A stretch of DNA of 64,000 nt from an uncultured Actinomycetes bacterium (lineage in GTDB: Bacteria; Actinomycetota; Thermoleophilia; Gaiellales; Gaiellaceae): the NCBI GenBank assembly GCA_963720515.1, contig OY970397.1:223363-287362 (forward strand), written 5' to 3'. The notes beneath the pieces were generated by a model. The model worked only from the letters and a program-made list of their open reading frames with translations, ran no database searches and was not told the origin of the DNA. Position numbers and translations under genes: made by a program. Position 1 is the stretch's first letter; every line of letters starts with the position of its first letter. Shown piece by piece: positions 1 to 64,000 of the stretch.

Positions 1-640
1 CGACCTGCGCCTCGATCGCGGCGCGGAGCCGCTCGGCCTGCCGGTCGAACGCCGGCCGCGCCCGGGCCACGATGCCGGTCCGCAGGGCCATCGGCCGTCC
101 TTCGGACGGCAGCGCGCCGGCCTCGTGCAGGCGCGACGCGAGCCGCTCGAGCGCGCCGTTGTCCCGGCCGCCCTCGATCGCCTCGATCTCGAGCTCGTCG
201 AAGCGGCGCTCGACGCGGCGCCCGTCCATGACGGCGACGCGGTCGACCAGGACGTTCGCCACCGGCTTCCCGTTCTCCGTCGCGCGGATCCCCGAGCGGC
301 GCGTCCGGAGGACGACGAGCGGCTCGAGCTCGCCGCGGCGGACGAGGCCGAGGATCATCGCGGCGATCCCTTCGGGCACCGCGCGAGGCCCGCCGGCGGC
401 CTCGAGCTCGAAGCACGAGTCGGCGTGGGGGATCTTGAGCTGCCAGACGCTCTTGCCGCGCTCGACCCGCCGCCTCAGGATGACGTCGAAGCGGCCCAGC
501 CGGCGGTCGGACGTGTCGAGATAGGTCGAGGTGAACGCCCTCGGCTCGAGGGCGCGGCCGGGCATGGCGGGCAGCTCGAAGCCGGGCGGAATCGCGAGCT
601 TCTGCCCGTGCTCGAAGCTCATCCGGACGGCGCTCGCCAT
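1..640 (-). CDS. CYTH domain protein (likely CYTH-CHAD family); N-terminal part only, gene runs off the left edge
   Basis: My own reverse-strand translation from ATG 640-638 gives MASAVRMSFEHGQKLAIPP...TSTYLDTSDRRLGRFDVILRRRVERGKSVWQLKIP. The YxDTxD...LRxR...LK pattern is typical of CYTH triphosphatases. Not in the ORF track because it has no stop in the window. Confidence 0.6.
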   Translation of the reverse strand, partial: MASAVRMSFEHGQKLAIPPGFELPAMPGRALEPRAFTSTYLDTSDRRLGRFDVILRRRVERGKSVWQLKIPHADSCFELEAAGGPRAVPEGIAAMILGLVRRGELEPLVVLRTRRSGIRATENGKPVANVLVDRVAVMDGRRVERRFDELEIEAIEGGRDNGALERLASRLHEAGALPSEGRPMALRTGIVARARPAFDRQAERLRAAIEAQV

Positions 641-1079
641 CTGCCACCGATCGTAGCCGAGTCCCTCTGCAGGGCTCCGGTCCTGTTACCAGATGGCACC
701 AGGAATGCGACTTCGCCGGCACCCATGTGGCAAGGGTGCGGTCGGTGACCGTCGAGGAGAACGGCCTCCCCGCGCCGGTCACGCCCCCCGGCGGCTAGGG
801 AGGCTCGGCGAAAGGACCGCTGAGCCGCAGGGCCGCGCTGAACGGCGCGAGCGCGGCGTCCTCAGTCGCGCCCGTACCGCCGGTACGAACGCTCCCTGCG
901 TCCATGGCTCACACCGCCCATCGCACCCTGCGACGAGCGCCTCGTTCCGCCGACCCTCCTAGTCGGCCCCCGGAACGTCGTCCGCGTCGCCGGCGTCCCG
1001 CTCGGGGTCCGGAACCGGTGAGCCTTGCTCGGTCTCCTCGGGGTCTTGGGCCTCGGGGGCCTCAGTATTCTCCGTCGTC

Positions 1080-2973
1080 ATGAAGGTCATCCTCCCCGAC
1101 GGCAAGGAACTCGAACTCGCCGACGACGCGACCGGGCTCGACGCCGCGCGCGCGATCGGGCCGAAGCTCGCGGAGCAGGCCGTCCTGGTGCGCTCGAACG
1201 GCTCCGTGCAGGACCTGCGGCTGCCGCTCACCGACGGCGCCGAGCTCCAGATCCTGACGACGCGCGACCGCCAGGACCCGGACGCCCTCTACGTGCTGCG
1301 CCACTCGACGGCGCACCTCCTCGCCGAGGCCGCGCGGCGGCTCTACCCGGGGACGAAGGTGGCGATCGGGCCGCCGATCGAGAACGGGTTCTACTACGAC
1401 TTCGAGTTCCCGGAGCCGATCGGGGACGACGCGCTCGAGCGCCTCGAGGAGGAGATCCGCCGCGAGATCGCCGAGGGCCGGATCTGGGAGCGGAGCGAGA
1501 CCACGCGCGAGGACGCGAAGCGGCTCTTCGAAGAGGCCGGCGAGCCGTACAAGGTCGAGCTCGTGGACACGGCCGAAGGGGACATCTCGCTCTACAAGCA
1601 GGGTGACTTCCTCGACCTCTGCCGCGGCCCGCACCTCCAGAACGCCGAGCCGATCAAGGCCGTGAAGCTCACGTCGCTCGCGGGCGCGTACTGGCGCGGG
1701 GACGAGAAGAACGCACAGCTCACGCGCGTGTACGGCACGGCGTTCTTCGACCAGAAGGACCTCGACGAGTACCTCGAGCGCCTCGAGGAGGCGAAGCGCC
1801 GCGACCACCGCCGGCTCGGCAAGGACCTCGACCTCTTCGACTTCTCGGAGATGGCGCCGGGCATGGCGTTCTGGCAGCCGCGCGGGATGGAGATCTGGAA
1901 CGTCCTCGAGGACCTGCGCCGCTCGGAGAACCGCAAGCGCGGCTACCACGAGGTGCGCACGCCGCAGCTCTACGACTCCGATCTCTGGCGCACGTCGGGC
2001 CACTGGGAGAAGTACGCCGAGCACATGTTCCGGCTCCAGATCGAGGACCGCGACTTCGGGCTCAAGCCGATGAACTGCCCCGGCCACTGCCTGCTCTTCT
2101 CCCTGCGGCCGCACTCCTACCGCGACCTGCCGCTCCGCCTCGCCGAGGCGGGGAACCTGCACCGCAACGAGCTCTCGGGCGTCCTCCACGGGCTCCTGCG
2201 CGTGCGGCACTTCGTCCAGGACGACGCGCACGTCTACTGCACGACCGAGCAGATCCACGACGAGCTCCTCGCCTGCCTCGACTACGGCTACTGGCTCTAC
2301 GACCTGTTCGGGCTCGACATACGCGTCGAGCTGTCTCTGCGCCCGGACAACAAGCTCGGGACGGACGAGGAGTGGGACTTCGCCGAGGAGGCGCTCCGCA
2401 AGGCGCTCGCCGCGCGCGGGCTCGAGTACACGGAGTCGAGCGGCGAGGGCTCCTTCTACGGGCCGAAGATCGACCTCCACATGTCGCGACTCGCTCGGCC
2501 GCTCCTGGCAGCTCGGCACGGTGCAGCTCGACCTCCAGATGCCGAAGCGCTTCGGCCTCACGTACCAGGGCGAGGACAACCAGGAGCACACGCCGGCGAT
2601 GATCCACCGCGCGCTCCTCGGCTCGCTCGAGCGCTTCATCGGCGTCTACCTCGAGCACACGGGCGGCGAGCTCCCCGTGTGGCTCGCGCCCGAGCAGGCC
2701 CGTGTCGTCCCGGTCGCCGAGGCCCATCGCGGCTTCGCCGAGGAGCTGGTCGCCGAGCTGGCCGAGCGCGGCGTGCGGGCGGGGCTCGACGAGCGGCCCG
2801 AGACGCTCGGCAAGCGGATCCGCGCGGCCGAGCTGGAGAAGATCCCGTACGTCCTCGTGGTCGGCGAGCGCGAGTCGCGCGACTCGCTGGCGGTGCGCCG
2901 GCGACACGGCGAGCAGACGACGGAGAGCCTCGACGCCCTTGCGGGCGAGATCCTCGATGCTGCTAAGGTCTAA
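1080..2973 (+). CDS. thrS: threonine--tRNA ligase, reading frame broken once near 2484
   Basis: ORF 1080..2966 carries the TGS, editing and class II core (HSTAHLLAEA, FYGPKIDLHM). The sequence continues in the frame of ORF 2521..2973 (DSLGRSWQLGTVQLDLQMPKRF...). One extra base at about 2484 (atg-t-cgc-gac). Confidence 0.93.
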
Positions 2974-3052
2974 CCCTGCAAGCAGGAGCTTCCGTTCCTC
3001 ACCTTCCGGGCCGCGGGCCTACGAAGGTTCAACCGCATCCGATGGTTGACGG

Positions 3053-3076
3053 AGAGCTGCTGTTGGCAGCTTTTTT
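3053..3076 (+). terminator. hairpin plus T-tract downstream of thrS, upstream of infC
   Basis: Stem agctgc (3055-3060) pairs with gcagct (3066-3071), loop tgttg, followed by tttttt (3071-3076). T-runs are rare in this sequence. Confidence 0.5.
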
Positions 3077-3117
3077 CGTGTGACGAGGAGGAAGTTCAGC
3101 GCTTTGGTGATTGATCA

Positions 3118-3699
3118 GTGAGGCCGCGCCGCTTCGTGGAGCCGGTTCGCCCGTCGGGGCCGGACACCCGCATCAACGAGGCGATCCGCTCCCCCCAGGT
3201 TCGTCTCGTGGACGAGAACGGAGGGCAGCTCGGGATCAAGACGCGTGACGAGGCGCTCGAGTACGCGGTGAGCAAGGACCTCGACCTGGTCGAGGTGGCG
3301 GCGAGCGCCGACCCGCCGGTCTGTCGGGTCATGGACTACGGCAAGTACCGGTACGAGCAGGAGCAGAAGGCCAAGGTCGCCCGGAAGCACCAGACGCAGA
3401 TCAACGTCAAGGAGATCAAGTTCCGCCCGAAGATCGGCGTCCACGACTACGAGACGAAGAAGGGGCACGTCATGCGGTTTTTGACCGCGAAGGCAAAGGT
3501 GAAGGTGACGATCATGTTCCGGGGCCGCGAGGCCACGCATCCGGAGCGCGGCCGCGACCTCCTCATGCGCCTCGCAGACGACGTCCAGGAGATCGGCCAC
3601 ATCGAGACGCAGCCCGTGCTCGACGGCCGCAACATGACGATGGTCCTCGCCCCGAACAAGACGACCACCCAGCAACCCGCGGAGGCCGCCAGTGCCTAA
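3118..3699 (+). CDS. infC: translation initiation factor IF-3
   Basis: [23 protein letters not shown]...[14 protein letters not shown]...[14 protein letters not shown]. The true start may be a non-canonical codon downstream of the listed GTG. Confidence 0.92.
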
Positions 3700-3886
3700 G
3701 CAGAAGACCAACAAGGCCGCGAAGAAGCGCTTCAAGGTGACGGGCACCGGCAAGCTGAAGCGCCAGCACGCGATGCAGAGCCACAACCTGGAGAAGAAGT
3801 CGGCGAAGCGCCGGCGCGCGTTCCGCCGCGACCACGACGTCGCGAAGGCGGACGAGCGCGAGGTCCGCCGGCTCCTCGGCCTCTGA
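3692..3886 (+). CDS. rpmI: 50S ribosomal protein L35
   Basis: [31 protein letters not shown]; position between infC and rplT. Confidence 0.95.
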
Positions 3887-3898
3887 GGAGAGGAAGCA

Positions 3899-4258
3899 AT
3901 GGCACGCGTCAAGCGATCGGTGCACGCCCGCAAGAAGCGCCGCAAGGTGCTCGAGGAGGCCAAGGGCTACTTCGGCCAGGGCCATGTCTCCTACCGCAAG
4001 GCGAAGGAGCAGCTCCTCAAGTCGGACGTCTACGCCTACCGCGACCGCAAGAACCGGAAGCGCGTCTTCCGCCGCCTCTGGATCATGCGGATCAACGCGG
4101 CCGCGCGCGCCGAGGGGCTCTCGTACAACCAGTTCGTCGCCGGCTGCAAGAAGGCCGAGATCGACCTCGACCGCAAGATCCTCGCCGACCTCGCGGTGAG
4201 CGACCCCGCGGCGTTCTCGGCCATCGCCGAGAAGGCCAAGGCCGCGCTCGCGAACTAG
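3899..4258 (+). CDS. rplT: 50S ribosomal protein L20
   Basis: [26 protein letters not shown]...[26 protein letters not shown]. Confidence 0.96.
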
Positions 4259-4298
4259 GGCCACGGCCGACGAGACCGTCCCGCAGGCCTTCCGCCGC

Positions 4299-5252
4299 AT
4301 GGCGACGGAGGCCTTCGAGGCGGGCGGGTCGCCGCTCTACGCCCGCCTCGCGCGCGAGTACGCCGACGATCCGGTCGTGGAGGAGATCGCGGGCGGCTAC
4401 AAGCCGCGCTGGAACGCGCCGCTCCTCGTCTTCGCCGGCGTCCACCTCCTCGCGCTGCGCGGGGAGGAGCAGGACCCGTGGTCGCGGCTCGGAGACGTGC
4501 TGCGCGAGCGGCGCGAGTTCCTCGCGCGCTTCGTCGCCGAGCAGGCGATCCAGACGAACGAGGTACAGCGCTCCTGGGCCCTTCTGCCCGCGTTCCTCTC
4601 GGTTGCCGGCGAGCGGCCGCTCGATCTCGTGGAGCTCGGGCCGAGCGCCGGCCTGAACCTCGTCTGGGATCGCTACCGCTACCGCTACCCCGCCGGGGAG
4701 TGGGGCGACCCGGACGCGGGGCTCGTGCTCGAGGGGGAGGCGCTCGGCGGGCCGCCGGCCGAGCTCCTCGCGCGGCGGCCGGTCGTGCGCGGCCGGCTCG
4801 GGATCGACCGGGCGCCCGTGGACGTCACTGACGACGATGCGGCCCTCATCCTCGAGGCGTTCGTCTGGCCCGACCAGGAGGCCAGGCTCGAACGCCTCCG
4901 CGCGGCGATCGAGATCGTGCGGCGGGACCCGCCCGAGATCGTGCGCGGCGACTACGTCGACGAGCTCCCACGCGTGCTCGCGGCGCGGCGCGAGGACGGC
5001 CTCACGGTCGTCTTCCACTCGGTGTCCACCGCCTACGTGCGCCGCGAGGAGCGCGAGGGCCTGTACGGGGAGATCGAGGCCGCGGGGGCGGAGGGGCCGC
5101 TCGCCTGGGTGTCGTACGAGTTCACGGACGAGGACGGCGCGGACCCGGCGTTCGAGGGCAGCGCGATCGACCTCCGCGTGTGGCCGGGCGGCGAGCGGAC
5201 GCGGCTCGCGCGCGCCGACGGGCATGGCAACCGGCTCCGGTGGCTCGCGTGA
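4299..5252 (+). CDS. DUF2332-like conserved hypothetical protein
   Basis: GSPLYARLAREYADD...ELGPSAGLNLVWDRYRY resembles the DUF2332 family as I recall it (unverified). Coding-like composition. Confidence 0.6.
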   Translation: MATEAFEAGGSPLYARLAREYADDPVVEEIAGGYKPRWNAPLLVFAGVHLLALRGEEQDPWSRLGDVLRERREFLARFVAEQAIQTNEVQRSWALLPAFLSVAGERPLDLVELGPSAGLNLVWDRYRYRYPAGEWGDPDAGLVLEGEALGGPPAELLARRPVVRGRLGIDRAPVDVTDDDAALILEAFVWPDQEARLERLRAAIEIVRRDPPEIVRGDYVDELPRVLAARREDGLTVVFHSVSTAYVRREEREGLYGEIEAAGAEGPLAWVSYEFTDEDGADPAFEGSAIDLRVWPGGERTRLARADGHGNRLRWLA

Positions 5253-5971
5253 TCACCTCCGCGGCCAACCCGAGGCTCAAGCTCGTCCGGCGCCTCGAGT
5301 CGCGCTCCCAGCGCGAGCGGCTCGGCCTCTTCGTCGCCGAGGGCGAGGACCTCGTCACGGCCGCGCTCGACGCGGGGCTCGAGCCCGCCGAGGCGCTGGT
5401 GGACGGCGAGCGTCCCGTGCTGGCCGACCGCCTCCCGGGGGCGGAGACGGTCGCACCGGAGCTCATGGCGTCGCTCTCCACGCTGCCGCACCCCGCGCGC
5501 GTGGTGGCCGTGTTTCGGCGGGCCGATCTTCCGTCCGGCGCGGAGGCGCCGGTCGGCCTCGCGCTCTGGCGCGTCCACGACCCCGGGAACGTGGGGACGC
5601 TCCTCCGCAGCGCGGATGCGCTCGGGCCGGCGTTCGTCGCGCTGTCGGCCGGCTGCGGCGACCCGACGGGCCCGAAGGGGCTCCGCGCGGCGATGGGCTC
5701 GACGTTCCGCGTGCCGCTCGTCCGCTTCGAGGACGCGCCCGGTCCGCGGATCGCGCTCGTTCCGCACGGCGGCATGCCGCTCGGCGAGGTGGAGATCGGC
5801 CCGCGCGTGACCTGGGTGCTCGGCGCGGAGCGGGAGGGACTGCCGGAGGACGTGCTCGCCGGCTGCGACGCCGCGGTGACGATCCCGCTCGCCGGCGATG
5901 CGGAGTCGCTGAACGTCTCCGCCGCCGGCGCGATCGCGCTCTACGAGACAGCGCGGCGCCGAGGCGCCTGA
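5249..5971 (+). CDS. TrmH/SpoU family RNA 2'-O-methyltransferase
   Basis: DPGNVGTLLRSADALG...LGAEREGLPEDVL...IPLAGDAESLNVSAAGAIALYE (SpoU motifs). GTG 5249 overlaps the upstream stop (GTGA). Confidence 0.85.
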   Translation: MITSAANPRLKLVRRLESRSQRERLGLFVAEGEDLVTAALDAGLEPAEALVDGERPVLADRLPGAETVAPELMASLSTLPHPARVVAVFRRADLPSGAEAPVGLALWRVHDPGNVGTLLRSADALGPAFVALSAGCGDPTGPKGLRAAMGSTFRVPLVRFEDAPGPRIALVPHGGMPLGEVEIGPRVTWVLGAEREGLPEDVLAGCDAAVTIPLAGDAESLNVSAAGAIALYETARRRGA

Positions 5972-6066
5972 CCTACCAGGCCCCGCCGCCCCCTCCTCCG
6001 CCCGCGCCGCTCCCCGGCGGGGAGAGCGCGCTTGCCGAAGCTGGGCCCGGTGGGGGATATTCCAGG

Positions 6067-6774
6067 TCAGGGCCGTTCGGCGACCCAGACCGTGTCCTCG
6101 CCGTCCGTGTACGGGCGGCGGTCGAACCAGCCGTAGGAGGCGACGACGCGGAAGCCCGCCTCCTCGAGCAGCTCGCCCCAGCGCTCGACGGGGAGCCAGG
6201 CGAGCCGCATCGACGTCTCGCCCGACGCGCCGCGCACGTCGAGGACGAGCACCCGCTCGCGCACGTTCCACGCCGCCCGTTCCCAGATGCCCGGCTCGCG
6301 CTCGAGCCAGCGGCCGTTCGTCTCCTCGATGTCCTCGCTCGACGGCGCGAAGACGTCGAAGACGAGCCGCCCGCCCGGGCGGAGGAGCGCGCGGATCGCG
6401 CCGAGCGCCTCGAGCCGCGTCGCGTCGGTCTCCATGTGGAGGAGCGCGCGGAACGGGACGATGACGAGCCCGACCGGCCCGTCCACGGGCGGCGAGCGCA
6501 GGTCGCCTTCGCGCAGGTCGAGGAGCTCCGCGACGCCGGCCGCCTCGGCGCGCGCCCGCGCGACCCCGAGCATGCCCGCCGAGGAGTCCACGCCGATCAC
6601 GCGGACGCCGGCCTGCGCGATCGGCACCGCGATCCGTCCCGTGCCGATGCCGAGCTCGACGACCGGGCCGCCGTCGGCGGCCGCCTCCTCGACGTAGAAC
6701 GCGACGTCCTCGGTCACGCTGCGGCTCCAGTCGTCGTAGAGCTCGGCGATCGAGTCGTACGCGCTGTCGGTCAC
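6067..6774 (-). CDS. class I SAM-dependent methyltransferase
   Basis: VVELGIGTGRIAVPIAQAGVRVIGVDSSAGML (motif I). Start trimmed to GTG at 6774 (VTDSAYDSIAELYD); the upstream part of ORF 6067..7044 is Arg/Pro-rich junk. Confidence 0.85.
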   Translation of the reverse strand: MTDSAYDSIAELYDDWSRSVTEDVAFYVEEAAADGGPVVELGIGTGRIAVPIAQAGVRVIGVDSSAGMLGVARARAEAAGVAELLDLREGDLRSPPVDGPVGLVIVPFRALLHMETDATRLEALGAIRALLRPGGRLVFDVFAPSSEDIEETNGRWLEREPGIWERAAWNVRERVLVLDVRGASGETSMRLAWLPVERWGELLEEAGFRVVASYGWFDRRPYTDGEDTVWVAERP

Positions 6775-6809
6775 AAGGCCCTCACGAGGCACGATGATAC
6801 GCTCCGCCG

Positions 6810-7805
6810 ATGGATGCGGAGGCCCTGCAAACCGAGGCAGAAAGCGCGATTGCGGGCGCTTCCACCACGGCCGAGCTCGATCAAGCGCGCGTCCGGTACC
6901 TGGGCCGTTCGAGCGACCTGAAGCTGGCGCTCCGCGAGGTCCGCGACCGCGAGACGGGCATGACGCTGAACGCGGTGCGCGAGCGGCTCGAGGCCGCGGT
7001 CGCCGAGCGCTCCGCCGTGCTCGAGCGCGCCGAGCTCGACGCACGGCTCGAGGGCGAGCTCCTCGACGTCACGCTCCCGGGCGAGGGCCGGCCGCGCGGG
7101 CACCTCCACCCGATCACCCAGATCCGCCGCGAGGTCGAGGACATCTTCCTCGGCCTCGGCTACCGCATCGTGGACGGCCGCGAGGTCGAGACGACGCACT
7201 ACAACTTCGACGCGCTCAACTTCCCGCACTGGCATCCGGCCCGGTCGCGGAGCGCCTCGCTCTTCCTCTCCGACGACGTGCTGCTCCGCACCGAGACGTC
7301 GCCTTCCCAGATCCGCGTGATGGAGGAGAGCCCGCCGCCGATCGCGATGATCTCGCTCGGCCGCGTCTACCGCCGCGACACCCCCGACGCCACGCACAGC
7401 CCGGTCTTCCACCAGGTCGAGGGGCTCGTCGTCGACCGCGGGATCACGCTCGCCGACCTCAAGGGCACGCTGCTCCACCTCATGCGCGCGCTCTTCGGCG
7501 AGGAGCGCGGCATGCGGTTCCGCACGCACTACTTCCCGTTCACGGAGCCTTCCATGGAGCCCGACGTCTCGTGCTTCAACTGCGACGGCGAGGGCTGCCG
7601 CATCTGCAAGTTCTCGGGCTGGATCGAGATGGGCGGCTCGGGGCTCGTCGACCCGGCGGTGCTCGAGTTCTGCGGCGTCGACCCCGAGGAGTACTCGGGC
7701 TTCGCGTTCGGCCTCGGGCTCGAGCGGATCGCGCAGCTTCGCCACGGCGTCACCGACATCCGACTCCTCTGGGAGAACGACCTGCGCTTCCTGGGCCAGT
7801 TCTGA
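6810..7805 (+). CDS. pheS: phenylalanine--tRNA ligase alpha subunit
   Basis: HPITQIRREVEDIFLGLGY...FPFTEPSMEPDV...GFAFGLGLERIAQL. Confidence 0.96.
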   Translation: MDAEALQTEAESAIAGASTTAELDQARVRYLGRSSDLKLALREVRDRETGMTLNAVRERLEAAVAERSAVLERAELDARLEGELLDVTLPGEGRPRGHLHPITQIRREVEDIFLGLGYRIVDGREVETTHYNFDALNFPHWHPARSRSASLFLSDDVLLRTETSPSQIRVMEESPPPIAMISLGRVYRRDTPDATHSPVFHQVEGLVVDRGITLADLKGTLLHLMRALFGEERGMRFRTHYFPFTEPSMEPDVSCFNCDGEGCRICKFSGWIEMGGSGLVDPAVLEFCGVDPEEYSGFAFGLGLERIAQLRHGVTDIRLLWENDLRFLGQF

Positions 7806-7806
7806 G

Positions 7807-10099
7807 ATGAAGGTCCCGGTCTCCTGGCTGCGCGAGTACGTGGACTTCGGCGTGCCGCTGCCCGACCTCGCCGACCGGCTAGTGATCACGACCTGCGAGG
7901 TCGAGCGCATTACGCGGCGCGGTGTCGCGGACGAGGACGGCAATCTGGCCCTGTTCAAGGTGGGCCGCGTCGTCGAGGCCGGCAAGCACCCGAACGCCGA
8001 CCGGCTCCAGCTCTGCCGCGTGGACATCGGCGAGGGCGAGCCGCGCCAGATCGTCTGCGGCGCCTGGAACTTCGGCGACGGGCGCGACGGTCGCGGTCGC
8101 CCTCGCCGGCGCGACGCTCCCCGACGGGACGGTGCTCGAGCGGCGCAAGCTCCGCGGTGAGCTCTCCGACGGGATGATCCTCTCCGAGCGCGAGCTCGAG
8201 CTCGGCCCGGACACCGAGGGGATCATGGTGCTCCCCGACGGGCCCGAGCCGGGGACGCCGCTCGCCGACGTGCTGCCGCTCGCCGACGCCGTGCTCGAGG
8301 TGGAGGTGACCGGCAACCGGCCCGACCTCCTCTCGGTCTACGGGATCGCGCGCGAGGTGGCCGCGATCATCCCCGGCGCCGAGCTCAAGCCGATGCCCGG
8401 CCGCGAGCCCGAGCGTGGAGGGGACGAGCCCGTGGACGTCCAGGTCGAGGACTTCGCCGCCGCGCCGCGCTACATCGGCCGGCTCTTCCGCGACGTGACG
8501 GTCGCGCCGTCGCCGCCGTGGCTTCGCGCCCGGCTCGCCGACGCCGGCATGCGCCCGATCTCGAACGTCGTGGACGTGACGAACTACGTCATGCACGCCT
8601 TCGGGAACCCGCTGCACGCGTTCGACCACTCGACGCTCCGCGAGGGCCGGATACTCGTCCGCCCGGCGCGCGACGGCGAGAAGCTCCGCACCCTCGACGG
8701 CGTGGAGCGCACGCTCGACCCGTCGGTGCTCGTGATCGCGGACGCCGAGCGGGCGATCGCGCTCGCGGCGATCATGGGCGGCGAGGAGACCGAGGTGCGG
8801 CCCGAGACCACGTCCGTCCTCCTCGAGGCGGCGAACTTCGAGCCGGCCGGGATCCTGCGCACCTCCGAGAGGCTGGGCCTCCGCACGGAGGGCTCCAACC
8901 GCTGGGAGAAGGGCGTCGACCCGCACCTGGCCGAGCCCGCGGCCGTCTACGCGACCGAGCTCATGGTCTGGCTGACCGGCGCCCGCTGGGTCGGGGCGAC
9001 CGATGTGCACGCGGAGCTGCCGGAGCGGCCGGTCGTCGCGTTCCGGCCGGCGCGGGCGAACGCGCTCTCGGGCATCGAGGTGCCGGAGGGCGAGCAGCGC
9101 GCGCTCCTCGCCCGGCTCGGCTTCGTCGTCCGCGACGACTGGACGGTGGTCGTGCCGACGTGGCGCGCCCGCGACGTGACGCGCGAGGCCGACCTCGTGG
9201 AGGAGATCGCGCGCGTGCATCTGGACGAGATCCCGTTCACGCTGCCGCGGCCGGGCGCCGTGGTCGGACGCCTGGCGCCCGACCAGCGGCTGCGGCGGAC
9301 GGTCGAGGACGCGCTCGTCGGCGCCGGCTTCAGCGAGGCGTACACGTCGAGCCTCGCCGGCTCCGACCCGGACCCCGACGCGCTTCGGCTGCCCGAGCCG
9401 CTCACGGCCGACCACGCCATGCTCCGGACCACGCTCTCCGGCGGGCTGATCGACGCGGCGAGGCACAACGTGGACGTCGGCAACGAGGACGTCGCGCTCT
9501 TCGAGATCGCGCGCGTCTACCTGCCGTCGGGCGAGACGCTGCCGAACGAGCGCCGGCACCTCGGCGGGATCGCGCAGGGCGGGTTCTCGCGCGCGAAGGG
9601 CGGGCTCGAGGCCGTGTTCGCCGCGCTCCGCCTCGACCTGCCTGTCACGCGGACGACGCATCCGCTCCTCCATCCCGGCAAGGCGGCCTCGGTGCCGGGC
9701 GGCTGGCTCGGCGAGCTCCACCCGACCGTGCTCGACGGCGGCTGGGGCGCATTCGAGCTCGACCTGGACGAGCTCTTCGCCGACGCGCCCGAGGCCGCGC
9801 GCTACGAGGACGTGGTCGCGTTCCCGTCCGTCCGGCAGGATCTCGCGTTCGTCGTGGACGAGGACGTGCTCGCCGGGGACCTGGTCGCGGCCGCGCGCGA
9901 GGCGGCGCCCGAGCTTCGCGAGGCGCGCGTCTTCGACGTCTACCGCGGCGACCCGGTGCCCGAGGGGCGCAAGTCGGTCGCCCTCCGCGTCGCGTTCCAG
10001 TCCGCCGAGGGAACGCTCTCGGACGAGGACGCCGCGGAGATCCGGAACCGGATCGTGGCCGCGCTCGCCGAGCGCTTCAAGGCCGAGCTGCGCGCCTAG
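7807..10099 (+). CDS. pheT: phenylalanine--tRNA ligase beta subunit, frame broken once near 8080
   Basis: N-terminus MKVPVSWLREYVD...IVCGAWNFGDG in ORF 7807..8160. The rest (ATVAVALAGATLPDG...VTGNRPDLLSVYGIAREVAA...) lies in the frame of ORF 7922..10099. One extra base in the GGG run 8080-8082. Confidence 0.93.
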
Positions 10100-10176
10100 C
10101 GGCGCCGGAAGAGCCGGTCCCAGAAGCTCGGCGGGTCGTCCGGCCGCCAGCGCTCGACCGGGACGTCCTTGTACTC

Positions 10177-10443
10177 CTAGAGCGCCTCGATGTCGGAGGG
10201 CTCGAGATCGATCTGGACGCGGTCGGGCCAGATGCCCGTGACGCGCTCGGCCTCGACGAACCGTTCCTTGCCAAGCGTGCGGAGGACGACCGCGAGCCCG
10301 GTGAAGATGTCTGCGTCCGTGTCGCCGACCACCTTCGAGACGCGGCCGACGCGCTCGCCGTCGCTCGCAAGTACCTCGGCGCCGTCGTCAATGAGGGTCC
10401 ACGCGACCTGCGGCTCGCCCTCGCCCCCGGAGGCCGAGCTCAT
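10177..10443 (-). CDS. small PRC-barrel / DUF2171-like protein
   Basis: MSSASGGEGEPQVAWTLIDDGAEVLASDGERVGRVSKVVGDTDADIFTGLAVV...; ATGA overlap with the upstream gene. See the finding on the in-frame TAG. Confidence 0.6.
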   Translation of the reverse strand: MSSASGGEGEPQVAWTLIDDGAEVLASDGERVGRVSKVVGDTDADIFTGLAVVLRTLGKERFVEAERVTGIWPDRVQIDLEPSDIEAL

Positions 10444-11084
10444 GCCACCCGCCCGCCCAGGCGCCACACGGGTCCCTGCGTGGCGACGGGCCGCGACTCC
10501 GAGACGACGTGGTCGATCGACACGCGGCCGCCGATCCCCTCGTGGTCGAGCCGCTCGAGCGAGCGGCCGGCCATCTCGGCCGAGATCCCGTAGCCCACGC
10601 GGCGCGCCGTGCGAAAGACGAGCGTGCGCGGGTTCGCCCCGGCCGACGGATTCGCGGGCGAGAGGAGGAGCGCGGCGCGGTCGCGGTAGTCGCTCGACCC
10701 GAGCTCGAGGCTCGCGAGCGCATGCGACCAGTCCGGCGGCAGCGCCTCGACGAGCTTGCGCCACTGCCCGGCGAGCGACCCGCCCTCGGGCCGTGCGGCC
10801 TCGGCTTCCTCGACGCTCGTCTCCTCGAGCCGGCCCCTGATGCCGTCGGCGTCGAGCCGGAGCAGCACGCGGCCGAGCAGCTCGGCGCCGACGCCGACCC
10901 CCGAGGACTCGCGCACGGCCTCGAGCCGGAAGCGGGCGCCGTCGCGGACGGGCGCGGCCGAGCCGAGCACGAGCGCGGCGCGGTCGGCCTCGGCCGGATC
11001 GTCGAGCTCGAGGGTGAGCCCGACCGACCGCCAACCCTGCGGCAGGCCTGCCTGGATCTCCGACCACTGCTCGGCGAGCCTCAC
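10440..11084 (-). CDS. hypothetical protein with an internal two-fold domain duplication
   Basis: Two similar halves (LAEQWSEIQAGLPQGWRSVGLTLEL...RLDADGIRGRL and LAGQWRKLVEALPPDWSHALASLEL...RLDHEGIGGRV). Start GTG 11084 is preceded by TAGCAT 8 nt upstream. Confidence 0.6.
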   Translation of the reverse strand: MRLAEQWSEIQAGLPQGWRSVGLTLELDDPAEADRAALVLGSAAPVRDGARFRLEAVRESSGVGVGAELLGRVLLRLDADGIRGRLEETSVEEAEAARPEGGSLAGQWRKLVEALPPDWSHALASLELGSSDYRDRAALLLSPANPSAGANPRTLVFRTARRVGYGISAEMAGRSLERLDHEGIGGRVSIDHVVSESRPVATQGPVWRLGGRVA

Positions 11085-11100
11085 GGCGGAGGATGCTAGC

Positions 11101-12084
11101 GTGCGAGACGTGGCGACAGCCGAGAGGAAGGGCCACGGGGTCGCGCCCGACACGCTTCGCGAGTGGCTTCGCGAGATGCTTCTCATCCGCCGGTTCGAGG
11201 AGATGGTCGAGGAGCGCTTCCGCGCGGGCGAGCTGCCGGGCTTCCTGCACGTCGCGATCGGCCAGGAGGCGGTCGCGGTCGGCGTCTGCCGCGCGCTCGC
11301 CGAGAGCGACGTCATCGCCTCGACCCACCGCGCGCACGGCCACACGCTCGCGAAGGGCACGCACCCGAACGAGGTCATGGCCGAGCTCTACGGGAAGCTC
11401 GAGGGCACGAGCCACGGCTACGGCGGCTCGATGCACCTCTACGACGTCGAGCGCGGGAACATGGGCGCGAACGCCGTCGTCGGCGGCGGGCTCCCCGCGA
11501 TCGTCGGCGCCGCGCTCGCGTTCAAGATGCGCGGCGAGCCGCGTGTCGCGGTCGCCTTCTTCGGTGACGGCGCGACGAACATCGGGACCTTCCACGAGGC
11601 GCTGAACCTCGCGCAGCTCTGGCGCGTCCCGGCCGTCTTCATCTGCGAGAACAACCACTACGCCGAGTCCACGCCGGCGGCGCAGCAGCTCCCGATCGAG
11701 GATCTGACGAAGCGCGCCGAGGCGTTCGGGATGCAGGCGATGAAGGTGGACGGCCAGGACATCGAGGCCGTGCACCGCACCGCACAGCGCGCGCTCAAGC
11801 ACGCGCGCGACGGCAAGGGCCCGGTCTACGTCGTCGCCGAGACCTTCCGCCTGACGGGCCACTACGTCGGCGACCCGCAGGTCTACCGCCCCAAGGAGGA
11901 GGTGCGCGAGCTCCGCCAGACGAAGGATCCGATCGAGCTCCTCCGCGCGAAGCTCGACGTCTCCGAGGCCGACTGGGCGGAGATGGACCGCGAGGTCACC
12001 GAGCTCGTCGAGCACTCGGTCGAGTTCGCGAAGGCCGGCACCGACCCGAAGCCGGAGGACGCGATGAAGAACGTCTATGCCTGA
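11101..12084 (+). CDS. pdhA: 2-oxoacid (pyruvate/branched-chain type) dehydrogenase E1 alpha subunit
   Basis: RRFEEMVEERFRAGELPGFLHVAIGQEAVAVG...YGGSMHLYD...FFGDGATNIGTFHEALNLA...ICENNHYA (TPP motif). Confidence 0.9.
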   Translation: MRDVATAERKGHGVAPDTLREWLREMLLIRRFEEMVEERFRAGELPGFLHVAIGQEAVAVGVCRALAESDVIASTHRAHGHTLAKGTHPNEVMAELYGKLEGTSHGYGGSMHLYDVERGNMGANAVVGGGLPAIVGAALAFKMRGEPRVAVAFFGDGATNIGTFHEALNLAQLWRVPAVFICENNHYAESTPAAQQLPIEDLTKRAEAFGMQAMKVDGQDIEAVHRTAQRALKHARDGKGPVYVVAETFRLTGHYVGDPQVYRPKEEVRELRQTKDPIELLRAKLDVSEADWAEMDREVTELVEHSVEFAKAGTDPKPEDAMKNVYA

Positions 12085-13057
12085 GACGACCTATCGCGAG
12101 GCGGTGCGCGACGCGATGAGCGAGGCGATGCGCCGCGACGACGACGTCTTCATCATGGGCGAGGACATCGCCGAGATGGGCGGCTCGATGGGCGTGACCC
12201 AGGGGATGCTGGCCGAGTTCGGGCCGGACCGGGTGCGCAACACGCCGATCTCCGAGATGGCGATCGTCGGCGCGGGCATCGGCGCGGCCATGGCGGGGAT
12301 GCGGCCGATCGTCGAGATCATGTACCAGGACTTCACGACGCTCGCGATGGAGCAGCTCGTGAACCAGGCGGCGAAGCACCGCTACATGTCGGGCGGCCAG
12401 CTCAAGGTGCCGCTCACGGTGCGCACGCAGGGCGGCGCGGGGTGGAGCCCGGGCGCGCAGCACGCGCAGCAGCTCGAGGCCTGGTTCGTCCACGTGCCCG
12501 GCTTGAAGGTCGTCTTCCCGTCGACGCCCGCCGACGTCCGCGGCCTGCTCTTCGCCTCGATCTACGACGACAACCCCGTGCTCTTCTTCGAGCACCGCAC
12601 GCTCTACGGCCTGAAGGGCGAGGTCTCCAAGGAGATCGAGCCGATCGAGCTCGGCAAGGCGCGCGTGCACCGCGAGGGCGAGGACGTGACCGTGGTCGCG
12701 ACCGGCCGGCTGGTGCACGAGGCGCTCGCCGCCGCCGACGAGGCGGAGAAGGACGGCATCTCGGTCGAGGTCGTGGACCCGCGGACGCTCCAGCCGCTCG
12801 ACGAGGACGCGATCGTCTCCTCGGTGCAGAAGACGAACCGCTGCGTCGTCGCGCACGAGGCGGTCGTCCGGATGGGCTGGGGCGCGGAGATCGCGGCCAT
12901 CGTCCAGGAGAAGGCGTTCGACTACCTCGACGCGCCGGTCGAGCGCGTCGGCGCGCGGTTCACGCCGCTCCCGTTCGCGCCCGTCATGGAGGAGTACGTC
13001 ATCCCGCACGCGGCCGACGTGCGCGCCGCGATCGACCGGACGGTGGGGCGGGGCTGA
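12077..13057 (+). CDS. pdhB: 2-oxoacid dehydrogenase E1 beta subunit
   Basis: TYREAVRDAMSEAMRRDDDVFIMGEDIAEMGG...RVRNTPISEMAIVGAGIGAAMAGMRPIVEIM. Confidence 0.93.
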   Translation: MPETTYREAVRDAMSEAMRRDDDVFIMGEDIAEMGGSMGVTQGMLAEFGPDRVRNTPISEMAIVGAGIGAAMAGMRPIVEIMYQDFTTLAMEQLVNQAAKHRYMSGGQLKVPLTVRTQGGAGWSPGAQHAQQLEAWFVHVPGLKVVFPSTPADVRGLLFASIYDDNPVLFFEHRTLYGLKGEVSKEIEPIELGKARVHREGEDVTVVATGRLVHEALAAADEAEKDGISVEVVDPRTLQPLDEDAIVSSVQKTNRCVVAHEAVVRMGWGAEIAAIVQEKAFDYLDAPVERVGARFTPLPFAPVMEEYVIPHAADVRAAIDRTVGRG

Positions 13058-14275
13058 TGGCCTCGCAGGTCACGCTCCCTCGGCTCGGCCAGGGCATGGA
13101 GTCCGGGACGATCGTCCGCTGGCTCAAGTCCGAAGGGGACAAGGTCGAGAAGGGCGAGCCGCTCTACGAGCTCGACACGGAGAAGGTGACGCAGGAGGTC
13201 GAGGCGGAGGCCTCCGGGATCCTGTTGAAGATTCTCGTCGCCGAGGGCGAGGTCGAGGTCGGCAAGCAGATCGCCGTGATCGGCGAGGCGGGCGAGGAGG
13301 TTCCCGACGAGCCGAGCGGCAACGGCTCCGCGCCCAAGGCCGAGGAGCCCGCCGAGGAGCCCGCGCCGGAGCCCGCGCGTGAGGAGCCTGCGCCCGAGGA
13401 GCAGCCTGCGCCCGCGCCGGCGCGCGACGGCGGCCGGGTGAAGGCGTCGCCGCTCGCGCGGCGCCTGGCGAAGGAGGCCGGGATCGATCTCGCGTCGCTC
13501 CGCGGCACGGGCCCGGAGGGCCGGATCGTCGCCGAGGACGTGGAGCGCGCCGGAACGGGTGCGGTCGCGGCGGCCGCAGCGGAGGTCCCGCCCGGCGAGG
13601 TCGAGACGGTCCCGTTCAATTCGATGCGCAAGACGATCGCCCGGCGCATGACCGAGGCGTGGTCGGCGCCGGCGTTCCAGATCGCCATGACCGCCGACAT
13701 GACCGCCGCGATCCGGCTGCGCGAGAAGCTCGTCGAGCGGATGCAGGAGGGCGACGCCAAGCCGACGTTCTCCGATGTCCTCACGAAGGCGAGCGCGGTT
13801 GCGCTCCTGCGCCATCGCGACGTGAACGCGCACTTCGCGGGCGACGCGGTGCGGATCTTCCCGACGGCGAACGTCGGGTTCGCGGTCGCGGTGCCGCACG
13901 GGCTCGTCGTGCCGGTCATCCGGAGCGCGGAGCGCAAGACGATCGCCGAGCTCGCGAACGCGCGGGCGGATCTCGTCGAGCGCACCCGCGGCGGCAAGCT
14001 CCAGCAGGCCGACCTCGAGGACGGCACGTTCACGATCTCGAACCTCGGCATGTACGGGGTCGATCGCTTCGTCGCCGTGCTCGAACCCGCCGCAGGCCGC
14101 GATCCTCGCGGTCGGCGCGATCGAGGAGCGCCCGGTCGTCCGCGACGGCGAGCTCGTCGCGCGGCCGCTGATGGAGCTCGTCCTCACGTGCGACCACCGC
14201 TCGATCGACGGCGCTACAGCTTCGGAGTTTCTGGGAACGGTGAAAGCGTTCCTCGAGGAACCCGCGCTGATGCTG
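13057..14275 (+). CDS. dihydrolipoamide acyltransferase E2, frame broken once near 14083; no stop codon before the next domain
   Basis: Lipoyl domain (LYELDTEKVTQEVEAEASG), Ala/Pro/Glu linker, E3-binding (ASPLARRLAKEAGIDL) and catalytic core. The frame shifts at ctc-g-aac (14083) into NPPQAAILAVGAIEE...CDHRSIDGATASEFL. Confidence 0.9.
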
Positions 14276-14608
14276 ATGAACGTCTGGTACCGAGTCACCG
14301 ACCTCGACACCGCCTGCCGCTTCTATGTCGAGCGGCTCGGGTTCATCGAGCGCTACCGCGACGACGAGGATCGCTGGGCGCGGCTCGAGCTCGGCGGGAT
14401 CGAGCTCGCGCTCACCGAGGATCCGAACGTGGTGTCCGGTGACGGCGTCGTCTTCACCGCCGACGTCCCGAACCTGAAGGACGAGGCCGAGCGGCTGCGC
14501 GCGGCGGGCGTCGACGTCAGCACCGTCGTCGAGATCCCCGGCTCCATGCGGCTGGTGGACATCCAGGATCCCGACGGCAACCGGATCCAGCTGACCGAGG
14601 AAGTCTGA
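14276..14608 (+). CDS. glyoxalase/VOC family domain, in frame with the E2 C-terminus as assembled
   Basis: MNVWYRVTDLDTACRFYVERLGF...VVEIPGSMRLVDIQDPDGNRIQL. Confidence 0.75.
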   Translation: MNVWYRVTDLDTACRFYVERLGFIERYRDDEDRWARLELGGIELALTEDPNVVSGDGVVFTADVPNLKDEAERLRAAGVDVSTVVEIPGSMRLVDIQDPDGNRIQLTEEV

Positions 14609-14685
14609 CCTTCCCTCAGCCGGGGGATGGCACCGCCCCGGATCCGGTCGCAGAGTGAGAGCGACCGGATTTCCCCCGGGTCAGT

Positions 14686-14719
14686 CGAGGGCGGCCTTGT
14701 GGCCGCCCTCGTCGTTTTT
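14686..14719 (+). terminator. intrinsic terminator after the dehydrogenase/VOC genes
   Basis: Perfect 11-bp stem cgagggcggcc / ggccgccctcg (14686-14696 and 14701-14711), loop ttgt, then tcgttttt (T-run 14715-14719). Confidence 0.75.
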
Positions 14720-14750
14720 GGTGCGACGGCACCATCTGTCCCGGGAGATC

Positions 14751-16580
14751 TCAGGCGGAGCGGGGGAGCACGAGCTCGAGCGGGGCCTCGCCGAGCGCGT
14801 CGTGCAGGGCGCTGACGACGGCCGGGTCGAACTGCGTGCCGGAGCAGCGGTCCATCTCGGCGAGCGCCTCGGCGCGCGTGACCTTCGCGCGGTAGACGCG
14901 GTCGGTCGTCATCGTGTCGTACGAGTCCGCGACGAAGAGGATGCGGGCGGGAAGCGGGATCTCCTCGCCGGCGAGGCCGTGCGGGTACCCGATGCCGTCC
15001 CAGCGCTCGTGGTGGTGCAGCACCCAGGTCGCGACCGGCTCGAGGGAGAGGGCCTCGAGCATCCGGTGGCCGATCTCGGAGTGCCGCTCGACGACGCAGC
15101 GCTCGGCCGGGCTGAGCGGGCCGGGCTTGTGGAGGATCTCCTCGGGGACGAGGAGCTTCCCGATGTCGTGCAGGGTCCCGGCGACGCGGATCATCTCCAC
15201 GAGCTCCGGGTCGAGGTCGAGGTGCGTCGCGATCCGTGCCGCGAGCTCGCCCACGTTGTGGGAGTGGGTGCCGATGTAGACGTCGCGCGCGACGACCTGG
15301 TGCGCGGCGCTCGCCGCGGCGCGGAGGCCGGCGACGCGCGCGTACGGGAGCTCGGGCACCTCGACCTGCGGAAGCCGAGAGTCCGGGCGGTACACGTGGA
15401 CGCGCGCCTTGCCGTGGCCCTTCGCCGAGTACAGCGCCTTGTCGGCGAGGCGGACGAGCTCGGCGCGGCCGACACCGTCGCTCGGGTACGCGGCCACGCC
15501 GATCGAGACCGACACCTTGCCGCCGTGCTCGTAGCGCTCGCCCGCGACCCGGCGTTCGATCGACTCGGCGATCTCACGGCCCTCGTCGAGGGTGCGCCCG
15601 GGGAGCACGACGGCGAACTCGTCGCCTCCCAGGCGGAAGGACTCGCCGCCGCGCCGCAGCCGCGCCGCGACCTGCGAGAGGACGCTGTCGCCGGCCGGGT
15701 GCCCGTACGTGTCGTTGATCGTCTTGAAGTTGTCGATGTCGACCATGCAGAGCGTCATGGGTGTGCCCGCCTCGTCCGCGTGGTCGAGGTAGCGCTGGAG
15801 GAGCTCTTCGAAGTGCCGCTTGTTGCCGAGGCCCGTCTGCTCGTCGGTGAGCGCGAGGCGCATCGCCCCGAGCGCACGGTGCACGGAGCGCTGGTAGAGC
15901 GCGACCGCGATGAGCGGCCCGACGAGCGCGACCATGAGCACCGGCGACTGCTTCCAGAGGACGGCCAGCATCAGGCTGACCGAGCCCATGATCGCGAACG
16001 GGCCGACATTGGCCTTGGTGCAAGGGACGAGCAGCGAGCCGAACGACTGCCCCGAGACTCGAGAGAAGATCGCCGTCGTGAGCAGCATGTTCGTCACGAA
16101 GAAGGCCGAGATCCCGACAATCGTTCCGAGCAGGAGGTTCATCGTCTCCGTGCCCTGCGAGAACAACACGACCGCGCCGCCTGCCGCCGCGCCTGCGAGC
16201 CCGTAGACCGAGCTGTTATAGGCGTACTGCACGGGCTGCTTCCGCCGGAGCCCGTCCACGATGACGACTGCGAGCGTCGCGACGACGACGGCGGCTGCCC
16301 AGCCGTACGTGAGCGCCGCGCCCGTGATGAAGACGGCCGCGAGCGACACCTCGCCCGCAGGCTCGAGCGGGACCGGGAACGCCTCGGCGAGCGCCGCCGC
16401 GACGAGCAGCATGACCAGGCCGACGAGAAGGCCCGGATCCGGCGAGGTCGCGAGGGTCCAGATCGCCAGCGCAAGCGCCGCTGCTCCCCCGACGATGACG
16501 GGCAGGGCGAGCGAGCGAACGGAGGGTTGCCGCAGTGGAGTGGTCGTCATATCCGCAGTCCTCGAGAACGAGGTCTTCAC
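14751..16580 (-). CDS. membrane-anchored GGDEF plus HD-GYP protein (c-di-GMP synthase/phosphodiesterase)
   Basis: Multi-TM N-terminus. GGDEF domain with intact RLGGDEF. HD-GYP domain with HDIGK and HHERWDGIGYP. Start could be the downstream ATG (MTTTPLRQ). Confidence 0.9.
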   Translation of the reverse strand: MKTSFSRTADMTTTPLRQPSVRSLALPVIVGGAAALALAIWTLATSPDPGLLVGLVMLLVAAALAEAFPVPLEPAGEVSLAAVFITGAALTYGWAAAVVVATLAVVIVDGLRRKQPVQYAYNSSVYGLAGAAAGGAVVLFSQGTETMNLLLGTIVGISAFFVTNMLLTTAIFSRVSGQSFGSLLVPCTKANVGPFAIMGSVSLMLAVLWKQSPVLMVALVGPLIAVALYQRSVHRALGAMRLALTDEQTGLGNKRHFEELLQRYLDHADEAGTPMTLCMVDIDNFKTINDTYGHPAGDSVLSQVAARLRRGGESFRLGGDEFAVVLPGRTLDEGREIAESIERRVAGERYEHGGKVSVSIGVAAYPSDGVGRAELVRLADKALYSAKGHGKARVHVYRPDSRLPQVEVPELPYARVAGLRAAASAAHQVVARDVYIGTHSHNVGELAARIATHLDLDPELVEMIRVAGTLHDIGKLLVPEEILHKPGPLSPAERCVVERHSEIGHRMLEALSLEPVATWVLHHHERWDGIGYPHGLAGEEIPLPARILFVADSYDTMTTDRVYRAKVTRAEALAEMDRCSGTQFDPAVVSALHDALGEAPLELVLPRSA

Positions 16581-16660
16581 GCCTCATCGCCCTGATTGAC
16601 GTATCGGCTGATCCCCAATAAAGGGGTTACGGGGTCGCCGGTCTGCCACCCTCCGCGTAG

Positions 16661-16753
16661 ACCCGTTCGGGGGATCGCCGTCCGTCGCGGCCCGGACGAC
16701 CATTAGAGGCGTGTGCGGGACTGGAGTTCAGCGGCATTCGCCTGTGCCTCAGG
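16661..16753 (-). repeat. intergenic element family, copy X (degenerate)
   Basis: Shares CCCGTTCGGGGG, CGTGTG..GGGACTG and CTGTGCC..CAGG blocks with copy H. The spacer and -10 region are deleted or diverged. Confidence 0.4.
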
Positions 16754-16796
16754 CCCGTCGTGCGCATGGTTCACCCACCTGCAAAAGGAGGAAGAG

Positions 16797-16883
16797 ATGC
16801 TGCGGCTTCGCATTTGGGCGTTCCGCTACGCGCTTCTCGCGGCCTTCGTTTTGGCCTCGGGCGCGGGTTGGAAGTGGGACTGA
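16797..16883 (+). CDS. 28-codon hydrophobic small ORF with a strong Shine-Dalgarno sequence (possible leader peptide)
   Basis: aaaaGGAGGaagag-ATG; MLRLRIWAFRYALLAAFVLASGAGWKWD. Too short for the ORF track; found by reading. Confidence 0.35.
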   Translation: MLRLRIWAFRYALLAAFVLASGAGWKWD

Positions 16884-16902
16884 GAGTCCACTGAAGGACG
16901 GG

Positions 16903-16931
16903 GTGGCCGGCCCGAGTCTCGGGTCGGCCAC
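16903..16931 (+). other. strong GC hairpin between the small ORF and the DUF5317 gene
   Basis: gtggccg-g-cccga-gtc-tcggg-t-cggccac; no T-tract follows. Confidence 0.5.
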
Positions 16932-16974
16932 AACGGCCATCTCCCTTCCTGCGGCGACCTTCTCGACGCACTAA

Positions 16975-17467
16975 GTGTTTCTTCTCCCAAGCATCGCCCT
17001 GGGCATCGCCTTCGCCCTGCTTCTCGGCGGAAAACCTTCGCGCGTCCTTCGTCTCGAGGTCCACCACGGCTGGGCGGTGTTCCTCTCGCTCGGCACTCCA
17101 GATCGTGCTGTTCTCCGGCGCTCGCGGCATGATCCCGACTCCGCTCCTCGAGCCGCTTCACCTCGCGAGCTACGTGCTGCTCTTCTGGTTCGCGTTCGCG
17201 AACTTCCGGCGTCTGATCTTGCTCCCGCTCTTTCTCGGTATGGCGCTGAATGCCGATCGCGATCGTCGCGAACGGCGGCCAGATGCCCGTGAACCCCGAG
17301 GCCTGGGCGAGCACCGGGCTCGACAGCGCGGCGGGCTCGAACGTGGCCGTCGGGGCCGACCGGCTTGCGTTCCTCGGCGACATCTTCGCGCTGCCGACGC
17401 GAGCTCCCGCTCACGAACGTCTTCTCGATCGGCGACCTGCTCCTCGGGATCGGAACCGTGATCCTGA
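16975..17467 (+). pseudogene. DUF5317-like membrane protein split over four frames
   Basis: MFLLPSIALGIAFALLLGG... / LQIVLFSGARGMIPT...FLGMALN / IAIVANGGQMPVNPEA...LAFLGDIFALP / ELPLTNVFSIGDLLLGIG. Frame changes near 17095, 17250 and 17397. May be assembly error rather than decay. Confidence 0.6.
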
Positions 17468-17475
17468 TCGTCACC

Positions 17476-18747
17476 GTGTCCACCACCGAGACGTCGCGTC
17501 CGGCGCTCTCGGTCGGGCGCCTGTTCGAGCCGCTTCGGCTCCAGTCGTTCCGGCGCCTCGCGACCGGCAAGCTCGTCTCGCAGTTCGGCGACTGGCTGAC
17601 CGTCGCAGCCCTCGTCGGCTGGGTCTACCAGACGACGGGCTCCGTGAGCCAGGTCGCCGCGCTGCTCGTGATCCGGCTCGTCCCGCCCGTGCTGGGCGGC
17701 GGCGTCGCGGCCGCGCTCGTGGACAAGTTCCCCCGCCAGCGCCTGCTCGTGCTCGTCGAGCTCGGGCGCGGCCTCCTCGTCGCCGTCGCGCTCGGCGGCA
17801 TCCTGCTCGACGTCCGCGCCATCGCGTTCGCCGCGATCGCGGTGTCCGGGCTGCTTTCCGCGGTCTCCTCGGCGACCGTGCGCGCGCTCGTCCCGTCCAT
17901 CCTCGACCGCTCCCAGCTCGCCCCCGGGAACGCGGTTCTCGGATTTGCACAGGACGGCGCGATGGCGCTCGGCGCGCTCGCCGCCGGCATCACGCTGACG
18001 GCCTCGAGCGCGGCCGTCGCGCTCGGCTTCGATCTTCTGACGTTCATGGTGGCCGCGGCGCTCTACACCGGCGTCCGCGCCAGGCCGATCGTCTCGCTCG
18101 CGCGCGGGACGCGCGGCGGCCTCGTGGAGGGCTTCCGCTACATCCTCGGTCGCCGGATCCTCCTGGTCGTGATCGGCGCGTTCGCCACGGCGACGCTCGC
18201 GACCGGCCTCACGAACGCGACGCTGCCGAGCTTCCTCGGCACCGAGCTCGGCCTCGGGCCGGGCGCCTACGGCTTCGGCGTCGCGGCGCTCGCCGGCGGA
18301 CTCGCCCTCGGCGGCGCAGTAACCGGGCTCGCGCCGGTCGGTGAGATCGGCGGCCGCTGGATCGGCGTCGCGCTCCTCATGATGGCCTCGATGTTCGGCG
18401 TGCTCGCAATGACCGAGCACGCGCCGACCGCGCTTCTCCTCCTCGGGATGATCGGCTTCCTCGACGGGACGACCGACGTCCTCTTCGACACGATCGTCCA
18501 GCGCGAGGTGGATCCCGCCTACTACGGCCGTGTCTTCGGCCTCGGCTCCTCGCTCTTCACCACGACGATGATCGGCGCCGTCGCGCTCGCGCCCGTCGCG
18601 AACGGGCTGGGCGCCCCGCACACGGTCATCTTCGTCGCGGCCGGCGGCCTGCTCGCGGCCGCGGTGGTCGCCCTCCTCGGCACCCGCCATCCCCTCGCGG
18701 CGGCTCCGTCGAGGCCCGGTAGGATCGCGCTCGACACGCGACCTTAA
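17476..18747 (+). CDS. MFS transporter
   Basis: FRRLATGKLVSQFGDWLTVAALVGWVY... with about 12 predicted TM segments. Start GTG 17476 is uncertain (no stop separates it from the DUF5317 tail). Confidence 0.8.
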   Translation: MSTTETSRPALSVGRLFEPLRLQSFRRLATGKLVSQFGDWLTVAALVGWVYQTTGSVSQVAALLVIRLVPPVLGGGVAAALVDKFPRQRLLVLVELGRGLLVAVALGGILLDVRAIAFAAIAVSGLLSAVSSATVRALVPSILDRSQLAPGNAVLGFAQDGAMALGALAAGITLTASSAAVALGFDLLTFMVAAALYTGVRARPIVSLARGTRGGLVEGFRYILGRRILLVVIGAFATATLATGLTNATLPSFLGTELGLGPGAYGFGVAALAGGLALGGAVTGLAPVGEIGGRWIGVALLMMASMFGVLAMTEHAPTALLLLGMIGFLDGTTDVLFDTIVQREVDPAYYGRVFGLGSSLFTTTMIGAVALAPVANGLGAPHTVIFVAAGGLLAAAVVALLGTRHPLAAAPSRPGRIALDTRP

Positions 18748-18758
18748 GGGGAGAATCC

Positions 18759-20163
18759 ATGGAATGTGACGTCGCCGTCCTCGGCGGCGGGCCGGGCGGC
18801 TACACGGCGGCCATCCGAGCCGCGCAGCTGGGCGCCAAGACCGTCTGCATCGAGAAGGAGCCGGAGCTCGGCGGCACGTGCCTCCGGATCGGCTGCATCC
18901 CGACGAAGGCCTGGGTCCAGACCGCCTTCTTCATCAAGGAGGCCGAGGAGAGCTTCGCCAAGCTCGGCGTGAAGGTCGGCCCGCCCGAGCTCGACTTCCC
19001 GGCCGCGAACGAGTGGAAGGCGAAGGTCGTGCACCAGCTCACGAGCGGCGTCGCGGGGCTCTTCAAGGCGAACGGCGTCGAGTGGGTGAAGGGCGTCGGC
19101 AAGTTCAAGGATGCAGAACACGATCGCGGTCGAGGGCGGGGAGGACGTCACGTTCACGAGCGCGATCATCGCGACCGGCTCGTTTCCCCTGCGACCGCCG
19201 ATCGAGGGCATCGACTCGGCCCGCTGCGTGGACTCGACCGGGCTCCTCGCGCAGACCGAGGTGCCGAAGCGCCTCGTCATCCTCGGCGGCGGCATCATCG
19301 GGTGCGAGTTCGCCTCGATCATGCAGCGCTTCGGGAGCGAGGTCACGATCGTCGAGATGCTCCCGTCGCTCATCCCGGCCGAGGACGCGGACGCGCAGAA
19401 GGAGCTCCTGAAGCAGTTCGGCAAGCGCGGCATCACCGTGCACCTCGAGTCGCAGTGCAAGAAGGTCGAGGAGACCGGCGACGGGCTGCTCGTGTCGTTC
19501 AACGACGATGCGGTCGAGTGCGACCTGATGCTCGTCGCGACCGGCCGCGGGCCGCTCGTCCAGGGGCTCGGCCTCGAGGAGATCGGCGTCGAGCTCGACC
19601 CGAAGAAGGGCATCGCGGCGAACGAGCAGCGCCGGACGAGCGTCAACCACATCTACGCGGTCGGCGACTGCGCCGGCTACTGGCAGCTCGCGCACACCGC
19701 GTTCCGCGAGGGGGAAGTAGCTGCCGAGAACGCCTGTGGCCACGAAGCGTTCGTGGACAACCGCGCGGTGCCGCGCCCGATCTACACGGATCCCGAGATC
19801 GCCGGCGTCGGCCTCACGGAGGCCGAGGCGCGCGAGCAGTTCGGCGACGACGTCGCGATCGGCGTCTTCCCCTGGTCGGCGAACGGCCGGGCGCTCATGC
19901 AGAACGAGACCGTCGGCTGGGTGAAGTCGATCCACGAGACCCGCTACGGCGAGCTCCTCGGCCTCGTGATGGTCGGGCCGCACGTGACGGATCTCATCGA
20001 GGCCGGCGTCGTCGCGATCGACGCCGAGTCCACGGTCGAGACGGTCGCGGACGGCATGACCGCGCACCCGACGCTCTCGGAGGCGATCAAGGAAGCGGGC
20101 CTCCTCGCCCTCGGCCGCGCCATCCACCTGCCGAACAAGAAGCGGGCGACGGCGAAGGCCTGA
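18759..20163 (+). CDS. lpdA: dihydrolipoyl dehydrogenase (E3), frame broken once near 19113
   Basis: DVAVLGGGPGGYTAAIRAAQLG...LGGTCLRIGCIPTK (redox-active CxxxxC) in ORF 18759. The rest (ILGGGIIGCEFAS...AHPTLSEAIKEA) is in the frame of ORF 19111..20163. Confidence 0.93.
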
Positions 20164-20185
20164 CCCGCGGCGCCATCTCGCCTGC

Positions 20186-20303
20186 GGAGTAGACGCGCGC
20201 GCGTCTGACTTCGGGTCCCGACCCGCCCCCTGCTCGCCGCTCAGGCTATCGCTGAAAACCGCACGTGTCTGTGACGGAACTGCACCAAAAGCGTGAAATC
20301 GGG
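20186..20303 (-). repeat. intergenic element family, copy A (hairpin module type 3)
   Basis: Minus-strand reading: ..GTTCCGTCACAGACA-17 nt-TAGCCT-GAGCGGCGAGCAGGGGGCGGGTCGGGACCCGAAGTCAGACGCGCGCGCGTCT. The -35-like hexamer is at 20266-20271 and the -10-like hexamer at 20243-20248 (plus-strand coordinates). Confidence 0.8.
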
Positions 20304-20360
20304 CAGCCCGGGTACCCGCGCGGAGTCACCCGGATAGACTCGGCGGCGGAAGGAGGCGCA

Positions 20361-20685
20361 ATGTTGAACCGGCGGAAGGCGACGATCGGCTGGCTCGCGT
20401 ACACGATCGGGAAGCCGGTTGTCGTCGGCACGATCAAGCGACGGGCGCGGCGAGCCGCGGCGAAGGACGACGAGCGGCGGCTCCACGGGCAAGACGGTCG
20501 CGAAGACGGCCGGGCTCCTCGCGGCGGCGGGCGCCGCTGCCGGGGCCGTGGTCTTCTGGCGCCGCTCCTCGAACGGGGCGGGCCCGGAGAGCGAGGCCCT
20601 CGCCGAGGCGAAGGGCGAGGACGAGAGCCGCAAGCCGGAGCCTGCACGCAGGGCGAACGGCGGCGGCGAGCCTCCCGAGAGCTGA
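20361..20685 (+). CDS. small membrane protein, frame broken once near 20475
   Basis: GGAAGGAGG then ATG 20361. MLNRRKATIGWLAYTIGKPVVVGTIKRR... continues in the frame of ORF 20419..20685 (GKTVAKTAGLLAAAGAAAGAVVFWRR...). Confidence 0.5.
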
Positions 20686-21815
20686 CCGCGGGGCGCGCCG
20701 ATACGGTCGTCGCGGGCGGCGGCCTGGCCGGGTGCGCCGTCGCGCGTTACCTCGCTGAGCGCGGCGAAGCGGTCGTCTGTGTCGAGCGCGGCTCGATCGG
20801 CGCGGGGGCGAGCGGGCGAAACGGCGGCTTCCTCTTCCGGCAACCCGCCGCGTGGATCAACGAGCTCCTGGCCGAGTCGGCGTCGATCTACGCCGAGCTC
20901 CAGGCCGGCGGGCCCGTCCCGTTCGAGTTCCGGCCGTGGCCGATGCTGCTCCTCGCCGCCGAGGAGGCCGAGCTCGAGCACGCCCGCGCCTACGCGGCCG
21001 CGGTCGGCGGCGCCGAGCACGACACGCGCGCCGATCCCTGGCTCGCCGACGACCTGGCCGGGCGGATTCCTCATCGACGGCGGCTACACGCTCGACGCGA
21101 TGGGCGCCACGAGCGCGATGGCCGAGGCCGCGCGCCGCGCCGGCGCCGAGCTCCGCACCGGCTGCGAGGCGAAGCGGATCCTCGTGGAGGGCGGCCGCGT
21201 GACCGGGCTCGTGACGGACGACGGCGTGATCGGGGCCGACCGCGTCGTGGTGGCGACCGGCCCTCGCACGCGGTTCCTGCTGCGCACCGCGGGCGTCGAT
21301 CTCCCGATCTCGTCCACGCGCGGCTGGCTGCTCGAGACCGCGCCGCTCGACCGGCGTCCCGCCGTACGCGATCGAGGAGGCGCGCTGGCCGGAACAGGAC
21401 GCGATGGGCGCGCTCGCGGCCGATCAGACGCTCGGCGAGCTCGCCGCCGGCGCCCGAGGATCCCGGCATCGTGTCGCTCCTCCTCGGCCCGCGCCCGGCG
21501 GGGCATCTGCTCATCGGCACGTCGCTGCGGCGCTCGCTCGTCGAGGACCCGGAGGGGCCGGAGACGCCTCGGGCGCTGGCCGAGCGCGCCGTCCGGATCG
21601 CCCCGCAGCTCCGGGACGTCCCCGTCGTCGCGGCCTGGTCGGGCCGCCGGGCCATGACGCCGGACGGTCTCCCCGCGGTCGGCCCGGTGCCGGGGGTCGA
21701 GGGGCTCGACGTCGCCGCCGGGTTCTCGTCGATCGGCATGGTCACGATCCCGGCCGCGTGCCGCCGCCTGGTCGAGGGCGGCGCCGAGGCCTTCGACCCC
21801 GGGCGCTTCGCGTGA
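20682..21815 (+). pseudogene. FAD-dependent oxidoreductase (DAO/DadA-like) with about three frame breaks
   Basis: DTVVAGGGLAGCAVARYLAERGEAVVCVE (dinucleotide-binding motif). Pieces lie in three frames, with breaks near 21060, 21355 and 21450. The C-terminus ends ...AAGFSSIGMVTIPAACRRL. The start codon is uncertain. Confidence 0.7.
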
Positions 21816-22750
21816 TCCGCGCGTACCGGCCCGACGACGTCGAGGCGTTCGCCGACCTGCTGGCGGAGATCGAGCCCGAGGAGGCGCGGTCGAACCCGGC
21901 GGGACTCGAGCACTGGATCGAGAGCCAGCCGGAGCGGTCGGCGCTCAGGATCTGGCTGCTCGAGGAGGACGGCCGGCTCGGCGGCGCCGCGTACGCCGGC
22001 CGGAACTGGACGCAGAGCGCGGGCGACACGGCCTGGCTCTGGGCCGGCGTGGCCAGGCGGTTGCGAGGCCATGGCGCCGGCGCCGGGCTGTTCGACCGCG
22101 CCGAGGCACACGCGGTCTCGCTCGGGCCGCGCACGATCGACACCTGGGCGTTCGAGGGCACGGGCGGCGAGGCGTTCGCCCTCGCACGCGGATTCGAGCC
22201 GTCGCGGCGCGACCTCGTCCAGCGCCTCGACCCGCGCGAGGCCGACCTCTCCGAGCTCGAGCCGCTTGCCGAGGCGCGGCGCGCGGACGGCTTCGAGGCG
22301 GTTCCGCTCGGCGCTGTCCGGGAGGACGAGACGGGACTCCACACGCTCTACCTCGCGGCGATGAACGACATCCCGTCGGACGAGCCGGAGGACTACCTGC
22401 CGTTCGACGAGTTCGTCTACCACGTCCTCGAGGACCCGAATCTCGATCCGGAGGCGAGCACGGTGATCGTCCACGACGGCCGGCCGGTCGCCCTCGCGCT
22501 CCTGCGCTCGATGCCCGAGTACGGGATCGGCGAGAGCGAGATGACCGGGACGCTGCCCGAGTTCCGTGGGCGCGGCCTCGCGCGGCTCGCGAAGCTCCGC
22601 GTCGTCCGCGGCGCGCGCGAGCTCGGGCTCGCGGAGCTGCTCACGGAGAACGACTCGGAGAACGCGCCGATCCTCGCCGTGAACCGCCGGCTCGGCTACC
22701 GCGTGACCCACACGCGGCTCACCCTCGTGCGCGCTACGCTGGGCGCATGA
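21812..22750 (+). CDS. GNAT family N-acetyltransferase (two GNAT-like halves)
   Basis: VIRAYRPDDVEAFADLL...RRLRGHGAGAGL and ...LPEFRGRGLARLAKL...ENAPILAVNRRLGY. GTGA overlap with the upstream gene. Confidence 0.8.
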   Translation: MIRAYRPDDVEAFADLLAEIEPEEARSNPAGLEHWIESQPERSALRIWLLEEDGRLGGAAYAGRNWTQSAGDTAWLWAGVARRLRGHGAGAGLFDRAEAHAVSLGPRTIDTWAFEGTGGEAFALARGFEPSRRDLVQRLDPREADLSELEPLAEARRADGFEAVPLGAVREDETGLHTLYLAAMNDIPSDEPEDYLPFDEFVYHVLEDPNLDPEASTVIVHDGRPVALALLRSMPEYGIGESEMTGTLPEFRGRGLARLAKLRVVRGARELGLAELLTENDSENAPILAVNRRLGYRVTHTRLTLVRATLGA

Positions 22751-23124
22751 GCGCGGTGACCGATCCGCTCGAGGGCGCCTCGACGAGCGAGGTGGGCGGG
22801 GCGCAGATCGACGTCGTCGACGTCGGCAAGGGCCGCGTGAAGCGCGTCGTCTACCCGGCCGGCTTCCGCTGGAGCGTGAACATGAAGCCGCACGTGGACA
22901 CCGACCTCTGCATGCACGCGCACATCGGCTTCCTGGCGCAGGGCGCGATCACGGGCGAGTACCCGGACGGCTGCACGTTCCACTACGAGGCGCCGGCGGT
23001 CGTCGCGATCGACCCGGGCCACGACGCGTGGGTCGAGGGCGACGAGCCCGCGGTGCTAATCGAGTTCGACGCCGGGCGCGACACGACCGAGATGTTCGGC
23101 GTCCCCGCCGAGCACTCGCACTAG
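22747..23124 (+). CDS. cupin domain protein
   Basis: 125 aa, small beta-barrel-like sequence (HAHIGFLAQGAITGEYPDG...AVLIEFD). ATGA overlap with the upstream gene. Confidence 0.6.
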   Translation: MSAVTDPLEGASTSEVGGAQIDVVDVGKGRVKRVVYPAGFRWSVNMKPHVDTDLCMHAHIGFLAQGAITGEYPDGCTFHYEAPAVVAIDPGHDAWVEGDEPAVLIEFDAGRDTTEMFGVPAEHSH

Positions 23125-23801
23125 GTCGCGGGCACGAGCCAGGTCGAGCGCGCGTAGGCCTTGAGCTCGCCGTGCGCGTCGAAGACGGCCGAGCCCGCAA
23201 AGCGCTTGCGCCCGTCCTCGCCGATCGGCCAGCCGATGACGACGTGCGGCTCGCCGGGGGTCACCGGGGCGACGATCCGCGCTGCAAGCCGCCCGAGCAG
23301 CACGCCGGAGCGCGAGAACTCGTCCACGGCCCAGCCGCTCGGGCAGTCGAGTGCGGCCCAGACGATCTCGTCCGGCAACGTCGGCCGGCGGCGTCCACGG
23401 CGAGGCGACGAGCTCGCGTCCGGCGACCGGCCCGGGGAAGATGCCAAGCCCGTCGTCCCGCGCAGGCCCGCAGACAAAGCACGTCTCGTAGGCGTGCGCG
23501 ACGAAACCCGGCGTAGCCCTTGCTCGCCTCTGCGGCGTCCTCCACGGACACCGGGCCGGGAACGTCGAGCTCGAACCCGTCGAGCGCGACCGCCTCCGCG
23601 ACGAGCGTCTCACCGTCGCGCACCTCGACTCGACCGTCCTCGCGCACCACCGCGAGCGGCCGGTCGAGCGGCGGCGGCACCCGCAGCGTCACCTCGGCAT
23701 GGCCGCCGAGTAGCGCGGCAGACGAGCCCGGCGGCATAGCCGCCGTTCGCGGAAGACGGGGGGCCATTGAAACGGCTGCGGATGGTGATGGTCTCGCTCA
23801 C
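23121..23801 (-). pseudogene. hotdog-fold thioesterase-like protein with about three frame breaks
   Basis: VSETITIRSRFNGPPSSANGGYAAGL / LGGHAEVTLRVPPPLDRPL... / AHAYETCFVCGPARDDGLGI / PDEIVWAALDCPSGW...VVIGWPIGEDGRKRFAGSAVF. Breaks near 23720, 23505 and 23390. TAGCTT lies 8 nt upstream of GTG 23801. Confidence 0.6.
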
Positions 23802-23824
23802 GGACGGCGAAGCTAGCAGGTGCC

Positions 23825-24499
23825 TTACACCCGGTAGAGCGCCGGCAGGAACACGTGGCCGGCGTGGGGGACCTCGACGTCCTCGAGGCCAAGCTCGTGG
23901 TCGATCGCCGGGAGCGCTCGCTCCCACTCGGTTTGCGTCGCGCCGATGTGCGTTGCGTCGTTCACGAACAGGACGTGGACGAGCCAGGCGTTCACGCCCG
24001 CGTCGCGCAGGAACTGGAGGTGTGCGTAGCGGGCGGCGGACTCGTAGAAGGAGCGCGTCCAGCGGTCCGGATCGGACTCGAGGCCGAGCGAGGCCTGCGT
24101 GTAGGCGAGCGCGCTCTTGATGCGCGAGGCCGACTTGGCGTTGGCTGCGCTCATCCGGCTTCGCAGCTCGCCCGGGTAGCTCGCGCCCTCGACGAGCAGC
24201 GCGCCCGGGTCGCCGTTGGGGAGCGTGAGGATCGCGGTCGCGTCCCACGCCGGGCCGCCCTTCGGCCAGAACGCCTTCAGCTTCGGCGCGAGCTGCTTGC
24301 AGCCGATCGCGCGCAGGAACGCCTCGTCCTGCGGTTCGCGGTAGTCGTTCGCCTCGAGCGGGGCCGTCCACTCGAACGTCGCGCCGTCGAGTTCCGGGAA
24401 CCGCTCGGCGACGGCGCGCTCGAGCTCGCCCGGGCGCTGGTTCACGTACTCGCGGACCTGGAACTTGCTGCCCTTCGCTCTTGGTGCGGGGCGCTCCAC
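23825..24499 (-). CDS. hypothetical protein (intact 224-aa ORF)
   Basis: Coding-like composition. Contains GGPAWDATAIL...ALLVEGASYPGEL, faintly reminiscent of PD-(D/E)xK cores but lacking the Lys. Confidence 0.6.
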   Translation of the reverse strand: MERPAPRAKGSKFQVREYVNQRPGELERAVAERFPELDGATFEWTAPLEANDYREPQDEAFLRAIGCKQLAPKLKAFWPKGGPAWDATAILTLPNGDPGALLVEGASYPGELRSRMSAANAKSASRIKSALAYTQASLGLESDPDRWTRSFYESAARYAHLQFLRDAGVNAWLVHVLFVNDATHIGATQTEWERALPAIDHELGLEDVEVPHAGHVFLPALYRV

Positions 24500-24543
24500 A
24501 CGCGCAGGATCGCACGCTGCGCCCGCGTCCGTATCATCGCCGC

Positions 24544-25707
24544 GTGCGTCCGCGTCCCGATCGGCTCGAGCGGCTGCCCGCGCAGTACTTCGCCGGGCTG
24601 CTCGGGCGCGTGCAGGCCGCGGCTGCGCTGGACGGGGAGCCGCTCGTCGATCTCGGGCGCGGGAACCCCGACGTGCCGCCGCCTGCGCACGTCGTCGAGC
24701 GGCTCGTCGAGGCGGCGCGCGAGCCGACGCCGCTCCAGCACGGGTACGCGCCGTTCCTCGGGCTGCCCGAGCTGAGGGAGGCGATCGCGGCGCGTTACCG
24801 CGACGTGTACGGGGTCGAGCTCGATCCCGCGCGCGAGGTTGCGGTGATGCCGGGGACGAAGACCGCGCTCGTCGAGTTCGCGCTCGCCGTGGCGGAGCGG
24901 GGCGAGACGATCCTGCTGCCGGACCCGGGGTATCCGGACTACACGTCGGCGGTCGCGCTCGCCGGCGCGCGCGAGGTGCGCGTGCGGCTCGACCCTGATG
25001 CGGGGTGGGCGCCCGATCTCGACGCCGCGCCGCGCGACGGGGTGGCGGGGCTCTACCTCAACTACCCGTCCAACCCGTGCGCGGCGTGCGCGGAGCCCGG
25101 CGTGTTCGAGGCTGCGGTGCGGTTCGCGGAGGAGACGGGCGCGGTGGTCGTGCACGACTTCGCGTACGGCGACCTCGTCTACGACGGGCGCTCGCCGGAG
25201 AGCTTTCTCGCGTGCGCGGGCGCGCGCGAGGTCGGCGTCGAGCTGTTCTCGATGTCGAAGAGCTACGGGATGGCCGGGTGGCGGCTCGGGTTCGTCGTCG
25301 GGAACGCGGAGATCGTGGCGCGGATGAACCTGCTCTCCGACCACGTGCGCGCGGGGATCTTCCGGCCGGTGCAGGAGGCGGGGATCGCGGCGCTCACCGG
25401 GCCGCAGGAGACGGTCGCCGAGCGGCGCGCGCTCTACGAGGGGCGGCGCGACCGGGTGTTCGCGGCGCTGCGCGGGGCCGGGGTGGAGGAGGTGCGCTGC
25501 GACGGGACGTTCTTCGTGTGGTTCCGGCTGCCGGGCGGCGTCACGGCGGACGGGATCCTCGCGGACGCGCGGGTCGCGATCGCGCCGGGCGAGGGCTTCG
25601 GGCCGAGCGGCGCCGGGTGGGCGCGGATCTCACTCGCGACCGCGGACGACGTGCTCGACACCGGGCTCGAGCGTGTCGCGGGCGTGCTCGCGACTGCCGC
25701 GCGCTGA
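24544..25707 (+). CDS. class I/II pyridoxal-phosphate-dependent aminotransferase
   Basis: NYPSNPCAA...FSMSKSYGMAGWRLGF (PLP-lysine motif). TATCAT lies 6 nt upstream of GTG 24544. Confidence 0.88.
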   Translation: MRPRPDRLERLPAQYFAGLLGRVQAAAALDGEPLVDLGRGNPDVPPPAHVVERLVEAAREPTPLQHGYAPFLGLPELREAIAARYRDVYGVELDPAREVAVMPGTKTALVEFALAVAERGETILLPDPGYPDYTSAVALAGAREVRVRLDPDAGWAPDLDAAPRDGVAGLYLNYPSNPCAACAEPGVFEAAVRFAEETGAVVVHDFAYGDLVYDGRSPESFLACAGAREVGVELFSMSKSYGMAGWRLGFVVGNAEIVARMNLLSDHVRAGIFRPVQEAGIAALTGPQETVAERRALYEGRRDRVFAALRGAGVEEVRCDGTFFVWFRLPGGVTADGILADARVAIAPGEGFGPSGAGWARISLATADDVLDTGLERVAGVLATAAR

Positions 25708-25708
25708 A

Positions 25709-25815
25709 TGGCACACCTCGTCACACATCCGGCACATTCCGTCACAGACACGTGACGAAGTTCGCGCTACCGTCGAAAGCGGGGGAAGAGGGCCGAAGGC
25801 CCCGGGGGCAATCTC
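25709..25815 (+). repeat. intergenic element family, copy B (hairpin module type 2)
   Basis: TGGCACACCT CGTCACACATC CGGCACATTC CGTCACAGACA-17 nt-TACCGT (25768-25773), then GGGGGAAGAGGGCCGAAGGCCCCGGGGG. Confidence 0.85.
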
Positions 25816-25825
25816 GCGCGAAGGG

Positions 25826-26743
25826 CTACACGCGGCCCATCGTCGCCAGCACGTCCGCCGCGAACCGCCGGGCCTCGCGGGATGCGCCGTAGCGCCGCAC
25901 CGACGTCGGGCCCTGGTTGTACGCGGCCAGCGCGCGCCGGATGTGGCCGTGGAACTCCCGGTACATCTGGCGCAGGAAGAGGACGCCGACGCGGATGTTC
26001 CCGTCCGTCGAGCGCGCGATCTGCTCGCCGACGAGCACCGTCTCGACGTAGTCCCACGTCGCCGGCGTGACCTGCATCACGCCGAACGCGCCCACGGGCG
26101 ACACCACGTTCGGCTGCCAGCCGGACTCGATCCACGCGAGCGCGCGCACGAGGCGGGTCGACATGCCGTAGCGCACCGCCCAGTAGTCGAGCTTCCCGCG
26201 GATCGTGCTTCGGCCCGAGGACGAGGTTGACGCCGGCCGTACCGCCCGCGACCCGCCGAGCGCCCGCCGCGTCACCGGGCCCGCAACGGCATCCGCGGCC
26301 AGTCCCGCGCGCTTCTGGAACCGTCGCAGCGCGAGCGAGGTCTCCCGGCCGAAGTAGCCGTCCACGATCCCGGTCGGCGCGCCGCGGCGCGACAGCATGA
26401 ACTGGAGCACGGCGACGTCCCAGCCGACCATTCCGATCCGGAGGATGCGCTTCCCGTAGAGCGGGCGGCCCAGCCGGCCGAGCGCGCGCCGCGTCGCCGG
26501 GCCGGGGATCCCGTCCACGGTCAGCCCCTTCCGCTTCTGGAAGTGGCGTACGGCCGCCGCGGTCATCGGCCCCGCGATCCCGTCGATCGCCCCGCGGTAC
26601 TCGCCCCAGGAGCGCAAGGCCACCTGGAGCCCGGCGTGCTGCGGGTTCACGCTCGACCCCGCACGCGCGGCTTCCGCCGGCTGAGCGGCGGCACAGAGGA
26701 CGGCCATTGCGCACGCGGCCGCGATGACGATTCGCGCCGGCAT
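25826..26743 (-). CDS. secreted lytic transglycosylase with two peptidoglycan-binding domains
   Basis: Signal peptide. Two copies of GxIDGIxGPxTxxAVRxFQ. SLT motif ALAWIESGWQPNVVSPVGAFGVMQV. Confidence 0.85.
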   Translation of the reverse strand: MPARIVIAAACAMAVLCAAAQPAEAARAGSSVNPQHAGLQVALRSWGEYRGAIDGIAGPMTAAAVRHFQKRKGLTVDGIPGPATRRALGRLGRPLYGKRILRIGMVGWDVAVLQFMLSRRGAPTGIVDGYFGRETSLALRRFQKRAGLAADAVAGPVTRRALGGSRAVRPASTSSSGRSTIRGKLDYWAVRYGMSTRLVRALAWIESGWQPNVVSPVGAFGVMQVTPATWDYVETVLVGEQIARSTDGNIRVGVLFLRQMYREFHGHIRRALAAYNQGPTSVRRYGASREARRFAADVLATMGRV

Positions 26744-26828
26744 GGACGGACCCCATTGGGGACCCGTCCGCGAACTCCTCCCCCGAAATCGAACGGGCCC
26801 CGGAGCCGAAGCCCCGGGGCCCCTCGAG

Positions 26829-27494
26829 CTAGACGGTCGGCGTCGCGACGGTCGGCGTCGCCGCCGGTACCGCGGTGGTCACCGGCCGCATCCACATGAG
26901 GATCGACAGGACGATGATCCAGAGCGGCACCGCGAAGATGAGCGCCGCCCACCCGATCGGCCCGATGAGGAGCACGAGCGCGATCAGGAGGCTCACCCAC
27001 GCGAGCCACTTCGGCAAGACGCGCGTCTGAAGCGCGACGAGCCCGGTCCCGGCGAGCAGGACCGCGGCGCTGATCTCGGCCCCCACGAAGAACAGGTCGC
27101 CGAGGTTGTGCAGCGCGTCGGCAGTCGTCGCGTTCAGGCTGTCCTCGCTGATTCCCGCGGCCAGGTCGCCTCCGAGGAATCCCAGCGCGAAGACGGCCAT
27201 CGCGACGCCGCCCGCGAAGGTCGTCGCCGTGAGCGCGGCACTTCCGCCCTCGGCGAGGAAGAGCCGCTCGCGCAGCGCGCCGAGGAACCAGAAGAAGAAG
27301 AACACGCCGATCATGAACAGGAACGACCCGATCGTGATCGTGTCCGCGTTGTCCTGGACCCACGCGAGGACCTGGTCGGCCGACGCGTCGTCCGCCGGCA
27401 TGTCAGTGCTCTCCGTGATCAAGAGCCCGATCACCCAGAGCGCCACCGCGAGGATGCCCGTCAGCGGAAGCCACCGTTGAAGCCGCAGAGCCAT
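26829..27494 (-). CDS. integral membrane protein, function unknown
   Basis: About six hydrophobic segments and coding-like composition. Confidence 0.65.
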   Translation of the reverse strand: MALRLQRWLPLTGILAVALWVIGLLITESTDMPADDASADQVLAWVQDNADTITIGSFLFMIGVFFFFWFLGALRERLFLAEGGSAALTATTFAGGVAMAVFALGFLGGDLAAGISEDSLNATTADALHNLGDLFFVGAEISAAVLLAGTGLVALQTRVLPKWLAWVSLLIALVLLIGPIGWAALIFAVPLWIIVLSILMWMRPVTTAVPAATPTVATPTV

Positions 27495-27580
27495 CGTTCC
27501 CCCTTCGTCGTAGATGACGGCGGGAGTGTAGGACGAGCCTCGGCCGAAAGCATCTCGTCGGGCCTGGCTCCTAGACTGGG

Positions 27581-30500
27581 ATGCCCGTGCCCGACGCGTC
27601 CTTCGTTCACCTGCACGTCCACTCCGAGTTCTCGATCCTCGACGGGGCGTGCCGGATCCCGGCGCTCGCCGCGCGGGCCGCCGAGCTCGACATGCCGGCC
27701 GTCGGGCTCACCGACCACGGCTCGCTCGCGGGGGCGGTCGAGCTCTACAAACAGGCCGGAACGCAAGGAATCAAGCCGATTCTGGGCTGCGAGGTCTACG
27801 TCGCCGACGATCGCCGCGCGCTCAAGAAGGGTTATGCGCACCTGACGCTCCTGGCCGAGTCCAACGAGGGCTACGCGAACCTGATCCGCCTCGTCTCGTC
27901 GGGCTACCTCGAGGGCTACTACTACAAGCCGCGCGTCGACTGGGAGCTCCTCGAGCGCCACTCGAAGGGGCTCGTCGCGCTCTCCGGCTGCCTCTCCGGC
28001 CGGGTGTCGAAGGCGCTCGAGCAGGGGAGCCGCGGCCAGGCCGAGGCCGAGCTCGCGCGCCTGCGCGACGTCTTCGGCGCCGACTCGACGTACGTCGAGC
28101 TCCAGAACGCCGGCCTCCCGGTGCAGGAGCGGATCGTCGCCGAGCTCACGGAGATGGCGGCCCAGTTCAACCTCCCGACGGTCGCGACCGGGGACGTCCA
28201 CTACCTGAACCACGCGGACGCGCGCGCACACGAGGCGCTCCTCTGCATCCAGTCGGGCGACTCGCTCTCGAACCCGAACCGGTGGCGCTTCGACACCGAC
28301 CAGTTCTTCTTCAAGAGCCCCGACGAGATGGCGCTCGACTTCCCGGGCCACGAGGACGCGATGCGGCGCACGCTCGAGATCGCCGAGCGCTGCACGGTCA
28401 CGATGGAGCTCGGCCGGATCCTGCTGCCGACCTTCCCGGTGCCCGACGGCCGCGACGCGTTCGACTACCTGGTCGAGCTCTGCGAGAAGGGCCTCGAGCG
28501 CCGCTACGAGCGCGCGACCCCGGAGCTCACCGACCGGCTCAAGTTCGAGCTCAAGACGATCAAGGAGATGGGGTTCGCGGACTACTTCCTGATCGTCTGG
28601 GACTTCATCCAGTTCGCGAAGCGCGAGGGGATCGGCGTCGGCCCGGGCCGCGGCTCGGCGGCCGGCTCGCTGGTCGCCTACTGCCTCGAGGTCACGGACA
28701 TCGACCCGATCCGCTACGACCTGCTCTTCGAGCGGTTCCTGAACCCGGGCCGCAAGTCGATGCCGGACATCGACATCGACTTCTCCGTCCACGGCCGCGA
28801 CCGCGTCATCAACTACGTGGCCGACAAGTACGGGCGCGACCGGGTGGCCCAGATCATCACGTTCGGGACGATGATGGCGCGGGCCGCGGTGCGCGACGCC
28901 GGGCGCGTGCTCGACGTGCCGTACGGGACGGTCGACCGGATCGCGAAGCTCATCCCCGAAGGCCCGAAGGTCTACCTCGAGGAGTCGATGAAGCGCGGCT
29001 CCGACCTGCGCGAGGCCTACGACTCGGACGAGCAAGTGCGCCAGATCGTGGACCTCGCGCGGCCGCTCGAGGGGCTGGTCAGGCAGGACTCGATCCACGC
29101 GGCGGGCGTCGTGATCGGCGACCGGCCGCTCACCGAGTACGTGCCGCTCCAGCAGAAGGGGCCAGAGCAGGAGGTCGTGACGCAGTTCTCGATGGGCGAC
29201 GTCGAGGCGCTCGGTCTGCTCAAGATGGACTTCCTCGGCCTGCGCAACCTGGACGTGATCGACGAGGCGGTCGCGCTCATCGGCAACGGCCTCGACATGC
29301 GGACGGTGCCGCTCGACGACCCGAAGACCTACGCGCTCCTCCAGCGCGGCGAGGCGAACGGCGTCTTCCAGTTCGAGTCCTCCGGGATGCGCGAGGCGCT
29401 CCGGCAGGTGAAGCCCACGGAGTTCGAGGATCTCATCGCGCTCGTCGCGCTCTACCGGCCGGGGCCGATGGCCTACATCCCGGTCTACGCGCGGCGAAAG
29501 CACGGCGGCGAGGCGGTCGCGTTCGCCGATCCGCGGCTCGAGCCGATCACCGGGCCGACCTACGGGATCTGCATCTACCAGGAGCAGTACATGGAGATCG
29601 CCAAGCAACTCGCGGGGTTCACGCCCGCCGAGGCGGACGACCTGCGCAAGGCGATCGGCAAGAAGATCCACGCGCTCATGGCGTCCCTCAAGGACAAGCT
29701 CCTCGAGGGCTGCGCCGCGAACGGGGTCACGCCGCAGGTCGCGCAGCAGCTCTGGAAGGACATGGAGCAGGCGCAGGACTACTCGTTCAACAAGTCGCAC
29801 GCCGCCTGCTACGCGCTCATCGCCTACCGCACCGCGTACCTCAAGGCGAACTTCCCGGCGGAGTACATGGCGGCGCTCATCTCGTCGGTCATGAACACGA
29901 AGGACAAGGTGCCGTACTACGTCGCGGCCTGCGACGAGCTCGGGATCGAGGTGCTGCCGCCCGACGTGAACTCCTCTGCCGCGGACTTCGCGGTCGTCGA
30001 GGGGAAGATCCGGTTCGGGCTGAACGCGGTGAAGAACGTGGGCGGGTCGGCCGCGCAGTCGATCGTCGCGGCGCGCGAGGACGGCGGGCCGTTCGAGTCC
30101 GTCTGGGACTTCGTCGAGCGGGTGGACGCCCAGCTCGTGAACAAGCGCGCGCTCGAGGCCTTGGCGAAGTGCGGCGCGCTGGACTCCACGGGCGCGACGC
30201 GGCGCGGGCTGCTCGACGACGAGATGCTCGAGCGGGTCGTCGGCTGGGGCGTGAAGCACCAGGCCGACCGGCTCTCCGGGCAGGGCTCGATCTTCGACCT
30301 GGGCCTCGAGGACGCGGGGGAGGCCGGCCCGGCGCGGCACCACCCGGTGCTGCCGACGGCGGAGTACGAGAAGCGGACGCTGCTCGCGTTGGAGAAGGAG
30401 AGCCTTGGGCTCTACGTGTCCGAGCATCCCTTGGATGCCGTTCGGGGCGCGCTGCGGCGGAAGACGGACTGCACGCTGGCCGAGCTCGAGCGTCGTCGCG

Positions 30501-31001
30501 ACGGCGACGTCGTCACGGTCGGCGGGCTCGTCGGCGCATCGAAGGCGATCACGACGAAGAAGGGCGACCCGATGGTCTTCCTGCGGCTCGACGACCTGTC
30601 CGGGTCGGTCGAGGTGGTCGTATTCAACTCGGTGCTGGCCGGCTCGCGCGAGCTCCTCGACGTCGATCGCATGCTCGTCCTCAAGGGGCGCGTGGACCAC
30701 AAGCAGGAGGGCGAGACGAAGGTGATCGCGATGGAGGTTGCGCCGTTCGACGCCGCGCCGGATGCGGAGTCGGACCGCGAGGTGCGGCTCCGGGTCGATG
30801 CGCGCGCGGCGCTCGGCGGGGCTCATCCGCGAGTTGGCCGACGTGGCGAAGCGCTACCCGGGCGAGGCGTCAGTGGTGGTCGCGCTCGAGACGTCGCAGG
30901 GCCCACAGACATACGCCTTCGGCCCCGGCTTCCGCGTGAAGCCCGCGCCGGACTTCTACGCCGAGGTGAAGGCGTTGCTCGGCGAAGCCGCCGTCGCGTA
31001 G
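27581..31001 (+). CDS. dnaE: DNA polymerase III alpha subunit, frame broken once near 30810
   Basis: PHP domain (FVHLHVHSEFSILDG), the polymerase core, and the OB fold. The last ~65 codons (SAGLIRELADVAKRYPGEASVVVALE...) lie in the frame of ORF 30738..31001. Confidence 0.95.
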
Positions 31002-31019
31002 CCGGCGCTCCCGACCGGC

Positions 31020-31676
31020 TCAGGAGAGCGCGTGCTCGAGGGCGGTCCGATTGTGCGGACCACCGTGCGTGGCGAGCACATCCTCGACCGGCCGCTCGAG
31101 CAAGGGGCGCAACGCCTCCTTGACCTGCTCGGGCGTCACGCCGTCAGGTAGCCAATCCGGCGGGATCTCGAGGCCGTGGCCGAAGTCGACGAGTGTGTCG
31201 CCGGCGATGACCGCACGGCGGCTCTCGACCCAAAGCACGAGGTCGTTCGGCTCCTTTCCCGGGAACGCCTCGACTCCGACCGACAGCCGATCGCCGGCCG
31301 AGAACAGATGCCCCTCGACCGCGTCCCCGGCTAGCAGCCAGGCCACGTCGGGGCTGCCTTCGTCGGGCGGAGGCACGAATACCGGCGCGCTGAGCCGCTC
31401 CGCCAAGCTCTGGGTGTCGCGCTCGTGCCACGGGCACGTCAGCACGATCGCCGCCTGGCGGTCGGCCGCAAGCTCGACGATCTCTCTCGGCACCGCCAGC
31501 GGATCGAACAGCAGCACCTGGTCGCCGTTGTCGATCGCGTAGGACGAAACCACTCCCGCCTCACTCGGCGTCTCAGCGGTCGCCGCAAGGCGCTGGCGAA
31601 GCGACTCGGTCTCAGGCCCCGACCAGTCCGGGTGCGGTGCCTCCCAGTGCCACAAGCCCGTTCGCAACTCGCGCAC
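31020..31676 (-). CDS. MBL-fold metallo-hydrolase
   Basis: ...AAIVLTCPWHERD...VIAGDTLV...THGGP, beta-lactamase-fold-like histidine/aspartate motifs. Confidence 0.6.
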   Translation of the reverse strand: MRELRTGLWHWEAPHPDWSGPETESLRQRLAATAETPSEAGVVSSYAIDNGDQVLLFDPLAVPREIVELAADRQAAIVLTCPWHERDTQSLAERLSAPVFVPPPDEGSPDVAWLLAGDAVEGHLFSAGDRLSVGVEAFPGKEPNDLVLWVESRRAVIAGDTLVDFGHGLEIPPDWLPDGVTPEQVKEALRPLLERPVEDVLATHGGPHNRTALEHALS

Positions 31677-31751
31677 GGCGGCATCCTAAATCACATGGAC
31701 GCAGTCGCCGACGCTCGCCCAGGGGCAGAGCTCGCGGGCGCATCCGGCGTG

Positions 31752-31779
31752 TAACTACTGGGCCGCGATAACCCCTGAC
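31752..31779 (+). repeat. cassette-boundary repeat R1 (5' 28 nt only)
   Basis: TAACTACTGGGCCGCGATAACCCCTGAC; 27 of 28 identical to R2. Confidence 0.75.
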
Positions 31780-31897
31780 GAGCCTAGAAAGCGCATGGAC
31801 GGCAGGATGGGGAGCCGTGGCCCAAAGGTACTGCGCGGCCCTCCTCGCTCCGGTCGTCGAGGCAAAGCGTCCTCCCGCCTGGCGCTAACCTGCTGGC

Positions 31898-32578
31898 ATG
31901 GCCGACTCGCCTCAGAACACATGGAAAGTCACGCACCTGGACGAGTTGCCGCGGGTCGGAAACGGCAGCCTCTGGCGGCCGGTCCGGCGACAGCTCGGTG
32001 TGACGGGCTTCGGCATCAACGCATATACGGCCGAGGAGATCGGGGCTGAGCTCATCGAGCCCCACGACGAGACGAGCCCCGGCTCGGGGCGCCACGAAGA
32101 GGTCTACCTCGTCGTCGAGGGCACGGCACGATTCCGGGTCGCGGACTCCGACCTCGAGGCGTCCAGCGGCACTTTCGTGTTCGTACCGCCCGGCGTACAC
32201 CGCGAGGCGACGGCCGGTGCAGCCCCGACCACGGTTGTCGTCGTCGGGGGCCGCCCCGGCACCGCCCTACCCGTGTCACCGTTCGAGTACTGGTACGCGG
32301 CAGAACCGGCCTACCAGGCAGGCGACTTCGAGGAGGCGGTCGCGATTGCCCGCGAAGGCTTGGTCGATTATCCCGACCACCCACACCTGCACTACCAGCT
32401 GGCCTGCTACGAAGCTCGCGCGGGGAATGCCGACGCCGCCCTGGCGCACCTGGAGGTCGCGTGCCGTGACGAGCGTGTGTCCGGCTGGGCGGCGGACGAC
32501 GAGGACTTTTCGAGCCTTCGCGGCGACGAGCGTTTCACCCGGCTACTCCAGTCCGGCGCGTCGAGCCCATCAGCGTAG
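31898..32578 (+). CDS. cupin domain protein with TPR-like C-terminal extension
   Basis: HDETSPGSGRHEEVYLVVEGTARF...FVFVPPGVHRE, then a helical repeat region. TAACCT lies 6 nt upstream of the ATG. Confidence 0.65.
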   Translation: MADSPQNTWKVTHLDELPRVGNGSLWRPVRRQLGVTGFGINAYTAEEIGAELIEPHDETSPGSGRHEEVYLVVEGTARFRVADSDLEASSGTFVFVPPGVHREATAGAAPTTVVVVGGRPGTALPVSPFEYWYAAEPAYQAGDFEEAVAIAREGLVDYPDHPHLHYQLACYEARAGNADAALAHLEVACRDERVSGWAADDEDFSSLRGDERFTRLLQSGASSPSA

Positions 32579-32596
32579 GTCGAGACCGCCGATCGG

Positions 32597-32660
32597 TAAC
32601 TACTGGGCCGCGATTACCCCTGACTGCGCTCAGGCGACAGTACGCTCGCGCAAGCGAGCG
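32597..32660 (+). repeat. cassette-boundary repeat R2 (full length)
   Basis: TAACTACTGGGCCGCGATTACCCCTGACTGCGCTCAGGCGACAGTACGCTCGCGCAAGCGAGCG; starts about 18 nt after the stop of the upstream gene. Confidence 0.8.
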
Positions 32661-32730
32661 TTCGCAGATGACGCCAGAGCTGGGCGGGGTCGACTTGGCA
32701 TTGACCGGCAGGTCGTAGCGTTGACCGGAC

Positions 32731-33750
32731 GTGCCGGCGGGTGTTAGATCGGTGCCGCATGCCGGCCGTGTGGCGGCAACCGTGAGCACCGACCCCGTCG
32801 AGCGACGCGAGCGGCTTGCGCGAGCGACCGCGGCCCGCGCGCAGCGGGATCGCGACGTCGGGTTCACGGTCATTTGCGTCGGCCTGATGATCTTCCTGAT
32901 CCCGTGCCTCGTCGTGTTCGTCCTGTACTGGACGGGAGTGGCTACAAGCGACCTGACCGGCCTGGTCCTACTGCCCGCCTGGTTTGCGTCGACGTGGGTG
33001 ATCAAGCGCGGGCGACGCATGCGGGTCGCTGCCGGCGAGCGCGTGCTCGCCGAGGATGAGCGAGCGCCGATCGTCTTCCTGCGGCCGTTCGACGCCGACG
33101 ACTCGGAGTCCGACAGATCATGGTCGTCACGGGTGCGGGCGTCGCCGTGGGAGCGCTACATCACGCACGAGCAGCGGCTGGCCCGCACGCTCCGCAAGGT
33201 CGGCCCGTTCGTGGCCGTCGGCGACCCGACCGAGGAGCTGCCCCAGCTCGGTGCTGCGCGCGTGTACGCGGCCGACGAGGACTGGCAGGCGACGGTCGAC
33301 GAGTGGACCGCCCGCGCGGGCGTGGTGCTCCTGCAGACAGGTGAGAGCGAGGGCCTGGCCTGGGAGGTGCAGCACGTGGTCGCCCTCGGCACTCCCGAGC
33401 GCGTAATCCTGTCGCTGCCGCCGGCTGGCAAGCGCAAGGGGCGCTCGCGGCAGGAGCGTTACGACGCGTTCCGGCGTCGCTTCGGCGACGTGTTCCCGCG
33501 CGGCTTGCCCGAGTCGATCGGGCACTGCCTGTTCGCCTACTTCAACTCGGACTGGACGCCGCGGCTGCTCGGAAAACGCGGCGTGCCGCTCCCCGCCGGC
33601 GACGCGCCCCGCGACGTCGCGCTACGGCGGCTCGCGCGCGAGTTCAAGATCATGTGGGGGCCGCGCTGGGCACGCTATACGGGTTACATCGCAGCATCCA
33701 TCGCAGCCGTCGACGTCGTCTACTACTTCGGTGGCGATCTCGTGTCGTGA
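32731..33750 (+). CDS. membrane protein: N-terminal two TM helices plus a cytoplasmic Rossmann-like (TIR/SLOG-like?) domain
   Basis: VGFTVICVGLMIFLIPCLVVFVLYW and LVLLPAWFASTWVI, then PIVFLRPFDADD...GPFVAVGDP...GAARVY...AGVVLLQTGESEGLAWEVQHVV...RVILSLP (alternating strand/helix pattern). Start codon uncertain. Confidence 0.6.
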   Translation: MPAGVRSVPHAGRVAATVSTDPVERRERLARATAARAQRDRDVGFTVICVGLMIFLIPCLVVFVLYWTGVATSDLTGLVLLPAWFASTWVIKRGRRMRVAAGERVLAEDERAPIVFLRPFDADDSESDRSWSSRVRASPWERYITHEQRLARTLRKVGPFVAVGDPTEELPQLGAARVYAADEDWQATVDEWTARAGVVLLQTGESEGLAWEVQHVVALGTPERVILSLPPAGKRKGRSRQERYDAFRRRFGDVFPRGLPESIGHCLFAYFNSDWTPRLLGKRGVPLPAGDAPRDVALRRLAREFKIMWGPRWARYTGYIAASIAAVDVVYYFGGDLVS

Positions 33751-33854
33751 TGCCGCGCGGGAATCCACGCGGCCAGCAATTGGGCGCGGTTCGTCTCGCG
33801 CCCGTGCCTTGTCGCTCGGCGAGGGGACGAAGGGCTAGGCGAGGGTCCTTCACG

Positions 33855-33908
33855 CGACTACAGAGTTGCGTTTACCCCCGACTGCGCTCCAGCGACAGTA
33901 CGCTCGCG
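33855..33908 (+). repeat. cassette-boundary repeat R3
   Basis: CGACTACAGAGTTGCGTTTACCCCCGACTGCGCTCCAGCGACAGTACGCTCGCG. Confidence 0.8.
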
Positions 33909-33919
33909 GATTGAGGAGT

Positions 33920-34606
33920 TCATCTTGTGGCGGTGTGCGCGAGCGCCGAGGGTGTCTGGCAGCCGACGATCGCGGGGGCCTCGTGGACGAGCTCGTCGTT
34001 CTCGAGGGCCTCCACCATGAACAGGGCGAAGTCGACGCGGCGCGTGAGGTTGCTCTCGAGGATGGGATCGCCCACGTGCCGGCTCCAGACGGGCAGGCCC
34101 TGACTCTCGCCCTCCTCGAGGTCGCTCCCGCGCACGACGGTCCACCGAGTGTCGCTGGCAAACACCCGCCGACAGGCCTCCACTTGGTCGTCGAGGTCGG
34201 CGAAGCGAGCCAGACGCGCGAGCGGCCCGAACACTTTCACGATGGCCTTGAGCTTCCACGAATACACGTCCTGGCCGTCTCGCGTGATGTGCCACCCGCA
34301 TGAGAACACGAGTCGCGCCTCAGGACGTGCGTAGTCGAGCACGGCCTGAGCTGTCCCCGACGCGTATCCGTGGACGCCCCGCGGAACCAGCACGACGAGC
34401 ACCCCGTCACACCCCGCGACAGCTCTCTTGATGACCTCTCGGTCGTCCGTCGCGCCCGGCAGCACGTGGATGCGCCCCTTGAACGCATCCAGCTTCTGCA
34501 CGCTTTGCTCCCGGCATACGCCAACCACCTCGTAGCCCCGATCCAGTGCGTGCTGCACCATGTACTGCCCGAGCTTCCCTGAAGCCCCGACGATGCACAC
34601 CCTCAT
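33920..34606 (-). CDS. NAD(P)-binding atypical SDR / NmrA-like protein
   Basis: MRVCIVGASGKLGQYMVQHALDRGYEVVGVCR (GxxGxxG). I prefer the ATG at 34606 to the listed GTG at 34621. Confidence 0.8.
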   Translation of the reverse strand: MRVCIVGASGKLGQYMVQHALDRGYEVVGVCREQSVQKLDAFKGRIHVLPGATDDREVIKRAVAGCDGVLVVLVPRGVHGYASGTAQAVLDYARPEARLVFSCGWHITRDGQDVYSWKLKAIVKVFGPLARLARFADLDDQVEACRRVFASDTRWTVVRGSDLEEGESQGLPVWSRHVGDPILESNLTRRVDFALFMVEALENDELVHEAPAIVGCQTPSALAHTATR

Positions 34607-34660
34607 CGTGTGCTCGCTCACCCATCCAGGCTATCGCTCGCCGCCGCCGCATCTCGCCAG

Positions 34661-34712
34661 CGACTACAGAGCTGTCTTTATCCCCGACTGCCCTCGAGCG
34701 ACAGCACGCACG
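34661..34712 (+). repeat. cassette-boundary repeat R4
   Basis: CGACTACAGAGCTGTCTTTATCCCCGACTGCCCTCGAGCGACAGCACGCACG. Confidence 0.75.
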
Positions 34713-34724
34713 TGCAGTCCTCGG

Positions 34725-34922
34725 TCATCTCGCCTCAGACCTGCCGCGACCGCGTGTTACGAGGAGCGCCAGCGCGATGACTGCCGCCGCCGCCAGGAGA
34801 AGGCCGTCATCCAGAGCCCAGCTGGCGCTGAAGAGCGAGTCGACCACTACGCCGGCGAAGATGATGATGAGCGCGACCACTAACCCGACACGAACCTTGT
34901 GCCAACGAACGTGGCGGGGCAT
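34725..34922 (-). CDS. small two-TM membrane protein (65 aa)
   Basis: MPRHVRWHKVRVGLVVALIIIFAGVVVDSLFSASWALDDGLLLAAAAVIALALLV. TATATT lies 6 nt upstream of ATG 34922. The longer listed ORF has a Pro/Arg-rich, unconvincing N-terminus. Confidence 0.5.
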   Translation of the reverse strand: MPRHVRWHKVRVGLVVALIIIFAGVVVDSLFSASWALDDGLLLAAAAVIALALLVTRGRGRSEAR

Positions 34923-35165
34923 GAGCCAAATATAGATCGACGGCCCATCCGCCGCTTGCTCGGCCGTCCGCAGAGGCTCGAATCGGTAACTGCGCGGTGG
35001 ATGCGGGACTGGATGCGCTCTCCGGCTGGGACGGGCCCAGCGCTTCAACACAGGCGGTCGTTTGTGAGGCGCGATCGGACGTGACGCGAGCGGACCAAGA
35101 ACTGCTTCGTTCGGCCGTGGCCCGGTGCCAGGCATCCGTCCAGGTTGAAGTGGACGTGGCCGGCG

Positions 35166-35324
35166 CTAGGAGCTGCGCTCGCGGAGCCGGTCGAGGATGA
35201 ACTTCGCGTACCAGGCGGGCCAGTCGTCGTCCCGCCGGCCCAGTTCCTTCTCGTAGGCGCCGTGCGCCTGCTCGGCCTCGCGGAGGAGCGCGGCGAGCTC
35301 GTCGGCGGTGAGCGCGTCGTCCAT
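35166..35324 (-). CDS. small conserved hypothetical protein (52 aa)
   Basis: MDDALTADELAALLREAEQAHGAYEKELGRRDDDWPAWYAKFILDRL; trimmed from ORF 35166..35450. Confidence 0.5.
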   Translation of the reverse strand: MDDALTADELAALLREAEQAHGAYEKELGRRDDDWPAWYAKFILDRLRERSS

Positions 35325-35334
35325 GCGGCGGAGC

Positions 35335-35781
35335 CTACTCCGGCGCGAGGCCCTTGGCCCGGAGCTCATCCAGGGCGGACTCCGACTTCTCGAGTCCGTC
35401 GAGCCCCATGCCGTGCAGGACGTGGTCGGCCTTCGTGAACTGGATGTCACCGTAGCCGACGATCTCGATCCGGTTGCCCCACGGGTCGCGCGTCTCGAGC
35501 CCGCGTCCCGGCAGGATCTCGGCGCCAGCCTCTTCGAGGGCGCGGCGCGCGAGCTCCTTGTCGTCCACGACGAATCCGACGTGGCGGTTGCGGTCCGGCT
35601 CCTGCGTCTTCCCCTCCGAGAGCGCGACGAACTGGTCGCCGAGGTCGAGGAACGCCATACCTCCGACCCGGCCGCGGAGCGTGAACTCGAAGATCCGCCC
35701 GTACCAGGCGAGCGCCTCCTCGATGTCGCCGACCTCGAACGCGACGTGGTTCAGGCCGACGAGTCGCGGCCGGCCGGCCAC
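35335..35781 (-). CDS. glyoxalase/VOC family protein
   Basis: LNHVAFEVGDIEEALAWYGRIF...HVGFVVDD...RDPWGNRIEIV. Confidence 0.85.
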   Translation of the reverse strand: MAGRPRLVGLNHVAFEVGDIEEALAWYGRIFEFTLRGRVGGMAFLDLGDQFVALSEGKTQEPDRNRHVGFVVDDKELARRALEEAGAEILPGRGLETRDPWGNRIEIVGYGDIQFTKADHVLHGMGLDGLEKSESALDELRAKGLAPE

Positions 35782-35782
35782 G

Positions 35783-36613
35783 TCAGCTGCGGCGCCAGCC
35801 GCGCCGCTCGCCGTTGCCGCCGCCGGCCTGGTCGCGCTTCGGCTCCTCCGGCTCGGCTTCCGCCTCGGGCTCTGGCTCGGCTTCCGCCTCGGGCTCGGGC
35901 TCCGGTTCAGGTTCGGGCTCCGGTTCAGGTTCGGGCTCCGGTTCAGGTTCGGGCTCCGGTTCAGGTTCGGGCTCCGGCTCAGGTTCGGGCTCCGGCTCAG
36001 GTTCGGGCTCCGGCTCAGGTTCGGGCTCCGGCTCCGGCTCAGGTTCCGGCTCCGGTTCGGGCGGTGGGGACGGCGGGCCCGCCATGCGTGCGGCCGGCGG
36101 CACCTCCACGATCTGCTCGGCCGGGGGCGGCTCGACCTCGGGCCACTGGGCGGGAGTCCGCACCGCGAACTCGTTCATCCGCGAGACCACGTTCTCGAGT
36201 CCGCGGCGCGCCCATTCGGCCCGCTCGACCATGAGCCGGACGCCTTCGTCGATCCACTCCTCGCGCCGGTGCGCGGCCTCCTCGACGATCGCGGCCTGCC
36301 GGCGGGCCTCGGCCAGGATCTGATCCGCCTCGGTGCGCGCGGCGTCGAGGATCAGACGGGCGTCGGCCTCGGCCTCGCGGCTCCGGTCCGAGCGGAGACC
36401 CGACACCTCGGACTCGGCCTGGCGGCGCATGTCCTCGACCTCGGCGCGGGCCATCTCGAGGATGTGCTCGGCGGCCTGCTCGGCCGCGGTGAAGACGGCG
36501 GAGACTCGCGGGCCGATGCCTGCGGCCGAGTCGAGTTCGCGCTCATCGGCGCGCTCGCCGCCCGCCCCCGACGAGGGTGGGCCGCCGCCGGCTTGGTCGT
36601 CCGGGGGCCGCAC
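35783..36613 (-). CDS. coiled-coil protein with a long C-terminal (Pro-Glu)n repeat
   Basis: [26 protein letters not shown]...[21 protein letters not shown] (ATPase b/E- or DivIVA-like coiled coil), then about 45 PE dipeptides. TACGCT lies 7 nt upstream of GTG 36613. Confidence 0.7.
35846..36062. repeat. tandem 6/18-bp coding repeat (encodes the PE dipeptide array)
   Basis: ggctccggttcaggttcg repeated several times, then the ggctccggctcaggttcg variant, read directly from the sequence. Confidence 0.9.
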
Positions 36614-36687
36614 GTGAGTGAGCGTAGTCCTTTCGCAGGACGACGACCGCGGAACCCTGGGGCGCGGAACGGTGTAGAACCGGCAGC

Positions 36688-37251
36688 GTGGAGGGCCGGC
36701 CACGAGAAGACGACCGCCTCGTCGAGCGCGCGATGCGCGGCGACGCCGAGGCCTACGAGGAGCTGGTTCAGCTGCATCAGGGCATCGCCTTTCGCACCGC
36801 CGTGCTCGTCTGCGGGAACGCCGCGGACGCCGAGGAGGCCGCGCAGGACGGGTTCGTCAAGGCCTACCGGGCGCTCGGGCGCTTCCGCCGCGGGGCGCCG
36901 TTTCGCCCCTGGCTCCTCGCGATCGTCGCCAACGAGGCGCGCAACCGCCGACGCTCGGCCGGGCGGCGCGGCGCGCTCGACATCAGGCTCGCGGCGGAGC
37001 TCTCGGGGGACGCGGCCCCGTCCCCCGAGGTGTCCGCCGTGGCGGACGAGCAGCGCCGGGAACTCCTGGCCGCGCTCGGAACGCTGCGGGAGGAGGACCG
37101 CCAGGTGCTCGCCTGCCGGTTCTTCCTCGACCTGTCGGAGGACGAGACCGCGGCCGCGCTCGGCGTGCGCCGCGGCACCGTGAAGTCGCGCCAGTCGCGC
37201 GCGCTCGTGCGCCTGCGCGCCGTCCTGGAGGAGCCCGATGCACGCGCCTGA
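36688..37251 (+). CDS. ECF-type RNA polymerase sigma factor
   Basis: [39 protein letters not shown] (region 2) and [25 protein letters not shown] (region 4). Confidence 0.9.
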
Positions 37252-38014
37252 CCTCGAGCGGCAGCTCCGCGACCTCGGCCCGGCGCTCGACTGGCCGGCC
37301 GCGCCGAACCTCGCGCCGGCCGTGCGCGCGCGGATCGCCGAGGCGCACCGCCGCCCGTTCCCATGGCGCCGCACGGTCGTGATCGCGCTCGCAGTCGCCG
37401 TCGTCGCCGTCGGCGCCGCGATGGCCGTCCCGGGCGCGCGCACCGCGATCCTCGACTGGCTCGGCATCCGCGGGGTCGCGATCCACCGCGTCGAGACGCT
37501 TCCGCCGACGCCGACCTACGCCGACGACCTCGGCGTCGGGAAGCCGGTCACCCTCGCCGAGGCGCGCGAGCGCGTGAGCTTCCCTGTCCCGGATCCGTCC
37601 GCGGCCGGTCTCGGCGAGCCCGACGAGATCCGCTTCGACCCCGGCTCGAACCAGGTCGCGTTCATCTGGCGCGACGACAAGGGCGCGATCGCGACGCTTC
37701 TCACCGTCTTCCGAGCCAGCGTGGACCAACAGTTCATCGAGAAGTGGGTCGACGCCGGCATCCCGATCGAGCCGGTGGACGTGCCCGGCGCGGGTCGCGG
37801 GGTCTGGATCGGCGGGTCGCTCGCCGAGGCGCCGCACGCGTTCGTCTATCGCGACCGGCGCGGCGAGTACCGCGAGGAGACCTTCCGCCTCGCGGGCTCG
37901 GCGCTCATCTGGCAGGACGGCGACCTCACGTGGCGCCTCGAGGGCGACCGGACCCGCAAGGAGGCGCTCGAGATCGCGGAGTCCGTCGCTCGAACGAGTG
38001 AAACCCCGAGGTAA
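37238..38014 (+). CDS. putative membrane-anchored anti-sigma factor
   Basis: Overlaps the sigma gene. Single TM (VVIALAVAVVAVGAAMAV) followed by an extracytoplasmic domain. Confidence 0.65.
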   Translation: MHAPDLERQLRDLGPALDWPAAPNLAPAVRARIAEAHRRPFPWRRTVVIALAVAVVAVGAAMAVPGARTAILDWLGIRGVAIHRVETLPPTPTYADDLGVGKPVTLAEARERVSFPVPDPSAAGLGEPDEIRFDPGSNQVAFIWRDDKGAIATLLTVFRASVDQQFIEKWVDAGIPIEPVDVPGAGRGVWIGGSLAEAPHAFVYRDRRGEYREETFRLAGSALIWQDGDLTWRLEGDRTRKEALEIAESVARTSETPR

Positions 38015-38144
38015 GCGAAGACCGATCCGCGTTTCGGGTTTTCGCGAATCACGTAACCACCAAGCGAAACCCGCGTTAAGAAGGAGATGCAATTCACCCT
38101 TCTGGGGACGCAGACCGAGGGGCTTGCGGGCGATGGAGGTTCGT

Positions 38145-38348
38145 ATGGCGGCGACACACCTCATCGACGAACGGGAAACCGAAGCGGAGCGCGTGATGGG
38201 CTGGCGGCTTCGGGAGCTCGAGCGGGCCGGCTACGAGCCGACTGCCGCGTTCGAGCTGGCCGGGCGGACGGACATCGACCTGCATCGCGCAGTCGAGCTC
38301 GCCCGCGGCGGTTGCCCGGTCGACACGGCACTGCGGATCCTGCTCTAG
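38145..38348 (+). CDS. small hypothetical protein (67 aa)
   Basis: GGAGG lies 5 nt upstream of ATG 38145. MAATHLIDERETEAERVMGWRLRELERAGYEPTAAFELAGRTDIDLHRAVELARGGCPVDTALRILL. Confidence 0.5.
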   Translation: MAATHLIDERETEAERVMGWRLRELERAGYEPTAAFELAGRTDIDLHRAVELARGGCPVDTALRILL

Positions 38349-38398
38349 GGCGAACCGGCTGCGGCCGAGGCTGCGCGAGGCTCTAGAGTCTCGCGGGC

Positions 38399-39286
38399 AT
38401 GACGGCCCTGCTCGCGTCCATCCCGAGCCCCTCGAGCGGAGAGATTCACGCGGGCCCGCTCACGCTGCACGCGTACGGGCTCATGCTCCTCATCGCGATC
38501 GTCGCGGCCACCTGGCTGACCGGCGTCCTCTGGACGCGCGAGGGGGGCGACTGGGATCTCGTCTACCGCACCGCGCTCTGGGGCGTCGCGGGCGGGATCA
38601 TCGGCGCGCGGCTCTACCACGTGCTGACGAGCTGGGCCGAGGTGCCCGACCCGAAGTGGAAGGGCGTCTTCGAGATCTGGAACGGCGGCCTCGGGATCTG
38701 GGGCGGGATCATCGGCGGCACGCTCGCCGGCTGGATCGTCATCCACCGCGCGGGCGCGAGCATGTTCCGGTTCATGGACTGCGTCGCGCCCGGCCTGCTC
38801 CTCGCGCAGGCGATCGGGCGCTGGGGCAACTACTTCAACCAGGAGCTCTTCGGCGTGCCGACCAACCAGCCGTGGGGCCTCGAGATCGACCCGGTCAACC
38901 GGCCGCCGCAGTACGCCTCCTCGGACACGTTCCACCCGGTGTTCCTGTACGAGTCGCTCTGGAACCTGCTCGGCGTCGGCGTGCTGCTCTTCGTCCGCAA
39001 GCGCTTCAACGTGAAGGCGCCCGGGCTCTTCTGCCTCTACGTGGCCTGGTACACGTTCGCGCGCTTCTTCCTCGAGAACATCCGGACGGACGTGGCGCAC
39101 GAGTATCTCGGGCTCCGGCTGAACGCCTGGGTGTCCGTCGTGTTCTTCGTCGGCGCGGTCGTCTGCTTCATCTGGGCGCAGCGCAGCGGCCGTCCGCGGC
39201 CCGCGAAGAAGCCCAAGGCGAAGGAGCCGCCGAAGCCGCAGAAGACGATGGCGATCCCCAAGGGCCGCGTCCGGGGACGGCGCTAG
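38399..39286 (+). CDS. lgt: prolipoprotein diacylglyceryl transferase
   Basis: HAYGLMLLIAIV...GGLGIWGGIIGG...AQAIGRWGNYFNQELFG. Confidence 0.93.
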   Translation: MTALLASIPSPSSGEIHAGPLTLHAYGLMLLIAIVAATWLTGVLWTREGGDWDLVYRTALWGVAGGIIGARLYHVLTSWAEVPDPKWKGVFEIWNGGLGIWGGIIGGTLAGWIVIHRAGASMFRFMDCVAPGLLLAQAIGRWGNYFNQELFGVPTNQPWGLEIDPVNRPPQYASSDTFHPVFLYESLWNLLGVGVLLFVRKRFNVKAPGLFCLYVAWYTFARFFLENIRTDVAHEYLGLRLNAWVSVVFFVGAVVCFIWAQRSGRPRPAKKPKAKEPPKPQKTMAIPKGRVRGRR

Positions 39287-39296
39287 CATCGCCCGC

Positions 39297-40031
39297 GTGG
39301 CAGGGGTCGTCGGCGTACGGGAGCTCGATCTCGACCTGGATGCGTTCCAGGGCCCGTTCGACCTGCTCCTGACGCTCGTCCTGCGTGAGGAGCTCGCGCT
39401 CTCCGACGTGGAGGTGGCCGCGATCGTCCTCGCCTGGTGCGAGCGCGCCGCCGAGCGGGACGAGCCAGACCTCGACGCGACCGGGGAGTTCCTGGTGCTG
39501 GTCTCGGCGCTTTTGGAGCTCAAAGCCCGCGGGCTCTTCCCCGAGGACATCGACCTCGAGGATCTCGACCCGGAGGAGGCGGCCGGCGAGCTCGCCGAGC
39601 GCCTCGCCGCGTACCGGAGATTCCGGGCCGCGGCCGGCTGGCTCGAGGAGCGCCTCGAGGCCGAGGGCGACCGCTGGTTCCGCACGGGTCCCGCACCGCT
39701 CGCGCCGGCGCCGGTCGCGCCGCCCGTCCCGCCGCAGCAGCCGGCCGAGCTCGCGGCTGCCATTCGCCGGCTCGCGGTCGAGCCGCCCGCGCCGTCGCTC
39801 CGCCACCTCGGCGTATTCCCGCCGCTCTCCCGCTTCCTCGAGCGCTTCCGCGCCGTCCTCTCGCGCCGCGGCAAGTTCCTGTTCGACCGCGAGGTCGAGG
39901 GCCTCACGCGCGTCGAGCAGGCCGTCGCGTTCCTCGCCCTCCTCGAGCTCCGCAAGTCCGACGAGGTGGAGCTCCGCCAGCTCGCGCCCTTCGAGCCCAT
40001 CGCCGTATGCAGCAGCCGAATCTCCGCGTAA
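39297..40031 (+). CDS. scpA: segregation and condensation protein A
   Basis: LDAFQGPFDLLLTLVLREEL...TGEFLVLVSALLELKAR. Confidence 0.9.
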   Translation: MAGVVGVRELDLDLDAFQGPFDLLLTLVLREELALSDVEVAAIVLAWCERAAERDEPDLDATGEFLVLVSALLELKARGLFPEDIDLEDLDPEEAAGELAERLAAYRRFRAAAGWLEERLEAEGDRWFRTGPAPLAPAPVAPPVPPQQPAELAAAIRRLAVEPPAPSLRHLGVFPPLSRFLERFRAVLSRRGKFLFDREVEGLTRVEQAVAFLALLELRKSDEVELRQLAPFEPIAVCSSRISA

Positions 40032-40607
40032 TCGACAACCCCGTCGACCGTCTCGCCCGCATCGTGGAGGGCCTCCTCGTCGTGGCCGCGCGGCCGCTGA
40101 CGACCGACGAGCTCGCCGCCGCGTGCGACGACGACCGGGACCGCGTGGAAACCGGGATCGCGCTCCTCGTCGGGCGCTACCGCGAGGGCCGGAGCGGCAT
40201 CATCCTCGAGCAGGTCGGCGGCGGCTGGGCTTTTCGCGCGGCGCGCGAGGCGGCCGACGCGTGCGCGCGGCTCTTCGAGCGGCCCGTCTCGCGCGGGCTC
40301 TCGCAGGCGGCGCTCGAGACGATGGCGGTGATCGCCTACCTCGGCCCGGTGAGCCGGCCGGAGATCGCCCGAATCCGCGGCGTCGCGGCCGACTCGGCCG
40401 TGGCAGGCCTCGTCGAGCGCGGCCTCGCCCGCGAGGCGGGCCGAGACTCCGAAGGTGGGGCGGTGCGCTACGAGGCCGACGCCGCTCTTCGACCGCGTGT
40501 TCGGCCTCGCCGGCCGCGACGAGCTCCCGAGCCTCGACGACCTCGGCGGCGACGCGGAGGAGATCCGCGAGCGGCTCGAGTCAGTCGCCGAGCGCCGCGG
40601 CGCTTGA
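40007..40607 (+). CDS. scpB: segregation and condensation protein B, frame broken once near 40477
   Basis: IVEGLLVVAARPLTTDELA...LSQAALETMAVIAYLGPVSRPEIARIRGV. The C-terminus TPLFDRVFGLAGRDELPSLDDL lies in another frame. Confidence 0.88.
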
Positions 40608-40697
40608 CCCCGGCGCCCGGTGCGTGCCCAAGACGGCCGGACGTCGCCCCCATGCGTTTGAAGTGGTCATGCTCGGCGCGGAAGCGCCGGGCGGACT

Positions 40698-40991
40698 TCA
40701 AACGTTCTTGACGATGGCCTCGGCCTGGTCGCGCGTGAAGCAGCGGAGCGTCTCGGTGGTGACGGCGCCGTGCTTCGACGCCGCGAGGACGATCTGGGCG
40801 GCGCTCTCGTCGTCCGGCGCCTCGAAGATCTCGACCACGTCGTAGCGGCCGAGCGTCACGTAGACGTCCACGAGCGTGCCGCCGCGGCGCTCGATCTCCC
40901 GCTCCGCCTCGTCGATGCGGTCGCGCCAGGCGGGAAGCCCGCCCAGGCCCTGCGACGAGGTCCACTTCATCAGGGAGATGTAGACGGGCAC
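40698..40991 (-). CDS. GYD domain protein
   Basis: MPVYISLMKWT...VDVYVTLGRYDVVEIFEAPDDESAAQIVLA. Confidence 0.8.
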   Translation of the reverse strand: MPVYISLMKWTSSQGLGGLPAWRDRIDEAEREIERRGGTLVDVYVTLGRYDVVEIFEAPDDESAAQIVLAASKHGAVTTETLRCFTRDQAEAIVKNV

Positions 40992-41033
40992 GGCCGAATC
41001 ATGACGGGTTCTGCAAGCCGTTCCTAGCCGACC

Positions 41034-41061
41034 TTGACAATCGGGCCGTGAGGTCTACTCT
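41034..41061 (+). promoter_or_regulatory. sigma-70-type promoter of the M1 peptidase gene
   Basis: TTGACA (41034-41039), 16-nt spacer, TACTCT (41056-41061), with ATG 9 nt downstream (leaderless or near-leaderless). Confidence 0.55.
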
Positions 41062-41070
41062 CGGTCGCTG

Positions 41071-42441
41071 ATGCGGACCTGGCGTCTCCTCATCGCGGCC
41101 GCGGCCCTTGCCCTCGTCTCGGCGGGGCCGGCGTCCGCCGCGTTCACGCCGGGCACGCCCGGCGTCGGCGATCCGTACTACCCGCTCGCCGGGAACGGCG
41201 GCTACGACGTCCAGCACTACAACCTGACGATCGACTGGACGCAGACGACCAACCAGATGCGCTCGACGGCCGTCATCACGGCCAGGGCCACGCAGGATCT
41301 CTCGCGCTTCGACCTCGACCTCGTCGGCTTCTCGATCCCGCGGCTCCTCGTGAACGGCGCGCCCGCGACCTTCACGCGGAACGGCCAGGAGCTCGTGATC
41401 ACGCCGGCAGCGGGCATCCCGAACGGCTCGACGTTCACCGTGACCATCGACTACGTGGGCCAGCCGTCCGTCATCACCGATCCGGACAACGCGATCGAGG
41501 GCTGGGTGCCGACGCAGGACGGCGCGTTCGTCGTCGGCGAGCCGCAGGGCTCTCCGGGCTGGTATCCCGCGAACGACACGCCGAAGGACAAGGCCACCTT
41601 CGACTTCGCCGTGACCGTCAAGGACGGGCTCACCGTGATGTCGAACGGGCGACTCGTCTCGAAGACCTCGTCGGCCGGCAAGACGACCTGGGTCTGGCAC
41701 GAGGGCGACCCGATGGTCCCGTACCTCGCGACGGCGTCGGTGGGCAAGTTCGACCTGACCGTCACGACGGTGATGGGAATGCCGAACTACGTGGCGATCG
41801 ACCCGACACTCTCGACCGGAAACGTGCTCCGCAAGATCCCGGACATCATCGCGTTCTACACGTCCATCTACGGGCCGTATCCGTTCGACGCGGTCGGCGC
41901 GGTCGTGGACGACGCGAAGCAGGTCGGCTACGCGCTCGAGACGCAGACGAAGCCGTCCTTCGACCGCATGCCGGACGAGGCGACGCTCGCGCACGAGCTC
42001 TCCCACCAGTGGTTCGGCGACTCGGTGACGCTCACCTCGTGGAACGAGATCTGGCTCCACGAAGGCTTCGCGACCTGGTCGGAGTGGATCTGGAGCGAGT
42101 ACAACGGCCAGAAGACGGCGCACAAGTTCTTCGTGAACGACTACAACGTGCCCGCCCAGCAGACCTGGTTCTGGGAGCCGCCGCCCGGCATCCCCGGCGA
42201 CGCGGCGCACGTCTTCGACGGGACGATCTACGACCGCGGCGGGATGACGCTCCAGGCGCTCCGCGAGAAGATCGGCGACACCGCGTTCTTCGCGCTCCTC
42301 AAGCAGTGGCTCGCGGCGAACCGGCACGGCTCGATCACGACGCCGGCATTCGTCGCCATGGCCGAGTCGATCTCCGGCCAGGATCTGGATCACTTCTTCG
42401 ACGTCTGGCTCTACCAGGCGGCGAAGCCCACGTCCTGGTAG
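41071..42441 (+). CDS. secreted M1 family zinc metallopeptidase
   Basis: Signal peptide. HELSHQWFGD...WLHEGFATWSE (HExxH-18-E). Confidence 0.9.
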   Translation: MRTWRLLIAAAALALVSAGPASAAFTPGTPGVGDPYYPLAGNGGYDVQHYNLTIDWTQTTNQMRSTAVITARATQDLSRFDLDLVGFSIPRLLVNGAPATFTRNGQELVITPAAGIPNGSTFTVTIDYVGQPSVITDPDNAIEGWVPTQDGAFVVGEPQGSPGWYPANDTPKDKATFDFAVTVKDGLTVMSNGRLVSKTSSAGKTTWVWHEGDPMVPYLATASVGKFDLTVTTVMGMPNYVAIDPTLSTGNVLRKIPDIIAFYTSIYGPYPFDAVGAVVDDAKQVGYALETQTKPSFDRMPDEATLAHELSHQWFGDSVTLTSWNEIWLHEGFATWSEWIWSEYNGQKTAHKFFVNDYNVPAQQTWFWEPPPGIPGDAAHVFDGTIYDRGGMTLQALREKIGDTAFFALLKQWLAANRHGSITTPAFVAMAESISGQDLDHFFDVWLYQAAKPTSW

Positions 42442-42463
42442 CACTCGCGCTACGATCGACCCG

Positions 42464-42937
42464 ATGACCGCGACGCTGGCGCCTCCTGAGCCGGCCGTCG
42501 AGGAGCTCGAGTCCGCGCTCTTCGACGACGAAGAGCTTGCGCGGCTTCTCGCGCCGACCGCAGCGCCCCCTCGGCGGTCGTGGCTTCGCCGCCACTACGA
42601 CGTTCTCGCGCGGGCAGTGATCTTCGGCTGGCCGGCGTTCATCCTCTTCCTGGCGCTCTTCGAGCCGGTCTCGACGGGCATTCCGCGGCCGCTCTGGGTG
42701 GACATCGCGAGCGCGGCGATCCTCATCGGCCTTCCGATCCTCGCGTTCACCGGCTCGGCATTTCCGACGCCCGCGTTCCTCGGCTCCGCGTTGCTCGGCG
42801 GGCTCGGGATCGCGGTGGGGATCGCGTGCCGGGCGACCGCGCACCATCTCGGGCCGTGGTGGATCGTCGAGACGGCCGGCTTCGCCGCCATCACGGCGCT
42901 GAGCGTCGCCTGCGTCACCGCCCGCGTCCGGCGCTGA
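42464..42937 (+). CDS. integral membrane protein, function unknown
   Basis: Four hydrophobic segments. TACGAT lies 7 nt upstream of the ATG. Confidence 0.6.
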   Translation: MTATLAPPEPAVEELESALFDDEELARLLAPTAAPPRRSWLRRHYDVLARAVIFGWPAFILFLALFEPVSTGIPRPLWVDIASAAILIGLPILAFTGSAFPTPAFLGSALLGGLGIAVGIACRATAHHLGPWWIVETAGFAAITALSVACVTARVRR

Positions 42938-42944
42938 CCGGCCC

Positions 42945-43625
42945 GTGCGGCTGAACGCCTACCTCGCGCGGGCGGGCGTCGCGTCGCGGCGCGGGGCGGA
43001 GGAGCTGATCCGCGCCGGGCGCGTCCGCGTGAACGGGGAGGAGGCCGGCCTCGTGACGTTCGTGGATGCGGGAGACCGGGTCGAGCTGGACGGCGTCGAG
43101 CTCGCGCCCGAGCCGCTCGTCTACGTGCTGCTGCACAAGCCGACCGGTGTCGTCACGACGGCGAGCGACCCGCACGGGCGCCCGACCGTCGTCGGGCTCG
43201 TCGGACACGAGCGGCGCATCGTCCCGGTCGGTCGCCTCGACACCGACACGACCGGCGCACTGCTCCTCACGAACGACGGGCCGCTCGCCCACGCGCTCGC
43301 CCACCCGCGCTACGAGGTGGACAAGGTCTACGAGGCCGACGTCGAGGGCGAGCCGGACGACGAGGTCTTGCGACGGCTCGCGGAGGGCGTCGAGCTCGAG
43401 GACGGGATGACCGCGCCCGCCCGCGTGCGCCGCCTCGGGCCCTCGCGCGTGGAGCTCGTGCTCCACGAGGGGCGAAAGCACCAGGTAAAGCGGATGCTCG
43501 AGGCGGTCGGCCATCCCGTACGGCGGCTGCACCGGCCGAGCTACGCGGGGCTCGGGCTCGAGGGTCTCGCGCCCGGCGAGTGGCGCGAGCTCACGCCGGA
43601 CGAGGTCGCCTCGCTCCGGCGCTGA
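42945..43625 (+). CDS. rluB: pseudouridine synthase (RsuA/RluB family, S4 domain)
   Basis: MRLNAYLARAGVASRRGAEELIRAGRVRVNG...VGRLDTDTTGALLLTNDG...GRKHQVKRM. Confidence 0.88.
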   Translation: MRLNAYLARAGVASRRGAEELIRAGRVRVNGEEAGLVTFVDAGDRVELDGVELAPEPLVYVLLHKPTGVVTTASDPHGRPTVVGLVGHERRIVPVGRLDTDTTGALLLTNDGPLAHALAHPRYEVDKVYEADVEGEPDDEVLRRLAEGVELEDGMTAPARVRRLGPSRVELVLHEGRKHQVKRMLEAVGHPVRRLHRPSYAGLGLEGLAPGEWRELTPDEVASLRR

Positions 43626-43735
43626 CCCCGTTTCTTTCGGCCCTCCACGTCGCACAATTGGCCCTGTCCTGGCCGCACAGGAAGGAGCGCGGCGCCGAAG
43701 GTAGAGCGCTTGTTAGCCGCCGGAGACACCTTCGC

Positions 43736-43880
43736 CGCGCTGTGCACGAATCGGCACAAGATCTGTCCGTTTGGGACGCAGACAAGCCAGCGCTTCGGCG
43801 TTAGCCTAGGCGGCGAGAAGGGGGCGGGTCGGGAGCCCGAATCAGACGCGCGCGTGAATCAGCGCGCCGCGCGCTCGCCT
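43736..43880 (+). repeat. intergenic element family, copy C (diverged; hairpin module type 3)
   Basis: GCTGTGCACGAATCGGCACAAGAT...GACGCAGACA (43779-43784)-17 nt-TAGCCT (43802-43807)-AGGCGGCGAGAAGGGGGCGGGTCGGGAGCCCGAATCAGACGCGCGCG. Confidence 0.6.
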
Positions 43881-43882
43881 GT

Positions 43883-44908
43883 TTAGAGCCCGTTCTTGGG
43901 GCGCGCCGCGCCGAACATCCGCCCGGCGTCCGACCGGACGAAGCCCATGCGGTCGAGGATCGTGTCGAGCGTCGGCTGCGACGCCTCGCGCGCCTTCGCG
44001 GCGCCCAGGGCGAGGAGGCGCTGGAGCTCCCGCTCGTCCGCGCGGAGCGCCTGGTAGCGCTCCTGGATCGGGGCGAGGAGCTCGACGACCGACTCGCCAA
44101 CGGCCTCCTTGAAGCTGCCGTAGCCCTGGCCGTCGAACTCGGCTTCGATCGCGTCCATGTCGGTGCCGGTCGCGACGGACATGATCTCGATCAGGTTCGT
44201 GATCCCCGGCTTGTCGTCGCCGCGGCGGATCTCCGAGCCCGAGTCGGTCACAGCGCTCTTGAACTTCTTGCGGACGACGTCGGGCTCGTCGAGCATCCGC
44301 ACCGTGCCCTGCGGCGACCCGCCCGTGGTGGACATCTTCCGCTCAGGCTCCTGAAGGTCCATGATCCGGCCGCCGACCGACGGGGCGATCATCTTCGGCA
44401 GAGCGAACGTCTCGCCGTAGCGCGAGTTGAACCGCTCGGCGACGTCGCGGGCGAGCTCGATGTGCTGGCGCTGGTCCTCGCCGACCGGGACCGCGTCGGT
44501 CTGGTAGAGCAGGATGTCGGCCGCCTGGAGGACGGGATACGTGAAGAGGCTGGACGAGACGAACTCCTGCCGGTCGGCCTTGTCCTTGAACTGGGTCATC
44601 CGGCGCAGCTCGCCGAAGCTCGTGACCGAGCCCAGGAGCCAAGCAGCTTCCGGGTGCGCGGGGTTGTGGCTCTGGATGAAGACGGTCGAGCGCTCGGGGT
44701 CGAGCCCGGTCGCGAAGAGCATCGCGGCGAGGTCGAGGCAGGCCTCGCGGAGCTCCACCGGGTCGTACTCGACCGAGATCGAGTGCAGGTCGACGATGCA
44801 GAAGAACGCGTCGCCCTGCTCCTGCGTCGCCGCGTACTGGCGGAAGCCGCCCGAGTAGTTCCCGAGATGCTTGTCGCCGGTCGGCTGGATGCCCGAGAAG
44901 ATCCTCAC
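43883..44908 (-). CDS. trpS: tryptophan--tRNA ligase
   Basis: VRIFSGIQPTGDKHLGNYSGG (HIGH-type motif)...KMSTTGG (KMSKS-type). Start trimmed to GTG 44908. Confidence 0.93.
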   Translation of the reverse strand: MRIFSGIQPTGDKHLGNYSGGFRQYAATQEQGDAFFCIVDLHSISVEYDPVELREACLDLAAMLFATGLDPERSTVFIQSHNPAHPEAAWLLGSVTSFGELRRMTQFKDKADRQEFVSSSLFTYPVLQAADILLYQTDAVPVGEDQRQHIELARDVAERFNSRYGETFALPKMIAPSVGGRIMDLQEPERKMSTTGGSPQGTVRMLDEPDVVRKKFKSAVTDSGSEIRRGDDKPGITNLIEIMSVATGTDMDAIEAEFDGQGYGSFKEAVGESVVELLAPIQERYQALRADERELQRLLALGAAKAREASQPTLDTILDRMGFVRSDAGRMFGAARPKNGL

Positions 44909-44936
44909 GACGGGGCAAACTACACTCCGAATACGT

Positions 44937-45977
44937 ATGGCAGTGACCGGATCTCCCGAGCTCCTGATCGTCATGGGCGCGGCCGCGACCACCGAGCAGG
45001 TGGAGGACGTGGTCGCGCGCCTCGCCGAGGCGGGCGCCGACGCGCACGTCACGCCGGGGAAGGACGCCACGGTGATCGGAGCGATCGGCGAGCGCGATCT
45101 CCTGTCGCAGCTTCCGCTCGAGAGCTACCCCGGCGTCGAGCAGGTGCTGCCGATCCTGAAGCCGTACAAGCTCGTCTCGAAGGAGATGCGGAGCGGCCCC
45201 ACCGTGATCGACGTGCGGGGGCGGCGCGTGGGCGACGGCTACTTCGGGTTGATCGCAGGGCCCTGTTCCGTGGAATACAGGGAGCAGACGATGGAGGCGG
45301 CGCACGCGGTGCGCGACGCGGGCGCGTCCATGCTCCGCGGCGGTGCGTTCAAGCCGCGCTCCTCGCCGTACGCGTTCCAGGGGCTCGGCCAGGAGGGGCT
45401 CGACATCCTGAAGGAGGCGCGGGAGGAGACCGGCCTGCCGATCGTGACCGAGCTCATGGACGCGCGCGACGTCGAGGCGGTCGTGGACGCGGCCGACGTG
45501 ATCCAGATCGGCGCGCGGAACATGCAGAACTTCACGCTCCTCGCGGAGGTCGGCCGCTCCGGCAAGGCGGTGCTCCTGAAGCGCGGCGCGTCGGCGACGA
45601 TCGAGGAGCTCCTCATGGCGGCCGAGTACGTGCTGCGTGAGGGGAACTCGGAGGTCATGCTCTGCGAGCGCGGCATCCGCACGTTCGAGCGGGCGACGCG
45701 CTTCACGCTCGACCTCGGCGCCGTGCCCGTGCTGAAGCTCGAGACGCACCTCCCCGTGATCGTCGATCCGTCGCACGCAGCGGGCCGGCGCGACCTCGTG
45801 GCGCCGCTGGCGCGAGCGGCGGTTGCGGCCGGCGCGGACGGGATCATCGTCGAGGTGCACCCGAGGCCGGACGAGGCGCTCTCGGACGCGTCCCAGCAGA
45901 TCCCCTCGGCGGAGTTCGCGCGCTTCGCAGACGAGATCCGCGCACTCGCCTCGCTGATGGGCAAGGTCATCGGCTAG
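44937..45977 (+). CDS. aroF: 3-deoxy-7-phosphoheptulonate (DAHP) synthase, type I-beta with N-terminal regulatory domain
   Basis: IAGPCSVE...LRGGAFKPRSSPYAFQGLG...IQIGARNMQN...VIVDPSHAAGRRDLV. Confidence 0.9.
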   Translation: MAVTGSPELLIVMGAAATTEQVEDVVARLAEAGADAHVTPGKDATVIGAIGERDLLSQLPLESYPGVEQVLPILKPYKLVSKEMRSGPTVIDVRGRRVGDGYFGLIAGPCSVEYREQTMEAAHAVRDAGASMLRGGAFKPRSSPYAFQGLGQEGLDILKEAREETGLPIVTELMDARDVEAVVDAADVIQIGARNMQNFTLLAEVGRSGKAVLLKRGASATIEELLMAAEYVLREGNSEVMLCERGIRTFERATRFTLDLGAVPVLKLETHLPVIVDPSHAAGRRDLVAPLARAAVAAGADGIIVEVHPRPDEALSDASQQIPSAEFARFADEIRALASLMGKVIG

Positions 45978-45998
45978 CCCCGCGGCGCGGAGGACCTC

Positions 45999-47105
45999 AT
46001 GACGGACGTCTCGCGGCTCGCCATCGTCGGCACCGGCCTGATCGGGGCCTCGATCGGCCTGGCCGCGAAGGCGGCGGGGGTCGGGTCCGTTGTCGGGTAC
46101 GACGCGAACGTCGATGCGCTCGGCGTGGCGCGGGAGCGCGGCGCCGTGGACGAGGCGGCCGCCTCGCTCGCGGATGCGGTGGACGGCGCGGACCTCGCCG
46201 TGGTGGCGACGCCGGTGGCGACGCTCGCGGCCGCGGTCGGCGCGACGCTCGCGGCGAGCGGGGACGGGACGACCGTGACGGACGTCGGCTCGACCAAGCG
46301 GGCCGTGTGCTCGTCGGTCGAGGAGCGCGCGCGGTTCATCGGCGGGCATCCCGTGTCCGGCTCGGAGGCGCACGGCCCGGAGCACGCGCGCGGCGAGATC
46401 TTCGAGGGCGCCACGTGGTACCTGACGCCGGTCTCCGAGACGGATCCGGCGCGCTACAAGCGGCTGCACGGGTTCGTCGCGTCGCTCGGCGCCGTCCCGG
46501 TCGCCGTGGACCCGCGCGCGCACGACCGGCTCGTCGCGCTGACCTCGCACGTCCCGCACGCGCTCGCGAACGTCCTCGCGAACCAGGTCGGCTCCGTCCG
46601 GGTGGACGGGCACGAGCCGCTGGCCGGCGCCGGCGGGTCGCTGCGGGACATGACGCGCGTCGCCGGCGCGAACCCGCGGATCTGGGTGGACATCTTCCTC
46701 GAGAACGCCGACGAGCTCTCGAGCGCGCTGGCCGAGCACCGGCGGCGCGTCGAGGAGGTCGAGCGCGCGCTCGCCGAGGGCGACGCCGGCTACCTCGCGC
46801 GCTGGATCGGCGAGGCGGCGCAGCACCGGCGGCGGATGCTCGAGACCTCGTACCCCGATCCCGGTTCGCTCCAGCGGCTGCGGGTGCACGTGCCCGACCG
46901 GCCGGGCGTGCTCTCCGGGATCACGCAGGCGCTCGGCGCGGAGGGGATCAACATCGAGGACTTCGACCTCCACCACATGACGCCGGAGCGCGGCGGCACG
47001 CTCGTCATCCTCGTCGCCGGGGAGAAGGAGGCGCTGCGCGCCGCCGACCTCCTCGAGGCGCAGGGCTACGCGGTCGTCGTCACGCCGGTCCTCGAGGACG
47101 AGTAG
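45999..47105 (+). CDS. tyrA: prephenate dehydrogenase with C-terminal ACT domain
   Basis: LAIVGTGLIGASIGLAAK...FIGGHPVSGSE...LTSHVPHALAN; ACT-like tail. Confidence 0.9.
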   Translation: MTDVSRLAIVGTGLIGASIGLAAKAAGVGSVVGYDANVDALGVARERGAVDEAAASLADAVDGADLAVVATPVATLAAAVGATLAASGDGTTVTDVGSTKRAVCSSVEERARFIGGHPVSGSEAHGPEHARGEIFEGATWYLTPVSETDPARYKRLHGFVASLGAVPVAVDPRAHDRLVALTSHVPHALANVLANQVGSVRVDGHEPLAGAGGSLRDMTRVAGANPRIWVDIFLENADELSSALAEHRRRVEEVERALAEGDAGYLARWIGEAAQHRRRMLETSYPDPGSLQRLRVHVPDRPGVLSGITQALGAEGINIEDFDLHHMTPERGGTLVILVAGEKEALRAADLLEAQGYAVVVTPVLEDE

Positions 47106-47149
47106 GGCTCCCGCGCCGGGCAACCCGGCGGGTGCGTTCCGTAGGGTGG

Positions 47150-47275
47150 GGGCGTGCTAGAACCGGCGCGCTTCCGGCACGATTTCGGCACACGGGCGCC
47201 CCGCGCGCGGGGCTATCGTGACTCTGGGGACGCGCGCTCCCCCAAGGGGGGAGTACGCCTCGGGGGAGACATGGC
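47150..47275 (+). repeat. intergenic element family, copy D (hairpin module type 1; -35 position degenerate)
   Basis: CTTCCGGCACGATTTCGGCACACGGG-17 nt-TATCGT (47214-47219)-GACTCTGGGGACGCGCGCTCCCCCAAGGGGGGAGTACGCCTCGGGGGAGACATGGCC. Confidence 0.65.
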
Positions 47276-47395
47276 CGGTCGGGCCGCGGCTGTCCGCGCC
47301 ACGGCCGGTTGCCTGGCACCGGGGCATGTCCCCCGGGGCCAGGGCAGGGGTCTGACCGCGGTCGTGTCCGGAAGGGGCGTGGCCAAGGAGGGCTC

Positions 47396-48679
47396 GTGCA
47401 CATAGCGCCCGCCGCCTCGCTCGTCGGCGACCTCGCCGTGCCGGGTGACAAGTCGATCTCGCACCGGGCGCTCATCCTCGGCGGGCTCGCCGACGGCGAC
47501 TCCGAGGTGCGCGGCTTCGGCGCCTCGGCCGACACGCTCGCGACCGCGGACGCGATGCAGGCGCTCGGCGCCGACGTCGAGCTCGACGGGGAGACCGTCC
47601 GCATCACCGGTGCCGGGCTGCGCGGGCTCACGCCGCCAGGCGGGCCGATCGACTGCGCGAACGCCGGCACGCTCATGCGGCTCCTGCCGGGCGCGCTCGC
47701 CGGCCAGACGGGACGGTTCGTCCTGACGGGCGACGAGTCCCTCTCGCGCCGCCCGCTCGACCGCGTCGCCGACCCACTCCGCGAGATGGGCGCGACTCTC
47801 AAGACGACCGACGGGCACGCTCCGCTCATCGTGGACGGCGGGCCGCTCCGCCCGATCCGCTACGAGCTGCCGGTCGCAAGCGCGCAGGTGAAGTCCGCGA
47901 TCCTGCTCGCAGGGCTCCTCGCCGAGGACGGGCCGACCACGGTCGTCGAGCGCCACCCGAGCCGCGACCACACCGAGCGGCTGCTGTCCGCCATGGGCGC
48001 GCGCATCACGACGAGCCCGCGCCAGGCGGCCGTCTGGCCGGCCGAGCGGCTGCGGCCGATCGACCTCGCGATCCCCGGCGACTTCTCCTCCGCCGCGCCG
48101 TTCATCGTCGCGGCCACGCTGCTGAACGGCTCGAGCCTGCGCATCCACGACGTCGGCGTGAACCCGACGCGCACCGGCCTCCTCTCCGTGCTCGAGCGCA
48201 TGGGCGCCCGCGTCTCGCTCTTCAACCGGCGCAGCGAGGCCGGAGAGCCGGTCGCCGACATCGAGGTCGTCCCGGCCGAGCTCGTCGCGACGAGCATCCC
48301 GCCGTCCGAGGTGCCGCTCCTCGTGGACGAGCTGCCGCTCTTCGCGCTCGTCGCGTCGATGGCGCGCGGGGAAAGCGTGGTGCGCGGCGCGCAGGAGCTG
48401 CGCGTCAAGGAGTCCGACCGGCTCGAGGCCGTGAAGGACGTGCTGCGCCCGATCGGCGTGCGGATCGAGACGACCGCCGACGGCATGCGGATCCGCGGCG
48501 TCCCCGCCCGGCCGCGCGGCGACACCGCCGTGGACGCCCGCGGCGACCACCGGATCGCCATGCTCGCGGCGATCGCGGGCGTCGTCTCGCGCGAGGGCAT
48601 CGAGATCCGCGACCCGGAGTGCGTGGCCGTCAGCTACCCGGAGTTCTTCTCCGTGCTCGATTCCGTCGCGCTGCGATGA
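47396..48679 (+). CDS. aroA: 3-phosphoshikimate 1-carboxyvinyltransferase (EPSP synthase)
   Basis: AAGGAGG then GTG 47396. LAVPGDKSISHRALILGGLADG...ANAGTLMRLL...DHRIAMLAAIAG. Confidence 0.93.
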   Translation: MHIAPAASLVGDLAVPGDKSISHRALILGGLADGDSEVRGFGASADTLATADAMQALGADVELDGETVRITGAGLRGLTPPGGPIDCANAGTLMRLLPGALAGQTGRFVLTGDESLSRRPLDRVADPLREMGATLKTTDGHAPLIVDGGPLRPIRYELPVASAQVKSAILLAGLLAEDGPTTVVERHPSRDHTERLLSAMGARITTSPRQAAVWPAERLRPIDLAIPGDFSSAAPFIVAATLLNGSSLRIHDVGVNPTRTGLLSVLERMGARVSLFNRRSEAGEPVADIEVVPAELVATSIPPSEVPLLVDELPLFALVASMARGESVVRGAQELRVKESDRLEAVKDVLRPIGVRIETTADGMRIRGVPARPRGDTAVDARGDHRIAMLAAIAGVVSREGIEIRDPECVAVSYPEFFSVLDSVALR

Positions 48680-48686
48680 TGCGGCC

Positions 48687-49319
48687 GTGATCATCGCGAT
48701 CGACGGCCCGGCGGGGGCGGGGAAGAGCACGGTGGCCAAGCGCGTCGCGGAGCGGCTCGGCTTCCGCTACCTCGACACGGGCGCGATGTACCGGGCGCTC
48801 ACGCTGCTCGCGCTCGAGCAGGGCGTCCCGCTCGACGATGGCGAGGCGCTCGCCGCGCTCGCCCGCGCGAACCCGGCGACGGTCGAGCGCGACCGCGTCC
48901 TCGTCGGCGACCGCGACGTGACGGCGGAGATCCGCACCGTCGAGATCGACCGCGTGGTCTCGTCCGTGGCGCGCCACCCCGAGGTGCGGGAGGTGCTGCG
49001 CGCGCGCCAGCGGACGCTCGCGGCCGACGGCGACGCCGTCATGGAGGGCCGCGACATCGGCGCCGTCGTCTGCCCCAATGCGGACGTGAAGGTCTTCCTC
49101 ACCGCGGATACGGCGGAGCGTGCGCGCCGGCGGACGGACGACCGGCCCGGGCTCGGCGTGGACGCCCTCGCGACCGACCTCGAGGACCGCGACGCGCGCG
49201 ACGCCGGCCAGATGGGCGCTGCGCCGGACGCGGAGCCGATCGACACGACACACCTTTCCATCGACGAGGTCGTCGACCACATCGTCGAGCTTGCGAGCGC
49301 ACGGGCGGGGCGCGCATGA
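48687..49319 (+). CDS. cmk: cytidylate kinase
   Basis: IIAIDGPAGAGKSTVAKRVAERLGFRYLDTGAMYRA. Confidence 0.93.
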   Translation: MIIAIDGPAGAGKSTVAKRVAERLGFRYLDTGAMYRALTLLALEQGVPLDDGEALAALARANPATVERDRVLVGDRDVTAEIRTVEIDRVVSSVARHPEVREVLRARQRTLAADGDAVMEGRDIGAVVCPNADVKVFLTADTAERARRRTDDRPGLGVDALATDLEDRDARDAGQMGAAPDAEPIDTTHLSIDEVVDHIVELASARAGRA

Positions 49320-50000
49320 GGGCGCCGAGCGTCAACGGCGTCATCTACTGGACGGTCGGCAAGGGCCTCTTCGCGAGCATCGCAAGGGGGGTCGTGCGGA
49401 TGAAGGACTACGGGCGCGAGCGCGTCCCGCGCGACGGCGGCGCCGTCCTCGCGGTGAACCACGCCGCCTGGATCGACGTCCCCGTCGTCGGCACGCTCTG
49501 CCCGCGGCGCATCGTCTTCCTCGCCAAGGCCGAGGCGCACGCCGTCCCGGGGCTCGGCCCACTGATCCGGTCGTTCGGCACGCTCTCCGTGCGCCGCGGC
49601 GAGTCCGACCGGGAGGCGGTGCGGCTCGCGCGGGAGGCCGTACGGGAGAACAACCTCCTCGGCGTGTTCGTCGAGGGCACGCGGCAGCGGGGCGGCGAGC
49701 CGGGGAAGGCGATGCCGGGCGCCGCGATGATCGCCATGGCGGAGGGCGTCCCGGTCGTGCCGGCCGCGATCTACGGCTCGCACCTCTGGACGCCGACGAA
49801 CCGCGCGCCGATCTCGGTCGCGTGGGGCGAGCCGATGCGCTTCGAGCACCTGCCCCGAAACTCGAAGGGCTACAAGGCGGCGACGGCCGAGATCGAGGCG
49901 GAGATCCGGCGCCTGTGGGAGTTCCTCGGCGAGATGCACCGCCTGGGGCGCCCCGAAGGCGTGCCGCCGCGCCGGGCCGCGCTGCCGTCACGCACTGTGA
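49316..50000 (+). CDS. plsC: 1-acyl-sn-glycerol-3-phosphate acyltransferase; 3' end unresolved
   Basis: AVNHAAWIDVPV (HX4D-type motif)...VFVEGTRQRGG...PVVPAAIYG. Its frame has no stop until 50902, so a frame break near the plsC/der junction is likely. Confidence 0.75.
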
Positions 50001-50021
50001 GCGGCGACGCTCGTCGGGACG

Positions 50022-51314
50022 GTGGCGGTGGTCGGCTTCCCGAACGTCGGCAAGTCCACGCTCGTGAATCGGCTCTCCGCCACGCGTCAGGCGGTCGTCT
50101 TCGAGACGCCCGGCGTGACCCGGGACCGCAAGGAGGTCGTGTGCGAGTGGGCGGGCAAGAAGCTCCTGCTCGTGGACACGGGCGGCGTAGACGTGGCCGA
50201 CACCTCGCCGATCACGCGCCAGGTGGCCGAGCAGGCGCGCCGGGCGGTGGAGGCGGCCGACCTCGTCCTGTTCGTCGTGGACGCAAAGTTGGGCGTGACG
50301 CCGGGCGACGAGGAGGTGGCAGCAATCCTGCGCCGGTCCGGCAAGCCCGTGATCGTGCTCGCGAACAAGGTGGACGACCCGAGCCGCGACGACGACGCAC
50401 TCGAGTTCCACCGGCTCGGCCTCGGCGACCCGTTTCCCTCGTCCGCGCTGCACGGGCACGGCACCGGCGACCTGCTCGACCGGCTCGTCGCCGACCTCGG
50501 GGCGCTCGGCGCGGCGGCCCCGGCCGAGGTGGGGGAGGAGGCTATCCGCGTGGCGGTGCTCGGGCGGCCGAACGTCGGCAAGTCGAGCCTCGTGAACACG
50601 ATCGCGGGCGAGGAGCGGGTGATCGTCTCCGACGTGCCGGGGACGACGCGCGACGCGATCGACACGGTCGTCCGCCGCGGCGACGAGACGTTCCTCTTCG
50701 TGGACACGGCGGGCCTGCGGCGGAAGCGCCGGCAGCGGCAGGGGATCGAGTACTACTCCGAGCTCCGTGCGATCCAGGCGGCGGAGCGGGCCGACGTCGC
50801 GCTCGTCCTCGTGGACGCGACCGAGGGCCTCGTCGACCAGGACCTGGCCGTGGCCGACGTGGCCCGGAACGCCGGGTGCTCGACGCTCGTCGTGCTGTCT
50901 AAGTGGGACGAGTCGGAGATCGACGTCGAGGACGTCCGGCCGAAGCTCGAGGACCGTCTGCGCCAGCGCCCGCCGGTCGTCACGGTCTCGGCCAAGACGA
51001 AGCGCGGCGTGCACCGCCTGCTCGACCGCGTCGCCGAGCTCTACGCCAAGCACACGGCGCGGATCCAGACCGCCGAGCTGAACAAGGCCATCCAGGATCT
51101 CCGAGCGCAGCGGCCGGGCCCGAGCAAGGCGGGGCGGCGGCTGAACCTGCTCTACGGCACGCAGGTGGAGACGCGCCCGCCGCGCTTTCGCATCTTCGTG
51201 AACGATCCCGGTCTCATGACCCGCGACTACGGCTACTGGGTCGAGAACCGCCTCCGGGAGCGCTTCGGCCTCTCCGGGGTTCCCGTCATCATCGACTTCG
51301 TGCGGCGCGGATGA
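50022..51314 (+). CDS. der: ribosome-associated GTPase Der (EngA)
   Basis: Two G domains (GFPNVGKSTLVNRL and GRPNVGKSSLVN) plus a KH-like tail. The true start may be GTG 49997 in another frame. Confidence 0.92.
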   Translation: MAVVGFPNVGKSTLVNRLSATRQAVVFETPGVTRDRKEVVCEWAGKKLLLVDTGGVDVADTSPITRQVAEQARRAVEAADLVLFVVDAKLGVTPGDEEVAAILRRSGKPVIVLANKVDDPSRDDDALEFHRLGLGDPFPSSALHGHGTGDLLDRLVADLGALGAAAPAEVGEEAIRVAVLGRPNVGKSSLVNTIAGEERVIVSDVPGTTRDAIDTVVRRGDETFLFVDTAGLRRKRRQRQGIEYYSELRAIQAAERADVALVLVDATEGLVDQDLAVADVARNAGCSTLVVLSKWDESEIDVEDVRPKLEDRLRQRPPVVTVSAKTKRGVHRLLDRVAELYAKHTARIQTAELNKAIQDLRAQRPGPSKAGRRLNLLYGTQVETRPPRFRIFVNDPGLMTRDYGYWVENRLRERFGLSGVPVIIDFVRRG

Positions 51315-51339
51315 CCCACGCGGCCCCGTCCCAACCGGC

Positions 51340-51467
51340 CATGTCCTCGGCGAGGCGCACTCCCCCCTTGGGGGCGCGCGGGCCCCAGCACGAACGCTAT
51401 CGAGGCCGGGCGCGCGTGTCTGTCACGGAACTGCGCCGATTGTGTGCCGATCGCTCCACAGGCGGTG
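51340..51467 (-). repeat. intergenic element family, copy E (hairpin module type 1)
   Basis: Minus-strand reading: CCTGTGGAGCGATCGGCACACAATCGGCGCAGTTCCGTGACAGACA-17 nt-TAGCGT-TCGTGCTGGGGCCCGCGCGCCCCCAAGGGGGGAGTGCGCCTCGCCGAGGACATGGCC. Confidence 0.85.
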
Positions 51468-51474
51468 GGCGGCC

Positions 51475-52434
51475 GTGAGAATCGCGGTCCTCGGCGGCGG
51501 GTCGTGGGGATCGGCGGTCGCCGCGCTCCTCGCCGAGGAGCACCACGACGTCACGCTCGTCTGCCGCGACCCGGAGCAGGCGCGCACGATCTCCGAGACC
51601 GGTCGGAACCCGCGCTACCTGCGCGACCTCGACCTCTCCGCCGTCCGCGCGGTCTCGTTCGAGGACGCCGACCTCGCCTCCGCGGAGCTCTTCGCGATCG
51701 CGGTGCCGAGCCGCGCCTTCCGCGAGGTCGTCGAGGGGCTCCCGCCGAACGACGCGCCCGTGCTCTCCCTGGTGAAGGGCCTCGATCCCGCGTCCGGCGG
51801 GCGCCTCTCGCGCGTCGTCCGTGACCGGCCGGTCGCCGTCCTCTCGGGGCCCAACCACGCGGAGGAGATCGCCGCCGGCCTGCCCGCCGCCGCCGTGATC
51901 GCGAGCGACGACGAGGCGCTCGCGACGCGTCTCCAGCACGCGGTCTTCACGCCGCGCTTCCGCGTCTACGTGAACACCGACTTGGTCGGCGTCGAGCTTT
52001 GCGCGGCGGCGAAGAACGTGATCGCGCTCGGCGCGGGCGCCGTGGACGGGCTCGGCATGGGCGACAACGGCAAGGCGGCGCTCATGACGCGCGGCCTCGC
52101 CGAGATGGTGCGGCTCGGTGACGCGGCCGGGGCGCGGCCCGAAACCTTCTCCGGCCTCGCCGGGATGGGCGACCTCATGGTCACCTGCTGGAGCCGTCAC
52201 AGCCGCAACCGCCGCGCCGGCGAGCTGATCGCGCGCGGCGCGTCCCCCGACGAGGCCAGGGCCGAGATCGCGATGGCCGTCGAGGGCCTGACGACCGCAC
52301 CGATCCTCCGCGACCTCGGCCGCAGCCTCGGAACCGAGCTCCCGATCACCGAGGCGGTGTGCGACGTCCTCGACGGCGCGTCGCCGCGTGAGGCCGTCGC
52401 GGATCTCATGGGCAGAGCCCCCACAGGGGAGTAG
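51475..52434 (+). CDS. gpsA: NAD(P)H-dependent glycerol-3-phosphate dehydrogenase
   Basis: VRIAVLGGGSWGSAVAALLA...GRNPRYL...AAKNVIALGAG. Confidence 0.92.
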   Translation: MRIAVLGGGSWGSAVAALLAEEHHDVTLVCRDPEQARTISETGRNPRYLRDLDLSAVRAVSFEDADLASAELFAIAVPSRAFREVVEGLPPNDAPVLSLVKGLDPASGGRLSRVVRDRPVAVLSGPNHAEEIAAGLPAAAVIASDDEALATRLQHAVFTPRFRVYVNTDLVGVELCAAAKNVIALGAGAVDGLGMGDNGKAALMTRGLAEMVRLGDAAGARPETFSGLAGMGDLMVTCWSRHSRNRRAGELIARGASPDEARAEIAMAVEGLTTAPILRDLGRSLGTELPITEAVCDVLDGASPREAVADLMGRAPTGE

Positions 52435-52466
52435 CGGCCGCCCGGGGCGGCATCTACCCTCAGGTC

Positions 52467-53912
52467 GTGCGATCGCTCCGACTCACGATCGGCCTCGCCG
52501 CCGTCCTCGCCTCGCTCGCCGTCGCCGGCTGCGGCGGCCAGAGCGCGGCGCCGACAAGCGCGGGCGCGTCGCTCGCGCCGGCCACGACTGCGGTGCTCGT
52601 GAGCGTCGACACGAATTTCGACGCCGCATCCTGGTCGCAGTTCCAGTCCCAGCTCGAGCAGCTCGGCGGGGAGGATCTTCTCTCGAATGCGTTCGGCGGC
52701 GACGGTCTCGACCTCGAGCGCGACGTGGAGCCCGCCCTCGGCCCCGAGACCTACGTGGTCGTGCTCAGCCTCGCCGACGAGACGAGCACCATCCTCCTCA
52801 CGCAGCCGAACGATCCGGCGAAACTCCAAGCGCTCGTGGAGAAGAGCGGCGAGCCCGCCGTGACGCGCGAGATCGAAGGCTGGTCAGCTGTCGCCGACAC
52901 CGAGGCGGCGCTCGATCGCTTCGAGGCGGCGCGCGAGCGCGGCACGCTCGAAGGCGAGGACGACTACCGCGATGCGACCGAGGACCTTCCCGGGGACGCG
53001 CTCGCGACCGTCTACCTCTCGGGGGCGGCCGCCGCGCAGGCGCAGGGCATGACGGGCGCCGGCGCGGACGACAAGACGCTCGCGTGCATCTTCGGTTCCG
53101 ACGACGGCGTTCCATCGAGCGCGTTCGCGCTGACGTCCCAGACGGACGGGCTGCGGCTCGTCGGCACGTCCGGGGGCTCGCCACTCACGGGCAACGCGTC
53201 CAAGGCGGCCGAGAATTCGCTTCCCGAGAGGGTGCCGGCCGGCGCGCTCGCGTTCATCGAGGCGCACGAGCTCGGCGACACGCTCGCGCGCGCGATCGGC
53301 TGCAGCGCCGGCAAGGAGAACGCCATGGCGCTCGGCCTCGTCGAGAGCGCGCTCGGGCAGCCGCTCGAGCAGGCGGCGAAGTCGCTCTTCGCCGGCGAGA
53401 CGGCGATCCTCGTCTATCCGCCGAAGAACCCCGAGCAGGACGGTTTCAAGTCGTTCGCGCTCGTCACGCAGGTGGACGACGGCGAGAAGGCGCTCGAGCT
53501 CGTTGACCACGTGGCGCAGGTGGCGAAGACGTTCGAGCCGGAGCTCACGTTCTCCATGACGAAGGGCGTGAACGGGTGGCAGCTCCGCATACTCGGCTAC
53601 GAGGACACGGAGGTGACGTTCGCCGTGAAGGACGATCTCCTGGTCGTGACGCCCGACCCGCTGGTCGTCGGCCGCTTCGCCGATGACGGCGAGCGCCTCG
53701 CGGACAGCGCCGGCTACAGGGACACGCTCGCTGCCGCGGGCACGCCGGACGAGACCTCGGGCCTCGCCTGGGTGGACGTTCCGGGCATCGCGAAGCTCTT
53801 CGGCGGAGGCGGCGGCGAGGCCAAGGCGCTCAAGTCGCTGGGCGGCCTCGTCCTCTGGAGCGAGCCCAAGGGCGACCGGGTTGGCATCGAGGGCTTTCTC
53901 CAGATCGGCTAG
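52467..53912 (+). CDS. putative lipoprotein, function unknown
   Basis: Signal peptide with lipobox LAVAGC. 481 aa with no motif I can assign. Confidence 0.7.
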
Positions 53913-53923
53913 CGTTCCCGCCC

Positions 53924-55201
53924 ATGTCCGACTCCTCCTTCTCCCGGCGCGACGGCGAGCGCGCGCACGAGTTCCTCTTCACCTCCGAGTCCGTCACGGA
54001 GGGGCACCCCGACAAGGTGGCCGACCAGATCTCCGACTCGGTGCTGGACGCCGTCCTCGCGGACGACCCGCAGGGCCGCGTCGCGTGCGAGACGCTCGTC
54101 ACGACGGGCCTCGTGGTCGTCGCGGGCGAGATCACCACCGAGACCTACGTGGACATCCCGCGGCTCGTCCGCGACAAGATCGCCGCGATCGGCTACGACC
54201 GCGCGAAGTACGGCTTCGACGCGCATACGTGCGGCGTCGTCGTCGCGATCGACGAGCAGTCGCCCGACATCGCCCGCGGCGTGGACGCCTCCTACGAGGC
54301 GCAGCACGGCGACGAGGATCCACTCGACCGGATCGGCGCCGGCGACCAGGGGATGATGTTCGGCTACGCCTGCACCGAGACCGAGGAGCTGATGCCGCTC
54401 CCGATCATGCTCGCGCACGGGATGACGCGGAAGCTCGCCGAGGTGCGGCGCGACCAGTCGCTCGCGTACCTGCGGCCGGACGGGAAGTCGCAGGTGACGG
54501 TGCGCTACGAGGTGGACGAGCACGGCCGGCAGAAGCCCGCCGAGATCGAGCGCGTGCTCATCTCGACGCAGCACCGCGAGGGGCTCGACATGGGCGACCT
54601 CAAGCGCGACCTCATCGAGCACGTCATCGGCCCGGTGCTCGCCGCGCGGCCGGACCTCTGCGACGAGCGGAAGCTCGCCGACCCGGACTTCGTCTACGTG
54701 AACCCGACCGGCAACTTCGTGATCGGGGGCCCGATGGGCGACTCCGGCGTCACCGGCCGCAAGATCATCGTGGACACGTACGGCGGCATGGCCCGCCACG
54801 GCGGCGGCGCGTTCTCCGGCAAGGATCCGACCAAGGTCGACCGCTCGGCCGCCTACGCGGCGCGCTACGCGGCGAAGAACGTCGTGGCCGCAGGCCTGGC
54901 CGACCGGTGCGAGCTCCAGGTCGCGTACGCGATCGGCGTCGCGCACCCGGTCTCGGTCTCGGTGGACTGCTTCGGCACGGAGCGGCTGCCGACCGGGCAG
55001 ATCGAGGCGCTCGTCCGCGAGCACGTCGACCTGCGCCCCGGCGCGATCCTCCGCGACCTCGACCTGCGGCGCCCGATCTACGCGGCCACCGCGGCGTACG
55101 GGCATTTCGGCCGCGTGGAGCCCGAGTTCACCTGGGAGCGCACGGACAAGGCCGACGCGCTCCGCCGGGCCGCGGGCGTCGCCGAGCCCGTCGCGTCCTA
55201 G
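53924..55201 (+). CDS. metK: S-adenosylmethionine synthase
   Basis: [20 protein letters not shown]...[12 protein letters not shown]...[19 protein letters not shown]. Confidence 0.96.
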
Positions 55202-55254
55202 CGCCTCCGGCTCCGGCTCCGGCGCACGAGCCGCGCTCCGCGCCCGCACCGGCA

Positions 55255-55385
55255 CCGGCTGTGGACGAACCGGCACAGACTCGGCACGGTCCCGTGACAG
55301 ACACGCGCGCCCGGCCCCGATAGCGTTCGTGCTGGGGCCCGCGCGCCCCCCAAGGGGGGAGTGCGCCTCGCCGGGGACATGGCTC
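55255..55385 (+). repeat. intergenic element family, copy F (hairpin module type 1)
   Basis: GCTGTGGACGAACCGGCACAGACTCGGCACGGTCCCGTGACAGACA (CAGACA 55298-55303)-17 nt-TAGCGT (55321-55326)-TCGTGCTGGGGCCCGCGCGCCCCCCAAGGGGGGAGTGCGCCTCGCCGGGGACATGGC. Confidence 0.85.
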
Positions 55386-55426
55386 CGGCGGACGGGTCTG
55401 AAAGGGCGTGCGAGGGCGCGGCGGCG

Positions 55427-56101
55427 CTACGCGGCGCGGACGAACAGCCCGGCGGCGGCCTTCTCGCCGAAGGAGAGCTCCTCGCCGTCTCGCCCGACGC
55501 GGAACGTCCCGTCCTCGACCGCGCGGAGCTCGACCTTCGTCCCCGGCGCGAGGCCCGCGTCGTAGTACCAGTGGAGGAGCTCGCCGTCGTGCTCGGCGAG
55601 CCGCACGACCTCCGCCTTCGACCCCGGCTCGAGCTCGGCGAGGGCCTGGAGCTCCTTGTTCTCGGCCTGCTCGAACGTCGTGTCCACCGGCCAGCCATGC
55701 GGGCAGCGCTCGGGATTCCCGAGCTTCTCGGAGATCCGCTCGATCATCTCGTCCGTGAAGGTGTCGCCCAGGAGGTCGGCCTGCACGTGCGACTCCGCCG
55801 GCGTGTAGCCCATGAAGTCCGTGAGGAGCCGCTCGATCAGCCGGTGCCGGCGCACGACGCGCTCGGCGAGGTCGCGGCCCTTCGGCGTCAGGATCGCCTC
55901 CTTCTGCTCGCCGCGCTCGACGAGCCCCTCGGCCTCGAGCCGCTTCAGCATCTCGCCCGCCGACGCCCGCGAGACGCCGAGCATGTCGGCCACGCGCACC
56001 GCGAGCGTGGGCGCGCCCTTCGTCGCCGGGTGGTACTCGCCGATCGGGAACGCGAGGAAGTAGATCGTCTCGATGTAGTCCTCGACCGAATGCCCTGCCA
56101 T
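55427..56101 (-). CDS. DtxR/IdeR/MntR family metal-dependent transcriptional regulator with FeoA/SH3-like C-terminal domain
   Basis: SVEDYIETIYFL...RVADMLGVSRASAGEMLKRLEAEGLV...RRHRLIERLL...CPHG. Confidence 0.88.
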   Translation of the reverse strand: MAGHSVEDYIETIYFLAFPIGEYHPATKGAPTLAVRVADMLGVSRASAGEMLKRLEAEGLVERGEQKEAILTPKGRDLAERVVRRHRLIERLLTDFMGYTPAESHVQADLLGDTFTDEMIERISEKLGNPERCPHGWPVDTTFEQAENKELQALAELEPGSKAEVVRLAEHDGELLHWYYDAGLAPGTKVELRAVEDGTFRVGRDGEELSFGEKAAAGLFVRAA

Positions 56102-56142
56102 GGAGCCGATTCTAGGGCGCCGTCCTCGCCTGGGGCGATCCT

Positions 56143-58080
56143 GTGTCCGTGAGCCGCTACGCCTCGGTCGTGCCGCTCGTGTCCACGCGCGCCCTCGCGC
56201 GGCCGTTCACGTACCTCGTGGACGACGCCGAGGTCGGGACGATCGTCTCCGTCCCGTTCGGCCGTGCGCGGCGCCGCGGGGTGGTCGTCGCCCTCGACGA
56301 CGCGCCTCCGCCCGACGTCGAGCCGGTCGCGGTCGAGGCGGTCATCGGTGCCGTCCCGCCCGCACTCGTCGCCCTCGCACTCTGGCTCGCCGACTACTAC
56401 GGCTCGACGCCGGCCCGCGCGCTCGCGCTCGTCGCGCCGCCTTCGCGCGCCCGCCGGGCAGGGGCGAAGCGTCGTGCCGTCCCCGAGGATCCCCCCGGCG
56501 AGGCCGCGCCCGCCGCGCTCACCGCGTCGCAGGAGGTCGCCCTCGCCCGGATCGTCGGCGCGCTCGGCTCGACCGCGCACGTCCTCCTCCACGGCGCGAC
56601 CGGGAGCGGCAAGACGGAGGTGTACCTCCGCGCCTGCGAGGCGGCCCTCGCGCGCGGGCGCGGCGCGATCGTGCTCGTTCCCGAGATCGCGCTCACGCCG
56701 CAGACCGCCGGCCGGTTCCGCACCCGCTTCGGGGATCGTGTCGCCGTGCTCCATTCGCGGCTCACAGAGGCCGAGCGCCGCGACGAGCGCGCCCGCATCG
56801 CGGCCGGCGAGGCCCGCGTCGTCGTCGGCGCGCGCTCGGCGATCTTCGCGCCCGTCGAAGGCCTCGGGCTCGTCTGCGTGGACGAGGAGCACGACGCGTC
56901 GTACAAGCAGGACTCGGACCCGCGCTACGACGCCCGCACCGTCGCGGCGAAGCGGGCGGCGCTCGAGGACGCGGTCGTCGTCTACGGCTCCGCAACCCCG
57001 CGCCCGGAGAGCTGGGCGCGGCTCGAGCGGCTCGACCTCGGCGCCCGTCTCGGCGCGCCGATGCCGCCCGTGAAGATCGTGGATCTCCGCCGCGAGACCG
57101 GCTACCCGCTCTCCACGCCGCTCCTCGCCGCGCTCGGCGCGGTCGCCGACGCGCGCGGCAAGGCCGTGCTCCTCCTGAACCGACGCGGCGTCGCGCCCGC
57201 GCTCCACTGCCGCGCCTGCGGCCTCACCGAACGCTGCGAGCTCTGCGACGTCGCGCTGACGCTCCACGCGGACGGGCGCCTCCACTGCCATCACTGCGGC
57301 GCGGCGCGGCAGGCGCCCGAGGTCTGCCGGAGCTGCGGCGCGGCCGAGGTCGCGCGCCTCGGCTCGGGCACGGAGCACCTGGAGGCCGAGCTGGCCGCGC
57401 GGGTCCCCGAGCTCGATCTGTTCCGCCTCGACGCGGACACGACCGCGCAGCCGGGGCGGCTCGCCGAGACGCTCGCGCGCTTCCGCGAGACCGACGGCGC
57501 GGTGCTCCTCGGCACGCAGATGGTCGCCAAGGGCCACCACTTCCAGGGCGTGTCCCTCGCCGCCGTGGTCGATGCGGACACGGGGCTCGGCCTGCCCGAC
57601 TTCCGCGCCGAGGAGCGCACGTTCCAGCTCGTGACGCAGCTCGCGGGGCGCAGCGGCCGCGACGCGCCGGGGCGCGTGATCGTGCAGACGTACCAGCCGG
57701 ACGCGCGGCCGATCGCCCTCGCCGCGCGCCACGCGGTGGACGAGTTCCTCGCGGGCGAGCTCGCCCGGCGCGAGCTGCTCGGCTACCCGCCGTACCGCCA
57801 GCTCGTCCGGATCGTGGTCTCCGGGCCGACCCCGGACGGCCCGCTCGCCGTGCTCGGCCAGCTCCGGGCGCGGCTCGACGGCGTCGAAGGCGTCGACCTG
57901 CTCGGCCCGGCGCCGCTTCTGCGCCTCCGCGGCCGCTCGCGCGCGCAGCTCCTGGCGAAGACGGACACGCCGCGCCGCGTCGCGCTCCCCGCCGGGCGGC
58001 TGCTCGCGGCCGCGGCCGCCGCGATGCGGAAGGACGGCCTGGCGGTTTCAGTGGACGTCGAGCCGCAGCACCAGGGCTAG
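56143..58080 (+). CDS. priA: primosomal protein N' (replication restart helicase PriA)
   Basis: LHGATGSGKTEVY (Walker A), VDEEHD, and the Cys-rich zinc region CRACG...CELCD...CHHCG...CRSCG. Confidence 0.92.
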   Translation: MSVSRYASVVPLVSTRALARPFTYLVDDAEVGTIVSVPFGRARRRGVVVALDDAPPPDVEPVAVEAVIGAVPPALVALALWLADYYGSTPARALALVAPPSRARRAGAKRRAVPEDPPGEAAPAALTASQEVALARIVGALGSTAHVLLHGATGSGKTEVYLRACEAALARGRGAIVLVPEIALTPQTAGRFRTRFGDRVAVLHSRLTEAERRDERARIAAGEARVVVGARSAIFAPVEGLGLVCVDEEHDASYKQDSDPRYDARTVAAKRAALEDAVVVYGSATPRPESWARLERLDLGARLGAPMPPVKIVDLRRETGYPLSTPLLAALGAVADARGKAVLLLNRRGVAPALHCRACGLTERCELCDVALTLHADGRLHCHHCGAARQAPEVCRSCGAAEVARLGSGTEHLEAELAARVPELDLFRLDADTTAQPGRLAETLARFRETDGAVLLGTQMVAKGHHFQGVSLAAVVDADTGLGLPDFRAEERTFQLVTQLAGRSGRDAPGRVIVQTYQPDARPIALAARHAVDEFLAGELARRELLGYPPYRQLVRIVVSGPTPDGPLAVLGQLRARLDGVEGVDLLGPAPLLRLRGRSRAQLLAKTDTPRRVALPAGRLLAAAAAAMRKDGLAVSVDVEPQHQG

Positions 58081-58092
58081 ACTGGCGCGTCG

Positions 58093-58671
58093 ATGGCCGA
58101 GGAGATCGAGGGGCAGGTCCGCGAGGGCGAGGAGCTCGACGCCGAGCGCGAAGGGCGGCGCCGGCTCGCGCTCGCGCAGGTTCGGCAGTACCCGGACCCA
58201 GTCCTGCGGCTGCGCGCCCGCGAGGTGACCGAGTTCGACGACGCGCTCGCCTCGCTCGTCGACCGCATGGGGCGGCTCATGAACGACGCGCGCGGCGTCG
58301 GGCTTGCGGCGCCGCAGCTCGGCCTGTCCCAGCGCGTGCTCGTCTACCAGATCGCCGAGGACAGCCCGGTCGTAGCGCTCGTGAACCCGACCATCGTGGA
58401 GTCCTCCGAGGAGACCGAGACGGGCGACGAGGGCTGCCTGTCGCTCGGCGCGGCGACGATCGCCGTCCCGGTCGAGCGGCCCGTGCGGATCACGGTCGAG
58501 GCCGTGGACGCCGCCGGGGAGCCGATCCGCGCCGAGGCCGAGGGGCTCGAGGCGCGCGTGATCCAGCACGAGCTCGACCACCTGGACGGCGTGCTCACGA
58601 TCGACCGGACGACGCCCGAGGCGAAGCGGGACGCGCTCGCCAAGCTGCGCCCGCAGCCCGTTCTCGGGTGA
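58093..58671 (+). CDS. def: peptide deformylase
   Basis: GVGLAAPQLG...EGCLS...HELDHLDG. Confidence 0.95.
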   Translation: MAEEIEGQVREGEELDAEREGRRRLALAQVRQYPDPVLRLRAREVTEFDDALASLVDRMGRLMNDARGVGLAAPQLGLSQRVLVYQIAEDSPVVALVNPTIVESSEETETGDEGCLSLGAATIAVPVERPVRITVEAVDAAGEPIRAEAEGLEARVIQHELDHLDGVLTIDRTTPEAKRDALAKLRPQPVLG

Positions 58672-59457
58672 AGATCGACGTCGCGGCGACCGCCCCGCTG
58701 GGGGCGGCCGTGCTCGAAGGGCTTGCCGAGCGCGGACGACGTCGAGCTGCTCGTCACGCGGCCGGACCGCCCGCGCGGGCGGGGCCGGAAGCTCGGCGCG
58801 CCGCCGGCCAAGGAGGTCGCCGAGCGGCTCGGCATCCCGGTGGAGCAGCCGGAGCGGCTGGACGACTGGCCCGGCGACGCGCCGGTCGTGGTCGTCGCCG
58901 CGTACGGGGCGCTGATTCCCTCGGCGCTGCTCGAGGACCGGCTCTGGCTGAACGTCCATCCGTCGCTCCTGCCGCGCTGGCGCGGGGCGGCGCCGGTCGA
59001 GCGCGCGATCATGGCCGGCGACGCGGAGACCGGCGTGACGATCCACCGGACGACCGCCGAGCTCGACGCGGGGCCGATCGCCGCGCAGCGGGCGTTCCCG
59101 ATCGGGCCGGACGACGACGCGGGCGTCGTGTACGAGCGGGCGGCCGCGACCGCGCTCGAGCTGCTCGACGAGGTGCTGCCCGAGCCGGCCTTCCAGCCGC
59201 AGCCGGAGGAGGGCGCGACCTACGCCGAGAAGATCGGGCCGAAGGACCGCGAGCTCGACTGGTCGCGCCCGCCGCAGGAGCTGCACGACCGGATCCGCGG
59301 GTTGGCGCCGCACATCGGCGCCCGCGGCGAGGTCGAGGGCCGCCCCGTGATCGTGTGGCGCTCGCGCCTTGTGGACGGCGGACTCGAGATCCTCGAGGTC
59401 CAGCCGGAGGGCGGGAAGCGCATGCCGCTCGAAGCCTTCCGCCGCGGTCTCCGGTGA
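58668..59457 (+). CDS. fmt: methionyl-tRNA formyltransferase, frame broken once near 58735
   Basis: GTGA overlap with def. VKIDVAATAPLGAAVLEGLAERG, then DDVELLVTRPDRPRGRGRK...HPSLLPRWRGAAP in the frame of ORF 58723..59457. Confidence 0.88.
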
Positions 59458-59580
59458 GCGCGGTCACGAACTCGGCGCAGGTCGTGACACTCTCGGCACG
59501 TTCCGTCACAGACACGCGCGGATTTCGCGCGTATCGTCAACGGCGGGGGCAAGGGGCCGAAGGCCCCCGGGGGAAGTCTC
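59458..59580 (+). repeat. intergenic element family, copy G (hairpin module type 2)
   Basis: CGGCGCAGGT CGTGACACTCT CGGCACGTTC CGTCACAGACA (59473-59514)-17 nt-TATCGT (59532-59537), then GGCGGGGGCAAGGGGCCGAAGGCCCCCGGGGGAAG. Confidence 0.85.
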
Positions 59581-59596
59581 ACGAGCGGGTTGCGGC

Positions 59597-60835
59597 GTGA
59601 CCGCGCGCGACGTCGCCTTCCAGGTCGTCCGCCGCGTCTTCGAAGACGACGCGTACGCCGACCGCGCCTTCCGCTCGGCGGCCGACGCGGCCGCGCTCGA
59701 CGAGCGCGACCGCGCCTTCGCCATGCAGCTCGCCTACGGGACGGTGCAGCGCGTCCGCACGCTCGACCACGCGATCGACACGCTCGGCCGGCGTCCCGTC
59801 CGCAAGCTCGATGCACCCGTACTGGCCGCGCTCCGCCTCGGCGCCTACCAGCTCGGCTTCATGGACGGCGTCCCCGCCCATGCCGCGGCGAACGAATCCG
59901 TCGAGCTCGTCCGCGCGGCCGGGCTCGAGCGCGCGGTCGCGTTCACGAACGCGGTCATGCGCCGCCTGGCCGAGGGCATCCGCGAGCTCGTGGCATCGCT
60001 CCCCGAGGCGACGCCCGCCGAGGCCGCGCTCCGCCACTCCTACCCGGACTGGATCGCCGAGACCTTCTGGCGCGAGCTCGGGCCCCCCGACGCGCTCGCG
60101 CTCATGGCCGCGCAGAACGAGCCGCCGCCGACCGTCGTCCGCGTGGCGGCGCGCGGCGTCGATCTCCCGGGCGAGCGGGATCCCGAGGTCCCCACCGCGC
60201 TCACGGTCGACCGGATCGCGCCCGAGTGGATCGAGCAGGGGCTCGCCTGGCCGCAGAGCCGCGGGTCCCAGCTCGCAGCACTCGCCGTCGGCGCGCAGCC
60301 CGGCGAGCGGATCCTCGACCTCTGCGCGGCCCCGGGCGGCAAGGCGATGCAGCTCGCCGAGGCCGCCGCCGAGGTGGTCGCGGTCGAGCTCCACGAGGGC
60401 CGCGCGCGTGAGCTCGAGGACACCGCCGCGCGATTCGGCCTCGCGAACGTCCGCGTCGTCAACGCCGACGCGCTGGAGCTCGACCCCGCCTACACGGGCT
60501 TCGACCGGGTGCTCGTGGACGCGCCGTGCTCCGGCCTCGGCGTCCTCGCCTCGCGGCCCGATCTGCGCTGGCGCGCCGAGCCGCTGCCCGAACTTCAGCG
60601 AGGGCTGCTCGCGGTGGCCGCCGAGCGCGTGCGCCCTGGCGGCACGATCACCTACTCCGTGTGCACGATCACCCGCGCCGAGACCGACGACATCGTGGAC
60701 GCCGGAGGCCTCCCGCTCGACGACCTCGGGGCCGAGTGGCCAGCCTTCCGCCACCCGCGGCGCCCTGAGGCGCTGCTCACGCTCCCGCATGTCCACGGCA
60801 CGTCCGGCTTCTTCACGGCGAGAATGCGCGCATGA
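59597..60835 (+). CDS. rsmB: 16S rRNA (cytosine-C5)-methyltransferase RsmB/Sun
   Basis: NusB-like N-terminus, then LDLCAAPGGK...VDAPCSGLGV...YSVCT. Confidence 0.9.
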   Translation: MTARDVAFQVVRRVFEDDAYADRAFRSAADAAALDERDRAFAMQLAYGTVQRVRTLDHAIDTLGRRPVRKLDAPVLAALRLGAYQLGFMDGVPAHAAANESVELVRAAGLERAVAFTNAVMRRLAEGIRELVASLPEATPAEAALRHSYPDWIAETFWRELGPPDALALMAAQNEPPPTVVRVAARGVDLPGERDPEVPTALTVDRIAPEWIEQGLAWPQSRGSQLAALAVGAQPGERILDLCAAPGGKAMQLAEAAAEVVAVELHEGRARELEDTAARFGLANVRVVNADALELDPAYTGFDRVLVDAPCSGLGVLASRPDLRWRAEPLPELQRGLLAVAAERVRPGGTITYSVCTITRAETDDIVDAGGLPLDDLGAEWPAFRHPRRPEALLTLPHVHGTSGFFTARMRA

Positions 60836-61509
60836 GCTGGGAGACGTGGTCGCGTGGGCCGGAGATCGAGCCGTCGCTCTACGCGGCCGACTTCGCGCGG
60901 CTCGGCGAGCAGATCGAGACGCTCCTCGACGCGGGCGTCCGGATCTTTCACTTCGACGTCGGCGACGGGCACTTCGTCGAGCCGGTCACCATCGGTCCCG
61001 TCGTCCTCCAGTCGATCTCCGGCCTCGTCCACGACCGCGGAGGCGTGCTCGACTGCCATCTCATGGTGACGAACCCTGAGCGCCACTTTCCGCAGATCGC
61101 GCGGGCCGGGGGCGACAGCGTCACGTTCCACCACGAGGTCGCGGACGATCCGGCCGCGCTGGTCGCGCAGGCGCGCGACCTCGGGCTCGGCGTCGGGCTC
61201 GCGTTCAACCCGGAGAGCGCGGTGGCCGACGCGGTCGCCGTGGCGGACGGCGTCGACCTCGTGCTGTGCATGAGCATCCATCCCGGCTACTCCGGCCAGG
61301 AGTTCATGCCCGAGGCGATCGACCGGCTCCGCGCCACGCGCGACGCGCTCCCCGCCGAGGTGCACGTGCAGGTGGACGGCGGGATCACGGACGAGAACGT
61401 CGCAGCCGTGCGCGAGGCGGGCGCCGATCTGATCGTCGCCGGGAGCGCCGTCTTCGGGGCCTCGTCCATCGCGGACGCCTACCGCGGGCTCGCGTCCGCG
61501 ATCGCGTGA
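60832..61509 (+). CDS. rpe: ribulose-phosphate 3-epimerase
   Basis: IEPSLYAADFARLGEQIE...HFDVGDGHFV...HLMV...MSIHPGYSGQ. Confidence 0.93.
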   Translation: MSWETWSRGPEIEPSLYAADFARLGEQIETLLDAGVRIFHFDVGDGHFVEPVTIGPVVLQSISGLVHDRGGVLDCHLMVTNPERHFPQIARAGGDSVTFHHEVADDPAALVAQARDLGLGVGLAFNPESAVADAVAVADGVDLVLCMSIHPGYSGQEFMPEAIDRLRATRDALPAEVHVQVDGGITDENVAAVREAGADLIVAGSAVFGASSIADAYRGLASAIA

Positions 61510-62500
61510 GCGACGACGCCCGGCACCTCGAGCGCGCGATCGAGCTCGCCGAGCAGGGCCGCGGGACGACGCGGCCGAACCCGCTCGTCGGCGCCGTCGT
61601 CGTCAGCGGACGGCGAGGTGGTGGGGGAGGGCTGGCACGAGCGGCCGGGGCTTCCGCACGCCGAAGCACTCGCGCTCGAGGCGGCGGGGGAGCGGACGCG
61701 CGGCGCGACGCTCTACGTGACGCTCGAGCCGTGCGTCCACACCGGGCGGACGCCCCCGTGCGCGGACGCCGTGGTCGCGGCCGGGATCGCGCGGGCCGTG
61801 GTCGGCGCCCAGGATCCGTACGCGCCCGTGAACGGGCGGGGTCTCACACGAATTCGCGAGGCGGGAATCGAGGTCTCGCTCGCCGAGGGCGATCTCGCCC
61901 GGCGCGTCCGGCGGCAGAACGAGGCGTTCCTCACCTGGGCGGCCGAGGAGCGTCCGTTCGTCACGTACAAGGCGGCGATGACGCTCGACGGTCGGCTGGC
62001 CGCGTCCTCCGGAGATGCGCGCTGGATCTCGGGCGAGGAGAGCCGGCGGCGCGCGCACGAGTTGCGCGCGCTCGCGGATGCGGTCGCGGTCGGCATGGGC
62101 ACCGTGCGTGCGGAGAATCCGCGCCTCGACGCCCGTGACGTGGGAGCGGAGCGCCAGCCACGCCGGCTCGCGTTCGGGCAAGGGCCGCTTCCCGAGGGCT
62201 CGGAGCTCGAGCTCGTCGAAGGCCCGCTCGACGAGGCGCTGCGCCGGCTCGCGGAGGAGGAGGTGCAGTCGCTGCTGCTGGAGGGCGGGCCCACGTTGGC
62301 CGGCGCGTTTCTGCGCGCCGGCCTCCTGGACAAGCTCGTCCTGTTCGTGGCGCCGACGCTCATCGGCGGCGACGACGCGCCGCCGCTCTTCGCGGGCCCG
62401 GGCGCGCAGACGCTTGCGGAGGCGGTTCCCCTGTCTCGCCCTCGAGACCGACCGCGCGGGCGACGACGTCGTCCTGACGGCGTACGTCCGCGAGCCCTAG
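61506..62500 (+). CDS. ribD: bifunctional riboflavin biosynthesis deaminase/reductase RibD, frame broken near 61610 and 62430
   Basis: RAIELAEQGRGTTRPNPLVGAVVV / GEVVGEGWHERPGLPHAEALALE...LEPCVHTGRTPPC...KAAMTLDGR...LLLEGGPTLA / ETDRAGDDVVLTAYVREP. Confidence 0.88.
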
Positions 62501-62534
62501 CCTCCGAGGCAGCCGTCCGACGCGCCGCTGGCGC

Positions 62535-62655
62535 CCGCAAGCGGGCGCTCCCCCCGTTCGGGGGCGCGAGGCTCCCAGCACGAACGCTATCGGGGCCGGG
62601 CGCACGTGTGTGTCGCGGAACTGCACCGAATCTGTGCCGATCGCTCCACAGGCCG
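62535..62655 (-). repeat. intergenic element family, copy H (hairpin module type 1 variant) between ribD and ribE
   Basis: Minus-strand reading: CCTGTGGAGCGATCGGCACAGATTCGGTGCAGTTCCGCGACACACA-17 nt-TAGCGT-TCGTGCTGGGAGCCTCGCGCCCCCGAACGGGGGGAGCGCCCGCTTGCGGGCGC. Confidence 0.8.
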
Positions 62656-62703
62656 GGGGCCCCGGCCTCGGCAGGCGCGACCCGCCCGCGTATCGTTTCC
62701 CGC

Positions 62704-63300
62704 ATGTTCACGGGGATCGTGCGCGAGGTCGGGACCGTCGAGTCGGTCGAGCCCGTCGCCGAAGGCGGCGCGCGCCTGCGCGTGCGCGCGGCCCGGACCG
62801 CGGCCCGCACGGCCACCGGCGACTCCGTCTCCGTCGCAGGCGTGTGCCTCACGGCGATCGAGGTCGTCGAAGGGTCGATCGCCTTCGACGCCGTGCCGGA
62901 GACGCTCGCCCGCACGACGCTCGGGGCGCTCGAGCCGGGCGCGCGCGCGAACCTCGAGGCCGCGCTCCGCGCCGGCGATCCGATGGGCGGCCACGTCGTC
63001 CAGGGCCACGTCGACGGCGTCGGCACGGTCGTCTCGCTCGCGCCCGAGGGCGACGGCGCGCGCCTCACTGTTGAGCTCCCCGAGTCGCTCGCGCACCTCG
63101 CGGCCGAGAAGGGCTCGATCGCGCTCGACGGCGTCAGCCTCACCGTCGCGGCGCTCGACGGCGCGCACGTCGAGATCGCGCTCGTGCCGCACACGCTTGC
63201 CGAGACCACGCTCGGCGCCCTCGCCCGGGGCGACCGCGTCAACGTCGAGACGGACATCCTTGCCCGGCAGGTCGAGCGCCTCCTCGAAGCGCGCCGGTAG
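62704..63300 (+). CDS. ribE: riboflavin synthase alpha subunit
   Basis: MFTGIVREVGTV...GDSVSVAGVCLT...MGGHVVQGHVDG...GSIALDGVSLTV. TATCGT lies 7 nt upstream of the ATG. Confidence 0.94.
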   Translation: MFTGIVREVGTVESVEPVAEGGARLRVRAARTAARTATGDSVSVAGVCLTAIEVVEGSIAFDAVPETLARTTLGALEPGARANLEAALRAGDPMGGHVVQGHVDGVGTVVSLAPEGDGARLTVELPESLAHLAAEKGSIALDGVSLTVAALDGAHVEIALVPHTLAETTLGALARGDRVNVETDILARQVERLLEARR

Positions 63301-63322
63301 CGCCGCGATACGATTCACCACG

Positions 63323-64000
63323 ATGCGAGACGACTATGAGGCGCGCGACGAGACGACCCCCTTCGCGCCGATCGAGCAGGCGATCGAGGACATCCGCGAC
63401 GGCAAGTTCGTCGTGGTCGTCGACGCTGCCGATCGCGAGAACGAGGGCGACCTCACGATCGCCGCGCAGTTCGCGACGCCCGAGGCGATCAACTTCATGG
63501 CCACACACGGCCGCGGCCTCATCTGTCTCTGCCTGACCGGCGAGCGCTGCGACGCGCTCGGGCTTCGCCCGATGACGCACGAGAACGAGACGCCGTACGG
63601 CACCGCGTTCACCGTGTCCGTCGAGGCCCGCGAGGGGATCTCGACGGGGATCTCGGCACAGGACCGCTCCCGGACGATCCAGGTCGCGATCGACCCTTCG
63701 AAAGGCCCGCGCGACCTCGTCCAGCCAGGTCACACCTTTCCGCTGCGCGCAAAGCCGGGCGGCGTCCTCCAGCGCGCCGGCCAGACCGAGGCGGCCGTCG
63801 ATCTCGCGCGGCTGGCGGGTCTCAACCCCGCGGGCGTGGTCTGCGAGATCATGAACGAGGACGGGACGATGGCCCGCGTGCCCGATCTCATCCCGTTCTG
63901 CGAGCGCCACGGCCTCACCATGGTCACCGTCGCCGATCTGATCGAGTACCGGCGGCGCACAGAGAAGCTCGTCGAGCGCGCGACCTCCGTCCGCCTACCG
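63323..64000 (+). CDS. ribBA: bifunctional DHBP synthase / GTP cyclohydrolase II (5' part only; runs off the right edge)
   Basis: My own translation from ATG 63323: MRDDYEARDETTPFAPIEQAIEDIRDGKFVVVVDAADRENEGDLTIAAQF...VSVEAREGISTGISAQDR...VLQRAGQTEAAVDLARLAG. Not in the ORF track because it has no stop. Confidence 0.93.
   Translation, partial: MRDDYEARDETTPFAPIEQAIEDIRDGKFVVVVDAADRENEGDLTIAAQFATPEAINFMATHGRGLICLCLTGERCDALGLRPMTHENETPYGTAFTVSVEAREGISTGISAQDRSRTIQVAIDPSKGPRDLVQPGHTFPLRAKPGGVLQRAGQTEAAVDLARLAGLNPAGVVCEIMNEDGTMARVPDLIPFCERHGLTMVTVADLIEYRRRTEKLVERATSVRLP

Follow-up and report, generated by a model that had tools for sequence, protein, structure and literature searches.

The tandem layout of OmpR/PhoB-type sites is already known, and the AfsQ1 site is described as GTnAC-n6-GTnAC. 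PHO boxes consist of 11-nt units of 7+4 (PMC4415409, PMC6988585), and PhoP of Mycobacterium tuberculosis (Mtb) recognises the 7-bp motif TCACAGC, with a spacer of strictly 4 bp, placing its wing in the minor groove of the spacer and extending its binding to tetramers (PMC4832192). PhoP activation complexes have been solved with 2, 4 and 6 protomers (PMC11825685), and GlnR arranges four DNA-binding domains head to tail on both sides of the -35 element, in contact with sigma region 4, the beta flap and the alpha-CTD (PMC10235972). MtrA sites are GTCACAgcg direct repeats in Mycobacterium and GtnAcC-n5-GTnAcn in Streptomyces, as the original prediction for the DNA studied here had correctly stated for the GTCACA-type repeats (PMC13189361, PMC4285127). 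The box bound by CiaR, TTTAAG-N5-TTTAAG, is placed 10 bp from the -10, and several sRNA genes in each genome are driven by it (PMC3091779). The C-terminal domain of WhiA binds GACAC, mimicking sigma-4 on GACA (PMC10243135). Reuse of promoters is also documented in prokaryotes (PMC3575422).

Actinobacteria of the order Gaiellales abound in soil; hardly any are in culture, and the group lacks a transcription biology. In a 64-kb stretch of Gaiellaceae DNA (the window), we analysed a direct-repeat array between fmt and rsmB, both identified by Pfam. It belongs to a module that is a conserved sigma-A-type promoter, specific to Gaiellales-like actinobacteria and used tens of times per genome. Like GlnR and PhoP promoters, the module has head-to-tail sites with an 11-bp period, a 7-bp core plus a 4-bp spacer, and four (or 2-6) sites on both sides of the -35. 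In GlnR and PhoP promoters the 4-bp spacer is contacted by the wing. The core resembles TCACAGC of Mtb PhoP and gTnAc of the GlnR a-site, but no published box has the consensus CG[GT][CG]ACA joined by T-rich linkers and containing GACA. Phosphate and nitrogen genes are not the targets, and the 14-mer core is near-identical order-wide, which is far stronger conservation than in PHO or GlnR boxes.

The promoters of the CiaR-dependent csRNAs of streptococci likewise carry an 11-bp direct repeat (6+5 in CiaR) that ends 10 bp upstream of the -10, and E. coli pho boxes follow an equivalent distance rule of about 10 bp. Within the CiaR regulon, the strongest promoters belong to paralogous small RNA genes, of which each genome has several, in a manner similar to the modules; however, CiaR uses two repeats of an A/T-rich motif and the module four repeats, and csRNAs carry an anti-Shine-Dalgarno sequence whereas most predicted module RNAs begin with Shine-Dalgarno-like G-rich runs. 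With WhiA/WhiB promoters the module shares GACAC in the core and an actinobacterial sigma-A promoter with a factor, putative here, beside sigma region 4. Unlike WhiA sites, which vary in strand and distance, the modules are fixed in both, with GACAC at the -35 itself and GGCAC/GTCAC as the phased upstream units. As in MtrA boxes, GTCACA-type cores form direct repeats about one helical turn apart, and the array is promoter-placed, much as MtrA boxes may occupy a position near -34 in promoters that are activated (PMC4285127, PMC13189361), but the 'gcg' tail is not conserved in the modules and dnaA/oriC and cell-wall hydrolases are absent among the module targets sampled. Mobile promoters resemble the modules in their near-alike promoter segments before unrelated sequences and in presence/absence polymorphism; unlike them, the modules are conserved throughout an order, show a functional pattern at the level of single bases and lack transposon-like ends.

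The modules of the window

The array between fmt and rsmB (59k copy) begins 4 nt beyond the fmt stop codon (TGA, 59455-59457) and is made of units of the type G[GT][CG]AC at spacings of 11/10/11/10 bp (Table 1). The -35 core GACA (59511-59514) is the 4-bp linker that separates the last full unit from a unit-like core within the spacer, and transcription is predicted to start at about 59542-59545. All the units quoted in the original prediction are present as written, in this copy as well as in its copies B (25709-25773) and F (55259-55326), so the phased direct-repeat array is real. Its count was three to four units; a fifth unit lies further upstream in the 59k copy. The last unit had been placed on the -35 position; in fact the last full unit abuts the hexamer with an overlap of 2 bp. 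Full units thus do abut the -35, as proposed, but the array does not end there, with a further unit-like core lying downstream inside the spacer.

Table 1. Features of the 59k copy and of the other modules in the window
Feature	Positions	Strand	Repeat units and -35 region	-10 hexamer	Predicted transcribed part	Genomic context
Five direct-repeat units, 59k copy	59461..59510	+	GTCAC 59463-59467, CGGCGCA 59473-59479, CGTGACA 59483-59489, CGGCACG 59494-59500, CGTCACA 59504-59510; read directly and aligned with the other copies
-35-like hexamer, 59k copy	59509..59514	+	CAGACA, 17-bp distance to the -10
In-register unit-like core and T-rich linker, 59k spacer	59515..59526	+	CGCGCGG; TTT 59523-59525
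-10 hexamer, 59k copy	59532..59537	+		TATCGT (TAnnnT type, TAnnnT register of the family)
Predicted short G-rich 5' leader, 59k copy	59538..59587	+			Hairpin (from folding) GGGGCC-GAA-GGCCCC (59553-59567), then GGGGGAAG; hairpin also in the paralogue at 25774-25825	Leads into rsmB (GTG 59588)
20k module	20180..20309	-	Exact core CCGTCACAGACACG (20277-20264), upstream units weak	TAGCCT 20248-20243	GGGGGCGGGUCGGGACCC plus hairpin AGACGCGC/GCGCGUCU	Faces 3' end of pyridine-nucleotide disulphide oxidoreductase (dihydrolipoamide-dehydrogenase-like) gene
25k module	25709..25825	+	Four units: GGCAC 25710, GTCAC 25720, GGCAC 25731, GTCAC 25741; then CAGACA	TACCGT 25768-25773	Short RNA, class as in the 59k copy	Faces 3' end of convergent SLT transglycosylase gene
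43k module, diverged	43733..43870	+	CAGACA 43779-43784	TAGCCT 43802-43807	Class of the 20k module	Convergent with class-I (Tyr/Trp) tRNA synthetase gene
47k module, degenerate eighth copy (missed by the core search)	47164..47275	+	Three units in 11-bp steps: GGCGC 47165, GGCAC 47176, GGCAC 47187; no GACA (-35 position CACGGG)	TATCGT 47214-47219	Class of the 51k module	Between tyrA and aroA, co-directional with both
51k module	51330..51461	-	Distal variant unit CTGTGGA, GGCAC, GGCGC, CGTGACAGACACG (51427-51415)	TAGCGT 51399-51394	GGGGCC..GCCCCC-AAGG-GGGGGAG	Between der and gpsA, antisense; faces der 3' end
55k module (copy F)	55259..55392	+	Distal variant TGTGGAC; GGCAC 55272, GGCAC 55283, CGTGACAGACACG 55293-55305	TAGCGT 55321-55326	Class of the 51k module	Convergent with IdeR/DtxR-family gene; downstream of metK
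62k module	62520..62651	-	Diverged core CCGCGACACACACG; CTGTGGA, GGCAC, GGTGC	TAGCGT 62589-62584	Class of the 51k module	Between ribD and ribE (both named by eye), antisense

Together with the 59k copy, the window holds eight modules. Because they form three paralogous subfamilies, they do not amount to eight independent observations, and part of their similarity is shared descent, a point against the activator model discussed below. Independent evidence for the module comes from other genomes, not from the paralogues of the window.

Anatomy of the repeat array

Related DNA was sampled as 8-kb loci, and about 150 distinct modules were recovered from Gaiellaceae, Gaiellales and Thermoleophilia genomes and from soil metagenomes. 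In this family the unit is 11 bp long and consists of a 7-bp core, CG[GT][CG]ACA, followed by a 4-bp, mostly T-rich linker. Counted from the predicted transcription start, cores 1-3 begin near -63, -52 and -41, in exact 11-bp steps. A fourth unit-like core, CGTGCG (consensus CGTGCGC), begins near -30, leaving 10 bp between its end and the -10; relative to the anchor, the units start at -21, -10, +1 and +12. The linkers read nWTT after units 1, 2 and 4, and after unit 3 the linker is GACA, so that the -35 core itself joins cores 3 and 4. One or two extra distal units occur in some copies, the 59k copy included. Since GTSAC is nearly self-complementary, the orientation of a unit depends on its flanking bases, another point against that model.

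The repeat array exceeds chance. Strict G[GT][CG]AC was found at -20 in 40 and at -9 in 50 of 99 related copies, against a background of 0.32 per position, which is a positional enrichment of more than 100-fold, and the two upstream units hold about 12 bits of information. Six three-unit arrays at 10-11 bp occur in the window, five of them inside modules, compared with 1.11 +/- 1.04 (maximum 4) in 200 first-order Markov simulations. Unit pairs were essentially confined to modules, which made up the excess of the 170 observed pairs over the roughly 122 in shuffles. Aligning the 99 related copies sharpened the periodicity, whose loss on alignment of more copies had been named beforehand as evidence against the array. 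The proposed unit of 10-11 bp holds for the 25k and 59k copies, but this 10/11 pattern belongs to a minority, and the commonest spacing in the family is exactly 11/11 bp.

A metagenome sample in which the search was forced only on units 2 and 3 (61 high-GC matches and 33 low-GC chance matches) gave an independent view of the spacer. The fourth core (+12..+17) was conserved in 48-58 of the 61 high-GC matches, and T was present at +20, +21 and +22 in 30, 43 and 46 of them, respectively. Only the repeat-array reading accounts for a conserved fourth core and T-rich linker in the spacer. Conservation ends sharply at the units, and the 7+4 pattern is kept base by base across distant genomes, which indicates selection on the units themselves.

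Promoter function

The -10 hexamer TAnnnT lies 17 bp from the -35 position in all eight window copies. In the independent sample, TAnnnT stood exactly at +29 from the anchor in 55/61 high-GC matches vs 0/33 low-GC chance matches, while it was found at +28 in 1/61 and at +27, +30 and +31 in 0/61 high-GC matches; the final in-register core ends at +18 and the -10 begins at +29. The octamer CAGACACG occupied the -35 in 32/61 matches of this sample, which was not forced there, and the other matches carried CACAC[GCT]CG-like octamers (CACACGCG, CACCCTCG and similar). Copies with a poor -35, namely the 47k module and CACACGCG-type variants, retain the units and the -10 register.

A start codon (ATG or GTG) 5-8 nt past the -10, followed by a long high-GC3 ORF, was present in 14 of 149 modules by strict count and in about 20 by eye. 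These leaderless members include ComM, ComF-like proteins and two small proteins, and the placement of their start codons indirectly supports transcription starting 5-9 nt past the -10, and so a working promoter. Three copies at the cinA-thpR junction (L030, L072 and L077) were rejected as leaderless, because the GTG of the thpR-like ORF overlaps the -10; they are therefore internal promoters. Upstream of recA, a GAAC-N4-GTTC SOS-type box is located between the module and the gene (L082). A generic sigma-70 scanner gave no matches since it needs 9/12 matches to TTGACA/TATAAT, which is too strict for this GC-rich consensus. The resulting signature of cores at 11-bp steps, an embedded GACA and TAnnnT 10 bp past the last core is precise and searchable. 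Applied directly to metagenomic DNA, it predicts where transcription starts and which genes are leaderless, as well as the promoter of recA and dozens of small RNA genes that have no annotation.

Predicted transcribed parts and target genes

Most modules are predicted to drive short G-rich RNAs. The module would define a large regulon, and its targets, comprising sRNAs, comM, comF-like genes, recA, recG, purD, hutH, gatA, tgt, dapA and ftsW, have no single functional theme, which also counts against the activator model. Rfam 15 gave no match on any module at gathering thresholds (window plus 18 related loci), nor any module match at E<=1 (43-63 kb). Minimum free energies of the 59k leader and the other transcribed parts were not better than those of shuffles, and compensatory changes were absent from an alignment of 18 class II RNAs, so structured RNAs are not claimed. 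A hairpin between GTGAC and GTCAC units was rejected as well, given that the combinations are mixed, GTGAC with GTGAC is frequent and no covariation was seen by eye. The idea of a stable-RNA promoter was also discarded: the window has no tRNA, and just one related module precedes a tRNA, tRNA-Leu (L060).

Candidate regulator and alternative explanations

The array layout matches best the tandem sites of the OmpR/PhoB family (Mtb PhoP, GlnR, MtrA, CiaR), and the pho-box-style layout of the original prediction is borne out by the 7+4-bp units, the strict -10 register and the lineage-wide conservation. By this analogy, we consider the chances about even that the repeats are the upstream activating part of the promoter, bound by a candidate OmpR/PhoB-type activator. 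Protomers of one winged-helix regulator would then sit head to tail on successive cores along one face of the DNA; response regulators, orphans of the GlnR kind and SARP-like proteins are the candidates. The recognition helix, which in Mtb PhoP is NVVESYVSYLRRK, would enter the major groove of the core and the wing the T-rich linker. Bound on either side of sigma region 4 at the -35, the proteins would bring in RNA polymerase or stabilise it, as in the solved activation complexes of GlnR and Mtb PhoP. Short G-rich RNAs would be numerous in such a regulon, alongside several leaderless mRNAs as well as housekeeping and repair genes with leaders; rsmB, downstream of fmt, is the probable target of the 59k copy, and activation is the presumed sign of regulation. 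If confirmed, it would be a natural and unusually clean case of GlnR/PhoP-type activation, with four in-register sites bracketing the -35.

The search for the regulator gene itself gave little, which counts against this model. No OmpR/PhoB-type gene is present in the window or adjoins any module, and tblastn with Mtb MtrA against about 1.3-1.5 Mb of related DNA returned one MprA-like regulator only, 4 kb from a module (L192) and with no motif in its own upstream region. An mtrA-like gene was not seen in the DNA examined, and ftsW (L086) is the sole target among the modules sampled that fits the typical MtrA set. The core G[GT][CG]ACA is compatible with the MtrA motif, but positions 7-9 are c/g and then T-rich, not 'gcg'. 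Exact 12-mers matched only unrelated primers in the literature. The PafBC/RecA-NDp motif, TGTCGGTG-N8-TAnnnT, misfits in spacing and sequence, and a CRP-type palindrome (TGTGA-N6-TCACA) was dismissed because the units are direct repeats with TGTG..CACA at a distance of 10, not 8.

In about half of the copies the -35 (CAGACA) is reasonable, so that they might fire without an activator, a point against activation. All have a good -10, so polymerase might need no help, and the same type of tandem protein could instead be a repressor whose operator coats -63 to -20 of an intrinsically strong promoter, keeping sRNAs and leaderless genes off until a signal comes. The array indeed covers the -35 and part of the spacer, and OmpR/PhoB regulators such as PhoP and MtrA repress too. 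We regard repression as improbable nonetheless, since operators usually tolerate variable placement whereas a register fixed to the base pair with the -10 is typical of protein-polymerase contacts, and copies that lost the -35 core retain units and -10. It is also rather unlikely that the units are read by the transcription machinery or a general polymerase-bound factor, which would make the module the strong constitutive promoter of the lineage. The units lie at -40 to -63, in the zone of UP-element subsites (-40 to -60), and a GC-rich, lineage-specific equivalent could be read by alpha-CTD. The other form of this idea is a sigma-4-like domain acting on GACA/CACA-type hexamers, as every core ends in ACA like the -35 core, and GACAC, the motif of the WhiA C-terminal domain (PMC10243135), is at the -35 of most copies. 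Functionally heterogeneous targets and the failure to find a dedicated regulator gene nearby would fit either form. However, UP elements consist of A/T-rich DNA recognised via the minor groove, while the modules are built of G/C-containing 7-mers with their A/T-richness confined to the 4-bp linkers; three to five units outnumber two alpha-CTDs, and the upstream units are GGCAC/GTCAC, not the GACAC of WhiA. A constitutive promoter also sits badly with the small number of promoters that carry the array, no more than tens in a genome (1.14 Mb held about 13 extra copies), and with a ribosomal-protein operon in the window, infC-rpmI-rplT, that has no module.

The original prediction had further noted DnaA boxes and, as alternatives, a multi-locus regulon or a titration array. 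TGTGGAC/TGTGGAG (reverse complement TCGTCCACA / CGCTCCACA) does occur at the distal end of the 51k, 55k and 62k modules, and one related copy (L016) has a perfect TTGTCCACA. But TGTGGA is distal in just 5 of 99 family members (TG[TG]GGA in 11 of 99), exactly one 11-bp period upstream of unit 1, where a variant fourth or fifth unit is the better reading; each module has a single such site at most, not a cluster of TTGTCCACA / TTATCCACA-like 9-mers. Linkage to promoters at many loci agrees with the multi-locus regulon, but not with titration, as the modules are dispersed and each is tied to its own -10 and predicted transcript. A DnaA-box cluster or regulator-titration array is thus extremely unlikely.

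Apparent gain and loss of modules

Syntenic loci differ in whether they carry a module. Between aroF and tyrA, the spacer measures about 200 nt where a module is present (L004, L016 and L032) but 20 nt in the window, the 43k module is absent from L032, and an lpdA-like gene in L034 has no module after it. The eight copies in 64 kb are about ten times the density in related loci, the 51k and 55k modules are 88% identical over 106 nt with unrelated flanks, and six of the eight window copies have no coding target. These observations, together with the paralogous subfamilies and the documented promoter reuse (PMC3575422), would suit copy-and-paste cassettes whose periodicity is left over from slippage or duplication and persists through recent spread, and is not a sign of binding. 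This is very unlikely, however. Terminal inverted repeats and target duplications were not seen: a MITE/REP-like test found no inverted ends within or around modules, and the filled and empty aroF-tyrA sites showed no visible duplication, in genomes only about 75% identical. Unrelated downstream parts, among them conserved leaderless genes held in many genomes, follow one and the same promoter, and the sharp conservation edge with its 7+4 pattern points to selection on the units. Duplication-driven spread is moreover compatible with regulator binding and no substitute for it.

Returning to the candidate activator, it is possible, though doubtful, that its regulon grows by copy-and-paste of self-contained cassettes of about 100-200 bp into Gaiellales intergenic spacers. 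Each cassette would consist of an activator array with four sites, a promoter, and a short RNA opening with a Shine-Dalgarno-like run of G, and would often be inserted antisense to, or convergent with, housekeeping genes. One global regulator would thereby govern small RNAs together with internal or antisense promoters, in a large set with rapid turnover; in a variant where polymerase itself reads the array, the array would represent a new, GC-rich type of UP element. How such a regulon expands would be visible in the apparent gain and loss of its modules.

Modules in the window

Copies in the window were sought with the core CGTSACAGACACG, allowing mismatches, and with repeat finding, nhmmer and a unit-pair scan; the combined searches gave eight modules, named by window position. 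All eight share phased units, a -35-like hexamer, a 17-bp spacer and a TAnCnT -10, and triple-unit arrays numbered 6 versus 1.1 ± 1.0 in simulations. Their downstream parts form three paralogous classes (20k and 43k; 25k and 59k; 47k, 51k, 55k and 62k), and therefore the copies are not independent observations. Six of the eight aim at the 3' end of the adjoining gene, and only 47k and 59k face a gene start.

Coordinates of modules and other features in the window
Feature	Position	Strand	State or sequence	Gene context	G-rich sequence
20k module		-	exact core, upstream units weak	antisense insert between co-directional genes, lpdA-like gene/next gene	20180-20242
25k module		+	intact	toward SLT transglycosylase gene	25774-25825
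43k module		+	diverged	toward class-I tRNA synthetase gene	
47k module	47164-47275	+	degenerate; GACA absent	tyrA to aroA	
47k -10	47214-47219	+	TATCGT		
51k module		-	intact	antisense insert between co-directional genes, der/gpsA	51330-51393
55k module		+	intact	toward IdeR/DtxR-family gene	55327-55392
59k module	59461-59537	+	intact	fmt to rsmB	59538-59587
fmt stop codon	59455-59457		TGA		
59k units (starts)	59463 / 59473 / 59483 / 59494 / 59504	+	GTCAC / CGGCGCA / CGTGACA / CGGCACG / CGTCACA		
59k -35-like hexamer	59509-59514	+	CAGACA		
59k palindrome position	59513-59518		CACGCG		
59k -10	59532-59537	+	TATCGT		
rsmB start codon	59588		GTG		
62k module		-	core diverged	antisense insert between co-directional genes, ribD/ribE	
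aroF-tyrA spacer	45977-45999		20 nt		
18-bp tandem repeat	35846-36062		CTCCGGCTCAGGTTCGGG, 12 copies, 88% matches		
ORF with tandem repeat	35335-36174	-	stop-to-stop		
53-nt repeat	32596-32648, 33854-33906, 34660-34712		GCGACTACAGAG..TTTACCCC.GACTGCGCTC.AGCGACAGTACGCTCG	upstream of a gene, every copy	

The 59k module, the copy under study, occupies part of the 130 nt that separate fmt from rsmB (both Pfam-confirmed), with unit spacings of 11, 10, 11 and 10 bp. Direct reading of the sequence bore out the segmentation in the original prediction, whose four units are all present, although a fifth, upstream of them, had been missed. In the 47k module, which escaped the core search, three GGCRC units follow one another every 11 bp; the -10 is good, and CACGGG stands in place of the -35 core. 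The RNA downstream of it is of the same class as those of 51k and 55k, and in its first hairpin A-U replaces C-G.

Conservation of the array in other genomes

A search for CCGTSACAGACACG-N15-TANNNT, with one genome per species, returned at least 107 loci. Among the matches listed, about 96 loci lie on high-GC contigs of Gaiellaceae, Gaiellales, Thermoleophilia or unclassified Actinomycetota, and 11 from unrelated taxa, without any other module feature, served as chance controls. Several family MAGs show 70-81% identity to the window over syntenic genes, so the window comes from the same group. In the information profile of 94 aligned copies, cores of the form CG[GT][CG]ACA start at -21, -10 and +1 from the anchor (the alignment reference position), each preceded by T-rich bases, with a period of exactly 11 bp that upholds the helical phasing originally proposed. 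About 12 bits reside in the two upstream units, which the search did not force; the strict unit G[GT][CG]AC occurs at -20 in 40/99 copies and at -9 in 50/99, against a background of 0.32 per position. At -32, exactly one further period, 11-19 of the 99 copies carry a distal variant unit, cTG[TG]GGA. What had been likened to a DnaA box is this unit, in the 11-bp register, and it reads TGTGGA in only 5/99.

Because the first search had imposed both the -35 region and the -10, metagenomes were scanned with units 2 and 3 only (TTCGGCACNNTYCCGTSACA), which gave 61 distinct high-GC matches and 33 low-GC chance matches. TAnnnT stood exactly at +29 in 55/61 of the former and 0/33 of the latter (high-GC matches at +28, one; at +27, +30 or +31, none). 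The -35 octamer was CAGACACG in 32 of the 61, the rest having CACACGCG, CACACCCG, CACCCTCG and similar; every position of CGTGCG at +12 to +17 was kept in 48-58, and T stood at +20, +21 and +22 in 30, 43 and 46. Unit 1 (GTCACAC) scored G52 T37 C45 A48 C60 A41 C48 among the 61, and its strict form occurred in 0/33 chance matches. Conservation in this independent sample therefore gives four in-register cores, starting at about -63, -52, -41 and -30 (start predicted 7 nt after the -10), with 10 bp between the end of the last core and the -10. Cores 3 and 4 are joined by a 4-bp linker, GACA, which is the -35 core; the remaining linkers are T-rich. More than half of the family has a CACGTG palindrome at positions +10 to +15, bridging the end of the -35 and the beginning of the fourth core (T occupies +14 in 59/94 and 42/61).

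Promoter character and targets

Indirect but consistent support points to the module being a promoter. The -10/-35 geometry is invariant. Automatic criteria picked out 14 of 149 distinct modules (inspection by eye, about 20) in which an ATG or GTG 5-8 nt after the -10 opens a long high-GC3 ORF, a sequence signature of leaderless mRNA. These ORFs encode ComM, of the Mg-chelatase family, a protein resembling ComF, and two small proteins that had no match in Pfam. Modules also stand upstream of recG, purD, hutH, gatA, tgt, dapA, ftsW, tyrA and a sugar transferase gene, with leaders of 40-180 nt. At one locus of a related genome (L082) recA lies about 160 nt downstream of the module, and a GAAC-N4-GTTC box (cGAACacctGTTCga), of the LexA/SOS type of Gram-positives, stands between the two. 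Modules at recA, recG, comM and the comF-like gene are a hint of a DNA-uptake/repair subset. At three related loci (L030, L072 and L077) the module overlaps coding sequence, the TGA of a cinA-like gene falling inside unit 3 (CCGTGACA) and a ThpR-like ORF (IRLFxAL motif) beginning at a GTG that overlaps the last two -10 bases, so the putative promoter is internal to an operon.

About 110 of the 149 modules (74%) are followed by G-rich sequences of recurrent types, which begin at the predicted start. The commonest, class I (GGGGAGGAGG.., also written GGGGAGGAGGCCGGGCGAACCG.ACUAAGGGACC), follows 61/149, and its 5' terminus looks like a Shine-Dalgarno sequence; some variants have a possible three-codon ORF (GUG CCU UAA). 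Class II (GGGYGGYGGGUGG..CCCCACCC..GGGUGGGG) follows 24 modules, class III (GGGGGCGGGUCGGGACCC) 13, a G-quadruplex-like class 7 and the class of the 51k copy 5. The transcribed parts had no match in Rfam, and neither folding energy nor covariation supported an RNA structure for them.

Gain and loss of modules

The spacer between aroF (DAHP synthase) and tyrA, short in the window, holds a module of about 200 nt at three related loci (L004, L016 and L032, the last at 7037-7234), complete with G-quadruplex-like RNA (CCCCGGGUGGGUGGGGGUUAGGGAUGGG). L032 has no counterpart of the 43k module (4600-4866), and another related locus, L034, has none after the lpdA-like gene. From such presence and absence between syntenic sites, it appears that gain, loss and duplication affect modules as whole units; neither inverted ends nor target duplications were observed at modules. 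Beyond the module that selected each locus, about 13 additional modules in 1.14 Mb of related loci imply tens per genome, so the window, which has 8 modules in its 64 kb, holds about ten times that density.

Likely mechanism and alternatives

The anatomy of the module is established, and its promoter character is indirectly supported. Tandem winged-helix activators would occupy its successive cores, four sites bracketing the -35; we consider this the most likely mechanism, with about an even chance of being right, and infer the sign of regulation as well as the class of protein. It was chosen because the array matches hallmarks of the OmpR/PhoB family (a 7+4 unit, strict 11-bp register, T-rich linkers, four sites bracketing the -35 and a 10-bp gap to the -10) and has precedents. 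Mtb PhoP reads TCACAGC motifs set strictly 4 bp apart, placing its helix in the major groove and its wing in the minor groove of the spacer, and its binding extends cooperatively up to tetramers (PMC4832192); PhoP complexes with 2, 4 and 6 protomers are known (PMC11825685). The PHO box unit has 11 nt, 7+4 (PMC4415409, PMC6988585), the AfsQ1 site is GTnAC-n6-GTnAC (PMC6988585) and the MtrA site consists of GTCACAgcg repeats (PMC4285127, PMC13189361). The GlnR activation complex has four DNA-binding domains arranged head to tail on both sides of the -35, in contact with sigma region 4, alpha-CTD and the beta flap (PMC10235972). The CiaR box stops 10 bp short of the -10 and drives several small-RNA genes in each genome (PMC3091779). 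No winged-helix regulator gene is encoded within the 64-kb window, whose transcription proteins are limited to IdeR and an ECF sigma factor (at 36.6 kb).

The units might instead be read by polymerase, or by a factor resembling sigma-4, for example WhiA with its GACAC motif that mimics a -35 (PMC10243135); we regard this as unlikely, and a repressor on the same sites, in place of an activator, as slightly less likely still. That the modules are pure copy-and-paste relics seems improbable; the base-by-base pattern of conservation in distant genomes speaks for selection acting on the units themselves. DnaA binding or titration, with the DnaA-like sequence being a variant unit in register, is the least credible reading.

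Tandem activator sites are an element of known kind; the motif, its order-wide conservation and the embedded -35 core are undescribed in the searchable literature, as is the coupling of the array to multi-copy G-rich RNA modules, and exact core 12-mers matched only unrelated primers there.

Other repeats in the window

The 18-bp tandem repeat lies inside an ORF whose C-terminal part is a glyoxalase-family domain, and probably encodes a repetitive low-complexity protein segment. A different, intergenic 53-nt repeat has three copies, 81-85% identical, in a stretch slightly lower in GC; as every copy stands upstream of a gene, the repeat may act as another shared promoter or operator.
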